In this document: positions 1 through 64,000 of the stretch, piece after piece
Numbering within the stretch: position 1 is the stretch's first letter
How the letters are laid out: the number at the start of each line of letters is the position of its first letter
Assembly (NCBI GenBank): GCA_964513845.1
Contig: CAZENT010000002.1
Location: forward strand, 75,916 to 139,915
Length of the DNA stretch: 64,000 nt
Reading direction: 5' to 3'
Source: an uncultured Pseudomonadales bacterium
Lineage (GTDB): Bacteria; Patescibacteriota; Microgenomatia; UBA1400; MFAQ01
Notes under the pieces: model-generated
Seen by the model: the letters and a program-made list of their open reading frames with translations, nothing else
The model's database searches: none
Told to the model about the DNA's origin: nothing
Position numbers and translations under genes: made by a program

Positions 1-1257
1 ACCAACATTTTTGTCTTCTTCAGTTCCCAAGTTTAGACCGAGAACGGAGTCCATGACATTGATCAAATTCTTTTTAGCAGCGTCAGATATATCACTCTTC
101 ATCATTTCCCAGACAACAGACAAGGCGGAAGAAGTATTTAAATCATCTTCCATTGCCGCCACAAATTTTGTGTAAAACTCTTTTCCTTCATTGGAATATC
201 CATCCGCCGTTACCGGTTCATCGGTCAGATCGACCACCATTTTATTTAATTTTGTCCAAGCAGTTTTGGCTCCATTCAGGCCTTCCCAGGTAAAGTTCAT
301 CTGTTTACGATAGTGAGTCGTCAAGAAATAATATCGCAAAGCGATAGGTGCAAAACCCTTTTCCTCCAGATCGGTCAATTTATACAAATTATTAAATCCT
401 TTACCCATTTTTTTTCCGTCTACCATCAAAAAAGAGGTATGCATCCAGTATTTCACAAATGGTTTCTTACCGGTTCCAGCCTCACTCTGAGCAATCTCAT
501 TTGGATGATGGATCGAAAGATGATCTTCTCCTCCGGTGTGAATATCAAACTGTTCACCCAAATACTTCATACTCATCGCTGAGCACTCGATATGCCAGCC
601 AGGGAAACCATCACCCCAAGGACTACTCCAGTGCATTACATGGTCTTTATACTTACCCACTCTTTTAAACCAAAGTACAAAGTCTGCCGGATGTTTCTTT
701 GAATTGTTTGTTTCCACCTCTTCACGAGACCCAACTGTTTTGTCTTCAAAGCTTTGATTAAACATTTTGCCATAGTCTGCAAATTTTGTGACATCAAAAT
801 ATACTGCCTCTTCAGTATCGTAAGCAAAGCCATTGGCCATTATTTTCTCTATCAAAGCTACTTGGTCTTCAACGTGCTCGGTTGCCTTACAAATCACTGT
901 TGGGGGAAGAATATTCAACTCTTTCATCACATTGTTGAAATACTCGGTATACTCTTTCGCCACTTCCCAAACCGTCATTCCGGTAATAGACGCCCCTTTT
1001 TCCATTTTGTCTTCACCTTCATCTCCATCAGAAATCAAGTGCCCCACATCTGTCACATTCTGTACATGTTTCACCTTTAACTCTTCTATTATTTCCAGTG
1101 TTCGGCGCAATACGTCATCTGTGACATATTTTCGGCCATGACCAATATGGGTAAATCCGTAAACTGTGGGACCACAAGCATACATTCCAATTTCGCCTTT
1201 ATGAATCGGCACTATCTCTTCAACCTTCTTCGACAGACTATTAAATATTTTAAGCAT
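1..1257 (-). CDS. cysS: Cysteinyl-tRNA synthetase; N-terminal ~419 aa visible, C-terminus runs off the window start
   Basis: Minus-strand translation from ATG at 1257 gives [42 protein letters not shown] with a class-I HIGH motif and a KMGKG (KMSKS-like) region. The frame stays open to position 1. Confidence 0.85.
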
Positions 1258-1305
1258 GGCTCTATTTTAACTCATTCATGGATAATTTCTTTATTCCTTC
1301 TCTTT

Positions 1306-1749
1306 CTATTCTTGCAATCTTCCTTTTTCCGTCCCAGTTTGCGCGCGATTAATCATATTTTTTACCCAAGAATCTTTCTTTTGTTTTTCTACAGCCTTTT
1401 CTTGATGTTCTTGTTGATTTTGTGCCGCTTTTTCCTGAGCAATTTTTTGATCCTGTTGTTTCTTCCAGTTAATATATCTATCCAACTCCGCTCGAACTTC
1501 GTCAAACCTTCTTTTTTCCTCAGCCTTTATCTTATTTTTTTCGGCGACGCGATCATCGGCCGTTTTTGTTTTTTCTGTTGCCTTAGGCATTACCTGTCCT
1601 GGAGCTGCAGCGGTAATCTGTTCGATCGACTCAGAAGCAACATCTGCCACTGCTTTTACCGTTCCTTGAACAGCACTTTTACCTAACTCAAATAATTCAT
1701 CGGCCACATTCTGGCCGACTTGACCTAATACACTGGGCATTACTTTCAT
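1306..1749 (-). CDS. Hypothetical charged, coiled-coil-like protein (147 aa)
   Basis: ORF track. Lys/Glu/Gln-rich C-terminal half. No recognisable family. Confidence 0.5.
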   Translation of the reverse strand: MKVMPSVLGQVGQNVADELFELGKSAVQGTVKAVADVASESIEQITAAAPGQVMPKATEKTKTADDRVAEKNKIKAEEKRRFDEVRAELDRYINWKKQQDQKIAQEKAAQNQQEHQEKAVEKQKKDSWVKNMINRAQTGTEKGRLQE

Positions 1750-1788
1750 TTAACCACAATCCGAAACAAATTCTTCAGTTAAATACTT

Positions 1789-2397
1789 CTACATCTCACT
1801 TCTACCCTCCAAAGCCCGCAAAAGTGTCTGACCATCGGCATACTCCACATCCGCTCCCGTAGGCAATCCTCTGCCAATTCTGGTAATTTTTATGCCCTCA
1901 TCCATTCCCATGTCTTTTATCTTCTGAGTAAGGTACATGGCAGTCGCCTCTCCCTCCATGTTTGGATTGGTCGCAATAATCAATTCTTTAATTTCTTTTG
2001 TTTTTACCCGTCCCAACAGTTGGGGAATGCGCAAATCATTGGGTCCAATATTGGCCAATGGATTTATTACTCCTCCCAGTACGTGATACACCCCTCTAAA
2101 ACCATCAGCCCTCTCAAAGGCTAAAAGGTCAAGAGAGTTCTCCACCACACACACTTGGGATCTATCGCGGCTTTCATCCTGACAAACAGGGCAAAACTCT
2201 TCTTCACCCACGTTAAAACATAGAGCGCATAGCTTGGTATCTTTTTTTAAGTTCTCCAACGCTTCAGAAAACTTCGTCAGCTTTTCTTGAGGAACATTTA
2301 AAAGGTAATATGCCAAACGAGCCGCTGATTTTGGTCCCACACCAGGCAAAGACTCAAACGCATCAATTACTTTTTGAACCGGACGTATGCTGCGCAT
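1789..2397 (-). CDS. recR: Recombination protein RecR
   Basis: N-terminal LPGVGPKSAARLAYYLL helix-hairpin-helix, a C4 zinc finger (CALCFNV...CPVC) and a Toprim region. Immediately downstream of ybaB as in the conserved dnaX-ybaB-recR cluster. Confidence 0.92.
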   Translation of the reverse strand: MRSIRPVQKVIDAFESLPGVGPKSAARLAYYLLNVPQEKLTKFSEALENLKKDTKLCALCFNVGEEEFCPVCQDESRDRSQVCVVENSLDLLAFERADGFRGVYHVLGGVINPLANIGPNDLRIPQLLGRVKTKEIKELIIATNPNMEGEATAMYLTQKIKDMGMDEGIKITRIGRGLPTGADVEYADGQTLLRALEGRSEM

Positions 2398-2403
2398 ATT
2401 TCC

Positions 2404-2703
2404 TTAAATTCCCATCCCTTTCGGCATGTTGGCGAGCACCTTAGACAAGTCCCCCATCGAGTCTTTCATTTCTTCAGCCGAGTACTTCTGAGCCTTAGTT
2501 ATGGCTTCATTGATCACTTTCACAGCTTTATTCATATTTTCTCCGTCGATAAAAAGCTCTTTAAGCTTTCCATCACCTGTAACCACAGCTTTAACATCAT
2601 TTTCCTCCACTTCAGTCTTATGGTTCTGAATTTTTTTCTGTAGTATAGCGAGCTTAGCAATAGCGGCACCCTGAGATCCAAATTGTTTTATTCCATTAAA
2701 CAT
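2404..2703 (-). CDS. ybaB: Nucleoid-associated protein YbaB/EbfC
   Basis: 99 aa. MGDLSKVLANMPKGMGI and QKKIQ...VTGDGKLKEL motifs typical of YbaB. Sits between dnaX and recR. Confidence 0.85.
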   Translation of the reverse strand: MFNGIKQFGSQGAAIAKLAILQKKIQNHKTEVEENDVKAVVTGDGKLKELFIDGENMNKAVKVINEAITKAQKYSAEEMKDSMGDLSKVLANMPKGMGI

Positions 2704-2766
2704 TTTTAAAATTAACTTTTAACAAAACCTATTATAACAACTCCATAAAATATTATTATCGAGGTT

Positions 2767-2950
2767 AAATATTTCTCTTTCCGTTTGGCAATTTAGTATT
2801 TTTTGACAATGAGTCGCACGTCCGTAATTTTCTTGACGATCAGACTACTGTCTGCGACGCTACGCGATGAGCGGCTAGAGTCAAGAAAATAGGAACCGAC
2901 GGTCACCACAGGTGACGTCAAAAAAACTAAATGACAAAAGAGGAAAGAGT
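2767..2950. ncRNA. Conserved ~185-nt non-coding element, copy 1 of 2; candidate structured sRNA with its own promoter-like TTGACA
   Basis: Near-identical to 40333..40516 (same orientation). Substitutions between copies are compensatory in an 8-bp stem (UUCUUGAC/GUCAAGAA versus UUCUUGAU/AUCAAGAA). Conserved hairpin GACGGUCACC-ACA-GGUGACGUC. ORFs over it (2793..3002 minus) are not conserved in frame between copies. Confidence 0.45.
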
Positions 2951-3050
2951 GTCTAGTTTTTAAAAATGTATAAGGCGACAAGTCTAGTACTGAGGAAAAC
3001 AATAAAGTTTTGACTGTGAAGAAATATGTACGGCAGGAATCAAGAAAATA

Positions 3051-4580
3051 TTACCCCCCGAATATCTTCTCCGCCGCCCCAATAATCCCTTTATCCTCAA
3101 CCCCCTCATTATTAATCGGCTCAACATTCAAGTCTTGTTCCTCCGGCTCAGTTCTCTCCGGACCTTTCTCCCCCAGAACACACTTGAAAGTCATCGGTCC
3201 CCAAATCTTTGTCATCTGTTCTTCAATTACTTTCTTTTTGACATCCCGCTCCAACATATCTTGTTGAAATCTTGAGGTGACGGACAAAGTAAGTGATTTA
3301 CCTTTTACATCTACAGGAGAAACCAGTCTTAGCATTCCGGCGAGAGACCCATTACTGGAAGACATCACATTCAAAAAGTCTGTCCACTCCATTTTTATCT
3401 TATCAATACTCGCCAAAGGCCCGTCATAATTTTGAACAACAACATTACCCTTATCTTCAACTTCTTCCGTTTGGATAGCACTTTCTGTACTTACAGTTTT
3501 TTCAGAAACGCTTTGGGCAGGCGTCTCAACTTTTGGGTGGACTACGCCTCCCCCGCTGTCATCAATTGCTAAAGTTAACAAGGCAATTTCTAAAGGTAAT
3601 AAGGGCAATGGAGATACTTTAATCTTGTCAGTCGCCTCGATCAGCTCATCTATCAATTTCAACTCATCTTTAATACCCACTCCTTTTTCTAAATTTTCCT
3701 CCAACAAAATTTTTACTTCATTCAAAAGAGAGGTTGCCAGTATTTGTGCTTTTATACCCACTTTTTCCATCTCTCCAAATATCTTCACAATTTTTACCGA
3801 CTCCCTATTTTTCGCCGCTTCCAATAATTTCTTTACCGATTGTCGGCCCACAATTCCCAGTACCTGTAAAACCAAAACTGAGTCGATTGTTTTTCCATAT
3901 GCCGCCACTTGTTCCAATAATTTATGTCCTTCACGAAAACTGCCATCAGTTGCATCGGCAATTTCTCTCAAGGCTTCTTCATCAATGTCGATTGCTTCGT
4001 TCTTAACCGCCTTCATCAAAGACTCCACAATTTCTTTGATACTCGCTTTGGTAAAGTTTACTCTGGCACAGCGACTGATAATTGTTTCCGGCACTTTCTG
4101 AGCTTCGGTTGTACAAAGAATAAAGATGGCGTGAGCAGGTGGCTCTTCCAAAGTCTTCAAAAGAGCGTTAAATCCTGCTGTTGACACCATGTGTACCTCA
4201 TCAATGATGTAAACCTTTTTAGGAAGTACTACAGGTGCTAGTCGCACCTTTTCTCGCAAGTCGCGGATATCATCTACCAAACCACTACTGGCAGCGTCTA
4301 TCTCTATAACATCCACACCATTTCCTGAATTAAGGCTGACACAAGCGTCACACTTACCGCAAGGCTCCTCAAGATTATCTTTCTTTCCTTGATTTCTCTC
4401 ACAGTTCACCACTTGTGCCAAAATTCTGGCCGTACTGGTCTTTCCTGATCCTCGAGGACCCACAAAAAGATAGGCATGAGAAATTTTCCCGCTCTTCAGT
4501 GTTGATTCCAAAGAATCTCTCACAGACACAAGGTCAAGCTCGCAAATTTTCTTTGGTCGGTATTTCTGATAAAAACTCAC
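3051..4580 (-). CDS. dnaX: DNA polymerase III subunit gamma/tau
   Basis: AAA+ clamp-loader N-terminus (YRPKKICELDLVSVRDSL..., Walker A GPRGSGKTS, zinc module CGKCDAC, DEVHM box). Confidence 0.93.
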   Translation of the reverse strand: MSFYQKYRPKKICELDLVSVRDSLESTLKSGKISHAYLFVGPRGSGKTSTARILAQVVNCERNQGKKDNLEEPCGKCDACVSLNSGNGVDVIEIDAASSGLVDDIRDLREKVRLAPVVLPKKVYIIDEVHMVSTAGFNALLKTLEEPPAHAIFILCTTEAQKVPETIISRCARVNFTKASIKEIVESLMKAVKNEAIDIDEEALREIADATDGSFREGHKLLEQVAAYGKTIDSVLVLQVLGIVGRQSVKKLLEAAKNRESVKIVKIFGEMEKVGIKAQILATSLLNEVKILLEENLEKGVGIKDELKLIDELIEATDKIKVSPLPLLPLEIALLTLAIDDSGGGVVHPKVETPAQSVSEKTVSTESAIQTEEVEDKGNVVVQNYDGPLASIDKIKMEWTDFLNVMSSSNGSLAGMLRLVSPVDVKGKSLTLSVTSRFQQDMLERDVKKKVIEEQMTKIWGPMTFKCVLGEKGPERTEPEEQDLNVEPINNEGVEDKGIIGAAEKIFGG

Positions 4581-4791
4581 ACTAACACCTTATGTTGTCC
4601 CCCTCACTCGTGTCAACTACTAATAACCCAATCAAAACCACTCAGCTTTTTGCCGGACTATATCAATTGGCAGATTCTCCACTCCTCTCCAAATCGTCAA
4701 AAATTACTCAATAAAGTGAATTGGTTCACCTTATCGCCATAATCTAATTTTTTCTACAAAAAACCCAGGATTTCTCCCGGGTTTAAGATAA

Positions 4792-5178
4792 TTAACTATT
4801 TTTTCCGCTGTGTATGGTGATCGAATACCAATCACCGTCATGATTAGTAATGAATATTTGCTTATTGTCGCTAGAAATTTCTATTTCCAGCGCGCCATTC
4901 CAACCAGACACTGAAACCAACAAATCATCGGGGTCTTCAACCACAAAAACCAAGTACTCCCTTTTATATTTTTGCGGTCCTCGCTTTTCAAGGCGAATAG
5001 GGCCACCAGGACACTCGGTAAGCAGTTTCTGATCCGAAACAGTCACCAAGCCGCAACCGTCGCTCGACAAAATATAACGGAAATCAAACATGCGGCCGGT
5101 AAGCATTCTTGTCAGTGTTTGGATCGGAACTGACATTTCATTCAAACGAAAAACCACCTTTTTGGAAGTGTTGGTCAT
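4792..5178 (-). CDS. Hypothetical protein (128 aa)
   Basis: ORF track only. No recognisable motif. Confidence 0.4.
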   Translation of the reverse strand: MTNTSKKVVFRLNEMSVPIQTLTRMLTGRMFDFRYILSSDGCGLVTVSDQKLLTECPGGPIRLEKRGPQKYKREYLVFVVEDPDDLLVSVSGWNGALEIEISSDNKQIFITNHDGDWYSITIHSGKNS

Positions 5179-5196
5179 ATTAATTCTTCTCCCTTC

Positions 5197-5499
5197 CTAA
5201 TGATTAATTACAATCACCCTTGTTACAACATCTCGGCGCGATAGAAACCGGACAATAAATATATGATTTTCTGCGATGATAATCTTTGGCGACTCCTTTA
5301 AATCAAACGACAAGCTTCTGCTTGGGTTCAATAAGATCTTAATCAGCGTTCCATTTATATATATTCTATTTGATTTTAAGGACCGATCACACAAAACAAA
5401 TGGCAGATCGTTTAGCCTCGAGTGAAAAGAAACCACACTGAACGTATTACCCTCCAGCGCTGCCACAACGGCCTTGGCTTTTTCGATTAAGTCATACAC
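5197..5499 (-). CDS. rsfS: Possible ribosomal silencing factor RsfS (Iojap-like)
   Basis: About 100 aa. The pattern LIEKAKAVVAALEGNTFSVVSFHSRLNDLPFVLCDRS resembles the RsfS core. Position next to ybeY and rRNA-maturation genes is consistent. Confidence 0.4.
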   Translation of the reverse strand: MYDLIEKAKAVVAALEGNTFSVVSFHSRLNDLPFVLCDRSLKSNRIYINGTLIKILLNPSRSLSFDLKESPKIIIAENHIFIVRFLSRRDVVTRVIVINH

Positions 5500-5574
5500 A
5501 TCTCCACCTCCATGGGAAAAATAGATTTAACTCAAAGTACGCTGAGGATTGTACCACAAAACCACGCCTATAGT

Positions 5575-5964
5575 CTAATCGTGATGAATACCCAAAAGAT
5601 GCAACAAGCCATGGCAAGCCAAAAACTCGATTTCCTCATCGATAATTCTGTTCCATTGTAGAGCCTGTCTTTTGGCTTGTGGATAACAAATCACAATGTC
5701 TCCCAGATTCAGACCATCAAAGTCACCTGGCATCTCCACTCCTTCCTCCAAAGGAAACGAGAGCACATCTGTGACCTTATCTTCCCCAAAATACTTTTTC
5801 TCCAACTCCTTAATTTTTCTCTCCCCCACCACAGACAAAGAAATCTTAACCACACCACTAATGACTTCTTGTTCCTCAAGAGTTTTAACCAAAGCCTCTT
5901 TTACTCTCTTTCGATCAAAGGGATATCTGCTGTCTGCGGCAATGTCTAGTTCAAGTTTTACCAT
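5575..5964 (-). CDS. ybeY: Endoribonuclease YbeY (rRNA maturation factor)
   Basis: C-terminal HGLLHLLGIHHD zinc-binding motif characteristic of YbeY. 129 aa. Confidence 0.88.
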   Translation of the reverse strand: MVKLELDIAADSRYPFDRKRVKEALVKTLEEQEVISGVVKISLSVVGERKIKELEKKYFGEDKVTDVLSFPLEEGVEMPGDFDGLNLGDIVICYPQAKRQALQWNRIIDEEIEFLACHGLLHLLGIHHD

Positions 5965-5965
5965 A

Positions 5966-6394
5966 TTACTGGTACTTGGCCATCACAATTTTATTAATTA
6001 CAGACCCATCGGCCTTGCCTCGAAGTTTACCCATCACCGCTCCCATCAAGCGTCCGCCCGTAAGCCCGGTTTCAGCGGCAATTTTTGCCACCTCAGCTTC
6101 GACTTCAGACTCCGGCATCAAAGAGGGTAAGTATTTCTCAATCAAAGCCAATTCATATTTTTCCTGATCTGTACGAGCCACATCGCCAGCCTTTTCATAG
6201 ATCTCTATCGCATCACGACGTTTCTTGGCTTCTTTAGTCAGTACACGAATTACTTCTTCATCGGCCGGTTCTCCTTTTCGCAGGTCTATAGCATAGCCCA
6301 TCTCCGAAAGAATAAACTTCAAAGCACCAAGCAAACGAGTATCTCCCGCTTTGAGAGCAGTAACTGATTCTGACTTTATCTGTGAATATAACAT
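5966..6394 (-). CDS. yqeY: GatB/YqeY domain protein
   Basis: 142 aa. Yqey-like helical domain (LKFILSEMGY...KRRDAIEIYEKAGD...GGRLMGAVMGKLRGKADGS). Adjacent to rpsU as in Bacillus rpsU-yqeY. Confidence 0.75.
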   Translation of the reverse strand: MLYSQIKSESVTALKAGDTRLLGALKFILSEMGYAIDLRKGEPADEEVIRVLTKEAKKRRDAIEIYEKAGDVARTDQEKYELALIEKYLPSLMPESEVEAEVAKIAAETGLTGGRLMGAVMGKLRGKADGSVINKIVMAKYQ

Positions 6395-6430
6395 AAGAAC
6401 ATTATAAACCCGAAGTAACGAGTAAATCTC

Positions 6431-6667
6431 TTATTTTGTTAACCCAGCTGCACGCTTGTTACGACGACGAATTCTAGCCGAAGCTTTACGAAGTTCAATC
6501 ATCTTAATATTACGTATAGTTGAAGGTTTCTGGAAACCGGTCATTCCCACAGCTTTTACCCTTTCGAGTCCTGAATCCTCATAAGTCAATTTTTTGAATT
6601 CACTAATGAGTTGCTGTGTGGTTTGTCCTTGTTTTTTTCTTGCAACGAGTGCCATAAATAGATACAC
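6431..6667 (-). CDS. rpsU: 30S ribosomal protein S21
   Basis: Small, very basic protein (...ELRKASARIRRRNKRAAGLTK). Neighbours yqeY. Start may be the internal Met at 6652. Confidence 0.6.
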   Translation of the reverse strand: MYLFMALVARKKQGQTTQQLISEFKKLTYEDSGLERVKAVGMTGFQKPSTIRNIKMIELRKASARIRRRNKRAAGLTK

Positions 6668-6714
6668 CTACCTTTCTTGTACTCAATCCGCCTTTGGCGG
6701 ATAAAATATAGTCA

Positions 6715-7080
6715 TTATGTCGATCCACCTGGTTCGGCCTTAGAACCGCCCAGAATATGAATGTGTTCATGCTCGAAATGATTGTATCCTGCTCCATTGT
6801 TTACTAGTTTGTACCCAGTTTTATCTAGGCCGAGCAGGGCAACCACTTCAAAAACGACTGGCATTATTTTACCCCAGAACATACCACTTTCGCTAGTCCC
6901 AACTTCGACCTTTTTTACATGGTGCTTCGGCATAACCAATACATGCGTCGGAGCCACCGGATACTTATTTTTGATAGCTATGAACTCCTTATTCTCCCAG
7001 ACTATCTCTGCTGGCTCGCGGTGTTCTCCTATCTGGCAAAACAAACAATCTTTATCAATCATAACTAAATCATAAACCAT
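6715..7080 (-). CDS. HIT-family (histidine triad) nucleotide hydrolase
   Basis: Translation from Met at 7080 gives MVYDLVMIDKDCLFCQI...HVLVMPKHH...HEHIHIL (HxHxHxx triad). The upstream 59 codons of the track ORF look like a non-coding extension. Confidence 0.8.
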   Translation of the reverse strand: MVYDLVMIDKDCLFCQIGEHREPAEIVWENKEFIAIKNKYPVAPTHVLVMPKHHVKKVEVGTSESGMFWGKIMPVVFEVVALLGLDKTGYKLVNNGAGYNHFEHEHIHILGGSKAEPGGST

Positions 7081-7317
7081 ATTAATTCGAAACGCTAAAG
7101 CCCAAAACCTTGCTACTTTTTCTAAAAATATTGAAATAATTTTGTTTCGAAGTGTTTCACCCATTATAAAAATATTGCGCAAAGCCCAAAAGCCAGGTTT
7201 CTTGAGTAGTCTCAAGAATTTTGGGCTGCAAACAAGAACGGATTTGGCGCAGGCCAAATAGCGTTCGGTTTTTAGAATGGGTAAACACGGCAGAAACGCA
7301 AAAATAATTAAATATTT

Positions 7318-8400
7318 TTACTTCACAAACAGCTTAATAACATCTTTCACCGTAATCAAAACCATCAGCCCCAGAAGGAAAATCATTCCTCCGGTATTTA
7401 CATATCCTTCAATTAAATTCTTTCTTCTTTTACCGATGATTTTCTCTATCGCCAAAAACGCAATTCTTCCTCCATCCAAGGCTGGGAAAGGCATCACGTT
7501 CAGTATGGCCAAATTAATTGACAAAATACCCATAAACTGCAATACAGCTACCCAACCGACCTTGTAAACCTCTTTACTTACCTGATAAATTCCCACCGGA
7601 CCGGAAACATCTTTTGGCAACCCTTTTCCTGTTACCAGGTTAGTTACAATCATCCCCAAATTGCTGGCAATCTCTTTTCCCCAGCCCCAAGCTTCTTCCA
7701 GGCCAACCACCATTCCCCTAAAGGGCATTTGCCAAACTGGATACTTCTTCATTTCCATATTCGACAAGGCCACCCCAAGCGCTCCCTGACCTTCAGGTGG
7801 GTTTGCTCGAGGAGTAATCTTCACTGTTTTTTCCATTCCCGCCTTGTCACTTATTACCAGCTCTACCTCACTCCCCTTCAGGGTATCGATTTGTTTCACA
7901 AAACCATCAATCCCGGAAAAAGACACTTCTTTTTTATTGGAATAGATATTTTTAACCACGCTATTCATCTCAATTCCGGCCAGTGCAGCTGGAGAGTTTT
8001 CGGTAACTTCTACGATGATTACTTTGTCTGTTTTTGTTGGAATACCCAAATATGAATACACAATCCCAAAAACAACCACTCCCAGTATAAAGTTCATGAA
8101 TACTCCGGATAGCAGAACAGCCGCTCTTTGCCACATTGGTTTGTTAAAAAATGCCTCCGGCGAAGCCGCCTGCTCAGGGTTCTCCATGTCTTCGCCATAC
8201 AGCTTAACAAAACCACCCAAAGGCAGCCAGTTAAGGCTAAAAAGCGTCCCCCCACGACTAAACAATCGTTTGGCTCTCGGTGGCAAACCAATACCAAACT
8301 CCTCCACTTTCATTTTGAAAAGCCTTGCTGAAAAAAAGTGCCCCAGTTCGTGAATCAGAATTAATACCGAGAGCATGAGAACAAAAACAATTAGTTGCAT
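7318..8400 (-). CDS. rseP: Site-2 protease RseP (M50 zinc metalloprotease with PDZ domain)
   Basis: HELGHF HExxH motif in TM1, central PDZ-like region, and a C-terminal NVMPFPALDGG LDG motif. Confidence 0.9.
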   Translation of the reverse strand: MQLIVFVLMLSVLILIHELGHFFSARLFKMKVEEFGIGLPPRAKRLFSRGGTLFSLNWLPLGGFVKLYGEDMENPEQAASPEAFFNKPMWQRAAVLLSGVFMNFILGVVVFGIVYSYLGIPTKTDKVIIVEVTENSPAALAGIEMNSVVKNIYSNKKEVSFSGIDGFVKQIDTLKGSEVELVISDKAGMEKTVKITPRANPPEGQGALGVALSNMEMKKYPVWQMPFRGMVVGLEEAWGWGKEIASNLGMIVTNLVTGKGLPKDVSGPVGIYQVSKEVYKVGWVAVLQFMGILSINLAILNVMPFPALDGGRIAFLAIEKIIGKRRKNLIEGYVNTGGMIFLLGLMVLITVKDVIKLFVK

Positions 8401-8437
8401 TACTAAATCATACCAATATATTTGCTATCATGAAAAC

Positions 8438-8794
8438 ATGATTACTGATGCAGATGTCAAAAAATTAAAAAGGACCTTTGCCACCAAGGAAGAACTCGAA
8501 AAACTTGATTCCAGAACAGCCGAAGGCTTTCTTAATGTTCAAAATCAATTAAACGAGATTAAAGAAGATATTTCTGGGATGAAAGGTGATATTTCTGGAA
8601 TAAAAGGTGATATTTCCGGAATGAAGGGTGATATTTCTGATCTCAAAAACACCATGCTTACTATCCAAGATAATCTTGTTGGTGAAATCCATAAATTAAA
8701 TATCGAAAACCAAGTCACCGCCACCTATCGCCCTAAAATCGAAAATCACGAACAGCGAATCACCAAAGTCGAAACGGTCGTTTTCGCAAACTAA
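8438..8794 (+). CDS. Small coiled-coil protein with KGDISG(M/I) heptad repeats and conserved C-terminal T-A-T-Y-R-P...HEQRI...E motif; paralog of 29965..30204
   Basis: Starts at MITDADVKKL (the upstream part of the track ORF overlaps the rseP start). The C-terminus ATYRPKIENHEQRITKVE matches ASYRPMLTDHEKRISTLE in the 29965 gene. Confidence 0.55.
   Translation: MITDADVKKLKRTFATKEELEKLDSRTAEGFLNVQNQLNEIKEDISGMKGDISGIKGDISGMKGDISDLKNTMLTIQDNLVGEIHKLNIENQVTATYRPKIENHEQRITKVETVVFAN
8567..8644 (+). repeat. 21-nt in-frame tandem repeat (about 3.7 copies) encoding DISG(M/I)KG heptads
   Basis: gatatttctgggatgaaaggt / gatatttctggaataaaaggt / gatatttccggaatgaagggt / gatatttctgatctc. Confidence 0.9.
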
Positions 8795-9354
8795 ACCGCC
8801 ATTACTTCCTCTTCCTTAAGCCTGCTCATCTCATCAATTTTTTCATTCAACTCCCCGGTAATTTTGTCCAGCTGTTCCAAAAGCATATAGATATCGTCTT
8901 CGGAAACTTCTTTCTTTTCCTTAAGCGCATCAATCTTTTCTTTCACATCTTGGCGAGCCTGGCGAAGCATCACCTTTCCCGACTCGGTTTTTTGTTTTAG
9001 TAGTTTTACAAAGTCCAGTCTTCTATCTTGAGTCAAGGATGGGATTACGATACGGATTATGTCTCCCGAAACAGCTGGAGAAAGCCTCATCTCGCTATCG
9101 GCAATCGCTTTCTCAATATCTCGCATTAGCGACTTATCAAACGGGCTCACTATAAGCATGTTTGGATCAGGAGCAGAAATAGTTGCCACTTCCATCAAGC
9201 GCATACGGCCACCATATGCCATTACTCCCAGGTTCTCGATTAGACTCGGCTTGGCTCTGCCCACGCGAATAGTGTCAAAATCTTCTTCGACATTTTCAAT
9301 CACTCGGGCAAACTTCTGACGCAAGAGGGTAATTAACTCATGTTCTATAACCAT
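8791..9354 (-). CDS. frr: Ribosome recycling factor
   Basis: 187 aa. Canonical RRF sequence (IENLGVMAYGG...LMRDIEKAI...IPSLTQDRR). Confidence 0.93.
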   Translation of the reverse strand: MVIEHELITLLRQKFARVIENVEEDFDTIRVGRAKPSLIENLGVMAYGGRMRLMEVATISAPDPNMLIVSPFDKSLMRDIEKAIADSEMRLSPAVSGDIIRIVIPSLTQDRRLDFVKLLKQKTESGKVMLRQARQDVKEKIDALKEKKEVSEDDIYMLLEQLDKITGELNEKIDEMSRLKEEEVMAV

Positions 9355-9384
9355 ATCCTAATTGTACAACAGGAATTTAAACTA

Positions 9385-9678
9385 CTAATTAATTGTATTC
9401 CAATCGATTCTTTTAGTTCCTAATGCATTTTTCTCAGGATCAACAATTACCACACCATCTCTTTCTTCTTCCCTTGCCAACTCTCTTCCTAAAGATCTAT
9501 TATTTACACGGGTTTCCCCAGAATCAGGAACAACACTCGGCATACCCTTTTTTCCAGCACTTCTGTTTTTTGCTTTCTGTTCTGCGATTGATGCCAATCT
9601 TTTCTGTTCCTGTTCTACCACAAAACTCAAAGGATTTTCACCATTTTTTATTATTTCATCATTATTCCCATTTTCCAT
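9385..9678 (-). CDS. Hypothetical protein (97 aa) between tsf and frr, where pyrH is normally found
   Basis: ORF track. No recognisable domain. Confidence 0.4.
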   Translation of the reverse strand: MENGNNDEIIKNGENPLSFVVEQEQKRLASIAEQKAKNRSAGKKGMPSVVPDSGETRVNNRSLGRELAREEERDGVVIVDPEKNALGTKRIDWNTIN

Positions 9679-9715
9679 CTATAAAAATATATCACACCTA
9701 CAAAGCACTACACAA

Positions 9716-9750
9716 ACAAAAACCCGCCTCTTCGACGGGTAATTTGCTTT
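9716..9750 (-). terminator. Intrinsic terminator downstream of tsf
   Basis: Minus-strand hairpin ACCCG-UCGAAGAG-GCGGGU followed by UUUUUGUUUG. Confidence 0.6.
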
Positions 9751-9766
9751 TAATTTCTAAAATTAT

Positions 9767-10219
9767 TTACTCTGTTCCCAGCTTAAATCTGGCAAAGCGA
9801 ATGACACGAATGTTTTCTCCGGTTTTACTGATCAGTTCTTTAACGAGTTGTTCGATTGTTTTAGCACCATCTCGAATATATGGTTGAGCCAAAAGCTCTT
9901 CTACATCCTTAGGGTTCATAGAAACAATTTGCATGGCAATTTCTTTACAAAGCCCATCAAACTCTTCTGTTTTGGCCACAAAGTCTGTTTCGCAAGCCAC
10001 TTCTACCATGGCAGCAGCCACTCCACCAAGGTGTGTATAGCAATACACTTTGCCACTTTTTACTTCACGATCTGATTTTGACTCAGCTCTTGCCAAACCC
10101 TTGGCTTGAATCAACTCGATAGCTTTCTTCATGTCGCCTTTGGCCTCTTCAAGGGCTTTCTTGGCATCCATAATTCCGGCACCTGTCTTCTCTCTTAATT
10201 CCTTGATTTGGTCCATCAT
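9767..10219 (-). CDS. tsf: Elongation factor Ts (short form)
   Basis: N-terminal UBA-like IKELREKTGAGIMDAKKALEEA and a dimerisation core. 150 aa. Confidence 0.88.
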   Translation of the reverse strand: MMDQIKELREKTGAGIMDAKKALEEAKGDMKKAIELIQAKGLARAESKSDREVKSGKVYCYTHLGGVAAAMVEVACETDFVAKTEEFDGLCKEIAMQIVSMNPKDVEELLAQPYIRDGAKTIEQLVKELISKTGENIRVIRFARFKLGTE

Positions 10220-10220
10220 A

Positions 10221-11174
10221 TTATTTTGTAGTTGTGTTAATAGTTTTTGGGGTCAAGTCCTTACGTTCTTTAAGGCCTACTTCCAAGGCTTTTCCGAAAG
10301 CGCCAATCACGATTTCCAAAGCTTTGGCGGAGTCATCATTCATAGGAACGACATAGTCAACCATATCTGGGTTAGCATTGGAATCAACCAAGCCAATTAC
10401 CAAAGCGCCACGATTGTTAGCTTCTTTCACGGCTAGTTTCTCTTTGTGGGAGTCGATAGCTACAATTACTTCAGGAGCGTCTTTGAGCATACAAATACCA
10501 CCAACAACTCTTTCCAAGCGAGCAATTTCTTTATCAAACAAAACCTGTTCTCTCTTAGTGAATTTTTTGAGCTGTCCTTGATCACGTTTAAGTTTCAAAG
10601 AGTTCAATCTATCAAGAGTCAATTTAACCTGTTTCCAGTTGGTAATCAAGCCACCCATCCAGCGCTGAGTAATAAAAGGCACGTCAATTCTCTTAGCCTC
10701 TGCTTCGAGCATGGCTTTAGCTTGTCTTTTTGTTCCCACAAGAACAATTCTTTTACCTTCAAGAGCAGCTTTGGTAAGAGCTTTACAAGCAGCGTCTAGA
10801 CCATCAGCGGTTTTTTCAAGATCAAAAATGTGAATTCCGTTCATTGCACCCCAAAGATACTTCTTCATTTTAGGATTCCATTTTTTGACCACATGGCCAA
10901 AATGGGCACCAGCTTCAAAAAGTTCTTCAATCATTGATCCGGCAACCTTCTTGGGTTCTTTTACCTCAACCTTAGCCTCTTCAACCACGTCATTGCGAGG
11001 AGTACTCTCCGTGGCAATCTCCGCGATTTTCTTTTCCTTCAATAATTTCTTGGGAGCGGCTTCCTTTTTTGCAGGAGCAACTTTCGATGCAACAACCTTC
11101 TTTGCAACGACTTTCTTAACGATTTTTACTTCTTTTTCGGTAGAAGCAACCGTTGTTTTAGCTTTTGTAGCCAT
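10221..11174 (-). CDS. rpsB: 30S ribosomal protein S2 with a ~80-aa Lys/Ala/Val-rich N-terminal extension
   Basis: Core MIEELFEAGAHFGHVVKKWNPKMKKY...VIGLVDSNANPD is canonical S2. The extension is low-complexity and basic. Confidence 0.92.
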   Translation of the reverse strand: MATKAKTTVASTEKEVKIVKKVVAKKVVASKVAPAKKEAAPKKLLKEKKIAEIATESTPRNDVVEEAKVEVKEPKKVAGSMIEELFEAGAHFGHVVKKWNPKMKKYLWGAMNGIHIFDLEKTADGLDAACKALTKAALEGKRIVLVGTKRQAKAMLEAEAKRIDVPFITQRWMGGLITNWKQVKLTLDRLNSLKLKRDQGQLKKFTKREQVLFDKEIARLERVVGGICMLKDAPEVIVAIDSHKEKLAVKEANNRGALVIGLVDSNANPDMVDYVVPMNDDSAKALEIVIGAFGKALEVGLKERKDLTPKTINTTTK

Positions 11175-11277
11175 ATTTTTTATCTCTATTTATAGTTCCG
11201 AAACTGATTAGAGATTCGTTATCGGAACAAATTAGTAATTAACCTGCCTATTTTAGCACAAACAACCACACATTTCC

Positions 11278-12867
11278 TCACCTTCTAAAAATTCCCTTTA
11301 AGAATCCCCCTCCTTGTGTTTTTTCAGAATTTAAGTCTCTTTGAGGAATCACCTTAACGTTTATCTTAATTTGATAATCTTCCAGAATATCATTAACCAT
11401 TAAAGCTGCAGCATCTAGTTCATTCCCCTCGTCAATAGCCAAAATCCATTCATTGTGATCAAAATAGAATCTTCCCCATGAACACACCTCCAAACTTTCA
11501 ATTGAGAGATCTACACCCGACATCGATTTTCGGATAATAAAAATAGAATTTTCACTTCCAGTAAAGTCTTTAATCTCTTTATCAATTACCTGATCAATTT
11601 CAATATCTTTTCTATTCAAACCACATAACCTAATTTTCTGATCCAACAATGCTTCAATAATTGTTCTACCCTCATATTCAATCAGACCTTCCCCTATTTT
11701 ACCTTCAGACCTTACCAACTTAAGCATTTCAAATGAAGAATTTTTATCAGGTTTTTCTGCCAAAAATTCTGCAATTTTTTCTCCATTCGCAATATCACTC
11801 ACACCTTCGATACCAAAGCCGGGAGCTCTCAACTCATGAGGAAATCGTCTCATCCATATATCCATCATTCTCATCAGTTCAGATAAGTATCTTGTTTGCT
11901 TGGCCATCTCACTGGTAATCATATTTCTTTGGCTATCTCTTTTTTCATCAAAATTTGCAACGTCAATTTCAGTTGCTGTTTGCTCCGCCGGATGTTGATA
12001 CTCAATTGGAACAGACACAATTCTTCTTTTCTTAGCTAACAAATAAGCAATCGGTGCATATGCCGCATCAAAGTACATTTTTGGATTCGTTTTTGTCTCC
12101 CCAGAAACTACGGTGTGCTTCTGATAGAAATCCTCCAAAATTTCCGGATCATTCTTAATAACTCTTGTACCACCAAACAAATCAAGTACTGGATCTTTTG
12201 CATTTTTCAAGTGCGCCGACACCAATAATTTATCCAGTATTTTATTTGCCCACGTCTCAGAATACGCTTGATAAGGAGGATAACCACGAAAGTCCTCTCC
12301 TTCTTCTTTAACGTGAGGATCTTTTTTTGATGTGTTTATTTTAATACCTCGTTCTGGCACAACCATATCGGCCGAACCATCAAGAATTGGCCTAACCAGT
12401 TTTTCGACATTTTCAGTTATCCCCGTCTTTTCTATTTCCATCATTACAATGGCTTTCACGCCTTCTTCACGCAAATTTTCAGCCCTTTTCAGAGCTTGTC
12501 TTCGAGAACCGCTATAACCCCTATCTGTTTCCGGTTCAACTATAAGATCATGGATTTGTATATTTTCATCAACAGCATCGGCTTTAACTTCAGCAGAAAT
12601 TTCTTTCAATCGATTTACAAAATCTTCAGAACTTCCACCATCAACGATAACTACTCTACAGCCTTTTTTTAAAGCCATTTTGATTGACTCTATTGCCAAA
12701 TCTCCCCTCACCTGTTCGGCATTGGTTTTATCTCCACCTTCTCGTTTCCAGGTTTTCATGAAAGTCGTACTCGCCAAACACACACTCTCTGGGTGTTCCA
12801 ATCTCTCACCCACTTCTTTTTTATTATCTAAGTCAAATTCGTTTATTGATTCTGCCATATTACTCAT
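11278..12867 (-). CDS. Hypothetical 529-aa protein; the N-terminal VVIVDGGSSEDF segment is reminiscent of the GT-A glycosyltransferase 'DDGS' motif
   Basis: ORF track. Only weak motif-level resemblance; function unknown. Confidence 0.45.
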   Translation of the reverse strand: MSNMAESINEFDLDNKKEVGERLEHPESVCLASTTFMKTWKREGGDKTNAEQVRGDLAIESIKMALKKGCRVVIVDGGSSEDFVNRLKEISAEVKADAVDENIQIHDLIVEPETDRGYSGSRRQALKRAENLREEGVKAIVMMEIEKTGITENVEKLVRPILDGSADMVVPERGIKINTSKKDPHVKEEGEDFRGYPPYQAYSETWANKILDKLLVSAHLKNAKDPVLDLFGGTRVIKNDPEILEDFYQKHTVVSGETKTNPKMYFDAAYAPIAYLLAKKRRIVSVPIEYQHPAEQTATEIDVANFDEKRDSQRNMITSEMAKQTRYLSELMRMMDIWMRRFPHELRAPGFGIEGVSDIANGEKIAEFLAEKPDKNSSFEMLKLVRSEGKIGEGLIEYEGRTIIEALLDQKIRLCGLNRKDIEIDQVIDKEIKDFTGSENSIFIIRKSMSGVDLSIESLEVCSWGRFYFDHNEWILAIDEGNELDAAALMVNDILEDYQIKINVKVIPQRDLNSEKTQGGGFLKGIFRR

Positions 12868-13017
12868 CCTAGCAAATTTACAGGCATCACGCTAACTACT
12901 TTAACTAACAATAAATCTCTGTTATTGCCTATAGTATTTACTAATTTACTATTTTGTGTTAAAATCCCGCAAGAAAAGTCACACCTTAAAAATATATTTC
13001 GTCCCTAGGAGAAAATA

Positions 13018-13365
13018 ATGAAAAGATCCGTTGCCGTTGTTCTTCTTTTGGTAATTATTGCTGGTATTTGGGCATTATTTGCCCTCACCAACCTTCCTCA
13101 ACTGTTAAACACAAAGAGCTCTCCTGTCCTATTCACCTACGATGACACAAGTGTCACTCTTGCCACATTATTGTGGCTGGCACTAATCATTCCCGCGTGG
13201 ATTGGACTTATCGCTTTAGGTTACTCGATAGATCCAATTCTAGGATACTATATCTTCAGAATTGGCTACTATCTCATCATGATCATTTTGTTAAGACAAA
13301 AAGATTCAGACAGTTCATCATCACGCAGTGGATCTGGCAGTGGTCGGTCTGGTCGTGGTAGCTAA
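13018..13365 (+). CDS. Small membrane protein with C-terminal SGSGSGRSGRGS tail
   Basis: Two or three TM helices. Its tail matches the tail of the downstream TPM protein at the protein level but not the nucleotide level. Confidence 0.5.
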   Translation: MKRSVAVVLLLVIIAGIWALFALTNLPQLLNTKSSPVLFTYDDTSVTLATLLWLALIIPAWIGLIALGYSIDPILGYYIFRIGYYLIMIILLRQKDSDSSSSRSGSGSGRSGRGS

Positions 13366-13387
13366 CAATTTTTCCAAAGGAGTAAAA

Positions 13388-14392
13388 ATGAAACGTTCAG
13401 CTCTCTCTCTGATATTGATCGCAATTATCGCGATTGTGGCGCTTGCCGCACCGATTAACCCGGTTTCGGCCAATATAGACCAACAAGACAAAAATTGGTG
13501 TGGTAATGGTAGTGAAGCTGACAATTATGGCTTTACCTATGATTACAGCCAACCTCATTGGACTGTTGGAAACAACTTAGTTTCGGAACAAACAATGGTC
13601 GATATTGATGTCATTTTGGACGAGCTTAATGCCGACCAACTGGCTCAAACCATGATCCTTGTTCTGCCGGAAGACCAAGTTGGTATTCCTGTAAACTGCG
13701 CCGTTCATTTTCTGCGATACATGGAACTCGGCCTGGTCGATGGGCCACACGCAGACAATGGTTTCAGTTTTCTCTTTATTGTCGGCGACGGTAAGATTGA
13801 TGTTCACTACGGTGTCGGACTTGGATTACCAGCTCTCACCGCTCAGAACCTCACCCCACTGAACCGACTGGCAGAAGAAAAATATAAAGAAACCCAATCT
13901 CTCGATACCGCAATTTTGGAAACAATCAAGGCCTACGACATCTACGTTCGTAGTGAATACGCGGTGTCACCTACACCCACAGCTGTTCCCCCTGTAGTTG
14001 CAGCACCTCAAACAAGTCCCAAAAAATCTCCTGCATCCATTGCCTTTTTATGTTTGGGAATCTTGGGTATTTTTCTTTTTATCGGACTGGTAATCTATAT
14101 CATCGCAAAAAAGAAAAGCGACAACGAGTATACGCCGACTTATTATTCCCCTTCAAATGACGGAGGATCTACAATCTACTCGTCATATGCTCCAAGCTCG
14201 CCAAGTACATACACTCGTCCCAGCTCATCTTCAGATGACGATGATAGTAGTAGTCGCCCCAGTCCCTCTTCCGGTAATTCATATCGCCCTTCAACCCCAA
14301 GTCGCCCTACATTCACAGCCCCCAGTCGTCCACCAAGTTCGCCACCTACTCGCGGTGGATCAGGAAGTGGCCGTAGCGGTCGAGGTGGATAG
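13388..14392 (+). CDS. TPM-domain (YgcG/TLP18.3-like) protein: signal peptide, TPM domain, TM helix, Ser/Pro/Gly-rich tail
   Basis: Start at MKRSALSLILIA. Region DIDVILDELNADQLAQTMILVLPE...FIVGDGKIDVHYGVG is TPM-like, followed by a TM helix and a tail ending GGSGSGRSGRGG. Precedes lemA. Confidence 0.6.
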   Translation: MKRSALSLILIAIIAIVALAAPINPVSANIDQQDKNWCGNGSEADNYGFTYDYSQPHWTVGNNLVSEQTMVDIDVILDELNADQLAQTMILVLPEDQVGIPVNCAVHFLRYMELGLVDGPHADNGFSFLFIVGDGKIDVHYGVGLGLPALTAQNLTPLNRLAEEKYKETQSLDTAILETIKAYDIYVRSEYAVSPTPTAVPPVVAAPQTSPKKSPASIAFLCLGILGIFLFIGLVIYIIAKKKSDNEYTPTYYSPSNDGGSTIYSSYAPSSPSTYTRPSSSSDDDDSSSRPSPSSGNSYRPSTPSRPTFTAPSRPPSSPPTRGGSGSGRSGRGG

Positions 14393-14410
14393 TAAAAGTT
14401 TTAAATCAAA

Positions 14411-14435
14411 CCTTCCCTAACGGGAAGGTTTTTTC
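14411..14435 (+). terminator. Intrinsic terminator after the TPM gene
   Basis: ccttccc-taac-gggaagg hairpin followed by tttttt. Confidence 0.7.
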
Positions 14436-14458
14436 TTGACAATTTACATCCCATAGTC

Positions 14459-14487
14459 TTGACAGTCAATCTATTACATGTTAATAT
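14459..14487 (+). promoter_or_regulatory. Near-consensus sigma70-type promoter for lemA
   Basis: TTGACA (14459-14464), 17-nt spacer, TAATAT (14482-14487). RBS AAAAGGAG sits before ATG 14540. Confidence 0.6.
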
Positions 14488-14539
14488 ACCCAAGTTTAAA
14501 AAACTGAACCTGAAAATTTGATTTAAAAAAGGAGAAAGT

Positions 14540-15241
14540 ATGATCAAAATTTCCCGTGTTTTTTCTTTTGTTCTGGTGATTATCACCCTGGTGATGTCCT
14601 TTACTGGCTGTAGTCCCGTTGTGGACGCCAGCAAAAAACTCATTGCCGAACGCGATCAACTTGTTGCTTTGGCTCAAGGTGTACAGGCATCCGTATCGAA
14701 CTTCAACCTTGTACGAGACACTCAGTACGCAAAAATCACCATGAGCAACACTGTTGCTCAAAATTATTACGAGTCCGTAGCTCAGTCTGGAGAGGTCTGG
14801 ACAGGAAACTTCCGGTCAGAACAGGCAGCTCTCGAGAAAGCAATTGCCAATTCCCAGCAATATGTGGGTGGCGATCCAACAAAACCTGATCTGGCCGCCC
14901 TGGCTGCAAGTGGAGGTTTACCCTCGGACACTGGAGCGGCATTCTCCTTGTTTGTCAACAGCGTAGTTCAGGCACCTCCTCCGGTTCCAGACCCAGCCGT
15001 TACTATGGCAGTCATCGATACCTGTAACGAAGCCATGAACACGCTTCAACTCGCTGGAACGGACAGTAACGACGCAGTACGTGCCTACAACACTCTTCGA
15101 TCCTCGGTCTCCGGCGAAGTTGTCGCCGCGGCATCCGAGATCATCGGTTTCCCCCTGCCAGATAACTTCCCATACTATCAAGGTGCGTCTGTGGGACAGC
15201 CAATCACAGACCCTCTAAAAGTACCATCAACCACACCCTAA
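14540..15241 (+). CDS. lemA: LemA-family lipoprotein/membrane protein
   Basis: N-terminal TM with lipobox-like FTGCS. C-terminal AVRAYNTLRSSVSGEVVAAASEIIGFPLPDNFPYY matches the LemA C-terminal signature (YN..V..FP). Paired with the TPM protein. Confidence 0.7.
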   Translation: MIKISRVFSFVLVIITLVMSFTGCSPVVDASKKLIAERDQLVALAQGVQASVSNFNLVRDTQYAKITMSNTVAQNYYESVAQSGEVWTGNFRSEQAALEKAIANSQQYVGGDPTKPDLAALAASGGLPSDTGAAFSLFVNSVVQAPPPVPDPAVTMAVIDTCNEAMNTLQLAGTDSNDAVRAYNTLRSSVSGEVVAAASEIIGFPLPDNFPYYQGASVGQPITDPLKVPSTTP

Positions 15242-15270
15242 TTTTTGTAAAGAAATAAAAAGGAGATAGT

Positions 15271-15621
15271 ATGCAAATTCAACTCGGGACTCTCATAGTT
15301 ATGGGTGTCTTTATGGTGATCCTGGGGGTGATCACATTTTTCGCATTCAATACTCCCCCCATGCGTTGTCCTGGACACAGTATCCTTTTAAAGAAAGGTT
15401 ATCAGGTAAAATACCTGGGGAAGCGAGGGGTCGAAAATGTGTCAGTTTATGATTACCAAGACCTGGCCAGATACGACCCCAAGGTCTGGGAAATCAAGAA
15501 ACAAAAAGCCTCTGTGGCACGTATTATTGCCGTGAATGAATCGGCAATATATTTCCAGATGAATGGAGATGATCAAAACATCATCGAAATTATGATGGAG
15601 ATAGCTGCAAAGCGTCTGTAA
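15271..15621 (+). CDS. Hypothetical small membrane protein (116 aa)
   Basis: N-terminal TM helix. ORF track. Confidence 0.45.
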   Translation: MQIQLGTLIVMGVFMVILGVITFFAFNTPPMRCPGHSILLKKGYQVKYLGKRGVENVSVYDYQDLARYDPKVWEIKKQKASVARIIAVNESAIYFQMNGDDQNIIEIMMEIAAKRL

Positions 15622-15637
15622 ACAATTATTTCTAATC

Positions 15638-15667
15638 AAAACCCGCCCTAATCCGGCGGGTTTTTCT
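15638..15667. terminator. Bidirectional intrinsic terminator between 15271..15621 (+) and folD (-)
   Basis: cccgcc-ctaat-ccggcggg hairpin with a T-run on the plus strand and an A-run (T-run on minus) flanking. Confidence 0.7.
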
Positions 15668-15691
15668 ATACAGTCCGTCTTCGACGGATAC

Positions 15692-16447
15692 CTATATATC
15701 CGCCAAGTTCTCAAACAAACTCACTATAGTCAAAGGACCCACACCCCCAGGCACAGGTGTAATCATCAAAGCTTTCTCATAAGCATCGGAAGAAAAATCT
15801 CCTTTAGGATATCCCAAATCAATCCCCACGAAACCATCGGCCACCATTTCTCCTTTAATTAGTCCTTCCGCTCCGGTCGATCCTATAATCACTTCGTACT
15901 TTGCCAAATCTTTTAAATCATCTCCCTTGTCCAACCCAGTTACCAGATAGTCCAACTGTTTCAAACGTGGTACCATTTTTTTTCCAACTTCACCCAAAGC
16001 CCCAACAACTGCAATTGGCTGTTCCTCATCAACATTAAATATTTCCAGAACTCTCTCCACTGCCCCAACAACTGCCGGAATGAACCTAGATTTCGGGTTT
16101 AATCCGTCTATGTCCTTCGCAGGGTTGATTGAGGACAAAATTTGCTCAGTTTCCTCTTTACTGGCTCCTAGTATTGGCAGTTGTACCAACAAACTATCGA
16201 CCGTCTCATCAACATTTGCCTCTTCAATCATTTCCCTTAAATCTTCCTTGTTCTTGGCCATAGCGACTGTTACCAAAACCCCCAGCCTCTCCCCCATCTC
16301 TCTTTTCAAGCGAACATAGGTACTTTCTTCAGCATGTCCATCGCACTGCAAAATCAATAGGCTTTTCCCCATTAATTTCTCGGACTCTTCCAAAAATTTA
16401 GCTATCTTTTCTGCTTCTTTTTTTCCGTCTAGGACTAGCTTGGGCAT
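15692..16447 (-). CDS. folD: Bifunctional methylenetetrahydrofolate dehydrogenase/cyclohydrolase
   Basis: PVPGGVGPLT motif, DVDG region, NAD(P)-binding segment. 251 aa. Confidence 0.9.
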   Translation of the reverse strand: MPKLVLDGKKEAEKIAKFLEESEKLMGKSLLILQCDGHAEESTYVRLKREMGERLGVLVTVAMAKNKEDLREMIEEANVDETVDSLLVQLPILGASKEETEQILSSINPAKDIDGLNPKSRFIPAVVGAVERVLEIFNVDEEQPIAVVGALGEVGKKMVPRLKQLDYLVTGLDKGDDLKDLAKYEVIIGSTGAEGLIKGEMVADGFVGIDLGYPKGDFSSDAYEKALMITPVPGGVGPLTIVSLFENLADI

Positions 16448-17646
16448 GGATATTTTCTACAAATTTCTAATACTTCTTTTTTGATAATATCAGGATTTTC
16501 ACCCCCAAACACTCTCAAAATTAAGCTCGCGATATGTTTCATTTCCGACTCCCCCATTCCCCTGGTTGTTACAGCGGGAGTTCCCAAACGTATTCCGGAC
16601 GGTTTCATCGGGCTGCCCAAATCTCCCGGAACAGTATTGGCGTTAACCACAATCCCCGCGTCTTCAAGCTTTACAGACATCTCTTTGCCTTTTTCCATCC
16701 CCACCTCGACCAATATCAAGTGATTCTCGGTTCCAAAAACTTTCAAGCCTCCCATGCGAAGCTCGTTGGCCAGCACTTTGGCATTTTTTAATATCTGATT
16801 TGCGTACTCTCCAAACTCTCTAGTTTCCGCTTCGGCAAAAGCTACTGCCATACCCGCAATCGCATTCATATGAGGACCGCCTTGAAGTCCTGGAAAAACA
16901 ACCTTATCAATCTTCGAATCCAGCGACTCATCTTTCTCCAAACCATTGTTTGTTACCCCTATAAAAGCTCCCCTGGGGCCTCGTAGTGACTTGTGGGTCG
17001 TGCTAGTCACAATATGGGCATAATCAGCAGGATTCTCAATAGCCTCACCCGCCACTAGGCCTGCAATATGGCTAATGTCAGCCACCAAAAAAGCGCCCAC
17101 AGTATCCGCAATCTTGGCAAATCTATTCCAATCAATATTCCAAGGATAAGCTGTCGTTCCGGCAAAGATTAATATTGGCTTCTCTTTCATCACCAGCTGA
17201 GCCAAAGCATCGTAATCAATTTTTCCCTCGTCAGTCACTCCATACTGCACGCTTTTAAACCACTTACCGGACACGCTCACCCGATGTCCATGAGTCAAAT
17301 GTCCCCCAGCCGAGAGTTCCATTCCACAAATTGTCTCTCCAGGCTCTACCAAGGCCAATAAAACAGCCAAGTTTGCCGGACTGCCGGAGTAAGGCTGTAC
17401 GTTTATATGCTCTAGTTTAAAAAGTTTCTTGCCTCGCTCAATTGCCAAGTTCTCCACCTCGTCCATTACTTCATTGCCCTGGTAATATCGTCTTCCCGGA
17501 TACCCTTCGGCATACTTATTTGCCATCACCGAACCCACAGCCTCTCGCACTGCCTTACTGGCATAATTCTCAGACGGTATCAGAGAGATCGTTTCAGACT
17601 GTCTTTTGGCCTCTTTGTCTATCAATTCAAAAATCAAATCGTTCAT
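16435..17646 (-). CDS. glyA: Serine hydroxymethyltransferase
   Basis: SLIPSENYASKAVREA..., PLP-lysine region TTHKSLRGPRG. 403 aa. Confidence 0.95.
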   Translation of the reverse strand: MNDLIFELIDKEAKRQSETISLIPSENYASKAVREAVGSVMANKYAEGYPGRRYYQGNEVMDEVENLAIERGKKLFKLEHINVQPYSGSPANLAVLLALVEPGETICGMELSAGGHLTHGHRVSVSGKWFKSVQYGVTDEGKIDYDALAQLVMKEKPILIFAGTTAYPWNIDWNRFAKIADTVGAFLVADISHIAGLVAGEAIENPADYAHIVTSTTHKSLRGPRGAFIGVTNNGLEKDESLDSKIDKVVFPGLQGGPHMNAIAGMAVAFAEAETREFGEYANQILKNAKVLANELRMGGLKVFGTENHLILVEVGMEKGKEMSVKLEDAGIVVNANTVPGDLGSPMKPSGIRLGTPAVTTRGMGESEMKHIASLILRVFGGENPDIIKKEVLEICRKYPCPS

Positions 17647-17779
17647 CCCTTAATTTTAACCTAATTTATCATAAGCATAATTCTCAATTAGTTTACCTAT
17701 AGTGTAGCTATTTGAACCTAAGTATGCTAAAATGCGCCATAACTTCAAACTCATCTGTTCATTAATAAAGGAGGCCGAA

Positions 17780-19108
17780 ATGGCCAAAAAGGTATTAATC
17801 TCCCAAACGAGGTACGTTGACCCTAAAAAGGTTGGCACTCATGCTCCAGCTGGTACAACCAAAATTCATGTAGGCACCAAAGATGCCCACTGGACATGTA
17901 ATAGTTGCGGACAAACAGAAATTGATGGCAACATCAAAATCTGCCCAAGTTGTGGCAATCCCAAGGACAGTTCGGAGACATACGAACCTTCTCCTGACAG
18001 CCACCCCTATCTCACTCAAAAAGAGCTTGATAATCGTGGCGTTGACACGGATCATGGTTCTGATGAAGAGTGTCCTTATTGCAGCGCCAAGATCGCCCCA
18101 AAAACTGAGGTTTGCCCCAATTGCGGTGGCACCATTAAAGATGTTGGGAAAACACAACGAGTTTGTCCCAGCTGTTCTCGCGAAACCAACTCCTTAATTT
18201 GCGGGAACTGTGGAGAAAAAACTGTATTCAAAACAACACCAACAACACATTCCTCCGACCAACCAACGTCCATAAAGTTTCCAATTATTTCCAACTATTC
18301 AGTCTCGACCATTGAAAATAAGCCAAACAACAAAAGTCTTTTCTTAAAAATTGGCGCAGGCTTTATCATTTTGGTTGTCGTTATTTATGCCCTTATCGCC
18401 ATTTTTTCCCCCAAAGAAAAAACTGGTGTGGTCGTTTCCAACAGTTGGTCGTGTTCAATTCCCTTGGTGGAATATCAATACAACCAACACGAAGACTGGT
18501 CAATCCCAACTGGCGGAGACTATATTTCCGAAAGTGAGGAAATACACCATTACGATTCTGTGTACGATTACACCAATCCCAATTGTCAAGATATATGGGA
18601 AGTTGTTGGTTCACACAACGAAAACGTCACCCAGCAAGTTTGTAAAAATGTACCAGTCTACGTTGATTCAACGAAAGATTGTTACGATGACGGAACATGT
18701 GATTACACGGACATCTACGAAGATGAGCTCGTGTGCGAAAACGTCACTAGTCTCATGCCAGTTGACGATTACGGCTGGGTAGAGCACTGCAACCCCATCA
18801 TTGTCAACAAAGATGTTCCTGTAAAACAGGCTTACTACGTCTACAAAATCTGGGAATGGGTTCCAATTCAACCCTCGGTATCATCGGGAACTGATAATAC
18901 AATTATCTGTCCTGTAATCCAAGAAACAGAAACAATCATACAATCATCAGGCCCAATGATTACTTGTCAAACAAATATTCTGGTTGACGAGAAACAACGA
19001 ACAATCAAGCCTGACTGTTCAGCAGTGTTTCCCTATTTGGTTACTGGCTCCGAATGGAAGGTTACGATGTCCGGACCAATCATCCAGAAAATCGAAGCAC
19101 TTCAATAA
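17780..19108 (+). CDS. Multi-zinc-ribbon membrane protein: cytoplasmic N-terminus with at least three CxxC...CxxC pairs, one TM helix, Cys-rich extracytoplasmic domain
   Basis: Starts MAKKVLISQ. CNSCG/CPSCG, CPYCS/CPNCG and CPSCS/CGNCG zinc-ribbon pairs, TM FLKIGAGFIILVVVIYALIAIF, and a C-terminal domain with more than 12 Cys. Confidence 0.6.
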   Translation: MAKKVLISQTRYVDPKKVGTHAPAGTTKIHVGTKDAHWTCNSCGQTEIDGNIKICPSCGNPKDSSETYEPSPDSHPYLTQKELDNRGVDTDHGSDEECPYCSAKIAPKTEVCPNCGGTIKDVGKTQRVCPSCSRETNSLICGNCGEKTVFKTTPTTHSSDQPTSIKFPIISNYSVSTIENKPNNKSLFLKIGAGFIILVVVIYALIAIFSPKEKTGVVVSNSWSCSIPLVEYQYNQHEDWSIPTGGDYISESEEIHHYDSVYDYTNPNCQDIWEVVGSHNENVTQQVCKNVPVYVDSTKDCYDDGTCDYTDIYEDELVCENVTSLMPVDDYGWVEHCNPIIVNKDVPVKQAYYVYKIWEWVPIQPSVSSGTDNTIICPVIQETETIIQSSGPMITCQTNILVDEKQRTIKPDCSAVFPYLVTGSEWKVTMSGPIIQKIEALQ

Positions 19109-19116
19109 AATCACCA

Positions 19117-19149
19117 ATCCCCGTCTCACAAGAGGCGGGGATTTTTTTA
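19117..19149. terminator. Intrinsic terminator, usable by both the 17780 gene (+) and tmk (-)
   Basis: tccccgtctc-acaa-gaggcgggga hairpin followed by ttttttt. Confidence 0.65.
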
Positions 19150-19764
19150 CCACCTTTCAGCAATCTTCTTCATAATATTTTCATGAACTAGTTCGGGGCT
19201 TTCGTTAGCGTTAACAATCTCCCAGCCATACTCAGCGGCAAGTTCGAGATGAATTTTACGATTTAATTCCCAAACAGCATCTCCCGCAGCTTCATGTCGG
19301 TGTCCTCTTTCGATTCCTCCAGAAAATCTCACCGCACCATCAAGCAAAATAGCGATATCGGGATCAATTATTCCCTGATTAAATAAATCCAATAACTCTC
19401 TACTTACACCCTTAGTTAACCCCCAAGACATTCCTGTTCCCTTATAATCCTCCGCAATAACATCTCCCATTTTGAGTAATTCCATCAGCTGCGGTTGAAA
19501 CTGCAATCGATTCTCCGCAAACCAATACTGCAGTTCCTCATCCCCCATTTTTATTTTGTTACCATTTTCATCTGGGCGCAGTACACTGTTTATCAAAATT
19601 CCGGTTTCTGATGAATATATTGGGTATTTCAACCGCGTATATGGCCTCCCCATTAGCTGCCAATCTCTTTCCAATAGCTCCAATTGTTTCGACTTACCAA
19701 GATTATTTGAACCATACAACACCATCAACCTTCCCCTGCCTTGAAATAAATTATCCCTCAGCAT
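19147..19764 (-). CDS. tmk: Thymidylate (dTMP) kinase family protein
   Basis: P-loop GSNNLGKSKQ, an EDYKGTGMSWG (DRY..S..YQ-like) segment, PDIAILLDG (PDLTILLD-like), and a LID region RFSGGIERGHRHE. Confidence 0.7.
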   Translation of the reverse strand: MLRDNLFQGRGRLMVLYGSNNLGKSKQLELLERDWQLMGRPYTRLKYPIYSSETGILINSVLRPDENGNKIKMGDEELQYWFAENRLQFQPQLMELLKMGDVIAEDYKGTGMSWGLTKGVSRELLDLFNQGIIDPDIAILLDGAVRFSGGIERGHRHEAAGDAVWELNRKIHLELAAEYGWEIVNANESPELVHENIMKKIAERW

Positions 19765-19958
19765 CTTCTGTCCTTTGGGTTAATAACCATGGCTTCTTTA
19801 ACTCTTCAGGCAGTTCTACATTTGGGTCTCCCACGTATTTTCGATACTGTTCCAAAATCTCCTCCTCCGTTATCGGCTCAATCTTCAGTTTATTTTCAAA
19901 TTTTCTTTCAACCATGAAATAACTTAAACCTAAATTTCATTTTTGTCTACACCTCAAA

Positions 19959-21254
19959 TTAGAAATTCAAGCCAAACAAGCTGGCAATCATCAAAATCAC
20001 CGCCAACGCCATAAAGATAAAGGTAACCCAAGCAACTACTTGATTTAGTTTTCGGGACTTAAACTTTCCCACAATTCGCTCATCTCCGGCCAGTTTGATG
20101 ATAATAAAAATCAAGGGCACTGCCACCACCCCATTCACGATCGCTGCAAAATACAAAGCCTGCATTGTGTTAATTCCCAATAAATTTATCAGCAATCCCA
20201 CTATCGTCGATATCGCCAAAATTGCGTAAAATCCTTTAGCTTTCGAGAACTTTTTGGATAACCCCTCTTTAATTCCCAAGGCGTCAGACATGGCATATCC
20301 CACCGATCCGGCCAGTACCGGAATCGACTGCAAACCAATCCCGATTATCCCCACAGCAAACAGAAGATAAGCAAAATCTCCCGCCAAAGGGCGTAGGGCC
20401 AGCGCCGCCTGTTGTGGTGTTTCAATACTAAAAATGCCATTTTGATGCAAGGTTGCCGCGGTGGTCAGGATAATAAAAAATGTCATAGTGTTTGAAAAGA
20501 TCATCCCGATTTTGGTGTCAATTCCCATTCCCCTAACTTCTTTGCGAGTTATCTCAGGCTTAATATTAAAGTCACGAATTTTCTTCTCGGCAATTTCTTC
20601 CTCAACTTCTTCCGAAGCTTGCCAAAAGAATAAATATGGAGAGATCGTTGTTCCCAAAAATCCCACCAAGGTCATCAGATATCCCATGTTAAATTCAATG
20701 TTGGGAATCAAGGTTGACATCACTACTTCATCCCAGTTTTGCTTAACCATCAAGGCAGTAACCACATAAACAAGCAATGATAGCCCTAGCCATTTAAGTA
20801 CTTGTGAGTATCTCTTGTAGGGAACTTTTACTTCCAGAATAATCACCAAAACTGACACAACTACAATCCAAAAGTAATATGGTAATCCCAAAAGCATTTG
20901 CAAAGAAGCCGCCATAATTCCCAAGTCGGCTCCAATATTTATCGTGTTGGCCACGGCCAAAAGTACCACCGCAAACCACATCAGACTTTTCGAGTGATAC
21001 TTTTTGATTACAGCGGCCAGACCCTTACCGGTTACCATCCCAATTCGTCCGCACATTTCCTGAACTGCCACCATGGCCGGAATTAAAAATAAGGTCATCC
21101 AGCTCATTCTGTAACCATACTGAGCACCGGCAATGGAGTATGTAGCCACACCCGATGGATCATCATCGGCCGCTCCGGTTACAAAACCAGGTCCAATTCG
21201 TCTAAAAAACCCAAACATGCGATTCCAAACAGCCATAACTCCATCATAGAGCAA
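19959..21254 (-). CDS. NRAMP-family divalent metal cation transporter (MntH-like)
   Basis: GPGFVTGAADDDPSG signature near the N-terminus, 11-12 predicted TM helices. 431 aa. Confidence 0.85.
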   Translation of the reverse strand: MLYDGVMAVWNRMFGFFRRIGPGFVTGAADDDPSGVATYSIAGAQYGYRMSWMTLFLIPAMVAVQEMCGRIGMVTGKGLAAVIKKYHSKSLMWFAVVLLAVANTINIGADLGIMAASLQMLLGLPYYFWIVVVSVLVIILEVKVPYKRYSQVLKWLGLSLLVYVVTALMVKQNWDEVVMSTLIPNIEFNMGYLMTLVGFLGTTISPYLFFWQASEEVEEEIAEKKIRDFNIKPEITRKEVRGMGIDTKIGMIFSNTMTFFIILTTAATLHQNGIFSIETPQQAALALRPLAGDFAYLLFAVGIIGIGLQSIPVLAGSVGYAMSDALGIKEGLSKKFSKAKGFYAILAISTIVGLLINLLGINTMQALYFAAIVNGVVAVPLIFIIIKLAGDERIVGKFKSRKLNQVVAWVTFIFMALAVILMIASLFGLNF

Positions 21255-21384
21255 ATTGAGCCCGAATTACCATCATTATTCAAATAATGTAAGGCTATTT
21301 TACTTGACTATATACGTTATAGGGTATATAATCCCCATATTCGAAATCGTTCGCAAACTTAAAATTTTAAGAGGAGAAAAAGGA

Positions 21385-21735
21385 TTGAAAAATAGCAAAG
21401 AAACCTACACGTGTAAGTGTGGCTACACTCAAGCCACCAATAGTCTCACCGATTGTCCATCATGCAAAAGACAATCTCGAAGAATGGTCATGCTTCGCCA
21501 AAAAGCGGGCATCTTGTCGATTCTTGGACTGATTTCCACCCTGGGGCTGGCAATCATGCTTTCCATCGGGGTTGAAGTTGTATACATGGCAATCCCATGT
21601 TTACTGAGCTTCGTATTCTTTTTCTTGCTGATTTTCATCCAGTATAAGACAAAAGAATATCTCTTGTCCTTGGTTAATGTGTTGGCGTGTTTGTATTACG
21701 CCTTCTTGTTAACCTATTTCTTTATCCTGCATTAG
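21385..21735 (+). CDS. Small zinc-ribbon plus 2-3 TM membrane protein; TTG start inferred
   Basis: RBS agaggag then TTG. CKCGY...CPSCK ribbon followed by hydrophobic helices. The start codon is uncertain (alternative ATG at 21484). Confidence 0.45.
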   Translation: MKNSKETYTCKCGYTQATNSLTDCPSCKRQSRRMVMLRQKAGILSILGLISTLGLAIMLSIGVEVVYMAIPCLLSFVFFFLLIFIQYKTKEYLLSLVNVLACLYYAFLLTYFFILH

Positions 21736-21768
21736 TTCTGCAGGGTTCTTCTTAAATTTTATTACTCA

Positions 21769-21795
21769 AAACCCTCGCTCCGGCGAGGGTTTTTC
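21769..21795 (+). terminator. Intrinsic terminator
   Basis: ccctcgc-tccg-gcgaggg hairpin followed by ttttt. Confidence 0.75.
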
Positions 21796-21836
21796 ATATC
21801 AATATCAACAACTATCTATTTGATATCATTAGCCCA

Positions 21837-22880
21837 GTGTTTTACTTGATTATCTTCCCATTTGTCGCCCTCGCTCTTCGCACCCTTTTCCACCTCTACT
21901 CTTCTACGCTTCTAGACTTCTCCATGTACCTTACGGCCACCAACTATTTTCTCTCTGGTCACAATCCCTACTTGGCCGTTGCTCCTCAGGTTTATCCCCC
22001 GGTCTTTTTATTTATCATGGTTCCCTTTGCGGTTCTTCCGGTTGAAATTGCTAGAGCTCTCTGGACCACACTATCTCTAGTCGCCTTTTTTCTGGCCATT
22101 CACTATCTTTTATCTCATCTCTCCCTCAAACTACAAATCCTTTTTAGCCTAATCGCCTTTCAGCTATTCCCCGTAAAATATGCTCTCGCCCAGGGACAAA
22201 TTAATCTATTTGTTTTCCTAGGGTTTGTTCTTTTGTATCGCTTTACCACTCAAAAGAAGGACTTTCTGGCCGGGCTCACCCTGGCGATTATCACCATCAT
22301 GAAATTTAGCCCAATCCTTTTCTTGCTTTATTTCCTCATCCAAAAAAAATACCGCCCCATTTTTTACTGTCTCGCCGTTTTGGTATTTCTCAACCTTGTC
22401 GTCGATCTTCCTTCTGCCCATCATCTCACTCAGTCTTTCATTGATGGCACCTTTTTTCGCACCACCAATCCTCCACTCTATTACTACAATCAATCTCTTC
22501 CTGCCCTGCTTTATCGGCTAAACTTGTCATCGCTATCCAACCTTTTCAGCGCTTTCATCCTATTTCTTACTGCTTTTTCTTTTATCAAAAATCCATCTCA
22601 GACCAAAAAATATTTCGTCCTTTTTCTCGTAACCATTCTTCTTATTTCCCCCATCACTTGGCAACACTACCTTTTTTGGACCATCACCGTCTTTATCTAT
22701 TTACTAAGTAATACCCAAAAAACACTCCCTCTTCTCACCCTGATTTCTTTTATGCTTATCAATCTAAATCTCAAAAATCCAGTTCCTTTTGATGACTGGC
22801 AAATAATCTATTCTCACGCCACCCTTGGGTTACTTCTATTATATTTCTTAGTCCTCAAATCCACTCCCAAAATGTCCTGA
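21837..22880 (+). CDS. Polytopic membrane glycosyltransferase-like protein (DUF2029/GT87-like)
   Basis: 347 aa with more than 9 TM helices. Overall architecture resembles polyprenol-phosphate-dependent mannosyltransferases. Based on a weak pattern match only. Confidence 0.45.
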   Translation: MFYLIIFPFVALALRTLFHLYSSTLLDFSMYLTATNYFLSGHNPYLAVAPQVYPPVFLFIMVPFAVLPVEIARALWTTLSLVAFFLAIHYLLSHLSLKLQILFSLIAFQLFPVKYALAQGQINLFVFLGFVLLYRFTTQKKDFLAGLTLAIITIMKFSPILFLLYFLIQKKYRPIFYCLAVLVFLNLVVDLPSAHHLTQSFIDGTFFRTTNPPLYYYNQSLPALLYRLNLSSLSNLFSAFILFLTAFSFIKNPSQTKKYFVLFLVTILLISPITWQHYLFWTITVFIYLLSNTQKTLPLLTLISFMLINLNLKNPVPFDDWQIIYSHATLGLLLLYFLVLKSTPKMS

Positions 22881-22913
22881 CGCATCGGCTCGAAGGCACT
22901 ACAATAATCAAAG

Positions 22914-24563
22914 ATGAAAACAGAAAATGAAATTACATCATTTCCGCTTGAATATCCTCATGTTGAGATACCCCAGTTCAACACTCAAATTTCCCTCATC
23001 TTGCGCTCGGAAGCTCCTCTCGACCTCTCTCAGTTTTCTCAAAAACAAAGAGATGATCTAAACTCGGCTGTCGTCATTGCCGGTCAAGCCGGTCGAATGT
23101 GTTACTCCAACTCGTCCCCCTCTCCTCTCGACTACAACACCAAATCAGACAAATATCGAGAAACAACAGACAGAATTTCCCAACAAACCAATGAGTCGGG
23201 CCACGGCTCAACCCGTGAACATGTTCACTACACTTTCAAAATTGACGGCATCTCCAGAAACGCCGTATATTACCTACACTCACACCCTCACTACGTTTCC
23301 GACATGCAGTCCCAGCGATACTGCAATTTTTCCGAAACAAAACCCATTATTCCCGAGTTCGAAGATCCGGCAACAAATCAAAAGGCTGCCGAAGCAGTCA
23401 GAGATCTTGTCGCGGGCTACACTCAGCTTTATGAGCTTCTCACCCCTACGACAAAAGCCTTAATTCTCGAAAGATTTTCGAGCAAAAACAATTCCAAATG
23501 GGAAAGAAAAATCAATGATGACGCCGGCAAAAAGGCTCAAGAAATTGCTCGCTATCTTCTTCCTCTTGGTACTCCCGCAAACCTCTATCACACCATTTCC
23601 GAGCTTACCCTCCTCCGACTCTATCATCAATCCCAAACCATGCCTGTTCAGCCGGAAATGCGGCAAATAATTGAGGGCATGGTGATGACAGTTGCTCAAG
23701 TTGATCCGAGAATCCTTGATGAAATCAAAGAACCTCTCGAAGCTGATCTCGAGCCGGTTCTTCAACTCCAAGATTTTTCAAAATTTTCTGAAGAATATGA
23801 TGCCCTTCTTTCCGGCTATCAAGTCAAGTTAGATGAAGACAACCAGTTGCCCTCAAAAAAACTTGCCCGAGCCGTCAGAGAAACTCTAGGAAAAAGTTCT
23901 CAAGAACTTCCCGACGCAGATGCCCTGGACCTTCTTCTCAATCCTGCCATAAACAAAATGCTGGCTCAAACCAATGGCGATATCACCATCGATCGTTTGG
24001 GGCAGTGTTTAAACCAGGTCAGTCTATCTTTCCTCGTTTCTCTAAGTCACGCCGCCAACGAACAGTTCCACCGTCATCGTGCTTTTAATCACACCGAACA
24101 AATTCAGCTCGCCATTCCCCAAGACGACTACGATATCTTAGTACCGACCATTTTAGAAAAAAATCCAGAAGCCCGAGAGCTCTATCTGGCCATTCAAAAA
24201 CAGCACAATCAAGTACTTCAAGAGTTATTTAATCAAGGCGTTCCACTGGACAAACTACAGTATCTCTTTACCAACGCCACCCGTGTCAGGAAATCCGTCG
24301 ACGCTCCTCTCGGTGCTATCTACCATTTTCTAAAACTTCGCACTTGCCTAAACTCCCAGGAAGAAATCTATCACATTGCCGTTTCTCTCACCAAACAAAT
24401 CTGCGATCTAGACCCAGCACTAAAACCATATTTTAGTTATCCCTCACCTTGTGGTGTTCGTCGCCTTGGCAATGAAAAACCATTTTGCCCAGAAGGCGCT
24501 CATTTTTGTGGAGTCCGTATCTGGGACGTTTCCATCGACGACTTTCCCAAAAGATATATCTGA
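22914..24563 (+). CDS. thyX: Flavin-dependent thymidylate synthase ThyX, tandem-duplicated (fused pseudo-dimer)
   Basis: N-domain HGSTREHVHYTFKIDGISRNAVYYLHSHPHYVSDMQSQRY aligns with the ThyX core (HETPFEHIVFTF...FRHRIASYNELSGRY) but RHR is replaced by SHPH. The C-domain retains HRHRAF. The LPLNLY...RSLMNFLNLR-like segments ARYLLPLGTPANLYHTISELTLLRLYHQ and DAPLGAIYHFLKLR each appear once per half. Confidence 0.75.
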   Translation: MKTENEITSFPLEYPHVEIPQFNTQISLILRSEAPLDLSQFSQKQRDDLNSAVVIAGQAGRMCYSNSSPSPLDYNTKSDKYRETTDRISQQTNESGHGSTREHVHYTFKIDGISRNAVYYLHSHPHYVSDMQSQRYCNFSETKPIIPEFEDPATNQKAAEAVRDLVAGYTQLYELLTPTTKALILERFSSKNNSKWERKINDDAGKKAQEIARYLLPLGTPANLYHTISELTLLRLYHQSQTMPVQPEMRQIIEGMVMTVAQVDPRILDEIKEPLEADLEPVLQLQDFSKFSEEYDALLSGYQVKLDEDNQLPSKKLARAVRETLGKSSQELPDADALDLLLNPAINKMLAQTNGDITIDRLGQCLNQVSLSFLVSLSHAANEQFHRHRAFNHTEQIQLAIPQDDYDILVPTILEKNPEARELYLAIQKQHNQVLQELFNQGVPLDKLQYLFTNATRVRKSVDAPLGAIYHFLKLRTCLNSQEEIYHIAVSLTKQICDLDPALKPYFSYPSPCGVRRLGNEKPFCPEGAHFCGVRIWDVSIDDFPKRYI

Positions 24564-24569
24564 GGTTTC

Positions 24570-26579
24570 CTAGTCTTTTGAGTTTAATTCCTCTTTTTTA
24601 GTTCCTGGTTTGTGCCAGCTAGCCCAGTTACAATTTGGGTAGTCTTCACAGCCATAGAAGTCACGTCCGGTGCGAGTTTTTTTCAAAACCACTCTCTTGC
24701 CACACTTCTCACACTTCACCCCATCGACATACTCGATAAAAGGTGCGGTATATTTGCACTCTGGATATCGCGAACAAGACAAAAACCTACCAAACTTTCC
24801 GTCACGGATTACCTCTTCACCCTCATGACAGATTGGGCACTTTTTTCCAGTTTTTGTCGCTGGCACACCCACTCTCGCACTATCCTTATCCACTTTCAAA
24901 ATATTGTCTCGAAATGCACCCCAGAAGTTACTGAGCATTTTTTTCCATTTCAATTTTCCATCAGCAATATCATCCAGTCCGCTTTCCATCTTGGCCGTAA
25001 ACTCATACTCCATCTCGCGAGGAAAGTTGGCCACCAAAAAATCTACCACAGCCATACCAATCGATGTGGGGAAGAATTTACGTTCTTTTTGCTCCACATA
25101 GCGTCTATCAACAATTGTGGAGATAATGGCAGCGTAGGTACTCGGTCTTCCGATACCTCGCTGTTCCAGCTCTTTAATCAATGAAGCATCATTAAATCTG
25201 GGGGGTGGCTGGGTAAATTTTTGATCTCCAATCACCTTATTCTTTTTTAGCTTTTCTCCGATAGCTAGCACCGGCAAAACCTGCTCTTCATCTTTGTCTT
25301 TTAAGAATAACTTCTTCCATCCGGCAAACTTAATTACGGCTCCAGTCGTTGTTAGTTCATTGTCCCCTGCCGTTACCACAATCTTGGTGTCATCAAATAT
25401 TGCATCGGCCATCTGGCAACCCACAGTTCTTCGCCAAATCAATGAGTACATCTTTTCTTGATCATGAGCCATTTCTTGTCCCACAAATTTATCTGGTGAA
25501 ACTTCAACATGTGTTGGACGCACGGCTTCATGAGCTTCCTGAGCCACCACTTTTCCTGAAGTTTTGTAAATTCTAGGAGTACTTGGCAAAAACTCAGGGC
25601 CATACTTCTCTCCTACATATTTACGAATTTCCTCAATCACACTTGGTGCTAAGTTAAAAGAATCGGTACGGTGATAAGTGATGTCGCCCTGCTCATATAG
25701 CTTTTGAGCCACATTCATCGTTTTCTTGGCCGACCAGCCAAGAACATTGGCCGCTGCTTGCTGAAGAGTGGAAGTTTTAAACGGTTGATGTGGACTTGCT
25801 TTTCTCTCAGACTTTTTGACGTTAGAAACAATATAATCTGCCTTTTCCAGCTCTGCCAATACTATTTTGGCCTTTTCTTCATCATGAATCTCAGCCTTCT
25901 TACCCTTAATTCGAGCTAGCTCTATCTCAAACTTTTCTCCCTTATCTGTTTCCACCTGTACTTTGATCTGCCAGTACTCGTCAGGTTTAAATTTTTCGAT
26001 TTCTCTTTCGCGTTCGACAATAAGGCGAACCGCCACACTCTGAACCCGTCCGGCCGAAAGACCACGACGAACTTTTTTCCACAAAATTGGTGACAATTTG
26101 TAACCCACCAAACGATCCAAGAAACGCCTGGCTTGCTGAGCGTCAACCATGTTCATATCGATGGCTCTTGGGTGCTCCAAAGCCTCCAAAATGGCCTCCT
26201 TGGTGATTGAGTGAAAAGCAATGCGTTTAAAAACCAGGTTCTCTTTTTTGGTTAGCTTTCGAGAATTCTTTAAAATGTGTTCCACATGCCAAGCAATTGC
26301 CTCTCCTTCACGGTCAGGGTCAGCCGCCAGAATAACTTCATCTACTTTAGAAGCTGCATCCTCAAGCTTCTTCACTTGTTCTCCCTTACCTTCCATCAGC
26401 TCGTACGAAGGCACAAAATCAAACTCACCTTTGCCTTCTTCTTTAATATCAATGCCAAACTTACTTTTGGGTAAATCACGCACATGTCCCATGGAGGCCA
26501 TGATCACATAATCGTTCCCTAGGTACTTGCCTAAGCTTTTTGTTTTAGTTGGAGACTCAACGATAATTAGTTTACTCAT
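24570..26579 (-). CDS. topA: DNA topoisomerase I
   Basis: Toprim N-terminus MSKLIIVESPTKTKSLGKYLG, active-site region, and C-terminal zinc-ribbon repeats (CPICHEG...CKYTA, CEKCGKR...CNW). Confidence 0.95.
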   Translation of the reverse strand: MSKLIIVESPTKTKSLGKYLGNDYVIMASMGHVRDLPKSKFGIDIKEEGKGEFDFVPSYELMEGKGEQVKKLEDAASKVDEVILAADPDREGEAIAWHVEHILKNSRKLTKKENLVFKRIAFHSITKEAILEALEHPRAIDMNMVDAQQARRFLDRLVGYKLSPILWKKVRRGLSAGRVQSVAVRLIVEREREIEKFKPDEYWQIKVQVETDKGEKFEIELARIKGKKAEIHDEEKAKIVLAELEKADYIVSNVKKSERKASPHQPFKTSTLQQAAANVLGWSAKKTMNVAQKLYEQGDITYHRTDSFNLAPSVIEEIRKYVGEKYGPEFLPSTPRIYKTSGKVVAQEAHEAVRPTHVEVSPDKFVGQEMAHDQEKMYSLIWRRTVGCQMADAIFDDTKIVVTAGDNELTTTGAVIKFAGWKKLFLKDKDEEQVLPVLAIGEKLKKNKVIGDQKFTQPPPRFNDASLIKELEQRGIGRPSTYAAIISTIVDRRYVEQKERKFFPTSIGMAVVDFLVANFPREMEYEFTAKMESGLDDIADGKLKWKKMLSNFWGAFRDNILKVDKDSARVGVPATKTGKKCPICHEGEEVIRDGKFGRFLSCSRYPECKYTAPFIEYVDGVKCEKCGKRVVLKKTRTGRDFYGCEDYPNCNWASWHKPGTKKEELNSKD

Positions 26580-26635
26580 TACTTATAAAAATATACATTA
26601 AAAACAGAACCAGTATTCTACCACTTACCATTTTT

Positions 26636-26672
26636 CCCAAAAAATACCTCCGCCTAAACTTTCAGGCGGAGG
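26636..26672 (-). terminator. Intrinsic terminator (minus strand) at the 3' side of the GC-rich non-coding block, just upstream of the topA start
   Basis: Minus-strand ccuccgcc-ugaaaguuua-ggcggagg hairpin followed by uauuuuuugg. Confidence 0.7.
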
Positions 26673-27235
26673 TCTGCGTGTGTAAACGAAGTGACCTTTA
26701 AGCTCACCAGTCCATGACGTGCGGAGACAAACAGTGTCTCGCTCAGTCAGCGGAGGGTAGCTTTGTGTGGCAGCGGAATCCCGGGCCACAGTCACATCGT
26801 TTTAAAATAAGGTCACAGCTTATCGAACTCTTTTTTCACGGCATGATCCTTTCGGCGCTTGTTCATCCTGCTCAGGGGTGGCGTGCGTATAGCGGCCACC
26901 ACAGGATGAGTGTTGATAAGATACCAGGGTGATCGCCGGCAAAGACTCAGCGGGGCGCACAATATGTGTACCCAAGCATGTCAGCCCGCAAATCGTTCCT
27001 CCTGGTACGCCGCCCAAAAAATGGCGGTGTCTTTTAAGGGGGGAACGTTAGTTCCCGCCTTGCTTACATGAAGTCGAATTCTTTCTTCAAAAAGTCCTCC
27101 TTTCTGAAAAAAAGACTCATCAGGCTTGCCCGGAATGGGCGTGTGTGTGCCCGATGAGTTAAAACTGTGATCAATGTACATCCTTTTTAGGATAACCGAT
27201 AATATATCACCAATTCCCCCATTTGTCAAGTATAT
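26673..27235 (-). ncRNA. Candidate large structured non-coding RNA of unknown identity; RNase P RNA and tmRNA not verified
   Basis: About 560 nt with no credible ORF. GC is visibly higher (about 55%) than in the flanking genes. Many local hairpins. Ends in a minus-strand terminator. Possible P4-like UCCGGGC/GCCCGGG pairing about 370 nt apart, but consensus motifs were not matched. Confidence 0.35.
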
Positions 27236-27238
27236 AGG

Positions 27239-28753
27239 TTACTTAATAAACAAAGGTACCAGCTCTTTAGCGATTGGCGCCGCCACGGCACTGCCCTCCC
27301 CACCCTCCTCAACCAACACCGTTACCACCACCCAGTCTTTAACATTATTACTCACAGGAATCACCATTGTTAGCCAAGCATTAGGCAAAGTATCCAAGCC
27401 ACCTTTCTGAGCTGTACCTGTTTTACAATATATTTTTCCGGCGTAAGGATACAAAGGAAAGGCTGTTCCCCCCGGGCTACAAACTGCCTGCATCCCTTCA
27501 AGAATTATTTTTCTGTTTGTTTCGTTTATTTTCAGATCCACACAAGGTCCATTGCCTACCAATCTCGGTGAGCATTTCAAGCCAGACACCACCGCCGCCG
27601 TCATCATATTTATCTGTAAAGGTGTTGTCATCAAATCTCCCTGGCCAATAGACATGTGATAAGTATTTCCCAAAAACCACTTTTCTCCAAAAGTTTTCTC
27701 TCTCCAGTAAGGCGAGGGCAAAAATCCTTTTGACTCTCCGGGCAAATCAACTCCCGTTTTTTCTCCCAAACCCAGTTTTTTACTCCAAGACACCAAACCA
27801 TCTACTCCCAACAACTCTCCCGTTTTATAAAAGAAAATATCATTGCTACGCGCGATAGCTTTTACCACATTTATTTGTCCCTCTGTCTGGCCATACTTGT
27901 CCAATAGCCAGTTTCCGAAGCGATACGCTCCAATCACAATTTCACCACTATCTTGTATCAAAGTTTCTTTGGTAATTTTCTTATCCTCCAAGGCCGCAAG
28001 GGCCGGAACTATTTTATATACCGACCCAGGGGCAAAATCCCCCGACAAGGCTCTATTAAACAACGGTTTCTTTTCCGTGTTCGACAACAAACTTTCTACA
28101 TCTTTAAACTCTCCCCCAAAGTCCGATCTTTTCCCATCCGACACAAATAAATTACTATCAAAAGAGGGTGCCGAAACCAAAGCCAGCACTTTTCCATCAA
28201 CTGTGGTCACTACCACGGCTCCACTTTTCCCCGAAGTGACTAAGGCATTTTTCAAGGCCGCAAAGGCTGTTTGCTGCACCGCCATGTCCAGATTAGTCAC
28301 TAAATTTTCTCCCGGAATCGGCTCTTTCCTAACTAGCTCTGTTCTACGCGAGCCCTGGGCAGTTTCTTCAACTACCGTTTCACCCGGAGAACCGGCCAGT
28401 CTTTTTTGATACTGACTTTCCAGTCCATCTCTGCCAATCAAAATATCTCCATTTACTCCCGCTTCCTGCGGTTTCCCGGTATAGCCCACCAATCCCGCAG
28501 TTACCTCACCATAAGGATAAAAGCGCACCACCTTACCCATATTTTCCACATTCATCGCGATATTCTTCCCATTTTTATCGGTAATCACTCCCCTTTTGGC
28601 TTCACTCAGCTCCACTCTCACCATATTTCCCTTGGCGAGATCCGAAAAATGACCTCCCATGAAAACAGTCAAAAAAAACGTTCTTGAAAATCCAACTGCA
28701 AATAATAAAATTAAAATCACACTTGTCAGGCCGTATGACTTATTCGTACTCAT
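27239..28753 (-). CDS. mrdA: Penicillin-binding protein 2 (class B transpeptidase)
   Basis: N-terminal TM, dimerisation domain, transpeptidase domain with GSVYK (SxxK), SGN-like and KTG (KTGTAQ) motifs. Follows mreD. Confidence 0.85.
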   Translation of the reverse strand: MSTNKSYGLTSVILILLFAVGFSRTFFLTVFMGGHFSDLAKGNMVRVELSEAKRGVITDKNGKNIAMNVENMGKVVRFYPYGEVTAGLVGYTGKPQEAGVNGDILIGRDGLESQYQKRLAGSPGETVVEETAQGSRRTELVRKEPIPGENLVTNLDMAVQQTAFAALKNALVTSGKSGAVVVTTVDGKVLALVSAPSFDSNLFVSDGKRSDFGGEFKDVESLLSNTEKKPLFNRALSGDFAPGSVYKIVPALAALEDKKITKETLIQDSGEIVIGAYRFGNWLLDKYGQTEGQINVVKAIARSNDIFFYKTGELLGVDGLVSWSKKLGLGEKTGVDLPGESKGFLPSPYWREKTFGEKWFLGNTYHMSIGQGDLMTTPLQINMMTAAVVSGLKCSPRLVGNGPCVDLKINETNRKIILEGMQAVCSPGGTAFPLYPYAGKIYCKTGTAQKGGLDTLPNAWLTMVIPVSNNVKDWVVVTVLVEEGGEGSAVAAPIAKELVPLFIK

Positions 28754-28754
28754 A

Positions 28755-29174
28755 CTAATAGTTTATTCTTATCGTTTCCGTTCTCTCAAACCAAGAAAGC
28801 GCCAACAATCCTGAAACAAACACCGACAGTACTTCCCAAAAACTCCAGTTAAGCCCAAACGCTATATCAAAAACGATACTGCTTACCACACCCAAAAGCA
28901 CTATCGCCCAACCCATCTCTTTTCTAGTACTCATCAAAAAAGATAAGCCGCCGACAACCACCAAAATAAACAAGCTTGGCAATCCAATCGACAATCCTCG
29001 CAGAACCGAGATAAAAATACCCACCACAAAAGCCAGCCAATAAACACCGCTCCAGTTTAATAGTGTCAATAGAAATGGCCAAAAAAGACCCCAGCCCAAA
29101 ACTCCCTCACCCAAAAGCACCATGATCAAAAGAGTCAGAACTGTTTTTGTGGTATTCTTTGATTGCTTATCCAT
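28755..29174 (-). CDS. mreD: Rod shape-determining protein MreD
   Basis: 139-aa polytopic membrane protein from MDKQSKN, lying between mreC and mrdA. The upstream 27 codons of the track ORF overlap the mreC start and are probably not coding. Confidence 0.6.
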   Translation of the reverse strand: MDKQSKNTTKTVLTLLIMVLLGEGVLGWGLFWPFLLTLLNWSGVYWLAFVVGIFISVLRGLSIGLPSLFILVVVGGLSFLMSTRKEMGWAIVLLGVVSSIVFDIAFGLNWSFWEVLSVFVSGLLALSWFERTETIRINY

Positions 29175-29178
29175 TTTT

Positions 29179-29943
29179 ATGACGTCAACAAAGTTAAATC
29201 TTCTTCTACTGCCGTTACTGGTGTCAATATTACTGTCAACAGCGACCAAACTCAAGATAGGTAAGACTGTTGATAGTATCTTTTACACTATTTTAACCCC
29301 TATCCATCGACCCATCGGTTTCCTTCGTCAAACAACCGATACTCAGCTTTCTTTTATTAATAGTCTTCCTCGTCTAAAACAACAAAACAAAGATCTCATC
29401 TCCCAAAACGCTCGCCTCATGTCCGAAAATGAGCTCCTTAAACAAACCCTAACCGACGCCAAAACCGTTACCCTTTCCCAAAACTTTAAATCAGTTCTCC
29501 CTGTCCGTCTCACCGGGTCCATAGGCAACAACTCGGTATCTTCCTCTCTCTCAATAGACAAGGTCAAAAAAGGACAACCTCTGGTATTGGGAAAAATTCT
29601 TCTGGGAATCGTCGACGAAGTCAAAGGCTCAGTGATCAACATCACTCCCTTAGACAATGAACGTATCGAGGTATTTGCCGTACACACTTCTTCCGGCCAA
29701 AAAGGACAGTACAAATATCTTGGAAACACTCCTCAGATTACAGATATTCCCAGTCTCTCACCCATTGCTTTTAGTGACTATGTTTTTACCGAGCCAGGCG
29801 AGCTCATCCCCGCCAATCTCGTCGTAGGGAAAATCATCAAAATTATTTCTGCTCAACAAGAACCCCTCCAAAAAGCTCAAATAAAGCTGGAAACCACTCT
29901 TCGTGATGCCAACGAAGGCTTGGCCATCATTTTAGAACCGTAA
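29179..29943 (+). CDS. mreC: Rod shape-determining protein MreC (on the opposite strand to mreB/mreD)
   Basis: From MTSTKLNLLLL: N-terminal TM, a coiled coil (LKQQNKDLISQNARLMSENELLKQTL), and a beta-domain ending YVFTEPGELIPANLVVGKI (TSG...FP.GlpvG-like). Confidence 0.75.
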   Translation: MTSTKLNLLLLPLLVSILLSTATKLKIGKTVDSIFYTILTPIHRPIGFLRQTTDTQLSFINSLPRLKQQNKDLISQNARLMSENELLKQTLTDAKTVTLSQNFKSVLPVRLTGSIGNNSVSSSLSIDKVKKGQPLVLGKILLGIVDEVKGSVINITPLDNERIEVFAVHTSSGQKGQYKYLGNTPQITDIPSLSPIAFSDYVFTEPGELIPANLVVGKIIKIISAQQEPLQKAQIKLETTLRDANEGLAIILEP

Positions 29944-29964
29944 TTTATTTGTTATTATTAATAC

Positions 29965-30204
29965 ATGACACTTTCCCAAAAACTGGATGTGATGGAAAAG
30001 CACTTGGTTTCCGTTATAAAAGACGAGCTGACTGCAACCAAGGAGGATCTTCGACGAGACCTAAATAACGATATCTTAAATTTCAAAGACGAAATTATTG
30101 GTGAAATCAAAACATTAAGGCTAGAAACATCCGCAACTGCCAGTTACCGTCCAATGCTTACAGATCACGAAAAACGTATCTCTACTCTCGAAAAACATCT
30201 TTAG
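29965..30204 (+). CDS. Small coiled-coil protein, paralog of 8438..8794
   Basis: 79 aa. C-terminal ATASYRPMLTDHEKRISTLEKHL matches the other family member. Confidence 0.55.
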   Translation: MTLSQKLDVMEKHLVSVIKDELTATKEDLRRDLNNDILNFKDEIIGEIKTLRLETSATASYRPMLTDHEKRISTLEKHL

Positions 30205-30262
30205 AGAGATTGAGCCAAAAAAATTCCCCCTCCAAATGAGGAGAGGGAATTTACCCAACAAT
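30205..30262. terminator. Bidirectional terminator-like hairpin between convergent genes
   Basis: ttccccctcc-aaat-gaggagagggaa hairpin (1 mismatch) with flanking A/T runs. Confidence 0.45.
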
Positions 30263-30601
30263 TTATTTAAACCGAACAGTAGCCCCCTTAAAGGGCCAAC
30301 TATCACAAACGATTGCGTTGGTGACAATTACCCCTTCGGCGCTTTTGTATGGAAGTACTTTGTAAACGGCGACATCACCGTTTTCGCAACCCTTCCAGTG
30401 AACAAAAAATACCTGTTTAGGACCAAGCTCAACGTAAGGCTCAAGCTGAGCTTTAGCGGCCTGTTCAGCTCGTTCACTTTTAACCAGGCTGCCACGGATA
30501 GGCCCGTTGAAAAATAAAATCACAATAAACAGAACTAATGCTATTGTGATAGCTGTTTCAAGGCAGCTCTCGCCCTTTTCCGAACGATAACTTTTTCGCA
30601 T
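30263..30601 (-). CDS. Hypothetical membrane-anchored protein (~112 aa from MRKSYRSEKG)
   Basis: One TM helix (ITIALVLFIVILFF). Between mreB and the inverted mreC block. Confidence 0.45.
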   Translation of the reverse strand: MRKSYRSEKGESCLETAITIALVLFIVILFFNGPIRGSLVKSERAEQAAKAQLEPYVELGPKQVFFVHWKGCENGDVAVYKVLPYKSAEGVIVTNAIVCDSWPFKGATVRFK

Positions 30602-30677
30602 TTTTCCTCCAGAGACAGAATTTGAAATTACATCTTGTATATTACTGTAACTATAGGATAAAGTCAATATTTTGTGC

Positions 30678-31745
30678 CTACCTCAATCCGCCAACCACTC
30701 TTACTTTTTCCAATAGTCTGTCATTTTCCAACACTCTAGCACAGCCACGCACCACGGCTTCCAACGGTGTTTCTGTTACCCAAACCGGCATTCCGGTTTG
30801 TTCGGCAATTAGCTTATCAATTCCGCGAATGAGCGAACCACCCCCAGCCATCACCATTCCTTTTTCCAAAATATCAGCTACCAGATCAGGAGGAGTTTCC
30901 TCAATGATTAAGGTAATTTCCGAAAGAATATGATTTACCACGGGCATCATCGCCTCACGAATCTCCACACTATTTAACTTCATCGATTTAGGCAATCCAT
31001 TTTCCAAACTTCTACCCCGAACGACTACCTCCAGGGGTTTGCCCTCTTTTTCACACTTCAGAGGAAATGCTGATCCCACTTTTATCTTGACTTCTTCTGC
31101 TGTCGACTCACCCAGTAACAGGTTGTATTTAAGTCTCACAAAATTCGAAATCGCTTCAGTTAGCTCGTCTCCGGCCACACGCAATGAACGATTCAAAACC
31201 AATCCCCCCAAAGAGATCACGCCAATCTCCGATGTTCCGCCTCCAATGTCGCACACCATCTGACCCTCAGCTTTCTCTATCGGCAGACCAGATCCAATCG
31301 CGGCCGCCATGGGCTCCTCCACCAAGAATGCCGCTCGTGCACCGGCCGACAAAGCCGCTTCCTGCACTGCCCTTCTCTCTACCTCAGTCACCCCGGAAGG
31401 AATTCCAATCGCTACCCTAGGTCTAGCAATTTTAAAACCCAGTCCTTTATAAAACTCGTGAACTTCTACGATATAGTGTTTCAGCATTGCTTCAGCCGCG
31501 TCAAAGTCAGCTATCACTCCATCATGCAAGGGTCGAATCACCTCAATACTGGCAGGATTTTTTCCTAACATTTTTTTGGCTTCTTCTCCAATGGCCAAAA
31601 TCTCTTTTGTCTTCATGTGTCGTGCAACTACAGACGGCTGACGAATCACCACGCCCTTGCCTCGGACATGAACCACGGTATTTGCTGTACCCAAATCGAT
31701 ACCCACGTCCAGGGTCGTTAGTCTCCAAAATTTTTCAAATATCAT
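30678..31745 (-). CDS. mreB: Rod shape-determining protein MreB (actin homolog)
   Basis: GIDLGTANTVV phosphate-1 motif, DIGGGTSE phosphate-2 motif, adenosine motif. 355 aa. Confidence 0.95.
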   Translation of the reverse strand: MIFEKFWRLTTLDVGIDLGTANTVVHVRGKGVVIRQPSVVARHMKTKEILAIGEEAKKMLGKNPASIEVIRPLHDGVIADFDAAEAMLKHYIVEVHEFYKGLGFKIARPRVAIGIPSGVTEVERRAVQEAALSAGARAAFLVEEPMAAAIGSGLPIEKAEGQMVCDIGGGTSEIGVISLGGLVLNRSLRVAGDELTEAISNFVRLKYNLLLGESTAEEVKIKVGSAFPLKCEKEGKPLEVVVRGRSLENGLPKSMKLNSVEIREAMMPVVNHILSEITLIIEETPPDLVADILEKGMVMAGGGSLIRGIDKLIAEQTGMPVWVTETPLEAVVRGCARVLENDRLLEKVRVVGGLR

Positions 31746-31934
31746 GCTTTAAAGTGGTCAGAATACTAACTAACGATAATTAAATGTATCATCTTTAGTA
31801 AGCCGTATTATGAGTGAAACTCGCCCCTAGCGCAAGCCTGTTCTCTTGACAAATTAGCCTCAGTGTGATACTATAGGCCCAGTTGTACCTTAAAATCCAC
31901 CTCGAAAGAGGATATTTCAAAAAAGGAGATAAGG

Positions 31935-32936
31935 ATGAAGGCGATTCTTTTCGTTTTTGTAATTGTAAGTATTCTGTTATCCTCCTGTAGTGGAGGATAT
32001 TCTCAAACTTCGACATTGATAGAATGGCCGGTGGTTTGCGAAATTTCTACTGGAGAATGCTTTTCGGTGGTAACAGCAGAAAAACCTGCGCCATCTGAGA
32101 GAGTGTTCCCTCAATATGTGAAGGAGTTAATTCCTCTTCCAGAACCTAGTCCGGAGGAAACAGCCGCCGTTCTGGCGGAATTTGGTATTGACCCAAGCGA
32201 ACAGATCATGTTCGCAATGTTGCCTTCAAGCTGGATAAATGAAGACGACGGGTCGCTAGTGATGGCCAGTGCGGTTTTGACCAATCCCGACCCTAATATG
32301 TGCAAAGCTCTAATTGGTCACTTGATTTATCGAGTGACCCAAGATGGAGCGACCTGGGCGCAAGTAACATCGATGTTGACCGCTTTTGGTAACGGGGAAA
32401 TTGTCCCCAATGTTATAAAAAGCGGAAAAAATGGCGCCAAAGCCATCCAATTCGTGTGGGAAGGTGTAAAGTGGCTGTTCCTTTTTGGAAACAGCTCGAC
32501 ACCTCCCACGATTATTGGTCCAGTAATTGGAAATACGCTAGGGCGGCTGGCTGGAAACCTGAACAACTTAGTCGTTGGGCAGGGCCAGGCCGTCAGTGTG
32601 ATGGCTGAAGCGGTCGCGATCGTAAAGTGTGTTCGCGATAACTGGCCAAAAAATAGTGGGGATTCTGAGCAGGTACGCCGGAAGCACAACGAAACCTACT
32701 TCCAAAAACACCTTGACTCAATCCCTGCGGACTTTCCAATTCCCTTTCCTAAAAGTAATGGAGAGGAAATCATGATTCAGGTACACCCGGGAGATTTTTC
32801 CAATCTCACTCGAGCAAGCCTGAACACCTTGATTGTTTTGGGTATTGTCGTCCTAGCTGTCGACACGATACCCGGAGATGAGGTAGCGGCTAGCGCCGCA
32901 TACTTAAAATGGTCGCTTCAACTTGCGACCCCATAA
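31935..32936 (+). CDS. Hypothetical lipoprotein (333 aa) with locally elevated GC
   Basis: Signal peptide plus lipobox LSSCSGG. No domain recognised. GC is visibly higher (about 50%) than in neighbouring genes. Confidence 0.5.
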   Translation: MKAILFVFVIVSILLSSCSGGYSQTSTLIEWPVVCEISTGECFSVVTAEKPAPSERVFPQYVKELIPLPEPSPEETAAVLAEFGIDPSEQIMFAMLPSSWINEDDGSLVMASAVLTNPDPNMCKALIGHLIYRVTQDGATWAQVTSMLTAFGNGEIVPNVIKSGKNGAKAIQFVWEGVKWLFLFGNSSTPPTIIGPVIGNTLGRLAGNLNNLVVGQGQAVSVMAEAVAIVKCVRDNWPKNSGDSEQVRRKHNETYFQKHLDSIPADFPIPFPKSNGEEIMIQVHPGDFSNLTRASLNTLIVLGIVVLAVDTIPGDEVAASAAYLKWSLQLATP

Positions 32937-32942
32937 CAAGCA

Positions 32943-32975
32943 AACAGGTTGCGCATAGCGCAACCTGTTTTTTTA
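32943..32975. terminator. Bidirectional intrinsic terminator
   Basis: aacaggttgcgc-ata-gcgcaacctgtt hairpin followed by ttttttt. Confidence 0.8.
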
Positions 32976-32989
32976 TGTCTTTTTTTATT

Positions 32990-33922
32990 TTACTGATTAA
33001 TTTGTGAAATTAAATTTCGAGCAAATACATACTCGTCATTATTATTTATTTCACTTAGTAGATTTCCACCCTCATAATTAATTTTTGTCAACGGTTCAGC
33101 AATCGCTTTCCAATAAGCTTGAGGATAGAATGTCTTTTCTGCCACCAAATCTAGCATACGACAAACATTACTTAATGCATCTGAAGTGTGAGATTCTTTT
33201 TCCAAAACGATTAGCATTTTTTTCATCGCCACCCTAGCCAGCCACCAATTATCCGCAGGCTTAACTGCTTCATTTTTTAAACTTACCTGTAGTGCTGTAA
33301 AAATAGAATCAATACTCTCGGTTGCACCAGGAAGTGTTTCTGGGTAAATTTTCTCCATTGTCTCATCAAGTCTGGCGAAGTCGCTTTTGTCAACAGCATC
33401 ATTCCATAAACCATAAATTATCCTTCCTAATTTTATTGATTCTTCACCTCCAGTTCCCACAGTCTCTTTGTGCTCGATCAAATATTTTATTGATTCTTCC
33501 CTATCATTGTTGGACTTAAACTTTTTTTCAAAAAACTCCGCCACATCATTTTCAGGGACACGAAAAAATATTCTTTTATTTTTGTTTTCAATCACTCCAA
33601 CCCTCGTATTGTTTTCAATAGAAATATTTAATTCTTTTTGTTGATCAGCCGTCATAATCGTAGCCGCCATTCCCGAATCTATTTCGTTCCAAGAACCATC
33701 ATCATTTACCGGAAGTTCAAGTAGATTAATTGCTCCTTCTGACTCCAAAACATCCCCAACAGCTCCCAAGTCCAAGCTCAAATTTCCTATTTTTTTTGAT
33801 ATTTTTTCTCCATCTACCACCAAGGCCTCGACTTGAAAGTCTTCTCGCAGGTCTTCAACCAATATTATGCTTCTGTCATAGTTGTCGGGAAATACGAATT
33901 CTCTATTGTCTGTCATAAACAA
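32990..33922 (-). CDS. Hypothetical protein (310 aa)
   Basis: ORF track. No recognisable domain. Confidence 0.45.
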   Translation of the reverse strand: MFMTDNREFVFPDNYDRSIILVEDLREDFQVEALVVDGEKISKKIGNLSLDLGAVGDVLESEGAINLLELPVNDDGSWNEIDSGMAATIMTADQQKELNISIENNTRVGVIENKNKRIFFRVPENDVAEFFEKKFKSNNDREESIKYLIEHKETVGTGGEESIKLGRIIYGLWNDAVDKSDFARLDETMEKIYPETLPGATESIDSIFTALQVSLKNEAVKPADNWWLARVAMKKMLIVLEKESHTSDALSNVCRMLDLVAEKTFYPQAYWKAIAEPLTKINYEGGNLLSEINNNDEYVFARNLISQINQ

Positions 33923-33959
33923 ATCATATCATTCTCCTCCATTCTGTTAAACTAAACCC

Positions 33960-35927
33960 ATGTCTTCCTCGGCACAAAACATGACCAAACTCATCCGTCA
34001 GCTTTTTTACTCCCTTTTCTTCATCACCCCCCTTCTTCTCTGGCCACTTACTTCTGAAGTATTCGAGTTCAACAAAATGATGTTTGTTTACCTAATGACC
34101 ATTCTCATTGCCTCTTCCTGGGCTATCAAATCTTTCCTCAATAAAAAATTCGAGATTGCCAAAACACCCCTTGATCTTCCGATAATCCTTTTTTTGGCCT
34201 CGCAGATCATTTCCACTATTATTTCCATCAACCCTCACACAAGTCTTTGGGGTTATTACTCCCGTTTTCATGGTGGCTTGATGTCCACCATTTCCTATAT
34301 CACTCTTTACTATGCCCTTGTCACTCATTTTCAGTGTGAAACTAAAGCCATCAAGAATCTCATCACCTCTATTCTCTCTTCCGCCACCCTCATATCTATC
34401 TATGCAGTTCTCGAGCATTTTGGCATCGACAAGCATGTCTGGGTTCAGGATGTCCAGAGTCGCGTTTTTTCCACCCTGGGTCAGCCAAACTGGCTCTCCG
34501 CTTTTCTCGTCGCCCTTCTTCCTCTATCCCTTTTCCAAATAACTTCTTCAGAAAAATCAAATCATCGGCTGTTATACTCAGGTCTTTCCCTGTTATTTCT
34601 CATCGCCATACTATTTACCAAATCCCAGTCCGGTATCGCTGCTACGGGTGTAGTTTTAGTTCTTTTCCTGACAATCACCGCCATCCAAAAAAAGAAATCT
34701 ATATTTCTCTTGGCTTTCATTCCCCTCGCCATTCTTGTGTTTGTTTTCAAAGGAAACTATGTTCACCAAACCCTCTCTTCACTCAACAAAATCAATCCTT
34801 TTTACTCAGATACTATCTCCATTATTAATGAAGAAAACAAAACCAGAATTGGTGGCAGTGACTCCATGTCTATCCGTCGTGTAGTTTGGGAAGGCGCTAT
34901 AAAGCTTGGCCTTTCTCATCCCCTTTTCGGTACCGGCGTAGAAACTTTTGGTTACTCATATTACTGGGTACGTCCACCAGCTCACAATCTAACTTCCGAG
35001 TCCGATTTTCTCTACAACAAAGCCCACAATGAGTATTTAAACTTTCTGGCAACAACTGGTTTTGTCGGACTTGCCACCTATCTATTTCTCATCGGCTCCA
35101 TTCTTTTTGTCATTGCGCATCAGTCCGCCCATGGCGGAAGCGAAACGAAGCAATCCCCGACTTATGATTTAAAACTTCCATTACTTCTCGGCTTTATCTC
35201 CATTCTCATCACCAACTACATTGGTTTTTCTGTCGTCAATGTCGCTCTTTTCTTCTTTCTCTATCCCGCCATCTATATTTCTCTTACAGACAAAACCTCT
35301 CCATATAGTCGTAAGCTAGGTCTCGACAGCACCATCGGCATTATCGGCATTTCCATAGTTGCCATCTGGTCCATCATTGGCCTTTCAAGATCATGGCGCG
35401 CTGATATCGCATACAACAAGGGAAAAGCCAATCTTGAAGAAGCCGAAAGAGCCATCAAACTAAATCCCAAAGAGCCCATTTATTATGCCCAATTAGGCAA
35501 TGTAAACTCACTCATTGTTACCCAGATAATCGTTCCTCAAACAGCTCAGCTTCCTGCAACAGCATCTGCCGAAATCAAAGCGCAGGCAAAAACATATTTG
35601 GATAAATTCACCAATTTTGCCATTGATAATATCAACAAGGCTTACTCACTAAATCCGTACAATTTGAACATTCTCAAAACCAAAGCCAAAACAGAGCTTG
35701 CTTTAGCCACAGTAGACGCCAAATACTATCAAGACGCACTCAAGACTCTATTAAAGATCATTGAGCTTTCCCCTACGGAGCCCAATAACTACTCCAATGT
35801 TGGCATCCTCTATCAAAACATGGGGAAACCCGACCTAGCCAAATTTGCTTTCGAAAAAGCGCTGGAGCTAAACCCCAACTCCGAATCCGCCAAGGCACAG
35901 CTAAATCAGCTCAAGGCAATAAAATAG
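33960..35927 (+). CDS. O-antigen ligase (Wzy_C/WaaL)-family membrane protein with C-terminal TPR repeats
   Basis: More than 10 TM helices. NKAHNEYLNFLATTGFVGLATYL Wzy_C signature. C-terminal TPR-like repeats (YAQLGNVN..., YSNVGILYQNMGKPDLAKFAFEKALELNP). Confidence 0.7.
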   Translation: MSSSAQNMTKLIRQLFYSLFFITPLLLWPLTSEVFEFNKMMFVYLMTILIASSWAIKSFLNKKFEIAKTPLDLPIILFLASQIISTIISINPHTSLWGYYSRFHGGLMSTISYITLYYALVTHFQCETKAIKNLITSILSSATLISIYAVLEHFGIDKHVWVQDVQSRVFSTLGQPNWLSAFLVALLPLSLFQITSSEKSNHRLLYSGLSLLFLIAILFTKSQSGIAATGVVLVLFLTITAIQKKKSIFLLAFIPLAILVFVFKGNYVHQTLSSLNKINPFYSDTISIINEENKTRIGGSDSMSIRRVVWEGAIKLGLSHPLFGTGVETFGYSYYWVRPPAHNLTSESDFLYNKAHNEYLNFLATTGFVGLATYLFLIGSILFVIAHQSAHGGSETKQSPTYDLKLPLLLGFISILITNYIGFSVVNVALFFFLYPAIYISLTDKTSPYSRKLGLDSTIGIIGISIVAIWSIIGLSRSWRADIAYNKGKANLEEAERAIKLNPKEPIYYAQLGNVNSLIVTQIIVPQTAQLPATASAEIKAQAKTYLDKFTNFAIDNINKAYSLNPYNLNILKTKAKTELALATVDAKYYQDALKTLLKIIELSPTEPNNYSNVGILYQNMGKPDLAKFAFEKALELNPNSESAKAQLNQLKAIK

Positions 35928-35953
35928 CCCCCGTTTGTGGCGGGGGCCTAGCT

Positions 35954-36301
35954 TCACAATTTTTCTATTTTCTCGAGGGCTTCTTTGTTAGGGATACCGA
36001 TATAAATTTTGTCGCCCCTCGGATTTATCCTTCGCCGAAGAGGAAAATATATCTCGTTTTTACGCAGAATAGTTTTCTGTTCTTCAGTAATTAGCAAAAC
36101 CGGTATTGCAAACGTAAAACGTGGATACAATGTCGAGTAAATCGTCACCTTTCCCAAGGCAGGAACAAACACTTCTGCTTTGGCGGTAAACAATCTTTGT
36201 CCATCCTCTGCAATCTGAGCGCCGTAATCTTTTACAAATACAGCACTGGCAAACAACTCGAACATGTCGGCGAGACCTAAAGTCTCTTTTTCATCCATCA
36301 T
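35954..36301 (-). CDS. Hypothetical protein (115 aa)
   Basis: ORF track. Confidence 0.4.
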   Translation of the reverse strand: MMDEKETLGLADMFELFASAVFVKDYGAQIAEDGQRLFTAKAEVFVPALGKVTIYSTLYPRFTFAIPVLLITEEQKTILRKNEIYFPLRRRINPRGDKIYIGIPNKEALEKIEKL

Positions 36302-36325
36302 AATTCTGTATCTCCTTGTTGTTTT

Positions 36326-36811
36326 TTACTTGTCGTAGACTGTCAACAAATTGACCATTACCAGAGCTTTATAAATCGCAACTCCACCTCCGACTCCTAC
36401 AATGATTGTCAAATCTGATATCAACAACGGAAAGCTTGTCGTGATAACCACTCCCACACAGAAGAAGTAGAAGAAAATCAAAGCGGCACAAAAAACAGAC
36501 CAGGCGCTCATCGATAGCCGGCTATTGGCAGTGTTGTGCGGTATGATGCGTGCGATCCATCCAAGTGGCAATGCTTCGCTCAGCACAAAAAACAGGATCA
36601 AGATCCAGATCGGAAATGCAATTGCCTGAGCCAGGAAAAGAGAGGAATAAACCAACGCCGATAGGGTCACCAGCCAGGAAAACCACAAGAGTATTTTCTG
36701 CATTTTGCCTCCTCCTCGAAAGAATATAGTTTCAATGTTCTCGGCAATTCTAACACTGCACACATTACAGGTCAAACACTTCTTTCGGTTCGGAATCTCG
36801 ATATCGGGCAT
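36326..36811 (-). CDS. Hypothetical membrane protein with 4 TM helices; N-terminal CxxC..C segment may or may not be translated
   Basis: ORF track. Alternative start MQKILLWF at 36703. Confidence 0.45.
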   Translation of the reverse strand: MPDIEIPNRKKCLTCNVCSVRIAENIETIFFRGGGKMQKILLWFSWLVTLSALVYSSLFLAQAIAFPIWILILFFVLSEALPLGWIARIIPHNTANSRLSMSAWSVFCAALIFFYFFCVGVVITTSFPLLISDLTIIVGVGGGVAIYKALVMVNLLTVYDK

Positions 36812-36871
36812 ACCATACTCGAAGTGCGGTAAAATATGTCATCCCCAACTCGATTTGGGAACCATACAATT

Positions 36872-37405
36872 ATGAAAATTTTGACTACACCAGATCCATT
36901 TTTAAAACAAAAAGCTCTTCCTATCGAAAAGCTTGATAAAAAGATCAAAGAGCAGATTGTCGATATGATAAAAACCCTAAAATCCGCCAAGGATCCAGAG
37001 GGTGTTGGTTTGGCGGCCACTCAAGTAGGCCTAAATCGTCGTCTATTTATCATATCTTTCAATGGTGTCCCTGAAATTTTTATCAACCCCGAGCTTAAGA
37101 ACTTCTCCAAAGCTACTCTTTTTGATGTCCATCCAAAGTCCAAAGACCGTTGGCTCGAAGGCTGTCTTTCGGTTCCTCGACTCTGGGGCTTGGTCAATCG
37201 CCCATACTCAGTCGAGGTCGATTACCTCACTCCGGTTGGTGACAAGCTTGAAAAACGTCACCGCAAATTCGAAGACGCCGACGCCTCATATGTTCAGCAC
37301 GAAAACGATCACTTGGATGGTATTCTGTTTACCGATCGCATTTTGGAGCAAGGTGGCGAAATTCTTATGGAAACCCCTTCAGGACTTACCCCCATCGAAA
37401 TGTAA
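36872..37405 (+). CDS. def: Peptide deformylase
   Basis: GVGLAATQVG motif 1, EGCLSVP motif 2, QHENDHLDG motif 3 (HExxH). Confidence 0.92.
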   Translation: MKILTTPDPFLKQKALPIEKLDKKIKEQIVDMIKTLKSAKDPEGVGLAATQVGLNRRLFIISFNGVPEIFINPELKNFSKATLFDVHPKSKDRWLEGCLSVPRLWGLVNRPYSVEVDYLTPVGDKLEKRHRKFEDADASYVQHENDHLDGILFTDRILEQGGEILMETPSGLTPIEM

Positions 37406-37430
37406 GTTTAGAAATACAATTATGATATGG

Positions 37431-37458
37431 AAAAGCCTCGATTCCTCGAGGCTTTTTG
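37431..37458 (+). terminator. Intrinsic terminator between def and fmt
   Basis: gcctcgattcctcgaggc hairpin followed by tttttg. Confidence 0.65.
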
Positions 37459-37473
37459 TGAAAAATTAGATCA

Positions 37474-37551
37474 AAATTACAGCAAAACTACAAAAATTGC
37501 CACCACGATAACCACAATCAATAACCCTACAATCACCTTTTCAATAGTTTT
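37474..37551 (-). CDS. Possible 25-aa hydrophobic micro-protein (VKTIEKVIVGLLIVVIVVAIFVVLL), GTG start
   Basis: Minus-strand RBS AAAGGAGA sits 4 nt before GTG. Single TM-like peptide. Not in the ORF track (below the 60-aa cutoff). Confidence 0.25.
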
Positions 37552-37686
37552 CACCGATTCTCCTTTTCAACGGACGAGATAATTTCGAGGCCAATTTTAC
37601 ACCGCCTAACTATAGTTGTCAACTATAGGACATCATACTGAGAAAATGTTAAAATATCATTTATACCGACCAGGTCGAAAAATCAT

Positions 37687-38583
37687 ATGATCAAACCCAA
37701 TCTCATCTACTTCGGCTCTCCGGAGTTCTCTGCTACCATTCTTGAATCCGTCATCAAAAGTGACCAGGTTAATGTGGTTGGCGTGGTCACCACCCCAGAC
37801 AAACCCACCGGCCGCAGCCTTACCCTTACCCCATCTCCCGTAGCCCTCTTGGCAGAAACATTCGATTTACCCACATACAAACCAAGCAAGTTAGACGAGG
37901 CAAACCTGGCTCACCTGAAGCTTTTAAAACCCGATATTTTTCTTGTCGTTTCCTTAGGCAAAATAGTTCCCCAAAGTTACTTAGATACACCCAAGATCGG
38001 TACTTTTAATCTTCATTTCTCCCTGCTTCCCAAATATCGTGGCGCGCTTTGTATCAGCGAAGCTATCAAAAATCAAGACAAAACAACCGGAGTCACTTTA
38101 ATGGAAATGGACGAACTACTAGATCATGGCCCAATCATTTCTCAAACAGAAATCCCTATTGATATCAATGACAATACGGCCACATTGACCACAAAACTTA
38201 CTCAAGCAGCCATTACATTATTGGCTGATAAATTACCCGAAATCTGTGCGGGAAGTTACCCAAAAACGGCCCAAGACGAAACCAAGGCAGTTTTCACACC
38301 AAGCCATCGAACCCTAACTCGCCAGACCGCCTTTATTCCTTTCGAAAAAATCTTAATTGCACAAAACGGAACCGACTCCCCTTCCATACACGCCCTAATT
38401 CGGTCACTGAACCCCGACCCTGGTGCATGGACCGAAATACCATTAGCGTCAGACCAAGAAGCTATACAGATAAAACTCATTGATACTTCTCTTATAGAAA
38501 ACAAGCTTGTCCTAAACACGGTCCAACTTTCCGGCAAATCCCCCATCTCCTGGAAACAGTTTCTCCAAGGCCACCCGGTCTAA
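37687..38583 (+). CDS. fmt: Methionyl-tRNA formyltransferase
   Basis: N-terminal formyltransferase domain with HFSLLPKYRG (HxSLLPxxRG) motif, plus a C-terminal domain. Downstream of def. Confidence 0.9.
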   Translation: MIKPNLIYFGSPEFSATILESVIKSDQVNVVGVVTTPDKPTGRSLTLTPSPVALLAETFDLPTYKPSKLDEANLAHLKLLKPDIFLVVSLGKIVPQSYLDTPKIGTFNLHFSLLPKYRGALCISEAIKNQDKTTGVTLMEMDELLDHGPIISQTEIPIDINDNTATLTTKLTQAAITLLADKLPEICAGSYPKTAQDETKAVFTPSHRTLTRQTAFIPFEKILIAQNGTDSPSIHALIRSLNPDPGAWTEIPLASDQEAIQIKLIDTSLIENKLVLNTVQLSGKSPISWKQFLQGHPV

Positions 38584-39288
38584 CTACATGAATATTCTTT
38601 TCGCCAATCTTTCCCACCTGTCCTCGGCCTTACTTTCCAAAAACGTCCGATAGTTACAATCAGACAAAATTCTCGTCACCAACATATTGGTGTTAATTTT
38701 ATTATCAGGAGTCTTTTTATCACCCGCCCTCACTCCAAATATAAATTCGTCATCATTGTTGCACAAGCCAAATAGCAATTTATTTCCGTTGTAATTTACC
38801 TTGGCTAAATTTTTTAAAGAATAATTAATCTCTTCAGAATACGAGATCACTTCTCTCTCTCCGGTAGTCTCATTCAAGTTGGCAAATGCAAGTGTTTTGT
38901 CTTTTAACTCTATTCCAATATACAGGCGGTCGTTGTTATCAACCATTCTTCCCAACATCTCCATCAAAAGAACACCATCTTCGTCATTCACATCTTCTTT
39001 ATCCAAATTCATGCAATAGGCCAGCAGATCAATTCCAATTGTTTCAAGCTTTCCGTCTTTGTCATAAAGCAAGCCAATACCCAAATCAACAGCTAATACA
39101 TTGAATCTTCCTTCGACAAAACGCAGTTCAATACGACCCCTAGATGTATCCTCTTCTACATAAAATTGTCTTAGCTCTGGATTTTTCATCGGAATTCTGC
39201 TCCCACCAAACTGATCTAGCTTTTTTCCAAACGGAATGTTTTTCCAGTACTCTGCAGAAAAATTAGACACTTGCTTTAGCAGCAGCAA
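38584..39288 (-). CDS. Hypothetical protein (234 aa)
   Basis: ORF track. Confidence 0.4.
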   Translation of the reverse strand: MLLLKQVSNFSAEYWKNIPFGKKLDQFGGSRIPMKNPELRQFYVEEDTSRGRIELRFVEGRFNVLAVDLGIGLLYDKDGKLETIGIDLLAYCMNLDKEDVNDEDGVLLMEMLGRMVDNNDRLYIGIELKDKTLAFANLNETTGEREVISYSEEINYSLKNLAKVNYNGNKLLFGLCNNDDEFIFGVRAGDKKTPDNKINTNMLVTRILSDCNYRTFLESKAEDRWERLAKRIFM

Positions 39289-39520
39289 CTTGTTCAGCTC
39301 TCTGAGCTTCTCTTAGAGATCTTTTACAGGTGGTGCAAACTTTAATTTTTACTTTTGTTCCTTCAATCACCAAATGATGAACATGAAGATTAGGTTTTCT
39401 GACGTGTTTGATTCTGCGTTTGGAAAAACTAACCAAGTTGACATGTTGTACTCCCTTACCACAAATAGCACATTGAAGCTTTCCTTTTTCAGGCTGTTTT
39501 ATATTTTGTTTCATGGGCAC
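39263..39520 (-). CDS. rpmB: 50S ribosomal protein L28
   Basis: CAICGKG...N.VSFSKRRIKH...PNLH...C..CKRSLRE pattern typical of zinc-ribbon L28. 85 aa. Confidence 0.75.
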   Translation of the reverse strand: MPMKQNIKQPEKGKLQCAICGKGVQHVNLVSFSKRRIKHVRKPNLHVHHLVIEGTKVKIKVCTTCKRSLREAQRAEQVAAAKASV

Positions 39521-39565
39521 AATTTTAACATATTTTTGACCTCAAGGTATACTAGAATAAACAAT

Positions 39566-40192
39566 ATGCTATTTACCTTGCTTGGAATCATTCTTTCGGT
39601 TGTCTATCTCATCCTGGCTGTTGCCATTCACGAGTTCGCCCACGCCTTCGCCGCTGACCGTCTAGGCGACCCCACAGCCAGAGCCGCCGGTAGGCTCACC
39701 CTCAACCCCTTTGCTCATATTGACCCAGTTGGCACTGTTGCCCTTCCTCTTGCCCTAATGCTTTTATCGGGCGGTAGTTTTGCTTTCGGCTGGGGCAAAC
39801 CCACCCCTTTTGACCCTTATAATCTCCAAAAACCCCGTCGCGATGCCGGGATTATCTCCATAGCCGGACCAATTAGCAATCTTCTCTTAGCTTCCATTGT
39901 CGCTCTAGCTATCCACTTTCTTCCCTACACCATCGGCGTCTTTCTGTACTCCTTTGTGGTCACCAATATCGGCTTAGCCATCTTCAATCTTATTCCTGTA
40001 GGGCCTTTAGATGGTCAAAAAATCGTCTTTGCCCTCCTTCCTCGCGACTTAGCCTATGAATATCAGGTAATCATGAATAAATACGGCACCCTCCTTCTTA
40101 TTTTCCTCATCTTCCCTATCTTTGGTAGTTCTCCCGTGATGGCTCTGATGGAGCCGGTAATTCGCTTTCTCATCCACCTCCTCCTGCCATAA
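39566..40192 (+). CDS. M50-family (site-2 protease/SpoIVFB-like) membrane metalloprotease
   Basis: From MLFTLLGII: HEFAHAFAADRLGD HExxH in TM1, downstream PVGPLDGQKIV LDG motif. About 208 aa. Confidence 0.75.
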   Translation: MLFTLLGIILSVVYLILAVAIHEFAHAFAADRLGDPTARAAGRLTLNPFAHIDPVGTVALPLALMLLSGGSFAFGWGKPTPFDPYNLQKPRRDAGIISIAGPISNLLLASIVALAIHFLPYTIGVFLYSFVVTNIGLAIFNLIPVGPLDGQKIVFALLPRDLAYEYQVIMNKYGTLLLIFLIFPIFGSSPVMALMEPVIRFLIHLLLP

Positions 40193-40267
40193 AGCTAAAA
40201 AATAACACGAGGATACATTGTTTTCCAAAAATATAGTCTGCGAGGCATTATGTAAATCGTGAATCGT

Positions 40268-40294
40268 TTACCTGCAGGGCCAGGCCCTGCAGGT
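40268..40294. repeat. Perfect 13+1+13 GC-rich palindrome (tacctgcagggcc-a-ggccctgcaggta)
   Basis: Read directly from the sequence. Not followed by a U-tract on either strand. Confidence 0.9.
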
Positions 40295-40332
40295 AATCTC
40301 ACTTCACGAAAGTTCGAATTTCATAACGAAAA

Positions 40333-40516
40333 TAAATATTTCTCTTTCCCTTTGGAAATTTAGTATTTTTTGACAATGAGTCGCACGTCCGTAATTTTCT
40401 TGATTTTCAGACTACTGTCTGCGAGTCTACGCGATGAGCGGACGAGAATCAAGAAAATAGGAACCGACGGTCACCACAGGTGACGTTAAAAAAACTAAGT
40501 GACAAAGAAGGAAAAG
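40333..40516. ncRNA. Conserved ~185-nt non-coding element, copy 2 of 2
   Basis: See 2767..2950. Same orientation, about 90% identity, with compensatory changes in the long stem. Confidence 0.45.
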
Positions 40517-40538
40517 GATGAAATATTCTAGTTGAAGT

Positions 40539-41183
40539 CTACAGTGCTCTCTTCCTCGAAATGAAGCTAAAGACTCCCACCACCAATAACAAAGCTCCAA
40601 AACCAAACAAGGCAATCTTCAAAACAGTAGACAAGGCTCCACCAATTCCCTTACTTGGATTTTCAGCTTCAACGGTAACGTCAACTTTTTCGGTAGTTGT
40701 AGGTGTGACCTTAACCGCCTTACTAGGTGTTGGGGTTGGAGCAACGGTCACATTTACGTCAGGTCGAACTTCTCCGCTTTCGAAATTAATAGTTTGTAAA
40801 ACTCCGGTAAGTAAAACATTTTCCGAAGGCTTACTGCCATAACCATCAGTCTCAGCAGTGATGAACAGATTCGTGAACTTGGTATCGGACGAAGTGGCTA
40901 ACTTTCCGTTAACAATCTCGCCAATTCTCTTCGTTTTTCCCGCTTCAGTTGTCGACCAAACGACATATCGATTTTGCTCAGGTGATAAAGCAATCTTTAG
41001 ATCACGACAAGTAGCCAAAATTCTGTAAGTGCCATCGACAAATACCGAGGTGGCAAAACAAGCTCCTCCGGACCCTGCTCCTCTCAGCAAAACCACTCCC
41101 TCATTGGCCATTACTGGTCGAGCGAGAATTATTCCACCAAGAACGGCAGAAGTAATCAATCCAGAAAAAATCTTCTTATTCAT
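40539..41183 (-). CDS. Secreted protein with signal peptide and C-terminal hydrophobic helix plus basic tail (sorting-signal-like)
   Basis: MNKKIFSGLITSAVLGGIILARPVMA signal peptide, Thr/Pro/Val-rich linker, C-terminal FGFGALLLVVGVFSFISRKRAL. Confidence 0.55.
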   Translation of the reverse strand: MNKKIFSGLITSAVLGGIILARPVMANEGVVLLRGAGSGGACFATSVFVDGTYRILATCRDLKIALSPEQNRYVVWSTTEAGKTKRIGEIVNGKLATSSDTKFTNLFITAETDGYGSKPSENVLLTGVLQTINFESGEVRPDVNVTVAPTPTPSKAVKVTPTTTEKVDVTVEAENPSKGIGGALSTVLKIALFGFGALLLVVGVFSFISRKRAL

Positions 41184-41233
41184 ATCTCAATTCTACTACA
41201 ATCATCTCTTTCAGGCCACCAAGGAGTACAACA

Positions 41234-42892
41234 TCAACTACACCAAGACATTTCTCTAGCTCCCTGCAAGGAGACTCCTTGCAGGTCTTTTGTCATGTAA
41301 GTTCCCTCAAGCTCGTAGCCCAGCTTGCGATAGTACTCTCTCGTTCCGATGGCCGAGATTACCGCCATCTTTTTATACCCCCGCTCACGGGCAACCTCTT
41401 CCGCTTTTATCATTAACCTCTTTCCTAATCCTTGATGTTGAGTTTTTACATTACTCTCATCGCTATTAGTCTCGTCATTGCGAGTTTCGGTATTCCGAAC
41501 CGAAGCAACCCCCGACTCCCGAGATAAATTACTGGTTATTTCTGCTACCTGGCCATAAGCATGCACCTCTCGGATAATGGCCGCTCCTCCAAGCTCATCA
41601 AAAAGCATTTTTTCCGTTTTCTCAGGCAGTCTTAAGCGAAGCATGGCAAACAGCTTATCTTCATTCTCGTAAGACAAAAACTGTTCCTTGCCTCCCAAAC
41701 TTTCTCTTTCGTTTATCAAAAGCTCCACTTTGGTGTCATAAACACCCCCGCGCACTTCTCGACAACGGATACATTTGCACTTCTTGCCTTCTTTCACCAG
41801 CTCTTGTTGCAAAATCTGTCTTAAGTTCGTCCTGGCCGTTCCCGCCGACACCCATTTCTTGCTAATATCCCGAATCAATCGATCGATTCGGCACCAAACA
41901 GGTGTCTGGGCCTTAATTTCCTTTAAAACTTTTACCAATGCTTTCTCTTCATAAGGCTCATACTCGCCTCTCTGCCACATCTCATACATCTCAGTCCCCT
42001 TGATCGTCATTGCGGGATACACCTTGATATAGTCTGGCCCAAATCGAGGGTCAGTAAACATCATCTTGGCCATCTCCATGTCTTTTTTGGGGCTGCTTCC
42101 AGGCAAATTTGGCATGAAATGATAGCAAATCTTGATACCTGCATTACGACACATTCTGGTCGCTTCGGCCACTTCTTCAAGGCTATGTCCTCTTTTGATC
42201 TTTTTCAAAATAGCTTCATCAAAGGCTTGCACTCCCAGCTGAACCTTGGTCACCCCCAGCTCCCTCCACAATCTTACTTCGGCTTCTGTAACCCAGTCTG
42301 GCCTAGTTTCCACCGAAATACCTACAACACGCTTCTCCGCCGTTTCATTTATTTTCTGAGCTTCTGTCAAAGACTCACTTTCCTTGCCATTGACGGCATC
42401 AAAAATACTTTTAAAAAACTCTCTTTTGTATTTTTCCGGGTAACTACCAAAGGTTCCGCCAATAATAATCAAGTCAATTTTATCTGTGATGTGTCCTGTT
42501 TCTTTCATCTGTCGAATTCTGCCTTCCACCTGTTTTTTGGGGTCAAAATCCAGCAGTTTGGCTCTTTGTGCGGCTGGCTCATCAGACAGATAAGACTTAG
42601 GCATCCCTTCTTCCAGGGGGCAATATACACACTCTCCTGGACAATAAAACGGCTTCATCATCACCGCAAAAGGGGCAACACCAGACTCAGTTCGCACTCC
42701 CCGAGTTTTCATCGCCTCGATCAGTTCAGGGTCAGCCAGACTTGGCCAGATCTCCGAGTTTTTGGGCATTTTTTTTAACTCCTTCGACCAAATCCGACGA
42801 TAGTCCTCGATATTATCAAGGGTCAGTTTTTCATTGTCCCGAAAGACTAAATCCGCAATTGTCATCTTGTATATTGTACCTGAAAATAGCAA
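41234..42892 (-). CDS. elp3: ELP3-family radical-SAM/GNAT protein (tRNA wobble-uridine modification enzyme homolog)
   Basis: CPGECVYCP radical-SAM cluster motif, large radical-SAM core, and a C-terminal GNAT with QHQGLGKRLM acetyl-CoA motif. Confidence 0.8.
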   Translation of the reverse strand: MLFSGTIYKMTIADLVFRDNEKLTLDNIEDYRRIWSKELKKMPKNSEIWPSLADPELIEAMKTRGVRTESGVAPFAVMMKPFYCPGECVYCPLEEGMPKSYLSDEPAAQRAKLLDFDPKKQVEGRIRQMKETGHITDKIDLIIIGGTFGSYPEKYKREFFKSIFDAVNGKESESLTEAQKINETAEKRVVGISVETRPDWVTEAEVRLWRELGVTKVQLGVQAFDEAILKKIKRGHSLEEVAEATRMCRNAGIKICYHFMPNLPGSSPKKDMEMAKMMFTDPRFGPDYIKVYPAMTIKGTEMYEMWQRGEYEPYEEKALVKVLKEIKAQTPVWCRIDRLIRDISKKWVSAGTARTNLRQILQQELVKEGKKCKCIRCREVRGGVYDTKVELLINERESLGGKEQFLSYENEDKLFAMLRLRLPEKTEKMLFDELGGAAIIREVHAYGQVAEITSNLSRESGVASVRNTETRNDETNSDESNVKTQHQGLGKRLMIKAEEVARERGYKKMAVISAIGTREYYRKLGYELEGTYMTKDLQGVSLQGAREMSWCS

Positions 42893-42938
42893 AATGCCCC
42901 GACATTAAGCCGGGGCAACAAAACAACATTTTAAGGAA

Positions 42939-43208
42939 TTACATAGCACGTCTTAAGCTTTTACAAACCGCGTTTTTGACATCAAACAAGATTGTGTCGT
43001 AATTTTTGGGAGCAAGACGTACGTGATTGCTCACATATACAGCCAGTTCTTCAGTGTTTTTTACAATTACTGAAATCTTCTTGTCCAGCGCTTTGATATT
43101 TATATGTTCCCCATCCCCTTCGAGATTAAGCCAAAAGAACTGATCGTACAAATAAAACAAGACAAATTTATTTTCGGTATTTTTTACCCATTCAACCAAA
43201 TCCTTCAT
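42939..43208 (-). CDS. Hypothetical protein (89 aa)
   Basis: ORF track. Confidence 0.4.
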   Translation of the reverse strand: MKDLVEWVKNTENKFVLFYLYDQFFWLNLEGDGEHINIKALDKKISVIVKNTEELAVYVSNHVRLAPKNYDTILFDVKNAVCKSLRRAM

Positions 43209-43278
43209 TCGTACCTCCTTAAAAATTTAATGAACTTTCCAGATATTCTACTACATTAACACTGCTAAAATATCCCTA

Positions 43279-43917
43279 ATGCCCCAAGAAGATATCATCA
43301 GCTCCGTAAAGGACACTTACAACAATATTGGTAAGGAGTTTTCCGCCACTCGCCAGTACATCTGGCCGGACCTCCAACCATTTCTCCATAAAGTCAAACC
43401 AGGCATTTCTGTACTCGATGTTGGCTGTGGCAATGGGCGTCTACTTCTCGGTTTACCCAAAGACATCAAATACACCGGTATCGATATTAGCAAAGAGTTG
43501 CTTATTGAAGCCGAAAAAGCCCACCCGGAACACAAATTTTACGAAACAGACATCACCAAAGACTCCATCTGGAAACATCTTCCTCAGTATGACTATATTT
43601 TTTGCATCGCGGTCATCCACCACATTCCCACAGAAAATGATCATCTTTTTGTCTTTGAACAAATCAAAAAGCATCTTAAGCCGGGTGGAAAGGTTCTCAT
43701 CACCGCCTGGAATCTCTGGCAGCCAAACAAATACAGGAAATATCACTTTGATATAAAAACCAAACTCCAAAACTGGCACTATTTATATATTCCTTTCCAG
43801 GGAAAACCTCGATTTCATTTTGCCGTCACCACCCCATATCTTAATAGACTTCTCAACAAAGTCAATCTTAAGCTCAAGATCAAAAAATCTTCCCACAACT
43901 ACATTCTCCACAGCTAG
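43279..43917 (+). CDS. Class I SAM-dependent methyltransferase
   Basis: VLDVGCGNGRLL motif I, and a motif II/post-I acidic residue (YTGIDIS). Confidence 0.75.
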   Translation: MPQEDIISSVKDTYNNIGKEFSATRQYIWPDLQPFLHKVKPGISVLDVGCGNGRLLLGLPKDIKYTGIDISKELLIEAEKAHPEHKFYETDITKDSIWKHLPQYDYIFCIAVIHHIPTENDHLFVFEQIKKHLKPGGKVLITAWNLWQPNKYRKYHFDIKTKLQNWHYLYIPFQGKPRFHFAVTTPYLNRLLNKVNLKLKIKKSSHNYILHS

Positions 43918-43990
43918 CAATTGACTTCTATCGTATTGCTATGAGATAATTGCCAGCAATCCAAGATCTTTTATTTAAGGAGTTCAAAAG

Positions 43991-44251
43991 TTGAAAAAAA
44001 TTTCGAAGAAGTTCCGGGCCCATCGGAATCCCAAAAGGGTCATCTGCATAGTGTGCGGTCAACCATGCTACGTGGGAAGAACCGCCATATACAATAACAG
44101 CGAGGTTCAACAGGTTGTTTGTATCAACTGTGTTCCATTTGAGTTCGACAAGGATGGCAACGTGTGGTTGCCTGGAGAAATGTTGCAACAACGAATTGAA
44201 TTAAGATCAAACAATATCTTCAGCATCACCCGTGAAGAAGCATTTTCTTGA
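43991..44251 (+). CDS. Hypothetical small Cys-containing protein (86 aa)
   Basis: CIVCG...CINC pattern suggests a zinc ribbon. Confidence 0.4.
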   Translation: MKKISKKFRAHRNPKRVICIVCGQPCYVGRTAIYNNSEVQQVVCINCVPFEFDKDGNVWLPGEMLQQRIELRSNNIFSITREEAFS

Positions 44252-44283
44252 AAATACATATTTCTTATGGTTTAACAAACACC

Positions 44284-44314
44284 AAAACCCGTCTAGCTGG
44301 GCGGGTTTTCTTTT
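44284..44314 (+). terminator. Intrinsic terminator
   Basis: aaacccgtc-tagctg-ggcgggttt hairpin followed by tcttttt. Confidence 0.7.
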
Positions 44315-44351
44315 ACCTTGACACATCGCCCACTTTTTGCCATACTAAGAT

Positions 44352-45440
44352 ATGCCCAACGATGATCTCGGTACTTTCCCTACGCCCCAACAAGCATCAG
44401 CTGCTCAAGCTGAACCTGTAGTTGCCGATGCTCCAGTAACCCCAGCCACACCTCCAGCACCAGAAGCTCCCGCTTTCGAAGAAACCCCTGAAGAAATCCC
44501 CTCTTTTCAATCCTCAACCGCCCTTGCGGAAGAACACGACAAACTCGTCGCCGCCAACGAAAACTTAATCCAGAATCAAACCACCCCCATTGTTCCAGAA
44601 GCAGAACCGGTCTCTGCTCCCCAAACACCCCAGCCAGCACCGGAACCTGTCGCCGCCACCCTCCCAGCCAAATCAAAATCAGCTGCCCCCATTATTATTG
44701 TCATTCTTCTCATTATTGCCGGCATTGGCTTGGCTGCCGCCGCATATCTCTCAGCTCAATCAAACAAGCTCAAAGTTCAACTTTTGGAGATTACCAAAAC
44801 TCTTGAAAAACAAGAAACAACCCTTACTCCAACTGCCACACCAACAGTTTTCCAGATTCCAACCCCCACCATGGCCACCCAAAGCGCCGTTGCCACCTCT
44901 TCGGCTACCCCATCGGTTACCCCCACAACTTTCATCGTCACCGACAAGCTAACCCCCTTAGCCAACGCCGCCTCAGTTCTAAAGATTGCCATCAATCACT
45001 CTCCAAGTGCTCAGCTACTTTTAATTAAAGTCGACAAAGCCACCGATCCGGCCAACTCCGTAACGAAGTATTTCTTCCGTGAAGACATGACCACCAAAAA
45101 GTACTTCTTTATCTCAATTACAGGAAAAGGTTTACCGGAACTAATCGACAAACAAATCTACGTTAACCCGGATAACAACATTCCTTCTCTCAATGACGCC
45201 GTTCTCTCAAACAAAATGGGTATGGAGCTCGATGAAGTTCTCAAGTTAACCTACGCCCAGTGTGCCAATCAGGCTGTCTGTACCTCTGCCACTGTAAATT
45301 CTATGTACATCAAAACTGGCACTGGTATCATCTGGCAGTTATCTTTATATCCAAACGACTCCACGACACCTCTTCTCATCCAAATAAACTCGGAAACAAA
45401 AGCCATCGTCTACAAATCCCCGGAGTTTGCCAACAAGTAA
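44352..45440 (+). CDS. Pro/Ala/Thr-rich membrane-anchored hypothetical protein (362 aa)
   Basis: Low-complexity Pro-rich N-terminus, one TM (IIIVILLIIAGIGLAAAAYL), a Thr/Pro linker, and a C-terminal globular region. Confidence 0.5.
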   Translation: MPNDDLGTFPTPQQASAAQAEPVVADAPVTPATPPAPEAPAFEETPEEIPSFQSSTALAEEHDKLVAANENLIQNQTTPIVPEAEPVSAPQTPQPAPEPVAATLPAKSKSAAPIIIVILLIIAGIGLAAAAYLSAQSNKLKVQLLEITKTLEKQETTLTPTATPTVFQIPTPTMATQSAVATSSATPSVTPTTFIVTDKLTPLANAASVLKIAINHSPSAQLLLIKVDKATDPANSVTKYFFREDMTTKKYFFISITGKGLPELIDKQIYVNPDNNIPSLNDAVLSNKMGMELDEVLKLTYAQCANQAVCTSATVNSMYIKTGTGIIWQLSLYPNDSTTPLLIQINSETKAIVYKSPEFANK

Positions 45441-45446
45441 AAAGCT

Positions 45447-45740
45447 TTAATTAACCTCGTCTACAAAAAGAGTTGTTCCGGAAAACTCACCCTTCACTTC
45501 AACTTCTTGACCCTCAAACTGGGATAAATTTAGTTTACGGCTGGTAATCTCTGTCAGCACTCCACCATTTTTAATCAAAATTGTGTTTCCATTCACACTT
45601 ACAGTACCTCTAATTGTTTTAGTGGGAGACTCAACCGCCACATTGTCATTAATAATTGTTGGCTGTTTTACACAACCACTTAAAAACACGCTTAAACCAA
45701 CAATGAAAAATAATGAAGCGACTCGGTTAAGTTTTTTCAT
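45447..45740 (-). CDS. Small lipoprotein (97 aa from MKKLNRVASLFFIVGLSVFLSGC)
   Basis: Signal peptide plus lipobox LSGC. The track ORF extends upstream into tRNA-Tyr, so the start was trimmed to the MKK codon. Confidence 0.55.
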   Translation of the reverse strand: MKKLNRVASLFFIVGLSVFLSGCVKQPTIINDNVAVESPTKTIRGTVSVNGNTILIKNGGVLTEITSRKLNLSQFEGQEVEVKGEFSGTTLFVDEVN

Positions 45741-45744
45741 ATAG

Positions 45745-45827
45745 TGCCAAGGACAGGGTTCGAACCTGTGTAGGCTTGCGCCGCGGGTTTTACAGACCCG
45801 AGTATTTGACCACTCTACCACCTTGGC
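45745..45827 (-). tRNA. tRNA-Tyr (GUA), long variable arm
   Basis: Minus-strand cloverleaf: acceptor GCCAAGG/CCUUGGC, anticodon loop CUGUAAA, long variable arm, T-loop GGUUCGAACC. CCA not encoded. Confidence 0.85.
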
Positions 45828-45853
45828 ATACATTTTATTACCTTCGAATTACG

Positions 45854-45927
45854 GAGCCGTTGTTGAGACTCGAACTCAACACCTTTCCCTTACCAAGGGA
45901 ATGCTCTGCCAGATGAGCTACAACGGC
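45854..45927 (-). tRNA. tRNA-Thr (GGU)
   Basis: Acceptor GCCGUUG/CAACGGC, D-arm GCUCAUCUGGCAGAGC, anticodon stem UUCCC/GGGAA with loop UUGGUAA, T-arm GUUGAGUUCGAGUCUCAAC. Confidence 0.85.
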
Positions 45928-45953
45928 TAATTTAGCCAACACCATATTTTACC

Positions 45954-46367
45954 TTATTTCATGCCCATTTTCTTAAGTTCATTCATAATGTACGTTTTTA
46001 GGTGGGTATTAAAGAATCCAACCGTCATCACTCCGTATTTACTTATCTTTTTATATGTTCCTTTTCCCATTGATGGTATTGGATTTGTCGTTTTAATTGT
46101 GCTTGGTTCAATATCCAGCATACCTCCCCAAAATTCCCTAGCAATTACCAAATCATTATCCTTAAACGTTTGTAAATAGAAACACAGCTTTCCTTCCCTT
46201 ATCTGACAGATAATCTTCAAATATCTTACGAATTGTTTTATCACCCCTGGATCCGAGTTTGTTACCCTTATTGCATGGTTTGTTGTTTTATTTCCCTCTC
46301 CCCAATACAAACCCAAAGCAAGATACTTGAGTTTGATCTCGTCTCGTGTCAATCTTTTTTGATACAA
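45954..46367 (-). CDS. LAGLIDADG-family homing endonuclease (single-motif type)
   Basis: KYLALGLYWGEGNKT matches the LAGLIDADG motif including the acidic residue. About 137 aa, I-CreI-like size. Confidence 0.5.
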   Translation of the reverse strand: MYQKRLTRDEIKLKYLALGLYWGEGNKTTNHAIRVTNSDPGVIKQFVRYLKIICQIREGKLCFYLQTFKDNDLVIAREFWGGMLDIEPSTIKTTNPIPSMGKGTYKKISKYGVMTVGFFNTHLKTYIMNELKKMGMK

Positions 46368-46585
46368 AACGGTTCACCGTTAGGGTTTGCCTTAATATAA
46401 TTTGCTTCTGACCTAATTCTTCGAGAAATTCCATACTTATCCATCCAATAGATAATTTTGTGTGTCTTAAGGTCTAAATTTTTTGCTATCTCCGAAAGTG
46501 ATTGTTTCTTTACCAAATACAACTCTCTCAATTCACTCTCTGTGGGAATTCTTGCCATACATTCATTATCCCGAAAAATACCCAA
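46349..46585 (-). CDS. HTH (NUMOD/sigma-r4-like) DNA-binding fragment overlapping the endonuclease ORF by 19 nt in another frame; possibly the frameshifted N-terminus of the same homing endonuclease
   Basis: KKQSLSEIAKNLDLKTHKIIYWMDKYGI helix-turn-helix. The reading frame ends where the LAGLIDADG ORF begins. Confidence 0.4.
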   Translation of the reverse strand: MGIFRDNECMARIPTESELRELYLVKKQSLSEIAKNLDLKTHKIIYWMDKYGISRRIRSEANYIKANPNGEPFCIKKD

Positions 46586-46658
46586 ATGTCAAATCAACAA
46601 ATTCTTACAGACAAGCACTCATATAGAAAATTACCCGCCAAAAGGCGGGTAATTCAAG

Positions 46659-46952
46659 TTACATCAAGTGTAGAAGGTCGATCGCGACAAATCTGTAAAC
46701 CAACACAAAGAGAAAAAAGAAAAAAACGAACATGGTAATACCAATTATAATTCCCTTATTCAATGAAGATTTTACGAAGAAACTCTTGTTTGCAGTCATA
46801 AATGCAAACGTTGACTCTTGCGCAAGATACATTGGTAATAATAAGGAGCCTGCCAATAAAAAGCCAGACAGGGCGGTGAAATCATAAATGCATACCAACA
46901 ATGCTGAAACCAAAAGCAGGAAAAATATATATTTTAAACCTCTATTCGCCAT
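46659..46952 (-). CDS. Small membrane protein (97 aa, 3 TM)
   Basis: ORF track. A minus-strand terminator-like hairpin (acccgcc-tttt-ggcgggt) lies downstream at about 46627-46650. Confidence 0.45.
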   Translation of the reverse strand: MANRGLKYIFFLLLVSALLVCIYDFTALSGFLLAGSLLLPMYLAQESTFAFMTANKSFFVKSSLNKGIIIGITMFVFFFFLFVLVYRFVAIDLLHLM

Positions 46953-47094
46953 TCTAATTATCTCCTTTTTTAAAGTTCATTCAAAATCTTTGACATTTTA
47001 CCCAAAAAAGACCTATATGTCAAATATATAGCATACGAACAGCCTCGTCTACTTAGAATTTTATTACTTTAAATGATAAAATCACAGTTGTATT

Positions 47095-47168
47095 GCCGCC
47101 TTAGCTCAGTTGGTTAGAGCACCAATTTTGTAAATTGGGGGTCCTGAGTTCGAATCTCAGAGGCGGCT
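47095..47168 (+). tRNA. tRNA-Thr (UGU)
   Basis: Acceptor GCCGCCU/AGGCGGC, D-arm GCUCAGUUGGUUAGAGC, anticodon stem CCAAU/AUUGG with loop UUUGUAA, T-arm CUGAGUUCGAAUCUCAG. Confidence 0.85.
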
Positions 47169-47200
47169 CTAAATTAATACTCGCCCTTGTGGTGAGTTTT
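47151..47200 (+). repeat. Direct repeat copy 1: tRNA-Thr 3' end (T-loop to acceptor) plus downstream terminator
   Basis: 50 nt identical to 47299..47348. Confidence 0.9.
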
Positions 47201-47298
47201 TATTTTGACAAGAATGATGGGATTCGAATGGCGGAACCAGTTTCGTAACGAACCTGGTGAGCCGGGGTCGATGGGCTTGCGAAGCAAGAACCAGTGAC

Positions 47299-47348
47299 CG
47301 AATCTCAGAGGCGGCTCTAAATTAATACTCGCCCTTGTGGTGAGTTTT
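47299..47348 (+). repeat. Direct repeat copy 2: tRNA 3'-end fragment plus terminator (att-like scar)
   Basis: Perfect 50-nt match to 47151..47200. The upstream 98 nt are unique and do not complete a tRNA. Confidence 0.9.
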
Positions 47349-48042
47349 ACTTGAAATCCGCACCCAAAATAACCATCAAATCCGTGTTGTCAGGAATTGT
47401 TTCTGCCGACTGGGTGGCCACTTGTCCGCCGACCAGCTGAGCCAGTTGAATTGCTTGATTCCCCCATTTTCCGGTCAGGTCAACCACCAGCGTCTTCTGG
47501 TAGTCCACGGTTTTAGCCGTCGACTTTGTTGTCACCAAAATTCCCAAGACTTTTTTATCAATAATTCTTTGTTCCAAGACTGACGTTGCTCCAGGTATCT
47601 TTGATCCGTTTACCAGGGCAACTTTCAAAGGATTTTTTACATCTGTTCCCGTAATCACGATCGAACCGTCCCCCACATTTACCGGCACCACATCCACAAT
47701 TACATTCTTACTCGGATTATAAATATATGCCTTCTGAGCTAAGGAATAGATCAAGATCTTGTCATCATTTTCAGCCTTGGCAAACAATGGCTGGTCTTTT
47801 AGCTGTTCTTTGTCAGTCACGGTAGCTAGTACCGGCTCCTCACCTTCCGGCAGTATAGCCAGTTTCCCCACAAGCTCAACCACTTTTTGTGTTTCTTCTT
47901 TCGTTAATTTTGTTGGATCCTCTCTTAGTCCTTGTATCTCTGTTCTTAGTTGTCTGTTTTCTTTCGACAGTTTATACATTCCCCCAACTACTCCAAAAAA
48001 TAATAACAACACTATTCCCAAGATAGCTTTTCTTTTATCCAT
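47347..48042 (-). CDS. LytR_C-domain membrane-anchored protein
   Basis: N-terminal TM, coiled segment, and C-terminal VALVNGSKIPGATSVLEQRI...TLVVDL resembling the LytR C-terminal attenuator domain. Confidence 0.5.
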   Translation of the reverse strand: MDKRKAILGIVLLLFFGVVGGMYKLSKENRQLRTEIQGLREDPTKLTKEETQKVVELVGKLAILPEGEEPVLATVTDKEQLKDQPLFAKAENDDKILIYSLAQKAYIYNPSKNVIVDVVPVNVGDGSIVITGTDVKNPLKVALVNGSKIPGATSVLEQRIIDKKVLGILVTTKSTAKTVDYQKTLVVDLTGKWGNQAIQLAQLVGGQVATQSAETIPDNTDLMVILGADFK

Positions 48043-48086
48043 AATTGTAACTAATTTAACAAATATATAACAATTTTACAAGCATT

Positions 48087-51000
48087 TTACAAATCTCCGC
48101 TCTTGCTAGCCTCTTCCGTAGGCGTAATTTCTGGTATTGAAGTTGGTGTAGGCACTACAATCGCCGCGGGCGTTGCTTCCGGTATTTCTGGTGTAGTTTC
48201 AGGAGAAATCGATACAACAGGCTCAGGGGTACTTTCAGGAGCCTGTGTTGGTGTTGTGGTTATCACAACTCCCCCGTCCCCCTCAAACACGCTCGTTCCC
48301 GAAACTGCGAGAGCCATCCAGGCAAACCGCAGATCCATTCCAACTCCTCTACTCATGCGAATCATAAATCCTCTGGTATTTACGTCCGCAATCGCATATC
48401 CGGGAACATCCGCGACTGAAGCTCCTCCGGCGATCTGTACTGTAGCCGTCACCACAGGTTCTGTCGCATACTCTCTCGCAAACAAAACCTCCACTTCACT
48501 TCCGCCGGCTTTGATGGTCGCAAATCCAGCTGTGTCTTTATTGAACGTCGGTCGTCCGGCAAAGTTTACATCTCCTCTAAATACCACCTTTCCCAAGAAC
48601 TCCACCATGTTCATAAACACTTCAGCAATCTTGCTTGAAATAATCTCCAGTATATTTGTCTCAGTCAATATTTCCTGCACCTCTCCGGCACTTGTGGCCA
48701 CGCCGGCTACCTGATCCGATAACAAGCTCAGTTTCCTGGTCAAAATATCCACCCCTTCTATTCTATTGGCCTTAATTGTGTCGGCATACAAGATTCCGGA
48801 GAAAGTCGCCTCTCCTTTCACTAGTAAGTTTTCCGTCGTTATTTTTGGCGTAATTATTTCCAGTCCAGCGACCACTCTGTCCGTAAATATTTCCGATATA
48901 TTTGTTGAGTCGGTGTTGATCTGATCTTTTTGCAGAATTATATTTGTCAAAACATCAAAGCTATATGTACCGCTCGTTTGATCAAGACCGCTCATCACTT
49001 CGGCGAGAGTTGCTCCATTACTTCCCCCATTCTTGATGAAGGCCAAAACGGTTCCTGCTTCATCTCCAGAATAATTTGTCATCGCTTGGGCAATTACAGA
49101 ACCAGCCTTACTTGCTTTCATGGCCACTCCAGGTGTAGAAGAGCTTGTCAGCAGATCACCAGCCTTGATATCACCATTTTCTGTGTTTACTTTCACTGGC
49201 ACTCTCCCGGACAATGCCACAGGTATCGCTTTTACTCCCTCACCATTGGAGCCTCCAATCACCATCCCCGGCCAGGTTGACACTACCCCAAACAGGGCTC
49301 GGTCGTATTTTTCCGAACTCTTCTTTACCCCAACAGACAGAAGTGGGTCTAAAGATACTAAGTCACCGGCCTGTAAACTTTCATCACTCGTCGAGTATAT
49401 TTCAGCTAGATCGGCTCCGTTGTCTACCACCATAGCCATAAAAGAATACAGTCTAACATCGGAATCAACCGCACTGGTAATCGAACAAAGTCTGTACGTA
49501 ACAGCGGTTGTTCCAGGATCCACATCAATATCCGCTAATTCAAAGGCACCAATGGTTACTCCATTTGCAGAAGTAATGGCAATAGTATTTGTTTCCAAAA
49601 CTGTCGAATCAGCGCACGTTGTTCCTCCTTTTTCAACAGTAAAAGTAATCGTATGGTTTGTATTATTTCCACTTACTATCTCCATTAGCCCTCGTACATA
49701 GACATCCCCGGTTGTTGTCGAAGGTGTTACCGACAAAGTTGCAATCTGGGTTTCCGCAGTTGTTACATTTGTCAAAGCCTCAGAAGTGTCATATGTAGCA
49801 AAAGCTTGGGCATCTGCTCCATTATCAAGCTGTTCCCAAGTATTCGCCGAAGTACAGGCTTTTACAGTGTTATCTGTGTCATTAAAATATATTTCGCCGG
49901 CATTACACGTCGCCGGATCACCCGTGCTTCCTTTGTCTGATAATCGAAGCGTGGCATAAGTACCCTTGTCTACCACACTTAATAAAGTATTTGTTCCGTC
50001 GGTAAAGGATAAGGTTCCTGTGTTTCCGACAGATATCGTAGGGGTTGTGCTGGTCAGAGATATGTTTCCCGATGTTGTAAGAGTACCTGCAGTACTGAGA
50101 GACCAAGTAGTTCCGCCTGTTAGGGATAGAGTTGTCCCAGAAGTTGCACTTCCAATCGTAATCGCCTTCGCGTTCGCCCCAGTCCCAACGCTTACAGCTC
50201 CGGTCGTTCCAGAATCAAGTGTAACTGTTCCGGTTGTTCCGGTTTTCAAAGATAAATTCCCTGTTGTTCCTGTCATTAATGTAATTCCGCCCGTCCCGGA
50301 ATTGATCGTCACAGATGTTGTTGTATCCGAATTACCCAAAGAAATTGCCTTTGCCGAAGCTCCGGTACCAATATTAAGTGTCATTGCTCCAGTTCCAGTA
50401 AACAAATTGGCTGTCCCTGTTTGCGCCGAGCCGCCCATAGTAAACGTACCTGTTGTCGTTGAACTTCCAAATGAATAAGTCGTTCCCCCGGCTCCATCTA
50501 ATACAACATTCCCTGTTCCGGCATACATATTTAATGCCCCCGTCCCTGTCGCACTGCCAATTGTGATTGTCTTTCCTGTCGCACTGTTGCCGATGTTTAT
50601 TGCCCCTGCACCGGAATCTACCGTCACTGCCTGGGCCAAGGTTGCATTTCCAATAGTCACACCACCCGCTGCGGTTGTGTCGATAATTGGATAGGTTCTG
50701 GCAAACACTCCCAAAGGAGCGGCGGTCGAACTTGATAATGTTCTCGCATTTAAAATATATGATCCAACACCTATCGAAGCTGTCGTTTCTCCAAAAGTAA
50801 AGGCTGTTTTTGCAGCTGTGCTTAGAGCCCAGTTCCATGTTTGGGCATTTTCACCGTTCGCGATACTACTGGCTCCAATTGCTGCCGTAATTCCATCGAG
50901 ACTGGTGCCGCTCGAATTACATGCCCAAGCACTTCCGTTCCATTTTAGAATTTCTCCTGAGTTACATGTTGTCAAAAGTGATAGCCCGCTGTTGTTTACC

Positions 51001-53483
51001 AGTCCTCCATTTGCAGAAAGTTGCACTGCTGATCCAGATACTTTATTCGCAGTCGAAATAGTTGCCAAACTACTGTCAGCAATATTCGAAATAGTATTTA
51101 AACTAGCATCAATTGTTTTATTGGTCAAAGCCTGTGAAGCGTCGGTTAGCACCACTTTTGTTCCTGTGCGCACTCTGGCAATCCCCCCTGTTTGATCAGA
51201 AACAACAAACTCATCAGACGATGTCGATGCTGGACCAAACTGCAACGTTGTCACCGAACCAACAGATGGAGAACCATCAGACTCGGTTATTGTTACTGAT
51301 CCGCCACCTGTACTGTCTGCTTGGCAAGTCCAGCCAGACACGGCCGTCCACTTCAATACCCGATTATCACTACAAGTACGGATTAAAGATAATCCTGTAC
51401 CATCAGAAAGCAAACCGCCATCTGTATACACCGAAGGGGTTCCACCCGTACTGTCTGCAGCGCAAGCCCAGGCACTGCCATTCCATTTCAAAATTTGATT
51501 TGAAGAACAAGAAGTCAGTAAGGTTAATCCTGAGCTGTTACTAATTCCTCCATTAGCATTTAATTGCACAGCCGACCCGGATACTTTATTAGCTGTTGTA
51601 ATCGTAGCCAGATTTGCATCCGTTATTCCGGCCGTTCCTGATAAATTTGAGTTTGTTAGTCCTGTGATGGTATTGCTCCCGGCATCAAGCGTTTTTCCAC
51701 TCAAAGTCTGACTTTGGTTTTTAAATACAAACTCATCAGAAGCCGTTAAGGCCGGAATCGTTGCCACCCTGCTGGCACTTGGAGCTGTAGAGGTAATTGT
51801 TGTGGTATTCGTTGTTCCCAGAACGAGTTGATTATTTACTCTGGTCAGCGTCAGAGAATTAAATGTGGGCGCTGCTGTCGAATCAATGTTTTGTACCGTG
51901 TTAACCGCTCCGGAAACAACACTGAAGTTTGTCGAGTTAAAACTCGCTGCTCCTTTTACCGTCGTCGAGGCATCCGCCATACCGATCGTCACTGTTCCCC
52001 CCAAAGATACTGGTGACCCAGATATTGATACTCCACTTCCAGCTGACACATAAATACTACTATTTGACAACTGAGCATTGGTAATTCCCGCAGACGCCGA
52101 CAAGGCGCTAGATGTCAAACCGGAAATGGCCGTACTCGTTACTCCACTCACCCTACCATTTGCATCCGTTGTTAAAACTGGAATATCGGTTGATGAACCG
52201 TATGTTCCCGCAGTACCCAAAGCAGGCAACACTCCGGCAATATCTATCGAAGTTCCTGAAGCAGTCACCGTATTAAATCCCGAACCCGTAATCGACAAAG
52301 CTCCTGTTAGAGAGTTTAAACTCGAAAGTCCCGTCCCAACTCCGCCGACCGATTTACACTCCCAAGAATCACTGTCCCAAGCCAATACCTGATCTACAGA
52401 GCAGGTGGTCAACAAAGTTAGTCCTGATCCATGTGTCAAACCTCCGCCGGATTTTAGTTCTACCGCCGTTCCAGCCACCTTTCCGGAAGATGTAATCGTG
52501 GCCAACTTCCCATCAGAAATTGATGCGCTTCCAGATATGTCAGCGTCAGCAATTGTTCCGTCGGCAATTTTCGCCCCTGTCAAAGCAGAATCAACAATTT
52601 TTGCTGTTGTTACTGATAAATCGGACAGTTTAGTTGTTGTCACCGCACTATCACCAATTTTTAAATTAGTAATCGAACCATTTACTATCTGTGCATCTCC
52701 GACTACTCCGCTATTGATAATGGCTAAGCCGGTAATCGGATCGATTGTCACAGCTCCCGAAATTGGCGTTGGTGTTGGCACCGGAATTACTCCAGGTAAA
52801 GACAGAGCTTGTTTTTCCTGAACTTGACTCAACCATTTCACCGCCTCTTTTCCAATAATGGCGCTTGCTGTATCAACTTCACGTAAAGACGGACTTATCT
52901 GAATATTTTTAAATTGTCCCCGAGTATCAAAAGTACCCAATATCCGAGAATTATCTTTCAAACTCCACAACTCGGTATCACCCACCAACCTTCCCCCGCT
53001 TACCCTTCCATTAATTATTTTTACAGGAAAAGTAGAACCGTCCGACAAAGTAATCCCCGTTACTCCATGGAAAACAACCTGGTCTGTTTCTACCACTCGG
53101 TTATTGCTGTCATATAGATCTATCATTCCATTTACCTCTTGAGTCAATTTTGCCTCACCGTTTTGGTAAACCAGTTCGGAATACCCCAATGCTTTATCAT
53201 TTTCGATTGTAGAGTTTTGAATTTGAACAAAGGCATACTCGCCTCCTGCTCGGGCAATCACCAGATAAACCTTGTTCCCTAAGTTGCTTTTTGCTAACTC
53301 TTCTGTTGTTATCTCAGACACAACCTGGACAACGGTCGGTTTTTGGACGTCTTTTGACACTATCTTACCTCCACTTAATGCAAATATCACTCCTCCGGCA
53401 ACCATAGCGATAAAAAACATCAAAACCAGACGAACCACTCGGTCGTATTTTCTGCCCGTGATTAGTAATATCTCTTCTCCCAT
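48087..53483 (-). CDS. Giant (1798 aa) membrane-anchored surface protein with Thr/Ser/Gly-rich beta-rich regions and recurring Cys-pair modules
   Basis: N-terminal TM (VRLVLMFFIAMVAGGVIFALSGG). At least four repeats of LLTxCSxxQILKWNGSAWAC..DSTGG. Long T/S/G/N-rich stretches. C-terminal Pro/Thr-rich tail (TPTQAPESTPEPVV...). Confidence 0.8.
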   Translation of the reverse strand: MGEEILLITGRKYDRVVRLVLMFFIAMVAGGVIFALSGGKIVSKDVQKPTVVQVVSEITTEELAKSNLGNKVYLVIARAGGEYAFVQIQNSTIENDKALGYSELVYQNGEAKLTQEVNGMIDLYDSNNRVVETDQVVFHGVTGITLSDGSTFPVKIINGRVSGGRLVGDTELWSLKDNSRILGTFDTRGQFKNIQISPSLREVDTASAIIGKEAVKWLSQVQEKQALSLPGVIPVPTPTPISGAVTIDPITGLAIINSGVVGDAQIVNGSITNLKIGDSAVTTTKLSDLSVTTAKIVDSALTGAKIADGTIADADISGSASISDGKLATITSSGKVAGTAVELKSGGGLTHGSGLTLLTTCSVDQVLAWDSDSWECKSVGGVGTGLSSLNSLTGALSITGSGFNTVTASGTSIDIAGVLPALGTAGTYGSSTDIPVLTTDANGRVSGVTSTAISGLTSSALSASAGITNAQLSNSSIYVSAGSGVSISGSPVSLGGTVTIGMADASTTVKGAASFNSTNFSVVSGAVNTVQNIDSTAAPTFNSLTLTRVNNQLVLGTTNTTTITSTAPSASRVATIPALTASDEFVFKNQSQTLSGKTLDAGSNTITGLTNSNLSGTAGITDANLATITTANKVSGSAVQLNANGGISNSSGLTLLTSCSSNQILKWNGSAWACAADSTGGTPSVYTDGGLLSDGTGLSLIRTCSDNRVLKWTAVSGWTCQADSTGGGSVTITESDGSPSVGSVTTLQFGPASTSSDEFVVSDQTGGIARVRTGTKVVLTDASQALTNKTIDASLNTISNIADSSLATISTANKVSGSAVQLSANGGLVNNSGLSLLTTCNSGEILKWNGSAWACNSSGTSLDGITAAIGASSIANGENAQTWNWALSTAAKTAFTFGETTASIGVGSYILNARTLSSSTAAPLGVFARTYPIIDTTAAGGVTIGNATLAQAVTVDSGAGAINIGNSATGKTITIGSATGTGALNMYAGTGNVVLDGAGGTTYSFGSSTTTGTFTMGGSAQTGTANLFTGTGAMTLNIGTGASAKAISLGNSDTTTSVTINSGTGGITLMTGTTGNLSLKTGTTGTVTLDSGTTGAVSVGTGANAKAITIGSATSGTTLSLTGGTTWSLSTAGTLTTSGNISLTSTTPTISVGNTGTLSFTDGTNTLLSVVDKGTYATLRLSDKGSTGDPATCNAGEIYFNDTDNTVKACTSANTWEQLDNGADAQAFATYDTSEALTNVTTAETQIATLSVTPSTTTGDVYVRGLMEIVSGNNTNHTITFTVEKGGTTCADSTVLETNTIAITSANGVTIGAFELADIDVDPGTTAVTYRLCSITSAVDSDVRLYSFMAMVVDNGADLAEIYSTSDESLQAGDLVSLDPLLSVGVKKSSEKYDRALFGVVSTWPGMVIGGSNGEGVKAIPVALSGRVPVKVNTENGDIKAGDLLTSSSTPGVAMKASKAGSVIAQAMTNYSGDEAGTVLAFIKNGGSNGATLAEVMSGLDQTSGTYSFDVLTNIILQKDQINTDSTNISEIFTDRVVAGLEIITPKITTENLLVKGEATFSGILYADTIKANRIEGVDILTRKLSLLSDQVAGVATSAGEVQEILTETNILEIISSKIAEVFMNMVEFLGKVVFRGDVNFAGRPTFNKDTAGFATIKAGGSEVEVLFAREYATEPVVTATVQIAGGASVADVPGYAIADVNTRGFMIRMSRGVGMDLRFAWMALAVSGTSVFEGDGGVVITTTPTQAPESTPEPVVSISPETTPEIPEATPAAIVVPTPTSIPEITPTEEASKSGDL

Positions 53484-53591
53484 TTCAATTAATTTTTTTC
53501 TGGCCTTGTGTTTTTAATATAAATATAGGAAATCAAAACAATCACTCCCACGATTAATAACAAATAAAACATCCAAGCAAGCCAAGAATAA

Positions 53592-55052
53592 CTAACATCC
53601 AGAGCTTTTTGAAACAGTAGTAAAAAAGTTGTTCGATGAAAAATCTGAACCGCTAAATATACTTGAGGAGGGGTAGTTCGCCAACGAAACGCCCTCAGTA
53701 TCAATAATTCCTGCGATAGCCACGTCAGTTTTTCCTAATGATAAAAATTTCAACTGGTTAGTCAACTCCTCTGTTCTCCCTTTCGCTAGCGCATCCACAA
53801 AACTCGCGTTTGTCGCCAAATAATTAGCTCCTTTTTCCAAATCAGTTAAAGTATTTGCAATTTGTACTTTTGCCAAATCTGCTTTATCTACCAGCACTCG
53901 GTTTGTATTACTTACCAGAACTCCCTGTATCATCGCAATGAAAATAATAAACATTCCAAAAGACATAAGGATTGCTCCAAACAATTTAAAAACTAAAGGA
54001 CGATCTGTTATCGCTTTTGCTTTAAACGCCTGCCAGTACGGCAGCATTAATCCAATTAATCCAGCAATTAAAAACGAAAAGGATCTGGTCCAGAAATTTC
54101 TTGCTCCATACAACAGTGCTAGAACACACAATAAAAATCCATAAACAAACAAAACACTATTTAGAAATTTCTTGTTTGCAATAAAGCTATAAAGACCAGC
54201 TGCCAACAATATAATCAGTAATAGACTTACGATCCAGACGTTACTGCCAAAAAACGGCCTCAGGTCGGTTGATAACAAAGACAGGCTTGAGTTATCAGGA
54301 ATAAAGTTTAAAACAACAAATACACTAATTAGTAATCCAAATATATACATCATGTACAGTATCGCCGAGTCTATATTGCTTGACGCCTCAATTAAAATAA
54401 TCAAGCCAAACAGACCGTGAATCAAAAATCCATCCGTCTCTCCCCCGAGCAGTAATATCACCGAAAGACCTAAAAAGGTCATACCTAAAAAGTATCTGAA
54501 ATAGTTTGTAAAATTTGAAAAACGTCCAATCTCTCCCTGAATCATTGAGGACAATATCAACCCAAAACCTCCAAAAATCATTCCCAAGCGAACCGGATTT
54601 AACCACAACGACAAACTTCCAACAGAAAGTACATCCAGCTGACCTGAGTACAAAAACAACGACACTCCAATAATAATTGAGCTCAAACTCGTTAACCAAT
54701 CAAAAAGTTTGGGCAGTCCAACTCGTTCTTCAAACCACAGTTTTAATGTGTGAATCACGGGCTCTCCCCCAAGATCGGCCAAGCTCATTCCCGGCCTAGG
54801 CGCTGGCAAAAGCACACTTTGCGGTATCGTATCGGCTGTGTTGCTTTTTTGCTCTGGTTCTTTTCTTGGTTTGAGTTTAGAAGTGTTTTTATTAGGCTCA
54901 GTAAATTTTGCAATTTCCTTTTCTGGGATACGAAATTTCCCGTTTCCAATTCTTTCCGCCTTTATCAAACCTTCTTTTAGAAAACCATAAATACTATTAC
55001 TCGAATATCCAAGCATCTTTGCAACTTCACTTACGGAGTAGTTCTTATTCAT
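53592..55052 (-). CDS. HTH (MerR/excisionase-type)-polytopic membrane-periplasmic domain protein
   Basis: N-terminal YSVSEVAKMLGYSSNSIYGFLKEGLIKAERIGNGKFRIP helix-turn-helix, about 10 TM helices, C-terminal soluble domain. Confidence 0.55.
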   Translation of the reverse strand: MNKNYSVSEVAKMLGYSSNSIYGFLKEGLIKAERIGNGKFRIPEKEIAKFTEPNKNTSKLKPRKEPEQKSNTADTIPQSVLLPAPRPGMSLADLGGEPVIHTLKLWFEERVGLPKLFDWLTSLSSIIIGVSLFLYSGQLDVLSVGSLSLWLNPVRLGMIFGGFGLILSSMIQGEIGRFSNFTNYFRYFLGMTFLGLSVILLLGGETDGFLIHGLFGLIILIEASSNIDSAILYMMYIFGLLISVFVVLNFIPDNSSLSLLSTDLRPFFGSNVWIVSLLLIILLAAGLYSFIANKKFLNSVLFVYGFLLCVLALLYGARNFWTRSFSFLIAGLIGLMLPYWQAFKAKAITDRPLVFKLFGAILMSFGMFIIFIAMIQGVLVSNTNRVLVDKADLAKVQIANTLTDLEKGANYLATNASFVDALAKGRTEELTNQLKFLSLGKTDVAIAGIIDTEGVSLANYPSSSIFSGSDFSSNNFFTTVSKSSGC

Positions 55053-55057
55053 AGTTA

Positions 55058-56059
55058 TTATTTGTATATATTGTTAAGAAACTGCAAGGTGTATGCATCT
55101 GCAACATTGATTTTCTTGACTAGCAGTTTCTGTTTGAAAAGAAGGTCTTGCATTTGAGATATCGCCGTCGGATCCATAACTCCTAGCTTGTTTGAACCGG
55201 TATGAATTAATGGAATTGAGCTTGAGAGCATGTATTTTTCATGACTTCTTTTACTGTCTTTGGCATACTTCAAAGTCATATCAACCGCTTCTTCTTCATG
55301 GTCAATTGCATACTGCCATCCACTAAGAGTCGCTCTTAAAAATCTCTCGACCAAGTCCGGTTTTGATTTGATTAGCTTATCGGAGGTAAACAAAACGTCG
55401 CCATACATATTCACTCCATAATTTGCCATTAGAAATACATCGGACTTCTTTCCTGCTTGAAAAATCATGTCTGGTTCGTTTGTGATGTAACCGACAATTG
55501 CATCAACCTTACCATTAATAATTTCCGACGCATCATAACCAATTGCCACCTTCTTCACTTCACTTAGTTTGACTCCATTTCCTTCCATCATCACGTTATA
55601 CAAATACTCAATTGGGTTTCCTGTCTGAATTCCAATCTTTTTTCCGATTAAGTTTCTGGGTTCCAGTATATTTTTCCCTTGTAGAGAAACTACCGCGGCC
55701 GGATTAACTTTGTAGATTACTGCGATTGCTTTTACCGGAATCCCCTTTGCTCTTGCAAGAATTACATCGTCTGCACCACTAATTCCAAAATCTACTCTAC
55801 CTGCAGCTACCGCCTGAATAGTGTTTTCTTCAAGATTTACTGCCTGTAAATCAACATTTAGCCCCTGATCTTTATAAAAGCCTTTTTGGACAGCAACATA
55901 GTTTCCTGCAAACTGAGCCTGATGGACCCACTTTAATCTCAAGCTGACATCCTCTACGGGGCCGACATACTTAAGGCTATTGTTTTTACTTGAATAATAT
56001 AAATACACTCCCGCACTAACAACCAAAGCAATAGAAATCAACACCAATACTTTCTTCAT
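55058..56059 (-). CDS. NMT1/THI5-like (SsuA/TauA-family) periplasmic substrate-binding protein, no cognate permease/ATPase nearby
   Basis: From MKKVLVLISIALV signal/anchor. The pattern LRLKWVHQAQFAGNYVAVQKGFYKDQGLNVDLQ is typical of NMT1/SsuA binding proteins. Confidence 0.6.
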   Translation of the reverse strand: MKKVLVLISIALVVSAGVYLYYSSKNNSLKYVGPVEDVSLRLKWVHQAQFAGNYVAVQKGFYKDQGLNVDLQAVNLEENTIQAVAAGRVDFGISGADDVILARAKGIPVKAIAVIYKVNPAAVVSLQGKNILEPRNLIGKKIGIQTGNPIEYLYNVMMEGNGVKLSEVKKVAIGYDASEIINGKVDAIVGYITNEPDMIFQAGKKSDVFLMANYGVNMYGDVLFTSDKLIKSKPDLVERFLRATLSGWQYAIDHEEEAVDMTLKYAKDSKRSHEKYMLSSSIPLIHTGSNKLGVMDPTAISQMQDLLFKQKLLVKKINVADAYTLQFLNNIYK

Positions 56060-56284
56060 AAATATATAAATATGTAACAATAATTACAAGTCACTACAAT
56101 TACTCTATAGCAAATATGAGGCTCTGTCAAATCGACTTTTACACTCAAAACAGTCAATATATTTATTGAATATTTCTGTCAACCCTCTCTCAGTCCCTAC
56201 ACCACCTCAACTCGCCGGATTGCGTATGCCACCCATGGGTGTTAAAATACCTCTTGCTTCTAATAAACATATAGACACTAAAAC

Positions 56285-56458
56285 ATGGCAAAAAAAGGAC
56301 CAAGACAAAGTATGGGTTTAAAATGCTCCAAATGCGGGCATTTCAACTACATCACCGAACGCAACAAGACCAACACCCCCGAGAAACTTGTCATCAGTAA
56401 GCACTGCCGTACCTGTCGTGTGCATACCGACCACAAGGAAGTCTCAAAACTTAAGTAA
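56285..56458 (+). CDS. rpmG: 50S ribosomal protein L33 (zinc-ribbon form); 57 aa, missing from the ORF track
   Basis: MAKKGPRQSMGLKCSKCGHFNYITERNKTNTPEKLVISKHCRTCRVHTDHKEVSKLK. C4 ribbon and the characteristic TEKN..T.EKL segment of L33. Confidence 0.8.
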   Translation: MAKKGPRQSMGLKCSKCGHFNYITERNKTNTPEKLVISKHCRTCRVHTDHKEVSKLK

Positions 56459-56472
56459 TAAGGTAATTACTT

Positions 56473-56494
56473 CCAGTCCTCGGTACTCACGGGG
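56473..56494 (+). repeat. 22-nt motif CAGTCCTCGGTACTCACGGGGA, copy A, at the 5' end of a ~110-nt hairpin-rich segment ending in a T-run
   Basis: Exact match to 61908..61929. Followed by an 11-bp interrupted stem (GGUACUCACGGG/CCCUGAGUACC), an outer AGUCCU/AGGACU stem, and UUUAUUUUUU. Confidence 0.9.
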
Positions 56495-56819
56495 ACAAAG
56501 AGGTTTCCAAATTGAAATAAACAGTACTTCAACCCTGAGTACCCGGAAGGACTTAGGTGGTATTTATTTTTTATTCCCGAAACAAAAAGATCGTAGCCAT
56601 ATACCTTTTCAAAAATATTACGCACATGCGCGAAAGCACGGCTTTTTTCTTGAAAAGAAAAAATTTCGCGCCTGCAGTACAAAGACGGCTCCAACGCAGG
56701 TGGAGAACGTCTGGTTTTTGCAAAAGGTGTAAGGCGGCAGATCTTGTTGAGGTAGATAACAAATATGCGATGACCAACAAAGAATATTGACGACAAACCG
56801 TATAAAGATAAAACGATTT

Positions 56820-58019
56820 TTAAATCTCCACCATCCCCAACACTTCCGGAATTCTCACACTTTTAGGTACAACTACAAACATAAGCCGCCTTTCAAAAAT
56901 ATACTTTTTGCTGCCATCAGGAAGATTATCGGTTCTGTCATCCCACCAACGATTCAAAAATTCATCCATCTCAAAATAACGATCATGTTCGGCATAGTGG
57001 CCATATGGATCCATCATGCGGATTTTATTACTCCCCCTATCCACATCAACCACCACACAGTAATGCCCATCGTCTCCGCGACATGCCGAGTCTTCTATGG
57101 CCACAGTTTCCTCGACATTTGTAATTCCTGTTTCATAATCACTACTTTCAAATATCCCCTGCCAATCAATTCCGACTGGATAGTTGTATTGACGCACCAT
57201 CCTTTCCAGATCATCAAGTGTTCCGTCTCGCTTTACCCACAGGCTCATCTCCGGATACAAAGTGTTAACTGCTTTTGCCAAAAGTTCTACCGACATTCCG
57301 TTTTCAATTACGTGTTTTCGGCTCGCCCCGGCCTCCACTATACTTTCTTGATCTGCTTGAATTCCAAAATGTGACAACAATATCTGAAGCACCGAAGGAC
57401 CACAATAGGAGCCATTCAACTGGCGCACTCTACCCAATTTTATGTCGCTTACCAAAACATCCTCTTTCGGTTCTTCAACGTCCGGTACACTTAGATCTCT
57501 CGCCCACAAACCATTACTTTCTTCATCAAAATCTCTTATCTTCACAAATCCTGATTTTTCGATTACCTTTATCGATGGCACATTTTCTTTTTCAATCTCC
57601 GCCAAAATTTTTAACTCTGGAGTGACAAACCAGGGTTTTTTCTCGCACAAATACTCAAAAACATATTTGCACACAATCTCAATCGCCGGCACGATGAGTC
57701 CCGAAGGCGCATCAAACCCTTTGGCATAACTTATTTCAAGGCAGTTTTCCAAGATTTTTGACGGATAGATATACACGAACCCTCTAACCCGTTCATCGGC
57801 AATGGCAAATAAAAAGCTCATTCTCTCACCTTTTTCGTCCATCCAGCTTCTGTAGTTACTGAAACTCAGATCAGTCACGTTTTCCATCCATCTTTGCACT
57901 GGAGGGCTTTCCACAATCGTCACTAAATCCTTCAAGTCATGGCTGTTGTCACAGTCAAAGAAACGCACCGCAAACCGATGCCCATCTTTTATGAAATACT
58001 GATTCTCGATATCTACCAT
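56820..58019 (-). CDS. GNAT acetyltransferase-like N-domain fused to a C39/papain-like cysteine peptidase (BtrH-like) C-domain
   Basis: The N-domain is paralogous to 59265..59951 (AVRFFD...DEKG...GFVYIY, ...PSIKVIEKSGFVKI). The C-domain has NGSYCGPSVLQILLSHFG (Q/C motif) and downstream DGHYCVVVDVD (His, Asp). Confidence 0.6.
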   Translation of the reverse strand: MVDIENQYFIKDGHRFAVRFFDCDNSHDLKDLVTIVESPPVQRWMENVTDLSFSNYRSWMDEKGERMSFLFAIADERVRGFVYIYPSKILENCLEISYAKGFDAPSGLIVPAIEIVCKYVFEYLCEKKPWFVTPELKILAEIEKENVPSIKVIEKSGFVKIRDFDEESNGLWARDLSVPDVEEPKEDVLVSDIKLGRVRQLNGSYCGPSVLQILLSHFGIQADQESIVEAGASRKHVIENGMSVELLAKAVNTLYPEMSLWVKRDGTLDDLERMVRQYNYPVGIDWQGIFESSDYETGITNVEETVAIEDSACRGDDGHYCVVVDVDRGSNKIRMMDPYGHYAEHDRYFEMDEFLNRWWDDRTDNLPDGSKKYIFERRLMFVVVPKSVRIPEVLGMVEI

Positions 58020-58049
58020 GCCCCTATTTTACCAATCATTTGCCAAATC

Positions 58050-59192
58050 TTATTTCCTGGCGTATTTTGAGAGCAAACTAGCCAGTACTTCATCAAAACT
58101 CACACCGTGCATCGCCAAAACTTCGGTCATTGGCAGTCCCATGTCTGGACCAAAAGCGGTATTGGGGTTTGAATCGGTGAAATAAGGAATGTTTGTCTCT
58201 TGGTCTACACGCACGTCAAACTTAGCGTAGTCCTTGTGCTGCAGCCCTCGAAAGGCACGAATTGCCAGTTGTGAGATCTTACTGGCCAAAGGTTCCTCAA
58301 CGTGCTTGTAGGTATAGGCTCTTATGTCTTCATAAGACTCAATACTGGTAAAATAGTGCTTCCCATCAGCCTTTTTTCTAAACACTTTTTGCCCCATATA
58401 CACGTTTTTCTTGGAACCATCATCAAAAACCACGACCGTTACTTCCGGACCATCAATAAACTGCTCCACAATCACCGGGATTTTGTAAGTCTGAATCATT
58501 TTATTCACCTTCTTCTGAGCCTCTACAATCGTCTCCTTGACCGCGTGGTTATCTATTCCCACACTTCCACCGCTTTCATTGAGCTTGACGATTAATGGCA
58601 GGCCCAACTCTGTTTCGACTTTTGTCTTGGCTCGACGAATAAACTGAAAGGCGGGAGTTGGAATACCGTAAGCCATGAGAAGCCTTTTGGTTAGGTTTCG
58701 ATTGTTTCCAATTACCATACCTTCCATCCCTGCGCCGGTATATGGCAAATTGGACAGCTCCAAAGCCGCCGGTACAGATGTTTGTAAACGATCTTTGCCC
58801 TTTAAGGTGTCCACCAAATTCAAAACCAAAGAAGGTTGATCCACAAGCAGGTTTGTCAAAAAATACGGGTCACCAGGTAAGGTCTTCGCCTTAATTCCCA
58901 TTTTTTCAATTCTCTCAGCCACTTCCTTAGCTCTATCTTCCACTTCAACCTCCGCATAATACGATTCTTCTGTCGGGAACATATTTCTTTCTACGTGTGA
59001 ATAGGCCACCACTACCAAACTCAATTTCTTTAAGGCATTCTTATCAATGCGCAATTTTGTTTTCTTATGCGCTTTCGGTGTTACGGACTCTTCGCTTTCT
59101 TGAGCAACAACTTCGCTTTCCTGAGATGCTTTCACTTCTATGTGTTCATCTTTTTTTGTAATCCCCAAAAAATCTTTTATTCCCATATGCAT
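58050..59192 (-). CDS. D-Ala-D-Ala-ligase-like ATP-grasp enzyme with ~60-aa acidic N-terminal extension
   Basis: GLPLIVKLNESGGSVGI, IPVIVEQFIDGPEVTVVVF and KFDVRVDQETNIPYFTDSNPNTAFG align with Ddl ATP-grasp motifs. It lacks the canonical N-terminal GGxSxEHEVS. Confidence 0.7.
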   Translation of the reverse strand: MHMGIKDFLGITKKDEHIEVKASQESEVVAQESEESVTPKAHKKTKLRIDKNALKKLSLVVVAYSHVERNMFPTEESYYAEVEVEDRAKEVAERIEKMGIKAKTLPGDPYFLTNLLVDQPSLVLNLVDTLKGKDRLQTSVPAALELSNLPYTGAGMEGMVIGNNRNLTKRLLMAYGIPTPAFQFIRRAKTKVETELGLPLIVKLNESGGSVGIDNHAVKETIVEAQKKVNKMIQTYKIPVIVEQFIDGPEVTVVVFDDGSKKNVYMGQKVFRKKADGKHYFTSIESYEDIRAYTYKHVEEPLASKISQLAIRAFRGLQHKDYAKFDVRVDQETNIPYFTDSNPNTAFGPDMGLPMTEVLAMHGVSFDEVLASLLSKYARK

Positions 59193-59264
59193 TCAGCTTA
59201 ACATTTACTCACCAGTAAAATCAACATCATAAATATTTAAAATATAAATCAAAGAAACAGAATA

Positions 59265-59951
59265 TTATAATTGTCCTTCCTTCTTCATCTTCATTATCTC
59301 CATCAACTTCTTGTGGTTTAAAACATACAAAGCACTCATCTCTGCAGAATCTTCTTCATAAAAATGTCTCCCCAGTCTTTCAAAACCACACGCTTCCACT
59401 ACCCGCATCGAACCCGTATTTGTTTCATCGATAAAACAAAAAATAAACACTCCGGTTCCTTCTTTAATCTTATCCAATCTGTGAACCTCCAAACAAGCCT
59501 GCCTCACCGCACTACTTATCTGTCCACCGGGAGCTTCGGGTAATTTAGCAAAGCTAATTTCAAATATTTTATTGTTATTTACCAAATTTGATTTTATTAT
59601 CTTTGCCCTCACCATTCTTTCAATGATCTTTCGCTCTTCAGCTCCGGCATAAAGATAAACAAAACCTTGCACCTGGCCAACCTCTTCCACTTCTTCTCCA
59701 AATATCTCTTTTGTTCCCGACACTGCAAATAAATAGTATCTTCCGTACGCCCCTTTTTCGTCAGCCCACTCAAACAAATCTTTTCTGGTCATATTTGCCA
59801 CGCTATCCATTCTTTCTTGTACTTCGCGGTGTTGCACTATTTTTCGGAGGCGAATCATATCTTCTTTGTTCCCAGAATCAAAAAAACGCACCGCGGCTTT
59901 CTCACCCTGATATCTTTTCAGTTTTAATTCATTTTTTTTCATATTCTTCAC
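59265..59951 (-). CDS. Stand-alone GNAT-fold protein paralogous to the N-domain of 56820..58019
   Basis: AAVRFFDSGNKEDMIRLRKIVQHREVQERM...DEKGAYGRYYLFAV...VQGFVYLY and C-terminal SMRVVEACGFERLG GNAT beta-strand. Confidence 0.55.
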   Translation of the reverse strand: MKNMKKNELKLKRYQGEKAAVRFFDSGNKEDMIRLRKIVQHREVQERMDSVANMTRKDLFEWADEKGAYGRYYLFAVSGTKEIFGEEVEEVGQVQGFVYLYAGAEERKIIERMVRAKIIKSNLVNNNKIFEISFAKLPEAPGGQISSAVRQACLEVHRLDKIKEGTGVFIFCFIDETNTGSMRVVEACGFERLGRHFYEEDSAEMSALYVLNHKKLMEIMKMKKEGQL

Positions 59952-60074
59952 TTTAGAATATCCCCTTTATTGCCGATAATCAATTCCTAGGAGTGGGTTT
60001 TTCTAAGCCTGTACCCTTTTGTGCTAGTTTGATATAATATACCCAGCTTGAACCTTAAATTTTCAGGAGGAAAA

Positions 60075-60593
60075 ATGTCTCAAGGATATGATGTAGTTTA
60101 TGAATACACGAAACATGTTGGAGGCTATGCTGGTGTTCGCTTCGTAATACCATATAGCAACAAAACCAATTTCAATAGAATTAACTCTATTCCCAATCGT
60201 CGAACGAACATTATCGCTCAAGGTGTTTCCGAAGAGCAGGCTTTAAACTTATGTGCCCTGACTCCGGAAATTTGCCAGCTCACCGCCATCATCGATGAAA
60301 TCTGCCACTCTCAAGACGGCCGTATAAATCAAAAATTGATTGTTCCCAATCTCGCTCAGGTCATCTCTACGATTGAGGAATATCGAGAGCGTCGCCAGGA
60401 ATATGATCTTCGCCCTACCCCCGGCTTTTCCTTTGTCGATATCGAAGCCCAAGAACCTTCTGAGAAGAAATCAATGTATCAATACATCAAGAATCGATTC
60501 TACCGGCCAGACGGCAATCTACCCGCAGATCTTCAAATGGTCAAGAAGATGATGACCATTGACTTGAACAAGATCGTTCTCTTCCGCATCTAA
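60075..60593 (+). CDS. Hypothetical protein (172 aa)
   Basis: ORF track. Start refined to MSQGYDV. Confidence 0.4.
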   Translation: MSQGYDVVYEYTKHVGGYAGVRFVIPYSNKTNFNRINSIPNRRTNIIAQGVSEEQALNLCALTPEICQLTAIIDEICHSQDGRINQKLIVPNLAQVISTIEEYRERRQEYDLRPTPGFSFVDIEAQEPSEKKSMYQYIKNRFYRPDGNLPADLQMVKKMMTIDLNKIVLFRI

Positions 60594-60679
60594 TAGAACA
60601 ACCAACCCCAAACCCTCCTTAATCGGAGGGTTTTTTACGCCCACAAGCTTCATTTTCTGCTAAAATACGGAGTAGCCAT

Positions 60680-60750
60680 AGGGGTGTAGTGAAGTGGTAT
60701 CACTACTGTCTCCAAAACAGTCATCCCAGGTTCGAGCCCTGGCACCCCTG
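60680..60750 (+). tRNA. tRNA-Trp (CCA)
   Basis: Acceptor AGGGGUG/CACCCCU, D-arm GUGAAGUGGUAUCAC, anticodon stem ACUGU/ACAGU with loop CUCCAAA, T-arm CCAGGUUCGAGCCCUGG. Overall very similar to E. coli tRNA-Trp. Confidence 0.85.
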
Positions 60751-61047
60751 CAAAATATGTCCTTCCTTTATGGGAGGACATTTTTGTACTCTTTCTACTC
60801 CCCTTCCATCTCAGCAATCTGATCCTCAATACTTCTTATCTGGCTCTGACATCCCAGGCAATCAGAACAGCCTTTGATTATGGATAAAAGGCTTTTTAGT
60901 GACTCCAGAGTCATCTCTGGCAGAAAATACTGTTCCATATCAATTTTGTCTTCACATTCTCTTTGCATTACAAAAGCATAGCAGAACCATAAATGAATTT
61001 GATATATAATGCCCCCAACGCACTCTCAAATTCTAAAAGGAGAAAAA

Positions 61048-61656
61048 ATGAACAAGTCGCCACGCTCTCCGAGAAAAAAAGTTCCCAAGCTCACACAGAT
61101 TCACAGACCAAACCTTTGCTACTATGTTCAGTCTGCCTTTGCTTCGCTTGGAGTCTACTTCATTGATCCTTCGACGCACGAATATGTAAATGGCTTACTC
61201 AACACCTCTGCTCTCTATCTCACTCTCATTCCTCCCCCAGTAAAGCGCAAGAAACACCCTCTTGGCTTTATTCCGCGCCCCACAGAAGAAAAAAGCGCCT
61301 GTCCTGATTGCATGCAGGCCGAAGCCTCTCTCTTTTTTTCCTACACAGGAGATGATTTGTTTTCTGGTGTAGATGAAGAAACCGGAGTAACGCACTTAAT
61401 CATTCAGGTCTGGCATGACGATGAAGTTGAAAAATGGGAAAAAATTGCTCAAAAAGCGGCAAGAAAACTGGGTCACTTTGAAGAAGACAAATTCGTTGCC
61501 CCGGTCTTTTTCACCCTCACCAGCACCTTTGTTCCATTCGACCCCAACGCTCCCCATCACATAATTCTTAGTCCCCCAGACTCAGACGATACATACGCCG
61601 TGTCCGACACGGTCATTCCTCAATCGGAAGATGAATTCGATGACGAGGATGAATAG
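61048..61656 (+). CDS. Hypothetical protein with acidic C-terminus (about 202 aa from MNKSPRSP)
   Basis: ORF track. No domain recognised. Confidence 0.4.
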   Translation: MNKSPRSPRKKVPKLTQIHRPNLCYYVQSAFASLGVYFIDPSTHEYVNGLLNTSALYLTLIPPPVKRKKHPLGFIPRPTEEKSACPDCMQAEASLFFSYTGDDLFSGVDEETGVTHLIIQVWHDDEVEKWEKIAQKAARKLGHFEEDKFVAPVFFTLTSTFVPFDPNAPHHIILSPPDSDDTYAVSDTVIPQSEDEFDDEDE

Positions 61657-61706
61657 CAGGACACGACATATCCTGCTTTCGTATTTGTTGTTCTGAATTT
61701 CTCCCT

Positions 61707-61736
61707 CAAACCCGCCATATATGGCGGGTTTTTTGT
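61707..61736 (+). terminator. Intrinsic terminator
   Basis: aaacccgcc-atatat-ggcgggttt hairpin followed by tttt. Confidence 0.75.
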
Positions 61737-61907
61737 GAAATATAGCCCCAATATTGAAAATTTTCTTTTTCTCACAAACACAAGTCCGTAGTCTATTCCC
61801 TTTTCGGCAGGATTACGCAAAGCGACAATACTCAGACAATGAAAATATATTGTATTCGCAATGCATATCCGATACAAAAAATATCGCGCAAAGCACAAGT
61901 GTACTCA

Positions 61908-61929
61908 CAGTCCTCGGTACTCACGGGGA
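61908..61929 (+). repeat. 22-nt motif CAGTCCTCGGTACTCACGGGGA, copy B, followed ~50 nt later by an intrinsic terminator (ggacggctttc...gaaagagcgtcc + TTTTTT)
   Basis: Exact match to copy A. Preceded by an extra GTACTCAC half-repeat. No plus-strand gene downstream before tsaC on the minus strand. Confidence 0.9.
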
Positions 61930-62052
61930 AAATTGCCTGGATTCTAGGTACTCCTAGAAAATTTTGCTGATAGAAAGGACGGCTTTCACGCAGGCGAAAG
62001 AGCGTCCGGTTTTTTGTATGGATATGCATGAGAGAATATAGGAAAAATATTT

Positions 62053-62658
62053 TCAAACCACCACCCTTACTTCCCCCTCCCTCAACACCCTAACTTCACT
62101 CCCCGTTGTGTCCACAATTGTCGATGGTTGCCTCAAAGGCAGCTCACCCGCATCAATAAACAAATCAATCAATTTTTGTTTGTCTTCAGGCACGGTGGCC
62201 AAAAACTCCGACAAACTTCTGGCTGTAGGCGCCCCGGAAATATTGGCTGAGGTTGAAGTAATTGGTTTTCCAAATGCCTTGATGATGTTTAGCACCTCCT
62301 TAATATCCGGATTTCGCAAACCAAGATTTTGAGTTTTTCCTTGCGCTTTTTTTCCAACCAAATTTTTGCTCACGGCTATCACAGCCACGGCCCCAGGCCA
62401 ATATTTTTGCACCACTTTTTTACCCGTTTCGTTAAAATCAACATATTTCTCCGCCATCTCAACTCCATCGACGGCTACCAATACCGGCTTATCTCCCCGT
62501 TCCCCCTTGAACTCCCACAACCTTTCCAAGGCCGTATCAGAAGTTGCATCTACACCTAGTCCGTAAACAGTTTCTGTCGGATAAACCATCAATCCTCCAC
62601 GAACCAAGACATCAACTACCTCCGCGATACTCAATTCAGCCAGTTTTACTATCTTCAT
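62053..62658 (-). CDS. tsaC: L-threonylcarbamoyladenylate synthase (TsaC/YrdC family; tRNA t6A37 synthesis)
   Basis: YPTETVYGLG motif and YrdC fold length (201 aa). Confidence 0.85.
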   Translation of the reverse strand: MKIVKLAELSIAEVVDVLVRGGLMVYPTETVYGLGVDATSDTALERLWEFKGERGDKPVLVAVDGVEMAEKYVDFNETGKKVVQKYWPGAVAVIAVSKNLVGKKAQGKTQNLGLRNPDIKEVLNIIKAFGKPITSTSANISGAPTARSLSEFLATVPEDKQKLIDLFIDAGELPLRQPSTIVDTTGSEVRVLREGEVRVVV

Positions 62659-63209
62659 TCATCAATATTACTCCCATCAATGTATCGCTTGAACCATTTG
62701 TTCCTAATCAAAAACTGTTTATTCTTTCTATATGCCATAACAGCTTCTTTGTCACCCAAGTCTTCCGCCAAAAATCCAAGCATCACTTCTTCAGACACAT
62801 ATCCGGTCAAACAAGTCATAGCCACAATCTGCGCCACCATACTAGCCAACATTACATTTTTTTCTTCTTGTCCATTGATTACAAAAATATTCTCTCCTGA
62901 GGCCAGATTTAGCATTCTTGGTCGATGATCTTTGGCAAACTCATTCTCATTTCCCTGCCCTGACTTAACCTGCACCAGTATTCCGTACACTCCCTGTTCT
63001 AGGCACATAAAATCGGCCAGTCGTTCATCAACAGGCACAAACATATCTACTCCGGCTCTATCTTCCGGGCTATTCATCTCCGTTTCGATAATTTCTCCAA
63101 CAACCCAAGGGCGAGAACGAAACAACTCGTATACATTACAGCACGACACTCTACTTCTCTCTTCTCCGTAAACATCTCTGGTTCCGGTTCTTTCTTTGCG
63201 TGGTGGCAT
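62655..63209 (-). CDS. Hypothetical protein (about 184 aa from MPPRKERTG)
   Basis: ORF track with start trimmed to the internal Met. No domain recognised. Confidence 0.4.
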   Translation of the reverse strand: MPPRKERTGTRDVYGEERSRVSCCNVYELFRSRPWVVGEIIETEMNSPEDRAGVDMFVPVDERLADFMCLEQGVYGILVQVKSGQGNENEFAKDHRPRMLNLASGENIFVINGQEEKNVMLASMVAQIVAMTCLTGYVSEEVMLGFLAEDLGDKEAVMAYRKNKQFLIRNKWFKRYIDGSNIDE

Positions 63210-63272
63210 TCTGCCACAGTTTAAATCATGTATCCCAAAATTTAAAGTATCAAATCTGCTAATATCAAAACA

Positions 63273-64000
63273 ATGCAAAAGATTGTAACTATTGGCGGTG
63301 GCACAGGTGCCTCCATCATTACTCAAGCTCTCTTGTTGGCTGGCTTCAAAAATCTCTCCTGTATCGCCGCTTCCATGGACTCAGGTGGCAAAACAGGCAT
63401 CATCCGCTCCGACGAACGCGACCAAGTCATCGCCATCTCCGATCTTCTCCGCACCCTTATCTCTCTCATCTCCAGCACCAACCACAAAAAGAACATCAAG
63501 GCTTTTACTGATCTTGTTTCTTTCACCGACGGTCGCCAGCGCAATCTTGGCTACACCATTTACTACGCACTTTTGGAGATGTACCAAAACGACTTCATGA
63601 AAGTCCAACAGCATCTAGAACATCTGCTGGGAATCAAATTTGATGGCACCGTCATTCCCGTGACCACAGACTCCAGTAACATTTGTTTTGAAACCAAAAA
63701 CGGCACGGTATACCACGGCGAACACGAACTCGACAAACAATCGATGTCCAAAAACACCATCAAGGATCTCTGGCTCGATCCGGATGTGCCTGCAACTCCC
63801 CAAGCTATCACTGCACTCGAAAACGCCGACCTCATCATTTACTGTCCGGGTAGTTTGTATGGCTCAGTAATCGCCAACTTCCTCCCCATTGGCATTACAG
63901 AGGCTCTCAAGGCCTCAAAGGCACAAAAAATCCTCATTACTAACCTCGTTTCCAATAGAAATCAAACTCATCACTTCACCCCGCAAAAATATCTCAAGGT
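63273..64000 (+). CDS. YvcK/CofD-like (UPF0052, 2-phospho-L-lactate-transferase fold) protein; C-terminus beyond the window
   Basis: MQKIVTIGGGTGASIITQALL (VxxGGGTG) and ...LIIYCPGSLYGSVIANFLP (GPGSLYTSI-like). The frame is open to the window end. Confidence 0.7.
   Translation, partial: MQKIVTIGGGTGASIITQALLLAGFKNLSCIAASMDSGGKTGIIRSDERDQVIAISDLLRTLISLISSTNHKKNIKAFTDLVSFTDGRQRNLGYTIYYALLEMYQNDFMKVQQHLEHLLGIKFDGTVIPVTTDSSNICFETKNGTVYHGEHELDKQSMSKNTIKDLWLDPDVPATPQAITALENADLIIYCPGSLYGSVIANFLPIGITEALKASKAQKILITNLVSNRNQTHHFTPQKYLK

Follow-up and report, generated by a model that had tools for sequence, protein, structure and literature searches.

A non-coding stretch of about 187 nt occurs twice, in the same orientation, in the 64,000 nt of DNA analysed here (the window), and raises the question of whether it is a small RNA gene or a palindromic repeat that moves. 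The element, called A below, is real, non-coding, structured and unannotated. Homologues of DnaX and of the M50 protease place the window in a Candidatus Collierbacteria-like lineage of the CPR. Genomes of CPR (Patescibacteria) are streamlined and measure about 1 Mb, and a search of the literature on repeat elements in CPR returned nothing relevant.

Copies of element A and their sites

The two copies, A1 and A2 (Table 1), are 91% identical in a global alignment. MAFFT and a repeat finder pair 2757-2946 with 40324-40514 in the same orientation, and pieces of A of 21 and 34 nt each occur exactly twice in the window and not once in shuffled sequence. A sequence-only reading of the window had described two same-orientation copies of about 90% identity, one between dnaX and ybaB and the other 3′ of a secreted-protein gene, and both the copies and their placement are confirmed by the alignments and the gene coordinates. 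A1 lies between the stop codon of dnaX (3051-4580, - strand) and the promoter region of ybaB (2404-2703, - strand) and is antisense to both. A2 has a gene of the site-2 protease (M50) family on one side (39374-40192, + strand) and on the other a convergent gene for a secreted-type protein of 214 aa (40539-41183, - strand). A short flank, TCTAGTT, follows the 3′ arm in both copies. Between the M50-family gene and A2 also lies a perfect 14-bp palindrome, TTACCTGCAGGGCC/GGCCCTGCAGGTAA (40268-40296), with no U-run behind it.

A scan of 185,579 species genomes and 241 million metagenome records yielded one real additional copy, at 1456-1643 of metagenome contig L008, which is 87-88% identical to the window copies. 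Its host is clearly a different organism: its Sua5 is 76% identical to that of the window in protein and 70% in DNA, and another flanking protein only 43%. Because A is conserved at 87-91%, against 70% of nucleotides in Sua5 and 43% in the flanking protein, it is much better conserved than the neighbouring genes, a comparison in which one protein gene (Sua5) was compared in DNA. The sole match of the 21-nt hairpin in the genome collection falls inside a coding region of a high-GC Acidimicrobiia genome and is due to chance. Searches of viral contigs, phage records and plasmid records gave no match to A, nor did concatenated six-frame peptides of A against a protein database. In the Logan assemblies, contigs with ybaB or the 214-aa gene break off within A1 and A2, and contigs of the same organism are short and go no further than the repeats.

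Both window sites differ in length among relatives. The dnaX-ybaB spacer of the window, at 347 nt, compares with about 35 nt in L007, where the YbaB protein is identical, 44 nt in L013-L018 and 127 nt in L020. In L011 the spacer measures 263 nt and holds a different structured element; in L019 it reaches 654 nt and contains a small reverse-strand gene together with an internally deleted remnant of the second family described below. The 35-40 nt that adjoin ybaB line up by eye among the window, L007 and L011, which places the extra DNA between the dnaX stop codon and the ybaB promoter; an extended -10, TGTTATAAT, is found in the ybaB-proximal sequence of the window, L011 and L020. On its dnaX side A1 directly abuts what appears to be the 3′ tail of a second-family repeat, which by eye can be aligned both to window positions 56713-56767 and to the 3′ end of the L011 element that occupies the same spacer intact. 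Judged by these alignments, A1 adjoins, or has replaced, most of an older element. At copy 2 the window has a spacer of 346 nt, and L021-L023, relatives that share the flanking genes and are 87% identical in protein, have one of 59 nt. A is thus absent from the orthologous sites in every relative examined, and the L008 copy occupies the same site, between the same two genes, as element C of the window (synteny by tblastn). Gain and loss of small RNA genes are common between species at about 85% protein identity, so that empty sites alone are no proof of mobility.

A consistent target-site duplication was sought at A1, A2 and the L008 copy, and none was found. AAATATT flanks A2 on both sides (40335-40341 and 40521-40527) and neither A1 nor the L008 copy; AAATATTT is itself palindromic, the flanks are AT-rich, and the empty sites are too diverged to define junctions. 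The sequence-only reading had expected a mobile element of MITE type to occur in tens of copies with target-site duplications. Polymorphic sites speak for such an element, but only two copies plus one are known, and no consistent duplication was found.

Fold, signals and a second structured family

The whole unit of A is an imperfect palindrome in which long arms at the termini enclose an inner stem and a conserved side hairpin, an architecture missed by the sequence-only reading. In A1 the outer arm CTCTTTCC (2775-2782) is paired with GGAAAGAG (2942-2949), and ATTTAGTATTTTTTGAC (2791-2807) with GTCAAAAAAACTAAAT (2917-2932). The terminal arms pair in all three copies, in MFE and consensus folds alike. 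In the predicted fold they close a three-way junction whose branches are the inner stem and the side hairpin, with internal loops of at most 5 nt. The apical domain of A1 contains a further small hairpin, CAGAC-TACT-GTCTG (2841-2854). The inner stem is longer in A2, as had been noted, with 15-nt arms that are 93% complementary. The internal hairpin that had been called conserved, GACGGTCACC-ACA-GGTGACGTC, is indeed intact in both window copies (40466-40487 in A2) and carries an AAA loop in the third.

Table 1. Features of element A and of the second family. Coordinates refer to the window, except where a contig is named.
Feature	Coordinates	Strand	Description
A1	2766..2952	+	model R1 match 212 bits, all 188 positions; RNA fold -63.8 kcal/mol, z -4.7 (vs shuffles)
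A2	40333..40520	+	model R1 match 219 bits; RNA fold -65.1 kcal/mol, z -6.9 (vs shuffles)
5′ terminal arm, A1	2775..2807	+	CTCTTTCC, internal loop, ATTTAGTATTTTTTGAC; pairs with 2917-2949 in MFE and consensus folds
Promoter-like TTGACA-16 nt-TAATTT, A1	2803..2830	+	inside 5′ arm; reads rightwards
Inner stem TTTTCTTGAC/GTCAAGAAAA, A1	2828..2889	+	encloses variable apical domain; site of C-G to U-A swap
Side hairpin GACG(G)TCACC-ACA-GGTGACGTC, A1	2898..2919	+	9 bp, one bulged G; adjoins 3′ arm
3′ terminal arm, A1	2917..2949	+	GTCAAAAAAACTAAAT, internal loop, GGAAAGAG
Putative remnant 3′ tail of B-E family repeat	2953..3010	+	TCTAGTTTTTAAAAATGTATAAGGCGACAAGTCT...GAGGAAAACAATA; directly abuts A1
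Element D	7123..7320	+	between HIT and M50 peptidase genes; inverted repeat I1; R2 match 153 bits
Element B	56588..56745	+	downstream of rpmG; R2 match 143 bits; RNA fold z -7.3
Element C	61853..62039	+	between 215-aa gene and Sua5/TsaC-like gene; R2 match 144 bits
L011 elements	9476-9632 and 5931-6090 (L011)	-	second family
L019 remnant	11908-12057 (L019)	-	second family, internally deleted

The overlapping ORFs of 69 and 62 aa do not keep their frame between copies, and every frame is interrupted in at least one of the three copies; the earlier claim that A is non-coding therefore stands, and A as coding sequence is ruled out. An Rfam scan of the window gave no match to either copy, at the gathering threshold or at E <= 10, and returned only four tRNAs and chance-level matches. 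The doubt raised earlier about SRP RNA was well placed, as A is not SRP RNA and matches no Rfam family. A hammerhead-like core seen in GCGATGAGCGG is likewise ruled out, since it misfits the CUGANGA core and matches no Rfam ribozyme. Two other parts of the window are repetitive. The last 18 nt of a tRNA at 47095-47168 (anticodon UGU by eye), together with a terminator-like hairpin, are repeated exactly 148 nt downstream (47151-47200 equals 47299-47348), and the roughly 100 nt between look partly tRNA-like; the region 47095-47348 could contain another tRNA gene, either unusual or split by an intron, or else a short stretch inserted at the 3′ end of the tRNA. A unit of 21 nt (ATGAAAGGTGATATTTCTGGA-like) recurs in four to five tandem copies at 8537-8639; these overlap a predicted ORF of the + strand (8375-8794), in which they would encode a repeated 7-residue motif.

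The promoter-like 5′ end proposed for A is present in A1 and at 40370-40397 in A2, and TTGACA-16 nt-TAATTT is invariant in the three known copies. As a promoter it is weak: the -10 hexamer TAATTT agrees with the consensus at 3 of 6 positions, and the site falls below the threshold of a consensus scan, which did not report it. Since it lies inside the 5′ arm, a transcript that started there would lose half of the conserved closing stems. No shared promoter was found upstream of the repeat boundary and no terminator behind A, where the side hairpin is followed by an A-run; on the - strand no U-run follows the structure. Elsewhere in the window, at 14436-14484, two TTGACA boxes occur upstream of a gene at 14540, the second followed after 17 nt by TAATAT, a sequence that suggests the use of sigma-70-like promoters by this organism.

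A second family, B-E, is represented in the window by three + strand elements of 155-200 nt (D, B and C) and, with model R2, by two copies in L011 and the remnant in L019. It covaries strongly: both partners have changed in 22 of 33 pairs, a count that none of 500 shuffles reaches and against which slid controls give 1-8, in an alignment that was fitted to the model and so leans towards structure. The loops and junctions carry conserved motifs (CGCGCAAAGC, UAGU/UACU and GCGCAGG), and a hairpin followed by GGTTTTT resembles an intrinsic terminator. No Rfam family matches. Like A, these elements are missing from orthologous sites: the HIT-M50 spacer that holds element D measures 73 nt in L013, and the YqeY-YbeY spacer, filled in L011, does not exist in the window. 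B-E is a stronger candidate than A for a genuinely new structured RNA.

A shares architecture, orientation and sites with B-E. Likenesses seen by eye comprise TTTCTTGA/TCAAGAA, a UACU loop and GACGG…CAGGTG…CGTC, and when the window is scanned with the A model, element D scores highest after A1 and A2 themselves (16 bits, E 0.05). A relationship in sequence is nevertheless not detectable, as model R2 does not match A and local alignments are no better than those of shuffles. A supposed remnant of A at 61657-61860, upstream of element C, is not significant. Just downstream of rpmG, a long hairpin at 56468-56555 (RNA fold z -3.1) has a 31-nt stretch, TACTYMCAGTCCTCGGTACTCACGGGGA, in common with the inside of element C (61902-61932).

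Both families are oriented alike. GC skew on the + strand is strongly negative throughout the window (-0.14 to -0.27) and of the same magnitude in related loci, and the G-rich strand carries about 45 of the 72 long ORFs. Without exception, the nine elements seen (A1, A2, the L008 copy, B, C, D, the two of L011 and the L019 remnant) are on the C-rich strand, a distribution for which a two-sided binomial test gives p of about 0.008 if about eight independent insertions are counted. Part of this bias at co-directional sites may come from selection against terminators within operons.

Readings of element A

On balance, A is probably a non-autonomous, insertion-polymorphic palindromic repeat of MITE/REPIN type in a Collierbacteria-like CPR lineage. 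This reading is favoured by the empty orthologous sites, the decayed repeat that adjoins A1, the assembly breaks and the site shared with element C, and further by the 87-91% conservation, the decay remnant in L019, the uniform orientation and the want of a conserved ORF or Rfam match. One of these points cuts both ways, as the conservation of A between diverged hosts also fits a functional RNA. Taken together, five structured repeats in 64 kb, from two families, in one orientation and missing at orthologous sites, argue for active small mobile DNA or mobile RNA genes.

If A is a mobile repeat, its units would have entered 'safe' intergenic positions immediately beyond gene 3′ ends, or been exchanged among them. 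A trans-acting enzyme would recognise the terminal arms and the conserved side hairpin, which could explain why these are retained, and recognition may take place on single-stranded DNA at the replication fork, as the uniform strand orientation hints. From the internal TTGACA/TAATTT, transcription may proceed rightwards and produce an RNA antisense to the convergent neighbour at its 3′ end; in a transcript of this kind A would form a long hairpin. In the window, comparison of twenty ORFs with Pfam gave housekeeping proteins or unknowns and no mobilising enzyme, and no TnpA-like ORF was found there by tblastn or Pfam. Repeats such as A and B-E break metagenome assemblies of these organisms, can pass for novel RNA genes and mark intergenic hot spots.

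A rather less probable reading makes A a multi-copy + strand small RNA gene that depends on its three-way junction and owes its patchy distribution to turnover or duplication of RNA genes. Its RNA could, for example, bind a protein or act in regulation, or A could encode two paralogues of a 6S-like RNA. Its fold as RNA is strong (Table 1), and in A2 the + strand folds better than the - strand by 15 kcal/mol; as single-stranded DNA the two strands of A2 fold equally well (-29.9 and -28.9 kcal/mol). The conservation of A at 87-91%, against 70% for a neighbouring coding gene, would also suit an RNA gene, as would the position of the copies behind the hairpin of the upstream gene at convergent junctions, where free-standing small RNA genes often lie. 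The co-located B-E family, with its covarying stems, conserved loops, hairpin and U-run terminator on the same strand, points the same way. Against an RNA gene stand the signals: the only promoter-like site would cost it half of its closing stems, no shared upstream promoter or terminator accompanies it, and an A-run follows the side hairpin. It is also disfavoured by the absence of A from the orthologous sites of every relative examined, by the stump of another repeat against which copy 1 abuts, by the failure of 6S and all other Rfam models to match at E <= 10, and by the lack of a large open central bubble.

The base changes within A, on which the sequence-only reading had relied, do not decide between these two readings. 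The C-G to U-A swap that it described is real and sits at the top of the UUCUUGA/UCAAGAA stem (alignment columns 77/121). Its second swap, from G-C to U-A, fails, as copy 1 is unpaired at that place (G.A, A.G, C.U) where copy 2 pairs. In the three copies together, 57 of 67 predicted pairs are invariant. Pairs that change on both sides, which would be compensatory in an RNA, number two against 1.0 expected, a count reached by 102 of 500 shuffles and thus not significant in a test that has low power with three sequences only. The argument from covariation for a structured RNA, and against a selfish repeat, is therefore not supported. Compensatory changes are, moreover, common in mobile REPIN hairpins (PMC3116915), so that covariation is unable to separate an RNA from a mobile repeat. 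One-sided changes in the stems bear on the strand: each of the four leaves a G-U wobble in the + strand where the - strand has A-C, and all are wobble-compatible on the + strand only. With p = 0.06, this pattern, which speaks for the RNA gene, is a hint that A folds as RNA or DNA of the + strand.

It is also possible, if doubtful, that A and B-E together form a hitherto undescribed class of elements, constrained in structure and 150-190 nt long, which in CPR (Collierbacteria) genomes always lie on the C-rich (lagging) strand at gene 3′ ends. Such a class could consist of hairpin elements mobilised via single-stranded DNA of the replication fork, or of a mobile family of regulatory RNAs. A would then be a divergent relative of B-E in which the A-run and the U-run of the closing stem have been swapped.

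An improbable reading takes the reverse complement of A as a cis-acting hairpin, an exapted repeat, that ends or stabilises the upstream mRNA of the G-rich strand within its 3′-UTR. Repeats of REP type (REP, ERIC, BOX) do act as 3′ hairpins that end or stabilise mRNA. In the copies measured, the reverse complement begins within about 100 nt downstream of a stop codon on the G-rich strand: about 100 nt for A1 (dnaX), 21 nt for A2 (214-aa gene) and a few nt for the L008 copy (Sua5). In the second family the distance is about 10-20 nt for C and the L011 element at 5931-6090, and D overlaps the stop codon. Chance would, however, account for part of this proximity to stop codons, since most genes lie on the G-rich strand. 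Folding of the - strand is good too (z -5.4 for A1 and -3.6 for A2), but the fold of A2 is much weaker there and the one-sided changes break - strand pairs. Neither the want of a U-run behind the - strand structure nor the relatives that lack A at the same sites suits such a hairpin.

Very improbably, the two copies arose by plain segmental duplication or gene conversion and are neither functional nor mobile, a reading which the count of only two copies in this genome and their common flank TCTAGTT would allow, but which is contradicted by a third copy in another organism and a third context, by sharp boundaries around a complete palindrome, by conservation of A far above that of the surrounding DNA, and by orientation and site preferences common to A and the second family.

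Likeness to known systems

6S RNA (RF00013) resembles A in its length of about 185 nt, its long closing stem between the 5′ and 3′ ends, its apical stem and the possibility of two paralogues. A differs in that no 6S model matches it (E <= 10), in its three-way junction, which takes the place of a large open central bubble, and in not being conserved at orthologous sites.

Like a MITE, A is short (187 nt, against <500 bp), has no frame open in all its copies and ends in inverted repeats, as the arms at 2775-2807 and 2917-2949 pair in every copy. Presence/absence polymorphism, seen at both window sites, is a further trait that A, with its two known copies plus one, has in common with bacterial MITEs. 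The Correia/NEMIS elements of Neisseria, enterobacterial ERIC/IRU and pneumococcal RUP and BOX are intergenic imperfect palindromes or MITEs. A is like them in being 100-200 nt long, non-coding and intergenic, in folding as a whole into a hairpin and in lying at gene ends; Correia elements also carry an internal promoter-like -35/-10, as A does. A is unlike them in having no sequence similarity to them, only three known copies, no parent insertion sequence with matching ends that could be found, and a CPR host.

IS200/IS605 elements end in two similar hairpins in direct orientation, and the PATEs derived from them depend on ends that are structured instead of identical in sequence, cause no target duplication and are oriented according to the replication strand. 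In contrast, A has terminal inverted arms, and the active strand predicted for IS200/IS605 is the G-rich one, whereas the wobble pattern of A favours the C-rich strand. A related genome, L027, has an IS200-like Y1 transposase gene. The insertion sequence there is compact (14465-15060), with a 138-aa Y1_Tnp gene (HuH motif HIHLL) flanked by two similar hairpins ending in GGGGTTTCCT, and is absent from the corresponding place of the window. A link between it and A is ruled out, as its ends compare with A, B, C and D no better than shuffles do.

REPINs are REP doublets that form hairpins and are mobilised by RAYT Y1 transposases. A is longer (about 185 nt against 70-110 nt) and branched, its copies are far below the hundreds typical of REPINs, and no RAYT gene was found in the window. 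In REPs a guide tetranucleotide, GT[AG]G, sits 5′ of the foot of each hairpin (PMC6006769); GTAG/GTGG is absent from the foot of the arms and of the side hairpin of A, and CTAC occurs only inside the apical domain. A nevertheless resembles REPINs in being a palindrome that would form a long hairpin in single-stranded DNA or mRNA and in its compensatory changes (PMC3116915, PMC6006769). Its setting is similar as well, with several families in one genome and decayed remnants among them, and its strand-oriented behaviour would fit processing of single-stranded DNA, as for REPINs.

Follow-up and report, generated by a model that had tools for sequence, protein, structure and literature searches.

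The gene at 22914..24563 on the forward strand of the window (the whole 64-kb stretch of DNA that was analysed) encodes two ThyX folds in one 549-aa chain, and it is probably a working flavin-dependent thymidylate synthase (ThyX/FDTS) of a fused, internally duplicated type that acts as a dimer with two active sites. The two-half design is a shared trait of a widespread, already annotated family and is nothing peculiar to the source genome. A reading made from the letters and open reading frames of this DNA (the sequence-only reading) had drawn attention to the two halves as an oddity. Because they turn out to be the invariant design of a large annotated family, that finding is correct but far less unusual than it seemed.

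Two ThyX folds in one chain

The gene and the main parts of its product are as follows.

22914..24563, + strand: thyX, fused two-domain form, 549 aa (ORF list, Pfam Thy1, TIGR02170, NCBI protein)
23076..23723, + strand: N-terminal ThyX fold, aa 55-270 (Pfam on the half alone, alignment to M. tuberculosis (Mtb) ThyX, AlphaFold2 (AF2) secondary structure)
23724..23822, + strand: inter-domain connector, aa 271-303 (the least confident part of the model, with a pLDDT of 80 and 73 for the blocks within aa 271-290)
23823..24428, + strand: C-terminal ThyX fold, aa 304-505 (Pfam, profile alignment to Mtb and C. glutamicum ThyX, AF2)

The open reading frame is intact, running from an ATG at 22914 to a TGA at 24561-24563 (the same coordinates as had been given earlier), and its product is 100% identical to an NCBI protein (P0001). 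Thy1 (PF02511) is its sole Pfam match, found in two stretches of the whole protein with an E-value of 3e-49 and 167.7 bits (cutoff 24.8); the same kind of search found no likeness to ThyA (PF00303). The equivalog model TIGR02170 (thyX) gives the whole protein 118.6 bits, above its cutoff of 87.9. When scored singly, however, the halves reach 80.1 and 44.4 bits, both below that value, so the cutoff is passed only by the sum of the two.

Against the Pfam model, each half is recognised alone. The N half (aa 55-265) matches Thy1 with an E-value of 1.2e-28 and 100.6 bits over profile positions 12-190 of 191, and the C half (aa ~361-501) does so with an E-value of 1.4e-19 and 71 bits over positions 49-190. 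The two ThyX-like domains proposed for the 549-aa protein are therefore real at the level of E-values near 1e-28 and 1e-19, and the contrary outcome, a single Thy1 domain followed by an unrelated C half, is not what was found: the C half is a Thy1 domain. Profiles built from the two halves also match each other (HHalign probability 94.8%, E-value 5e-8), at 14% identity.

Structure prediction gives the same picture. The AF2 model of the single chain is compact, with a pLDDT of 93.9 and a pTM of 0.91, and the order of secondary-structure elements in the N half is repeated in the C half. We compared the model, using Foldseek, with ThyX chains from Mtb, T. maritima (Tm), H. pylori and the virus PBCV-1, all of which match with a probability of 1.0 and a TMt of 0.7-0.78. 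Each solved chain, at a TMt of ~0.73 and a TMq of ~0.35, accounts for only half of the fused query. The double ThyX fold of the chain is confirmed.

Catalytic residues and active-site architecture

Canonical ThyX active sites are made across three subunits of a tetramer, as published reviews describe; these and Basta 2012 are our sources for the role of each subunit. In the Mtb enzyme, subunit A supplies the RHR motif and R199, subunit B supplies S71 and R190, and subunit C supplies R87, S105, R107 and Y108. In PBCV-1 ThyX, monomer A contributes Q75 and R182, and the S88, Q89 and R90 of the site belong to monomer B. Mutagenesis has shown S88 and Y91 of ThyX to be critical, and R174 activates dUMP. 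We placed the corresponding residues of the fused protein using three agreeing alignments; at aa 218-240, the alignment to ThyX has low posterior confidence, and HHalign agrees with the placement.

23199..23213, + strand: G96-H97-G-S99-T100, the counterpart of Mtb H69/S71 and Tm H53/T55; subunit B role, at the FAD phosphate and in folate stacking
23256..23258, + strand: R115, equivalent to Mtb R87 and Tm R74; dUMP contact, invariant in 120/120 homologues and 124/124 representatives
23280..23288, + strand: S123-H124-P125, at the position of Mtb R95-H96-R97 (RHR), with both arginines lost
23310..23321, + strand: S133-Q134-R135-Y136, the catalytic dUMP loop, corresponding to Mtb S105/R107/Y108 and Tm S88/R90/Y91
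23550..23552, + strand: R213, equivalent to Mtb R172 and Tm R147; invariant, with Q449 as its C-half counterpart
23616..23618, + strand: R235, an arginine specific to the fused family at the position of Mtb H194; invariant in 120/120 homologues and 124/124 representatives
24072..24080, + strand: R387-H388-R389, the sole true RHR motif in the protein; contacts to the FAD phosphate/ribityl and to dUMP
24339..24347, + strand: R476, T477 and C478; R476 is equivalent to Mtb R199 and Tm R174 (uracil N3 activator), and C478 is the first invariant cysteine

The N half was said to keep the ThyX core and its SQRY loop while losing RHR, and all of this is seen: G96-H97-G-S99-T-R-E-H103 and S133-Q-R135-Y136 are in place, and S123-H124-P125 stands at the RHR position. 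Every one of the 120 aligned homologues has H97, S or T at position 99, S133, Q134 and R135, and nearly all have Y136 (118/120) and P125 (119/120). No representative has a complete RHR at the N-half site.

For the C half, R387, H388 and R389 are present in all 120 homologues, and R387 and R389 in all 124 representatives. R476 and C478 are invariant, and the equivalence of R476 is agreed by two independent alignments. Two of the motifs ascribed to this half, H386-R387-H388-R389 and F472-L-K-L-R476, are indeed there, whereas the LPL motif (L216-P217-L218) lies in the N half. Its C-half counterpart is Y450-L-F-T-N454, for which the family consensus is YLLPN.

The two sets of losses are complementary, as the sequence-only reading had proposed. 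The N half is without both RHR arginines and the R174 equivalent, and the C half is without the equivalents of S88, R90, Y91, R74 and R147 and without the H53 element. Equivalents of Tm R74, R78, H79, R80, S88, R90, Y91, R147 and R174 are nevertheless all present, once per chain: five of these FAD/dUMP-contact residues are in the N half, and the other four are R387, H388, R389 and R476. None of the 120 aligned homologues departs from this partition, nor do the 124 representatives taken at 50% identity.

The ThyX motif RHR-x7/8-S is intact in neither domain, reading S-H-P...S133 in the N half and R-H-R...I397 in the C half. Since the whole fused family shares this split, it redefines the motif for the subfamily and does not exclude the protein from ThyX. 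Mtb R190 has no counterpart in either half (L231 and G467 are found instead), so FAD binding must differ somewhat from that of canonical ThyX. The invariant R235 may stand in for the lost arginine.

A mechanism can be proposed from these residues. The ThyX fold would have been duplicated and fused long ago, after which the halves divided the labour between them. The N half would take role C, with R115, S133, R135 and Y136 as the dUMP-binding/acid-catalyst loop, plus R213, and it would also supply the role B element, H97 and S99; we infer for H97, the equivalent of Tm H53, the same subunit B role as for S99. The C half would take role A, its RHR anchoring FAD and touching dUMP and its R476 activating uracil. 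Two fused chains would then presumably pair into a pseudo-tetramer.

With D2 symmetry, such a dimer of fusions could make just two of the four canonical sites complete: exactly two composite sites with two FAD, i.e., one per 549-aa chain, with one C half and the two N halves as the most likely makeup of each. The remaining two site positions would be permanently dead. The dimer, the two-site count and the assignment of role B all follow from bookkeeping on the published role map, and mapping the protein onto the three-subunit site likewise lends support, from sequence and literature, to the suggestion that a covalent pseudo-dimer would halve the number of sites.

Compared with the canonical homotetrameric enzymes (T. 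maritima TM0449, 1O26/4GT9; M. tuberculosis Rv2754c, 2AF6/3GWC; H. pylori 3N3Y; PBCV-1 A674R), the fused form shares the fold in both halves, the same catalytic set once the halves are added, and the expected chemistry, in which FAD and CH2-THF are used to convert dUMP to dTMP with release of THF; its active sites, like theirs, would straddle subunit interfaces. Unlike them, it has two diverged copies of the fold per chain, neither with RHR-x7/8-S, and two predicted sites per pseudo-tetramer versus four. It also lacks the R190 equivalent and carries the extra R235 and a C-terminal tail, whose four cysteines are described below.

Could one chain suffice, with both halves making a single composite site within a monomer? 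One chain could hold both role A, in its C half, and role C, in its N half, if the interface between the halves mimics the canonical A-C interface, and the single-chain model is as compact and confident as its pTM suggests. Canonical sites require three subunits, however, and the N half invariably retains the role B element (H97/S99), a hint that each site also draws on a second N half; a single N half could hardly serve as both B and C of the same site. We therefore consider a monomeric enzyme unlikely and favour the dimer with two sites.

Pathway, genomic context and substrate

Three neighbouring genes on the reverse strand belong to the same pathway.

15692..16447, - strand: folD, methylene-THF dehydrogenase/cyclohydrolase (Pfam THF_DHG_CYH and THF_DHG_CYH_C)
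16435..17646, - strand: glyA, SHMT, which makes the CH2-THF used by ThyX (Pfam SHMT, E-value 3e-140)
19147..19764, - strand: tmk, thymidylate kinase, which consumes dTMP (Pfam Thymidylate_kin, E-value 1e-8)

These SHMT, FolD and Tmk genes lie within 7 kb of thyX, and Fmt is 13 kb downstream. The fused ThyX would take CH2-THF from the neighbouring SHMT and pass dTMP to Tmk, and we propose that no DHFR is needed because ThyX gives back THF. A flavin-dependent dTMP route involving tmk had been suggested before; Pfam bears out the tmk assignment, and SHMT, FolD and Fmt strengthen the case. As evidence for FAD-dependent conversion of dUMP to dTMP by the fused protein, the glyA, folD and tmk context is supportive only. 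A tblastn search of the 64-kb window for thyA and DHFR, using E. coli queries, gave nothing significant. As to the concern that a thyA elsewhere in the genome would make this copy dispensable, no thyA is seen within these 64 kb.

ThyX-fold enzymes of altered specificity exist, so the protein might instead act on another pyrimidine substrate or by another chemistry, e.g., as a PolB-like UMP/dUMP methylase or as a hydroxymethylase. PolB (4p5b) is among the Foldseek matches, and the R235, R190 loss and cysteine tail that are unique to the fused family could be read in the same way. However, PolB matches worse than true ThyX: its TMt is 0.57-0.64 (E-value 1e-5) against 0.73 for Mtb ThyX (E-value 1e-8), and by sequence the E-values are 5e-5 and 2e-16, which puts the query nearer true ThyX. 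Every uracil/dUMP contact residue of true ThyX is invariant, as are the acid catalysts, the equivalog model scores above its cutoff, and the neighbours are tmk, glyA and folD. The family's own record also counts against it. Valas and Bourne 2009, the only report found in our literature search for fused, tandem or two-domain ThyX, noted the domain duplication in Chloroflexi and described the duplicated ThyX as the only thymidylate synthase of most members of that phylum. A different substrate is accordingly improbable, and thymidylate synthesis remains the preferred function.

The fused family, its cysteine tail and its significance

A survey of how far fused ThyX has spread, which the sequence-only reading had suggested, puts the number of species genomes that carry it at 586 or more; Leptospira, Sphaerobacter, CPR bacteria and some archaeal MAGs are among the carriers. 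NCBI and JGI annotate the family as FAD-dependent thymidylate synthase. The median length of the homologues is 532 aa, within a class of ~450-570 aa, and our 549-aa protein is a full member, alike in length class, partition and the four cysteines. It sits within a CPR-like subclade, sharing no more than 80% identity with any other sequence and 30-36% with the family's main body. Substitutions of that subclade's own are Q368 in place of H, Q364 in place of R and, following RHR, T-E-Q in place of S-R-P.

Tandem duplications often have one inactive copy, and divergence is greater in the C half than in the N half (E-value 1e-19 versus 1e-28), so one half might be a dead scaffold (a pseudoenzyme) while the other alone homo-oligomerises into all the sites. 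Neither half has the full residue set, however, and the residues that each retains are 100% conserved, which contradicts a dead half. We give this reading a very slim chance and reject it on the invariant catalytic residues of both halves. Recent lineage-specific decay in a reduced genome, for which one could cite the CPR/Microgenomates-type look of the window (best genome matches to Collierbacteria and Microgenomates at 49%) and clade-own substitutions such as Q368 and Q364, is rejected as having next to no probability, given an intact ORF identical to the deposited protein and a partition that is invariant across phyla, some archaeal MAGs and a phage.

That phage is Microcystis phage Ma-LMM01, whose "putative thymidylate synthase" (BAF36111, 491 aa) has two ThyX folds (Foldseek, 512 aligned columns). 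It shares the partition, with T-M-P and S-T-R-Y in its N half and RHR and the R476 equivalent in its C half, but it differs in having no four-cysteine tail and an L at the R115 site. Because it is very distant in sequence (E-value 2e-11 against the fused-family HMM), it may be either an early offshoot or an independent fusion. This two-domain form was recovered by structure search alone; a sequence search of phages yielded ThyX of the single-domain kind alone, and the two halves of the query fell on the same domain.

Experimental parallels may already exist. The ThyX of Chlamydia trachomatis (CT632) has reportedly been characterised biochemically, by Griffin and colleagues in 2005, and is said to be ~529 aa, about double the usual length. 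It may be a fused form, in which case it would be experimental proof of activity for such enzymes; among the 30 representatives of the fused family that were looked up, no Chlamydia name was found. Leduc and colleagues are also said to have shown, in 2004, that inactive point mutants of ThyX can complement each other in vitro when two full-length subunits are combined in an engineered mix. The fused family would do naturally, and in a hard-wired way, what that mix did by design.

The tail that sets the family apart is as follows.

24429..24560, + strand: family-specific tail, aa 506-549, in which C513, C525 and C532 are invariant; motif P-C-G-x-R ... P-x-C-P-E-G-x3-C-G-x3-W

C478, C513, C525 and C532 are each present in 120/120 aligned homologues, and all four are present in 123/124 representatives. 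Alignment and structures gave no counterpart of the cysteine tail in solved ThyX chains, the tail sequence alone found no relative among PDB sequences, and nothing relevant on metal or Fe-S sites in ThyX emerged from a literature search. As a marker of a family-specific tail, the four cysteines appear to be new and seemingly undescribed in the literature searched. C478 is two residues past the uracil-activating R476, and the tail contains C525-P and C532-G.

The four cysteines probably form a structural metal site that would tie the tail to the R476 helix. A more speculative idea, which we consider unlikely, is that they bind a redox-active iron-sulfur cluster instead of a structural zinc and so give the enzyme its own electron entry to FAD. 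If true, electrons could reach FAD from, e.g., ferredoxin, replacing or adding to NADPH, and there would be an unrecognised metallo-ThyX class in CPR bacteria, Leptospira, Chloroflexi and many anaerobes.

For the source genome, seemingly that of a CPR/Microgenomates-type bacterium, the gene completes the annotation of a probable DHFR-independent SHMT -> ThyX -> Tmk route. The wider significance is general to the fused family, with none specific to the source window. ThyX is an antibacterial target, and Leptospira carries the fused form, for which no structure has been solved, as is the case for every fused ThyX; the partition is present in Leptospira thyX, and frameshifts in thyX of L. interrogans (LA_1533) have been linked to attenuation. 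The fused ThyX is a textbook case of subfunctionalisation after duplication and fusion, in which an enzyme with three-subunit sites would have hard-wired two different "half-enzymes" into one chain, giving up half its sites.

Architecture and genomic setting of thyX

The ThyX-type gene that the sequence-only reading had placed at 22914-24563 was recovered with exactly those coordinates. It and the neighbouring genes discussed here are:

15692..16447, - strand: folD, upstream of thyX
16435..17646, - strand: glyA (SHMT; E 3e-140), upstream of thyX
17732-19108, + strand: 458-aa protein between glyA and tmk, its only recognisable domain a double zinc ribbon (aa 114-161)
19147..19764, - strand: tmk, upstream of thyX
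22914..24563, + strand: thyX, ATG at 22914, TGA at 24561-24563, 549 aa
36836-38583, + strand: def and fmt, ~13 kb downstream of thyX

The whole protein matches Pfam Thy1 (PF02511) in two stretches (E 3e-49) and scores 118.6 bits against NCBIfam TIGR02170 (thyX, equivalog; cutoff 87.9 bits). Scanned alone, the N half (aa 55-265) covers nearly the full Thy1 profile (E 1.2e-28) and the C half (aa ~361-501) its positions 49-190 (E 1.4e-19), so both proposed ThyX-like domains are significant in their own right and the C half is not an unrelated sequence. Profiles of the two halves, built from 120 homologues, also align with each other (HHalign probability 94.8%, E 5e-8, 14% identity). Because of these separate Thy1 matches and the alignment between the halves, the protein is, on sequence grounds and far beyond chance, two ThyX folds produced by an old internal duplication. 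An AlphaFold2 model made with the 120-sequence alignment (mean pLDDT 93.9, pTM 0.91) has the same order of secondary-structure elements in both halves, its sole weaker stretch being the connector (aa 271-290).

The thyX start lies 34 nt beyond a GT87-family glycosyltransferase gene; an Nramp transporter gene is also upstream, with recR, dnaX, frr and rpsB farther away. Downstream are topA, a PBP2-type transpeptidase gene, mreC, mreB, def and fmt. The convergent topA stop codon begins at 24570, 6 nt from the thyX stop at 24563, so there is no space for a separate terminator (24561-24572). Upstream, the folD and glyA reading frames share 13 nt (16435-16447). Elsewhere in the window, a very long ORF (~1798 aa) occupies 48087-53483 on the - strand.

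The SHMT product CH2-THF is the substrate of ThyX, and Fmt is fed by FolD; folD, glyA, thyX and fmt form a compact, coherent folate one-carbon set. ThyX gives back THF, not DHF, and DHFR is therefore unnecessary. A tblastn search of the 64-kb window for ThyA and DHFR, using E. coli queries, returned nothing significant.

The window also has very strong strand asymmetry (GC skew -0.227 over 1-64000). Measured on each gene's own coding strand, third-codon-position GC skew is -0.40 for + strand genes and +0.31 for - strand genes, so the + strand is C-rich regardless of gene direction; the - strand carries about two thirds of the coding bases. The pattern resembles a replication-strand mutational bias of unusual strength.

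Partition of the active site between the halves

Residue equivalences were taken from HMMER alignments to M. tuberculosis (Mtb) ThyX, with numbering read from the output, and the HHalign comparison of the N and C profiles gives the same equivalences independently. The T. maritima (Tm) column uses what we take to be the TM0449 sequence, the numbering of which matches residues named in the literature.

Equivalent residues in canonical ThyX and in the two halves of the fused protein
Mtb; Tm; N half; C half
H69/S71; H53/T55; H97/S99; L362/Q364
R87; R74; R115; H379
R95-H96-R97; R78-H79-R80; S123-H124-P125; R387-H388-R389
S105/R107/Y108; S88/R90/Y91; S133/R135/Y136; I397/L399/A400
R172; R147; R213; Q449
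R190; R165; L231; G467
R199; R174; S240; R476

The RHR motif is lost from the N half (S123-H124-P125) and kept in the C half (R387-H388-R389), as had been claimed. The HRHR assigned to the C half likewise stands, but the 'LPL' assigned with it sits in the N half (L216-P217-L218).

Each canonical ThyX site is built by three subunits. In the map of a 2019 review, subunit A contributes R199 and the RHR motif, which contacts dUMP and the phosphates, ribityl and isoalloxazine of FAD; subunit B contributes S71 and R190 (FAD phosphates); and subunit C contributes R87, S105, R107 and Y108 (dUMP). A PBCV-1 ThyX inhibitor structure has a matching split, in which one monomer supplies Q75 and R182 and a second supplies S88, Q89 and R90. 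Mutagenesis shows S88 and Y91 to be critical, and both are proposed acid catalysts; R174 activates dUMP via N3 deprotonation. Set against the published map, the N half carries the full role-C set plus the role-B element S71/H69, and the C half carries the full role-A set only.

A tetramer with D2 symmetry has four sites, whose roles (a,b,c) are taken by subunits (A,B,C), (B,A,D), (C,D,A) and (D,C,B). A dimer of fusions would supply two N and two C halves, and since role a must fall to a C half and role c to an N half, exactly two sites would be complete and two dead, however the other positions are assigned. H97 and S/T99 are kept in every sequence's N half, with L and Q/R at the matching C-half positions, which favours the N half for role b. 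Both N halves and a single C half would then make up every live site, and the predicted stoichiometry is one FAD per 549-aa chain. The suggestion that such a pseudo-dimer would halve the number of functional sites, or else specialise them, is supported on both counts: from sequence and published structures, we infer that complete sites are halved by design and the halves specialised. The R190 equivalent is lost from both halves, so FAD binding cannot be fully canonical; R235, a family-invariant N-half residue one helical turn on, is a speculative candidate for its replacement.

The fused family and its phage relatives

A word-indexed search with the thyX protein returned 282 relatives, nearly all of 500-560 aa, including one NCBI protein with 100% identity and further ones at 70-80%; one relative (77% identical) bears a Spirochaetia label. 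When 1.84 billion representatives at 50% identity were scanned exhaustively with HMMER, 149 proteins reached E ≤ 1e-30, of which 124 cover both halves. All 124 have S133, R135, R115, R213 and R235 as well as R387, R389 and R476, and in every one of them the N half is without a complete RHR. In the 120-sequence alignment, invariant residues are G96, H97, H103, R115, S133, Q134, R135, R213 and R235 (N half) and S378, Q384, R387, H388, R389, Y450, N454 and R476 (C half), with P125 in 119/120. The pattern is alike in a CPR-like clade (27 sequences) and the other 93. As judged from these alignments, the complementary partition is a family trait and not a local oddity.

At least 586 species have a relative (one genome scanned per species). 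The matches listed include Leptospira noguchii, Sphaerobacter, Myxococcaceae, Bdellovibrionales, Acidobacteriota, Planctomycetota, Elusimicrobiota, Ignavibacteriota, the CPR groups Collierbacteria, Shapirobacteria and Microgenomates, and some archaeal-labelled MAGs; cluster names contribute Aenigmatarchaeota, Nitrososphaerota and Patescibacteria. Among the matches listed, the best at genome level are Collierbacteria and Microgenomates (49%), which points to a CPR bacterium as the source; in view of the relative labelled Spirochaetia, this placement is tentative. By eye, the Leptospira protein (524 aa) has the same motifs.

The CPR-like clade has Q368 where the rest has H (89/93), Q364 where the rest has R (82/93), G467 where the rest has L, and H-T-E-Q versus A-S-R-P after the RHR (window 24072-24110). 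A few representatives far exceed the usual length, with the ThyX match in one part (P0171 and P0200, ~820-840 aa; P0224, 724 aa); additional fusions or run-on gene calls could account for them.

Fused proteins are annotated at source as 'FAD-dependent thymidylate synthase'. The ThyX of C. trachomatis (~529 aa), reportedly shown to be active by Griffin et al. in 2005, may be a further member; none of 30 family representatives looked up bears a Chlamydia name. Foldseek matches in the PDB (as of April 2026) are all single-domain chains no longer than 246 residues, each aligning with half of the model (TMq ~0.35, TMt ~0.73), and no solved fused ThyX is among them. A literature search for fused, tandem or duplicated ThyX found nothing beyond one earlier mention, of the duplication in Chloroflexi (Valas and Bourne 2009). 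A Myllykallio-group review describes L. interrogans thyX (LA_1533) as induced in vivo, with frameshifts accompanying attenuated virulence, and passes over its architecture without comment. The thyX gene here belongs, as an unexceptional member, to a subfamily that is widespread, already annotated and had been noticed before.

Two proteins in a viral structure library align across both halves: an unnamed 461-aa protein and the 'thymidylate synthase' of Microcystis phage Ma-LMM01 (491 aa, 512 aligned columns), whose gene record reads 'putative thymidylate synthase' (AB231700: 15717..17192, - strand). In the family-HMM alignment, the same partition is seen in the Ma-LMM01 protein: positions 97 and 99 are H and S, the RHR position reads T-M-P, the dUMP loop is S-T-R-Y and the 213 and 235 equivalents are R; its C half has RHR and the R476 equivalent. 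It lacks the cysteine tail of the fused family. The design therefore reaches as far as a phage and does not require the tail; the protein may have branched off early or arisen by a separate fusion. All other phage matches at the sequence level are single-domain ThyX.

The four-cysteine site

C478 lies two residues past R476, and C513, C525 and C532 fall within the 44-residue C-terminal tail (P-C-G-x-R ... P-x-C-P-E-G-x3-C-G-x3-W), placing the cysteine region at window 24339-24560 (aa 476-549). All four are invariant in the 120 aligned sequences and present in 123 of the 124 representatives. Solved canonical ThyX chains stop short of this tail, and a comparison of its sequence with the PDB found no relative. 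Because the four cysteines are invariant, they are probably a metal site, either Zn or Fe-S. By default we read them as the ligands of a structural Zn(Cys)4, which would clamp the tail to the R476-bearing helix. They may instead hold an Fe-S cluster: Cys-Pro and Cys-Gly contexts are common among cluster ligands, and zinc-ribbon-type CxxC pairs are absent. A literature search for a metal or Fe-S site in ThyX found no description of one.

The interest is at the level of the family and not specific to this window: an undescribed four-cysteine site, an architecture with no solved structure, and hard-wired complementation between the two halves.

Follow-up and report, generated by a model that had tools for sequence, protein, structure and literature searches.

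Several described classes of bacterial RNA each share part of their organization with the locus reported here. Dual-function small RNAs, such as Staphylococcus aureus RNAIII/hld, Escherichia coli SgrS/SgrT and Bacillus subtilis SR1/SR1P, combine, as does the present element, a stand-alone promoter and an intrinsic terminator with a structured RNA of several hundred nucleotides, in which a small ORF led by a Shine-Dalgarno (SD) sequence encodes a conserved peptide. Stalling leader peptides (ErmCL, CatA86L, CmlAL, MsrDL and TnaC) are similar in being encoded by very short, SD-led ORFs with a conserved peptide, whose stop codon lies beside a structure that the ribosome would melt. The ornate non-coding RNAs OLE, GOLLD, ROOL, raiA and HEARO resemble the element in their length of 500-800 nt, a GC content that is high for the genome, dense structure and a patchy distribution. 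tmRNA, a structured RNA of a few hundred nucleotides, is comparable in that a frame of about 10 codons is offered to ribosomes between stable helices or pseudoknots. Tandem small RNA genes and type I toxin-antitoxin repeats (E. coli LDR and SIB; Qrr; OmrA/B) also consist of units of a few hundred base pairs, each with its own promoter and terminator, that lie between conserved genes and vary in copy number by strain.

Genomes of CPR bacteria are tiny and densely packed, and to our knowledge almost no regulatory RNA has been characterized in them. A preliminary description of a 64-kb window (the whole stretch of DNA analyzed here), whose host genome is that of a member of Candidatus Collierbacteria (CPR/Microgenomates), had singled out a GC-rich, ORF-free block as a candidate large structured RNA. 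Judging from sequence comparisons with its relatives, this block belongs to a family of structured-RNA cassettes that is undescribed and highly variable. We put at about one half the probability that it is a ribosome-engaged, dual-function structured RNA, encoded on the minus strand by an independent accessory gene of about 555 nt.

The PBP2-topA gap

The block lies, where the preliminary description had placed it, between mrdA (encoding PBP2) and topA, in a gap of 659 nt (26580..27238) that is the longest stretch without genes in the window. The gap is framed by the following features:

24570..26579, minus strand: topA, with Toprim, Topoisom_bac and Zn_ribbon domains
26580..26623, minus strand: topA promoter and leader, outside the RNA unit, with the extended -10 TG-G-TAGAAT (TAGAAT at 26620..26615)
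27239..28753, minus strand: PBP2/mrdA, with PBP_dimer and Transpeptidase domains

The genome is small and tightly packed, and the window has no other long non-coding gap; another apparent gap, of 584 nt (6131..6714), is filled by real minus-strand genes. The block is richer in GC than its surroundings, although the figures first given for it (about 55% against 40%) were too high: it has 50% GC over 26636..27195, with a 200-nt peak of 54%, against a window mean of 42.4%, 43-46% in the flanking coding sequence and 21-44% in the other intergenic gaps. Its GC content therefore exceeds that of coding sequence, whereas the other spacers fall below it. The claim that it is free of ORFs stands, in that the longest ORF spans 82 aa and has as its TTG start the -35 hexamer of the promoter described below, and none of the seven ORFs in the block (36-82 aa) matched Pfam or NCBIfam at E<=0.1. 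No part of the block, hairpins included, occurs a second time in the window, and a dispersed repeat of the REP, BIME or MITE type was rejected on finding this single copy in the 64 kb searched. Nor is the block an assembly artefact, because two relatives from separate runs are identical to it: L177 (run SRR11845628) shows 100% identity over the 3' end of the PBP2 gene, the entire unit and topA, and L002 (run SRR11845627) shows 100% identity as far as its sequence reaches, 283 nt into the gap.

An autonomous transcription unit

Signals for the start and the end of a transcript can be read on the minus strand:

27201..27229, minus strand: sigma-70-type promoter, beginning 10 nt past the PBP2 stop codon
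27229..27224, minus strand: -35 hexamer TTGACA, separated from the -10 hexamer by a 17-nt spacer
27208..27207, minus strand: TG of the extended -10, inside the 17-nt spacer
27206..27201, minus strand: -10 hexamer TATATT
26638..27195, minus strand: predicted primary transcript of about 555 nt (50% GC), from a start near 27195 to the T-run of the terminator
26639..26673, minus strand: intrinsic terminator, with a 12-bp stem ACCUCCGCCUGA / UUAGGCGGAGGU and a 4-nt loop at 26673..26646
26644..26639, minus strand: six U of the terminator tail, preceded by A (ATTTTTT after the stem), on this strand only
27175..27203, plus strand: weak promoter-like site (9/12), at the upstream edge of the unit
27373..27344, minus strand: weak promoter-like site (9/12), within the PBP2 gene

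The promoter agrees with the consensus at 11 of 12 positions and has the extended -10 TG in addition; the position of its -10 hexamer would place the transcript start at about 27195. The promoter 'tatatacTTGACAaat' is common to the units of L001, L003, L010, L015 and L086, and similar promoters precede each tandem unit in other relatives. The two weak 9/12 matches are the only other promoter-like sites in 26400..27400, and neither suggests an antisense transcript. The intrinsic terminator was correctly recognized in the preliminary description, as its stem at 26673..26646 has ATTTTTT directly behind it, on the minus strand alone. The near-consensus promoter went beyond what had been described before, as did the two SD-led 8-codon ORFs and the cassette and hotspot behavior of the unit set out below.

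The unit has the orientation of topA and ends 18 nt ahead of the topA -10 hexamer. The topA leader has no SD and runs to the ATG at 26579, marking the downstream edge of the cassette site. In relatives with or without a cassette this promoter and leader stretch is 92-96% identical, compared with only 77-80% nucleotide identity in the genes flanking the site.

Known RNA families and protein genes

Size (about 560 nt), raised GC content and structure give the block a resemblance to known large RNAs, and it contains an ORF of 82 aa; it might then be a divergent RNase P RNA, a tmRNA, 6S RNA or some other known large RNA, or it might be coding, for instance as a remnant of rodA or as the gene of a small protein. 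The preliminary description had favored a divergent RNase P RNA or tmRNA, besides an undescribed large ncRNA, and had recommended a search with the RNase P, tmRNA, 6S, ROOL, GOLLD and raiA models. With Rfam 15 at gathering thresholds over the whole window there was no match in the block, and at E<=10 over 26450..27400 (951 nt) still no family was recovered, RNase P, tmRNA, 6S, ROOL, GOLLD, OLE, raiA and HEARO included. The best sub-threshold score in the block, 25.6 bits for STnc630 against a threshold of 55, lies over the terminator. Rfam likewise gave nothing at gathering thresholds for the units found at 16 related loci, or at E<=5 for seven related loci, and ARAGORN found no tmRNA in the window.

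Both proposed identities fail on further grounds. Neither RNaseP_bact_a nor RNaseP_bact_b matches, the UCCGGGC/GCCCGGG pairing that had been likened to the P4 helix of RNase P RNA does not form in the predicted minimum-energy fold, and the locus is empty or replaced in close relatives. A tRNA-like domain and an Rfam match expected of tmRNA are both wanting, and the short ORFs have SD sequences and TTG or GTG starts of their own. The element is no universal essential RNA, since close relatives are without it and L001 has it replaced. As for protein genes, the ORFs are without Pfam or NCBIfam matches, the 82-aa ORF starts within the -35 hexamer, and no frame is conserved in relatives. The supposed absence of rodA also dissolves on comparison, as PBP2 followed by topA is the normal order in the clade and no relative has rodA here. 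A known RNA or a protein gene is thus effectively refuted, and it is the suggestion of an undescribed large ncRNA that holds, as no described family matches and the block is strongly structured and, in the ordinary sense, non-coding.

Three further candidates were rejected. A hammerhead reading of CUGAUGAG (27123..27116) finds no model at E<=10, and the motif is the 3' arm of a 10-bp helix. A type I toxin-antitoxin repeat would call for a hydrophobic ORF of 20-60 aa and signs of an antisense RNA, neither of which was seen. About nine GGA triplets in 560 nt, on a rough count, are what base composition predicts, which disposes of a CsrA-type sponge. A literature search that included the peptide strings returned nothing relevant.

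Variable cassettes at a recombination hotspot

Relatives were drawn from two scans, one of a genome collection and one of metagenome data, and from 11 contig look-ups, which together supplied 177 loci (cited below by L numbers). In every relative examined topA comes next after the PBP2 gene, with or without accessory cassettes separating the two. L004, L165, L166-168, L169 and L172 lack the unit, and 58-90 nt there join PBP2 to topA. At the other extreme the gap extends to 2.2 kb (L010), against 659 nt in the window. Within Collierbacteria it holds zero to three tandem RNA units (three in L010 and L013; two in L011, L012 and L025), or small protein genes. Within an array, sequence repetition between units is limited to the promoter and 5' end. 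L001 has a PBP2 gene 99.3% identical to that of the window, yet the cassette body at its site is largely different and cannot be aligned. Searches of the 177 loci with nhmmer and blastn found no diverged homologue of the cassette body of the window: apart from the 100% identical L002 and L177, matches were confined to the promoter, the 5' domain and the topA leader. On the evidence of these sequences the PBP2-topA gap is a variable recombination hotspot and the element is accessory, since several close relatives pass from PBP2 to topA in 58-90 nt.

The units at the site fall into at least five 5'-domain types, and the site may harbor several unrelated RNA genes that have only their location in common. 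A k-mer search over 30 units recovered no shared motif beyond terminators, the topA leader and type-specific 5' ends. Cargo proteins found there in relatives are a weakly Nuc_deoxyrib_tr-like protein and an SPFH/Band 7 protein, and PADLOC had no match for either. Phage and plasmid records showed no similarity to the block, and viral contigs no match to the 5' domain or the mini-ORF pattern.

Two SD-led mini-ORFs

The predicted transcript contains two short ORFs that encode nearly the same octapeptide, and a third short ORF (translations of the first two were checked):

27096..27100, minus strand: SD GGAGG of mini-ORF 1, 5 nt before its TTG start
27064..27090, minus strand: mini-ORF 1, TTG AAG AAA GAA TTC GAC TTC ATG TAA, MKKEFDFM*
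26847..26851, minus strand: SD-like AAGGA of mini-ORF 2, 7 nt before its GTG start
26813..26839, minus strand: mini-ORF 2, GTG AAA AAA GAG TTC GAT AAG CTG TGA, MKKEFDKL*
26947..26991, minus strand: third SD-led short ORF (AGGAGG, 7-nt spacer, TTG), 14 residues and a stop

The core codon pattern AARAARGARTTYGAY has two matches in the 64-kb window, against 0.02 expected by chance, and both lie within the unit on the minus strand. A regular expression for the full ORF gave eight matches in about 2.5 Mb (both strands counted), all eight of them in units of PBP2-topA gaps and each preceded by an SD at a distance of 5-8 nt. Four lineages besides that of the window have the peptide, and MKKEFDKL itself is also encoded in L003 and L086/L089. 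The codon argument draws on a small sample, five lineages with six ORF copies between them. The three copies that encode MKKEFDKL differ by five sense-codon substitutions, all of them synonymous (P about 4e-5 for random placement), while across the copies the start varies between GTG, TTG and ATG, the stop between TGA, TAG and TAA, and the Leu codon between CTG, TTG and CTT. When the cassette bodies of the window and L003 are compared, the SD and mini-ORF 2 are the only stretch that aligns. This pattern of codon changes points to purifying selection on the peptide across lineages. The MKK-type ORF is missing from L001, L173, L174 and most tandem units of more distant relatives.

A second class of mini-ORF, present in L003, L015 and L086, encodes freely varying peptides (MINYKDYKE, MKDTTVL and MTNTRM). 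In four related copies these variable-peptide ORFs of 6-9 codons stop exactly 5 nt ahead of a helix that begins with GCGG. The third short ORF of the window, which reads MRADMLGYTYCAPR with its TTG start taken as Met, has no homologue in any relative examined and is a weak candidate for translation. A likeness to the 5' end of 16S rRNA (AGAGTTTGAT in the mini-ORF region of L003; CAGGATGAAC at about 26870 in the window) was set aside: its variation sits at third codon positions, so that the motif is better read as codons, and by our own estimate 9-10-mer matches to 16S rRNA are expected by chance.

The octapeptide, MKKEFDKL or MKKEFDFM, could itself be the product of the unit, diffusing from a small mRNA whose structured remainder shields it from RNases and from Rho-dependent termination. 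Retention of the peptide sequence through synonymous change would agree with this, as would the strong promoter and SD sequences, the doubled output that two ORF copies per transcript would afford, and the fact that in the cassette body nothing but the ORF is conserved between the window and L003; functional gene products of nearly this size exist, the 7-residue product of mccA (microcin C) being a precedent. We nevertheless regard a peptide product as unlikely. No gene for a modifying enzyme, exporter or receptor travels with the cassette, whose neighbors are core genes or unrelated cargo. In the second class of mini-ORFs the peptide varies freely while the distance to the RNA module is fixed, which indicates action in cis. 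The 3' region of 350-450 nt, with its conserved and covarying modules, also exceeds what stabilization would need.

Predicted fold and conserved modules

The stable hairpins noted in the preliminary description are borne out by the predicted fold. The minus strand of the block has a minimum free energy of -223.1 kcal/mol, with z = -7.2 and -8.0 in two shuffle runs, whereas six 560-nt coding controls from the flanks gave z between -1.7 and +2.4. Sister cassettes are strongly folded too (L001, z = -10.6; L086, z = -6.2; L003, z = -5.7). The plus strand folds almost equally well (z = -6.7), so that folding alone gives no strand assignment, and G-U pairs (15 against 14) do not tell the strands apart either; the palindromes may also have a role at the DNA level. 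Three local structures of the minus strand deserve mention:

27180..27193, minus strand: 5'-end hairpin AUCCU-AAAA-AGGAU, read from the sequence and formed in the centroid fold
27116..27158, minus strand: 5' domain, a 10-bp helix CUCAUCGGGC / GCCUGAUGAG around the hairpin GCCC-AUUCC-GGGC
27041..27058, minus strand: stable hairpin GGGAAC-UAAC-GUUCCC, within the element GCGGGAAC

The only copies found of the cassette body of the window (L002 and L177) are 100% identical, so that covariation gives no test of its fold, which like any minimum-energy fold of 560 nt is not to be relied on for details, and comparison bears instead on the parts shared with other cassettes. The 5'-end hairpin is kept in L001 with a loop 1 nt longer. 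Besides the promoter region, the 5' domain is the sole part of the transcript in common with the alternative cassette of L001 (gap positions 83-124, 83% identity by blastn), where its topology is kept with an outer helix CCAUUC/GAGUGG in place of CUCAUC/GAUGAG in the window. A hairpin, P1, in the 5' domain of L003, L086, L163 and L174 presents three stem sequences in one shape, and the module 'GCGG-2x2 loop-hairpin-UCGC' presents an identical topology with four unrelated inner stems. Because topology is kept while stem sequences differ in the 5' helix, P1 and the GCGG module, the family would appear to be under selection at the RNA level.

In the window the element GCGGGAAC begins exactly 5 nt past the stop codon of mini-ORF 1, a spacing that agrees with that in four copies of the module (one each in L003 and L086, two in L015), and its hairpin is perhaps the counterpart of the 'stop + 5 nt + GCGG' module seen in relatives. 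A search of the window for the remaining module consensus (..AGUCGCGAAGAG) came up empty, and the GAGUCGCGAAGAG module is not present there. The SD of mini-ORF 1 is predicted to lie in the 5-nt loop of a 13-bp hairpin. When a ribosome footprint is blocked at the stop codon of mini-ORF 1, constrained folds lose 30 base pairs and gain 16. Some of the new pairs cover the SD and start codon of mini-ORF 2, and the changes are predicted for 27058..27010 and that SD. The fixed distance of 5 nt from stop to helix, in four copies and at mini-ORF 1, together with these footprint folds, suggests that termination on the mini-ORF could be coupled to RNA structure.

Attenuators classically consist of a short leader ORF with a terminator behind it, and an SD-led short ORF does lie upstream of the terminator here. 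The unit might on this view be a cis-regulatory leader of topA, in which stalling on the mini-ORF, or supercoiling caused by transcription, sets terminator read-through or the activity of the topA promoter; it is always found directly upstream of topA in the same direction, 18 nt from the -10, and the topA promoters of E. coli respond to supercoiling. We consider such a role improbable. The terminator lies 140 nt past the nearest mini-ORF, its hairpin survives all constrained folds with a ribosome on a mini-ORF stop codon, and in predictions with a footprint at either or both stops no mutually exclusive antiterminator appeared. Neither dependence of topA on read-through nor conservation of the unit as a leader along with the gene was found: topA has a conserved extended -10 promoter and leader of its own, cassette or not, the unit is altogether missing from several close relatives, and the same site takes up tandem units, each with promoter and terminator, or protein cassettes.

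Extreme turnover, with bodies that defy alignment even where the PBP2 genes of two strains share 99.3% identity, together with the dispensability of the unit in relatives and a plus strand that folds nearly as well as the minus strand, could also mark non-functional or selfish DNA, namely the fast-evolving filler of a hotspot, decayed genes, palindromes or cruciforms, in which a promoter and a terminator are retained but any RNA is devoid of function. The chance of this seems small to us. Such filler would occupy the sole long non-coding gap in 64 kb of a small, packed genome, it is richer in GC than coding sequence, unlike other spacers, and a z-score near -8 is not a product of drift. Promoter, SD sequences, mini-ORF and terminator share one strand, the stems show compensatory changes and the ORF only synonymous ones, and the hairpins have no copies elsewhere in the window, so that they are not REP- or MITE-like.

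A proposed ribosome-engaged structured RNA

Our preferred reading, of a dual-function structured RNA engaged by ribosomes, would work as follows. Each cassette brings its own near-consensus promoter and intrinsic terminator, from which the unit would be strongly transcribed as an independent RNA gene. Ribosomes would load on the two SD-led mini-ORFs, MKKEFDFM and MKKEFDKL, and terminate directly before stable helices; termination there would remodel the local fold, or the nascent octapeptide would stall the ribosome at that point. The large structured body would carry a function in trans. Transcription, translation, ribosome-driven remodeling and any biological role are what we infer from the sequences; the analysis itself shows how the unit is laid out, how strongly it is predicted to fold, that no known RNA family matches, that cassettes vary in presence and type, and that the mini-ORF is conserved at the level of its codons.

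More speculatively, and with considerable doubt, the cassettes could be a new class of ribosome-engaged CPR RNAs, abundantly transcribed, variable between strains and exchanged by recombination at a hotspot between core genes, in which a conserved octapeptide ORF or a variable mini-ORF ends exactly 5 nt before a conserved helix. These would serve to sense translation status or to act on it, or the octapeptide would have the ribosome itself as its target, and their hypervariability would stem from conflict with phages or with hosts.

Strongly promoted, structured RNAs take up as much as 2.2 kb of a single spacer and are not the same even in near-identical strains. This devotion of scarce non-coding space to strain-variable structured RNAs argues for an accessory function under strong, perhaps diversifying selection. 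A mini-ORF of 8 codons kept by synonymous change would rank among the smallest selected reading frames of bacteria. Related cassettes retain a fixed 5-nt distance from stop codon to covarying helix. The unit offers a concrete test case for the coupling of translation and RNA structure in uncultured organisms. It also cautions that a GC-rich, ORF-free island beside cell-shape genes is not automatically an RNase P RNA or tmRNA.

Comparison with known systems

Each of the systems introduced at the outset departs from the present unit at specific points. tmRNA has a tRNA-like domain and an Rfam model, both without counterpart here, whereas the ORFs of the unit have their own SD and start, and the element is dispensable and varies between strains. 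The ornate non-coding RNAs have cores that are well conserved across phyla; here no covariance model matches, only short modules are conserved, within one CPR lineage, and there are mini-ORFs that look translated. In contrast to tandem small RNA genes and toxin-antitoxin repeats, the present unit has neither a hydrophobic toxin ORF of 20-60 aa nor an antisense partner, and the units of an array are not sequence repeats beyond the promoter and 5' end. Stalling leader peptides precede a regulated gene, whereas the present unit ends in a strong terminator, with a promoter of its own for topA and thus no regulated downstream gene; no antiterminator was found, the element is accessory and can be tandem, and the octapeptide matches no arrest motif that we know of. 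The dual-function small RNAs have ORFs of 26-43 codons, against two of 8 codons here, and differ further in that no similarity by sequence or covariance model links them to the unit, whose body is hypervariable and swappable. What the unit has in the manner of these RNAs is an autonomous promoter and terminator, a structure predicted to be stable, and a small ORF that appears to be selected at the level of its peptide.

A one-stranded unit with strong predicted structure between PBP2 and topA

The homologs of the PBP2 encoded in the window are mostly annotated as Candidatus Collierbacteria (Microgenomates group, CPR/Patescibacteria). The stretch separating its gene from topA is the sole long gene-free gap across the 64 kb; a second apparent gap at 6131..6714 was rejected, as real minus-strand genes fill it. 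The locus comprises:

24570..26579, minus: topA, with Toprim, Topoisom_bac and Zn-ribbon domains
26580..27238: PBP2-topA gap holding the block
26623..26615, minus: topA extended -10 promoter TG-G-TAGAAT, downstream of the unit's terminator
26673..26646, minus: intrinsic terminator, a 12-bp G+C-rich hairpin followed by ATTTTTT
27175..27203, plus: sole plus-strand promoter-like site, weak (9/12 match), at the block's upstream edge
27229..27201, minus: unit promoter TTGACA-17 nt-TATATT, matching 11/12 consensus positions, with an extended -10 TG
27239..28753, minus: PBP2 (mrdA), with PBP_dimer and Transpeptidase domains

The preliminary description had reported a GC island without coding-like ORFs that ends in a minus-strand intrinsic terminator. 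The island exists (50% GC across 26636..27195, peaking at 54% in a 200-nt stretch, in a window of 42.4%), but its supposed size of 55% against 40% was overstated, the flanking genes being at 43-46% (other spacers, 21-44%). The coding assessment holds: the longest ORF in the block has 82 aa and starts within the promoter's -35 hexamer, and seven block ORFs of 36-82 aa matched nothing in Pfam or NCBIfam at E<=0.1. The terminator is likewise confirmed, and on the plus strand its hairpin is not followed by a T-run. The unit promoter begins 10 nt past the PBP2 stop codon, and the RNA predicted from ~27195 to ~26638 has a fold energy of -223 kcal/mol, with z = -7.2 versus dinucleotide shuffles (-8.0 in an independent run); six 560-nt coding segments of both flanking genes, taken as controls on the same strand, gave z = -1.7 to +2.4. 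Since the plus strand of the block is nearly as foldable (z = -6.7) and counts of G-U pairs favor neither strand, the minus strand is assigned from its promoter, terminator and translation signals. Taken together, the data show what is predicted to be an autonomous, one-stranded expression unit with extreme predicted structure.

Searches with Rfam 15 at gathering thresholds recovered four tRNAs and nothing else in the whole window. At E<=10 over 26450..27400 there was only noise, with no match to RNase P, tmRNA, 6S, ROOL, GOLLD, OLE, raiA, HEARO or any ribozyme; the best permissive match, STnc630, scored 25.6 bits versus a gathering score of 55 and lay over the terminator. ARAGORN found no tmRNA in the window, and none of the phage and plasmid records was similar to the block. 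A hammerhead prompted by CUGAUGAG was rejected: this sequence forms the 3' side of an ordinary 10-bp helix. The unit belongs to none of the families testable by sequence or structure, and it shows the sequence-testable features of a 'peptide-coding sRNA'; a literature search, including peptide strings, returned no description of such a unit. The earlier suggestion of an undescribed large ncRNA therefore stands insofar as it denotes no known family. Its alternative, a divergent RNase P RNA or tmRNA, is contradicted by the Rfam and ARAGORN results and by the lack of the unit in several close relatives; together with a decayed gene, we consider it extremely improbable. The accompanying argument from a missing rodA fails because no relative carries rodA at the PBP2-topA site.

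An accessory, replaceable cassette at a variable hotspot

We compared 177 related PBP2-centred neighborhoods (L001 to L177), obtained by one genome-collection and one metagenome-collection scan with PBP2 alignment, plus exact-protein contig look-ups. The block sequence is reproducible, as two loci from separate sequencing runs are 100% identical to it: L177 across the PBP2 3' end, the entire unit and topA, and L002 up to its own end, which lies 283 nt inside the gap. In L004, L165, L166-168, L169 and L172, whose PBP2 proteins are 77-86% identical, PBP2 is followed by topA within 58-90 nt, which hold the topA promoter and leader and lack the RNA unit. Judged by this distribution, the unit is an accessory element. 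At the 'empty' site of L004 (5512..5560), TAGTCTGG, corresponding to the first bases of the L003/L086-type 5' hairpin motif, is retained and followed by a T-rich run without a promoter; this stretch may be a scar from unit deletion.

The PBP2 gene of L001 is 99.3% identical to that of the window in nucleotides, and the two units share the promoter and the initial ~20 nt of transcript. Beyond this, ~650 nt are unalignable, save one 42-nt helix, until alignment resumes near the terminator T-run and topA promoter. Identity in topA drops to 88.5%, which places a recombination junction just inside the unit. As these alignments indicate, the unit body is replaceable, and no diverged homolog of the window's cassette body was found among the 177 loci.

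In other Collierbacteria the site holds ORF-free units of 150-900 nt, singly or as tandem sets of two or three. Every unit has its own near-consensus promoter, and most of those inspected close with an intrinsic-terminator-like hairpin and a T-run. Further relatives have small protein genes there, and each gene likewise brings a promoter and terminator of its own:

L010, L013: three tandem units
L011, L012, L025: two tandem units
L015, and the gap of L083, L085 and L087: SPFH/Band 7 membrane protein, ~360 aa
L003, L174, L176: weakly Nuc_deoxyrib_tr-like protein, 101-133 aa (E = 1e-4, below the Pfam cut-off)
Cargo-gene positions: L003, 5556..5936; L015, 1120..1521 and 1642..2724; L174 and L176, 4602..4934

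Neither cargo protein matched the PADLOC defence models. On these neighborhoods, the PBP2-topA site is a variable hotspot in Collierbacteria, and the data show accessory, cassette-like population behavior of the predicted unit. Between the RNA unit and topA of L174, L175 and L176 (~5640..5990) lie two small ORFs led by a Shine-Dalgarno (SD) motif, neither called as a gene; they are acidic and Ser/Asp-rich (MPNMKIWSYDSSDDSDHSSDDESNTTPEMFGS and MVKIKEKVLYCNQDQDVDTNDDSSADSGRTVETE), with a terminator-like hairpin after each.

Predicted structure in the tested sister units is as strong as in the window's own (z = -10.6 in L001, -6.2 in L086 and -5.7 in L003), and no Rfam match came from units searched at 16 related loci with gathering thresholds and at 7 with E<=5. 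The 5' ends sort into five types or more. One, common to the window and L001, is a long helix around GCCC-loop-GGGC, of which the outer part differs in sequence and keeps its shape; another, in L003, L086, L163 and L174, has two UAGUCUGG...CCAGUU hairpins, with three different P1 stem sequences forming one shape. Through such compensatory stems, the data show RNA-level conservation of predicted structure within the cassette family. A recurrent hairpin motif, GUUUGGGCAUA-loop-UAUGCCCAGUCUG, occurs in at least four copies with varying loops and stems (L013 units 2 and 3, L014 unit 2), and the related UAGUCUGG...CCAGUU is repeated in other units; the AGUCUG-flanked hairpins may be a putative shared protein-binding element of the cassette RNAs.

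Conserved octapeptide mini-ORFs

Two 8-codon ORFs lie within the window's unit:

27090..27064, minus: mini-ORF 1, TTG AAG AAA GAA TTC GAC TTC ATG TAA, encoding MKKEFDFM; GGAGG SD, 5-nt spacer
26839..26813, minus: mini-ORF 2, GTG AAA AAA GAG TTC GAT AAG CTG TGA, encoding MKKEFDKL; AAGGA, 7-nt spacer

The AARAARGARTTYGAY pattern has just these two matches in the 64-kb window, with 0.02 expected by chance. A regular expression spanning the complete ORF (start codon, KK, any two codons, D, any two codons, stop codon), run over both strands of the window together with the first 162 loci (~2.5 Mb in total), gave eight matches where we estimate ~0.2 by chance: two in the window, a duplicate of mini-ORF 1 in L002, MKKEFDKL in L003 and, as the same sequence, in L086 and L089, MKKKLDKL in L025 and MKKLLDKQ in L015. 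All eight fall in PBP2-topA gap units with an SD 5-8 nt upstream. A looser search of 176 loci and the window added one match inside a topA gene, presumably spurious.

Copies start with GTG, TTG or ATG and stop with TGA, TAG or TAA; Leu-8 of MKKEFDKL is CTG, TTG or CTT. All 5/5 sense-codon substitutions among the three MKKEFDKL copies are synonymous (P ~4e-5 for random placement); the mini-ORF statistics comprise six copies drawn from five lineages. Of the cassette body, only the SD and ORF can be aligned between the window and L003, and an MKK-type ORF persists in the lineage of L025, at a PBP2 identity of just 58%; the ORF thus outlasts all other parts of the RNA. The data show codon-level conservation of these predicted ORFs within the cassette family, and the pattern indicates that selection probably acts on a translated product or a nascent chain rather than on an RNA motif. 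A minority reading, which we regard as doubtful, takes the octapeptide as the product and the RNA as its packaging. Non-functional hotspot filler, or palindromes acting at the DNA level, is unlikely: the signals are all confined to a single strand, the GC content is elevated, stems covary and codon changes are synonymous.

Possible coupling of translation to RNA structure

A second class of SD-led mini-ORFs, of 6-9 codons, occurs in L003, L086 and L015 (two copies). Their peptides are unrelated (MINYKDYKE, MTNTRM, MKKLLDKQ, MKDTTVL), and in all four copies the stop lies exactly 5 nt before a module of GCGG, a 2x2 purine loop, a 6-8-bp hairpin and UCGC-GAA, whose inner stem has four unrelated sequences with the same topology in 4/4 folded copies. 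A terminating ribosome covers ~9-12 nt beyond the first base of the stop codon in its mRNA channel; given this footprint, termination at such an ORF would open just the outer GCGG/UCGC helix. The 3' consensus of the module is absent from the window, where the mini-ORF 1 stop is likewise 5 nt ahead of GCGGGAAC-UAAC-GUUCCC. Folding the window RNA with the footprint blocked at this stop cost 30 bp and gained 16, the gained pairs joining 27029..27011 with 26857..26837 and covering the mini-ORF 2 SD and start codon. As predictions at such length are fragile, we take these folds only as making ribosome-structure coupling plausible.

The terminator was unaffected in every footprint-constrained fold. 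This predicted unresponsiveness counts against the unit being a leader or supercoiling device for topA, as do topA's own conserved promoter, the lack of the unit in relatives and its occurrence in tandem arrays; such a role is, like hotspot filler, improbable.

Other features of the window

The ~45 nt upstream of the topA start (26580..26623, minus) are 92-96% identical between lineages (L001, L003, L004, L083, L085, L086, L165, L166), versus 77-80% for PBP2 and topA coding DNA in the same comparisons. This stretch, TG-n-TAGAAT followed by ACTGGTTCnGTTTTTAATGTATATTTTTATAAGTA, looks like a conserved regulatory leader or promoter element for topA; there is no SD before the topA ATG. At 22914..24563 (plus) a ThyX (Thy1) protein of 549 aa, with the Thy1 domain matched in two stretches, has roughly double the length typical of ThyX, suggesting a tandem duplication or a fusion. 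Two adjacent minus-strand ORFs with no family assigned (46349..46585 and 45954..46367, overlapping by 19 nt), between a promoter at ~46600 and a tRNA-Thr/tRNA-Tyr pair directly downstream, may be the two parts of a single, frameshifted gene. A 166-aa ORF directly upstream of PBP2 (28755..29255, minus), without significant family, may be a divergent MreD. The MreC-domain ORF (29122..29943, plus) overlaps it as listed and is on the opposite strand, so the cell-shape genes of the window do not form a simple mreBCD-mrdA operon.

Interpretation and relation to known systems

We favor, at a probability of about 0.5, a ribosome-engaged, dual-function structured RNA: the mini-ORFs would recruit ribosomes, termination or stalling beside stable helices would gate the RNA fold, and the large variable body would carry a trans-acting function. 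The probability left by this and the other readings considered falls to something outside them. In our assessment the unit is a structured RNA that is specific to its lineage and has mini-ORFs embedded in it. We tentatively put the chance that it stands for a separate class of RNAs coupled to translation at about one in five. Functionally, its closest resemblances are to dual-function sRNAs (RNAIII/hld, SgrS/SgrT, SR1/SR1P) and to short ribosome-stalling leader peptides, while in size and mystery it is akin to the large ornate RNAs OLE, GOLLD, ROOL and raiA.
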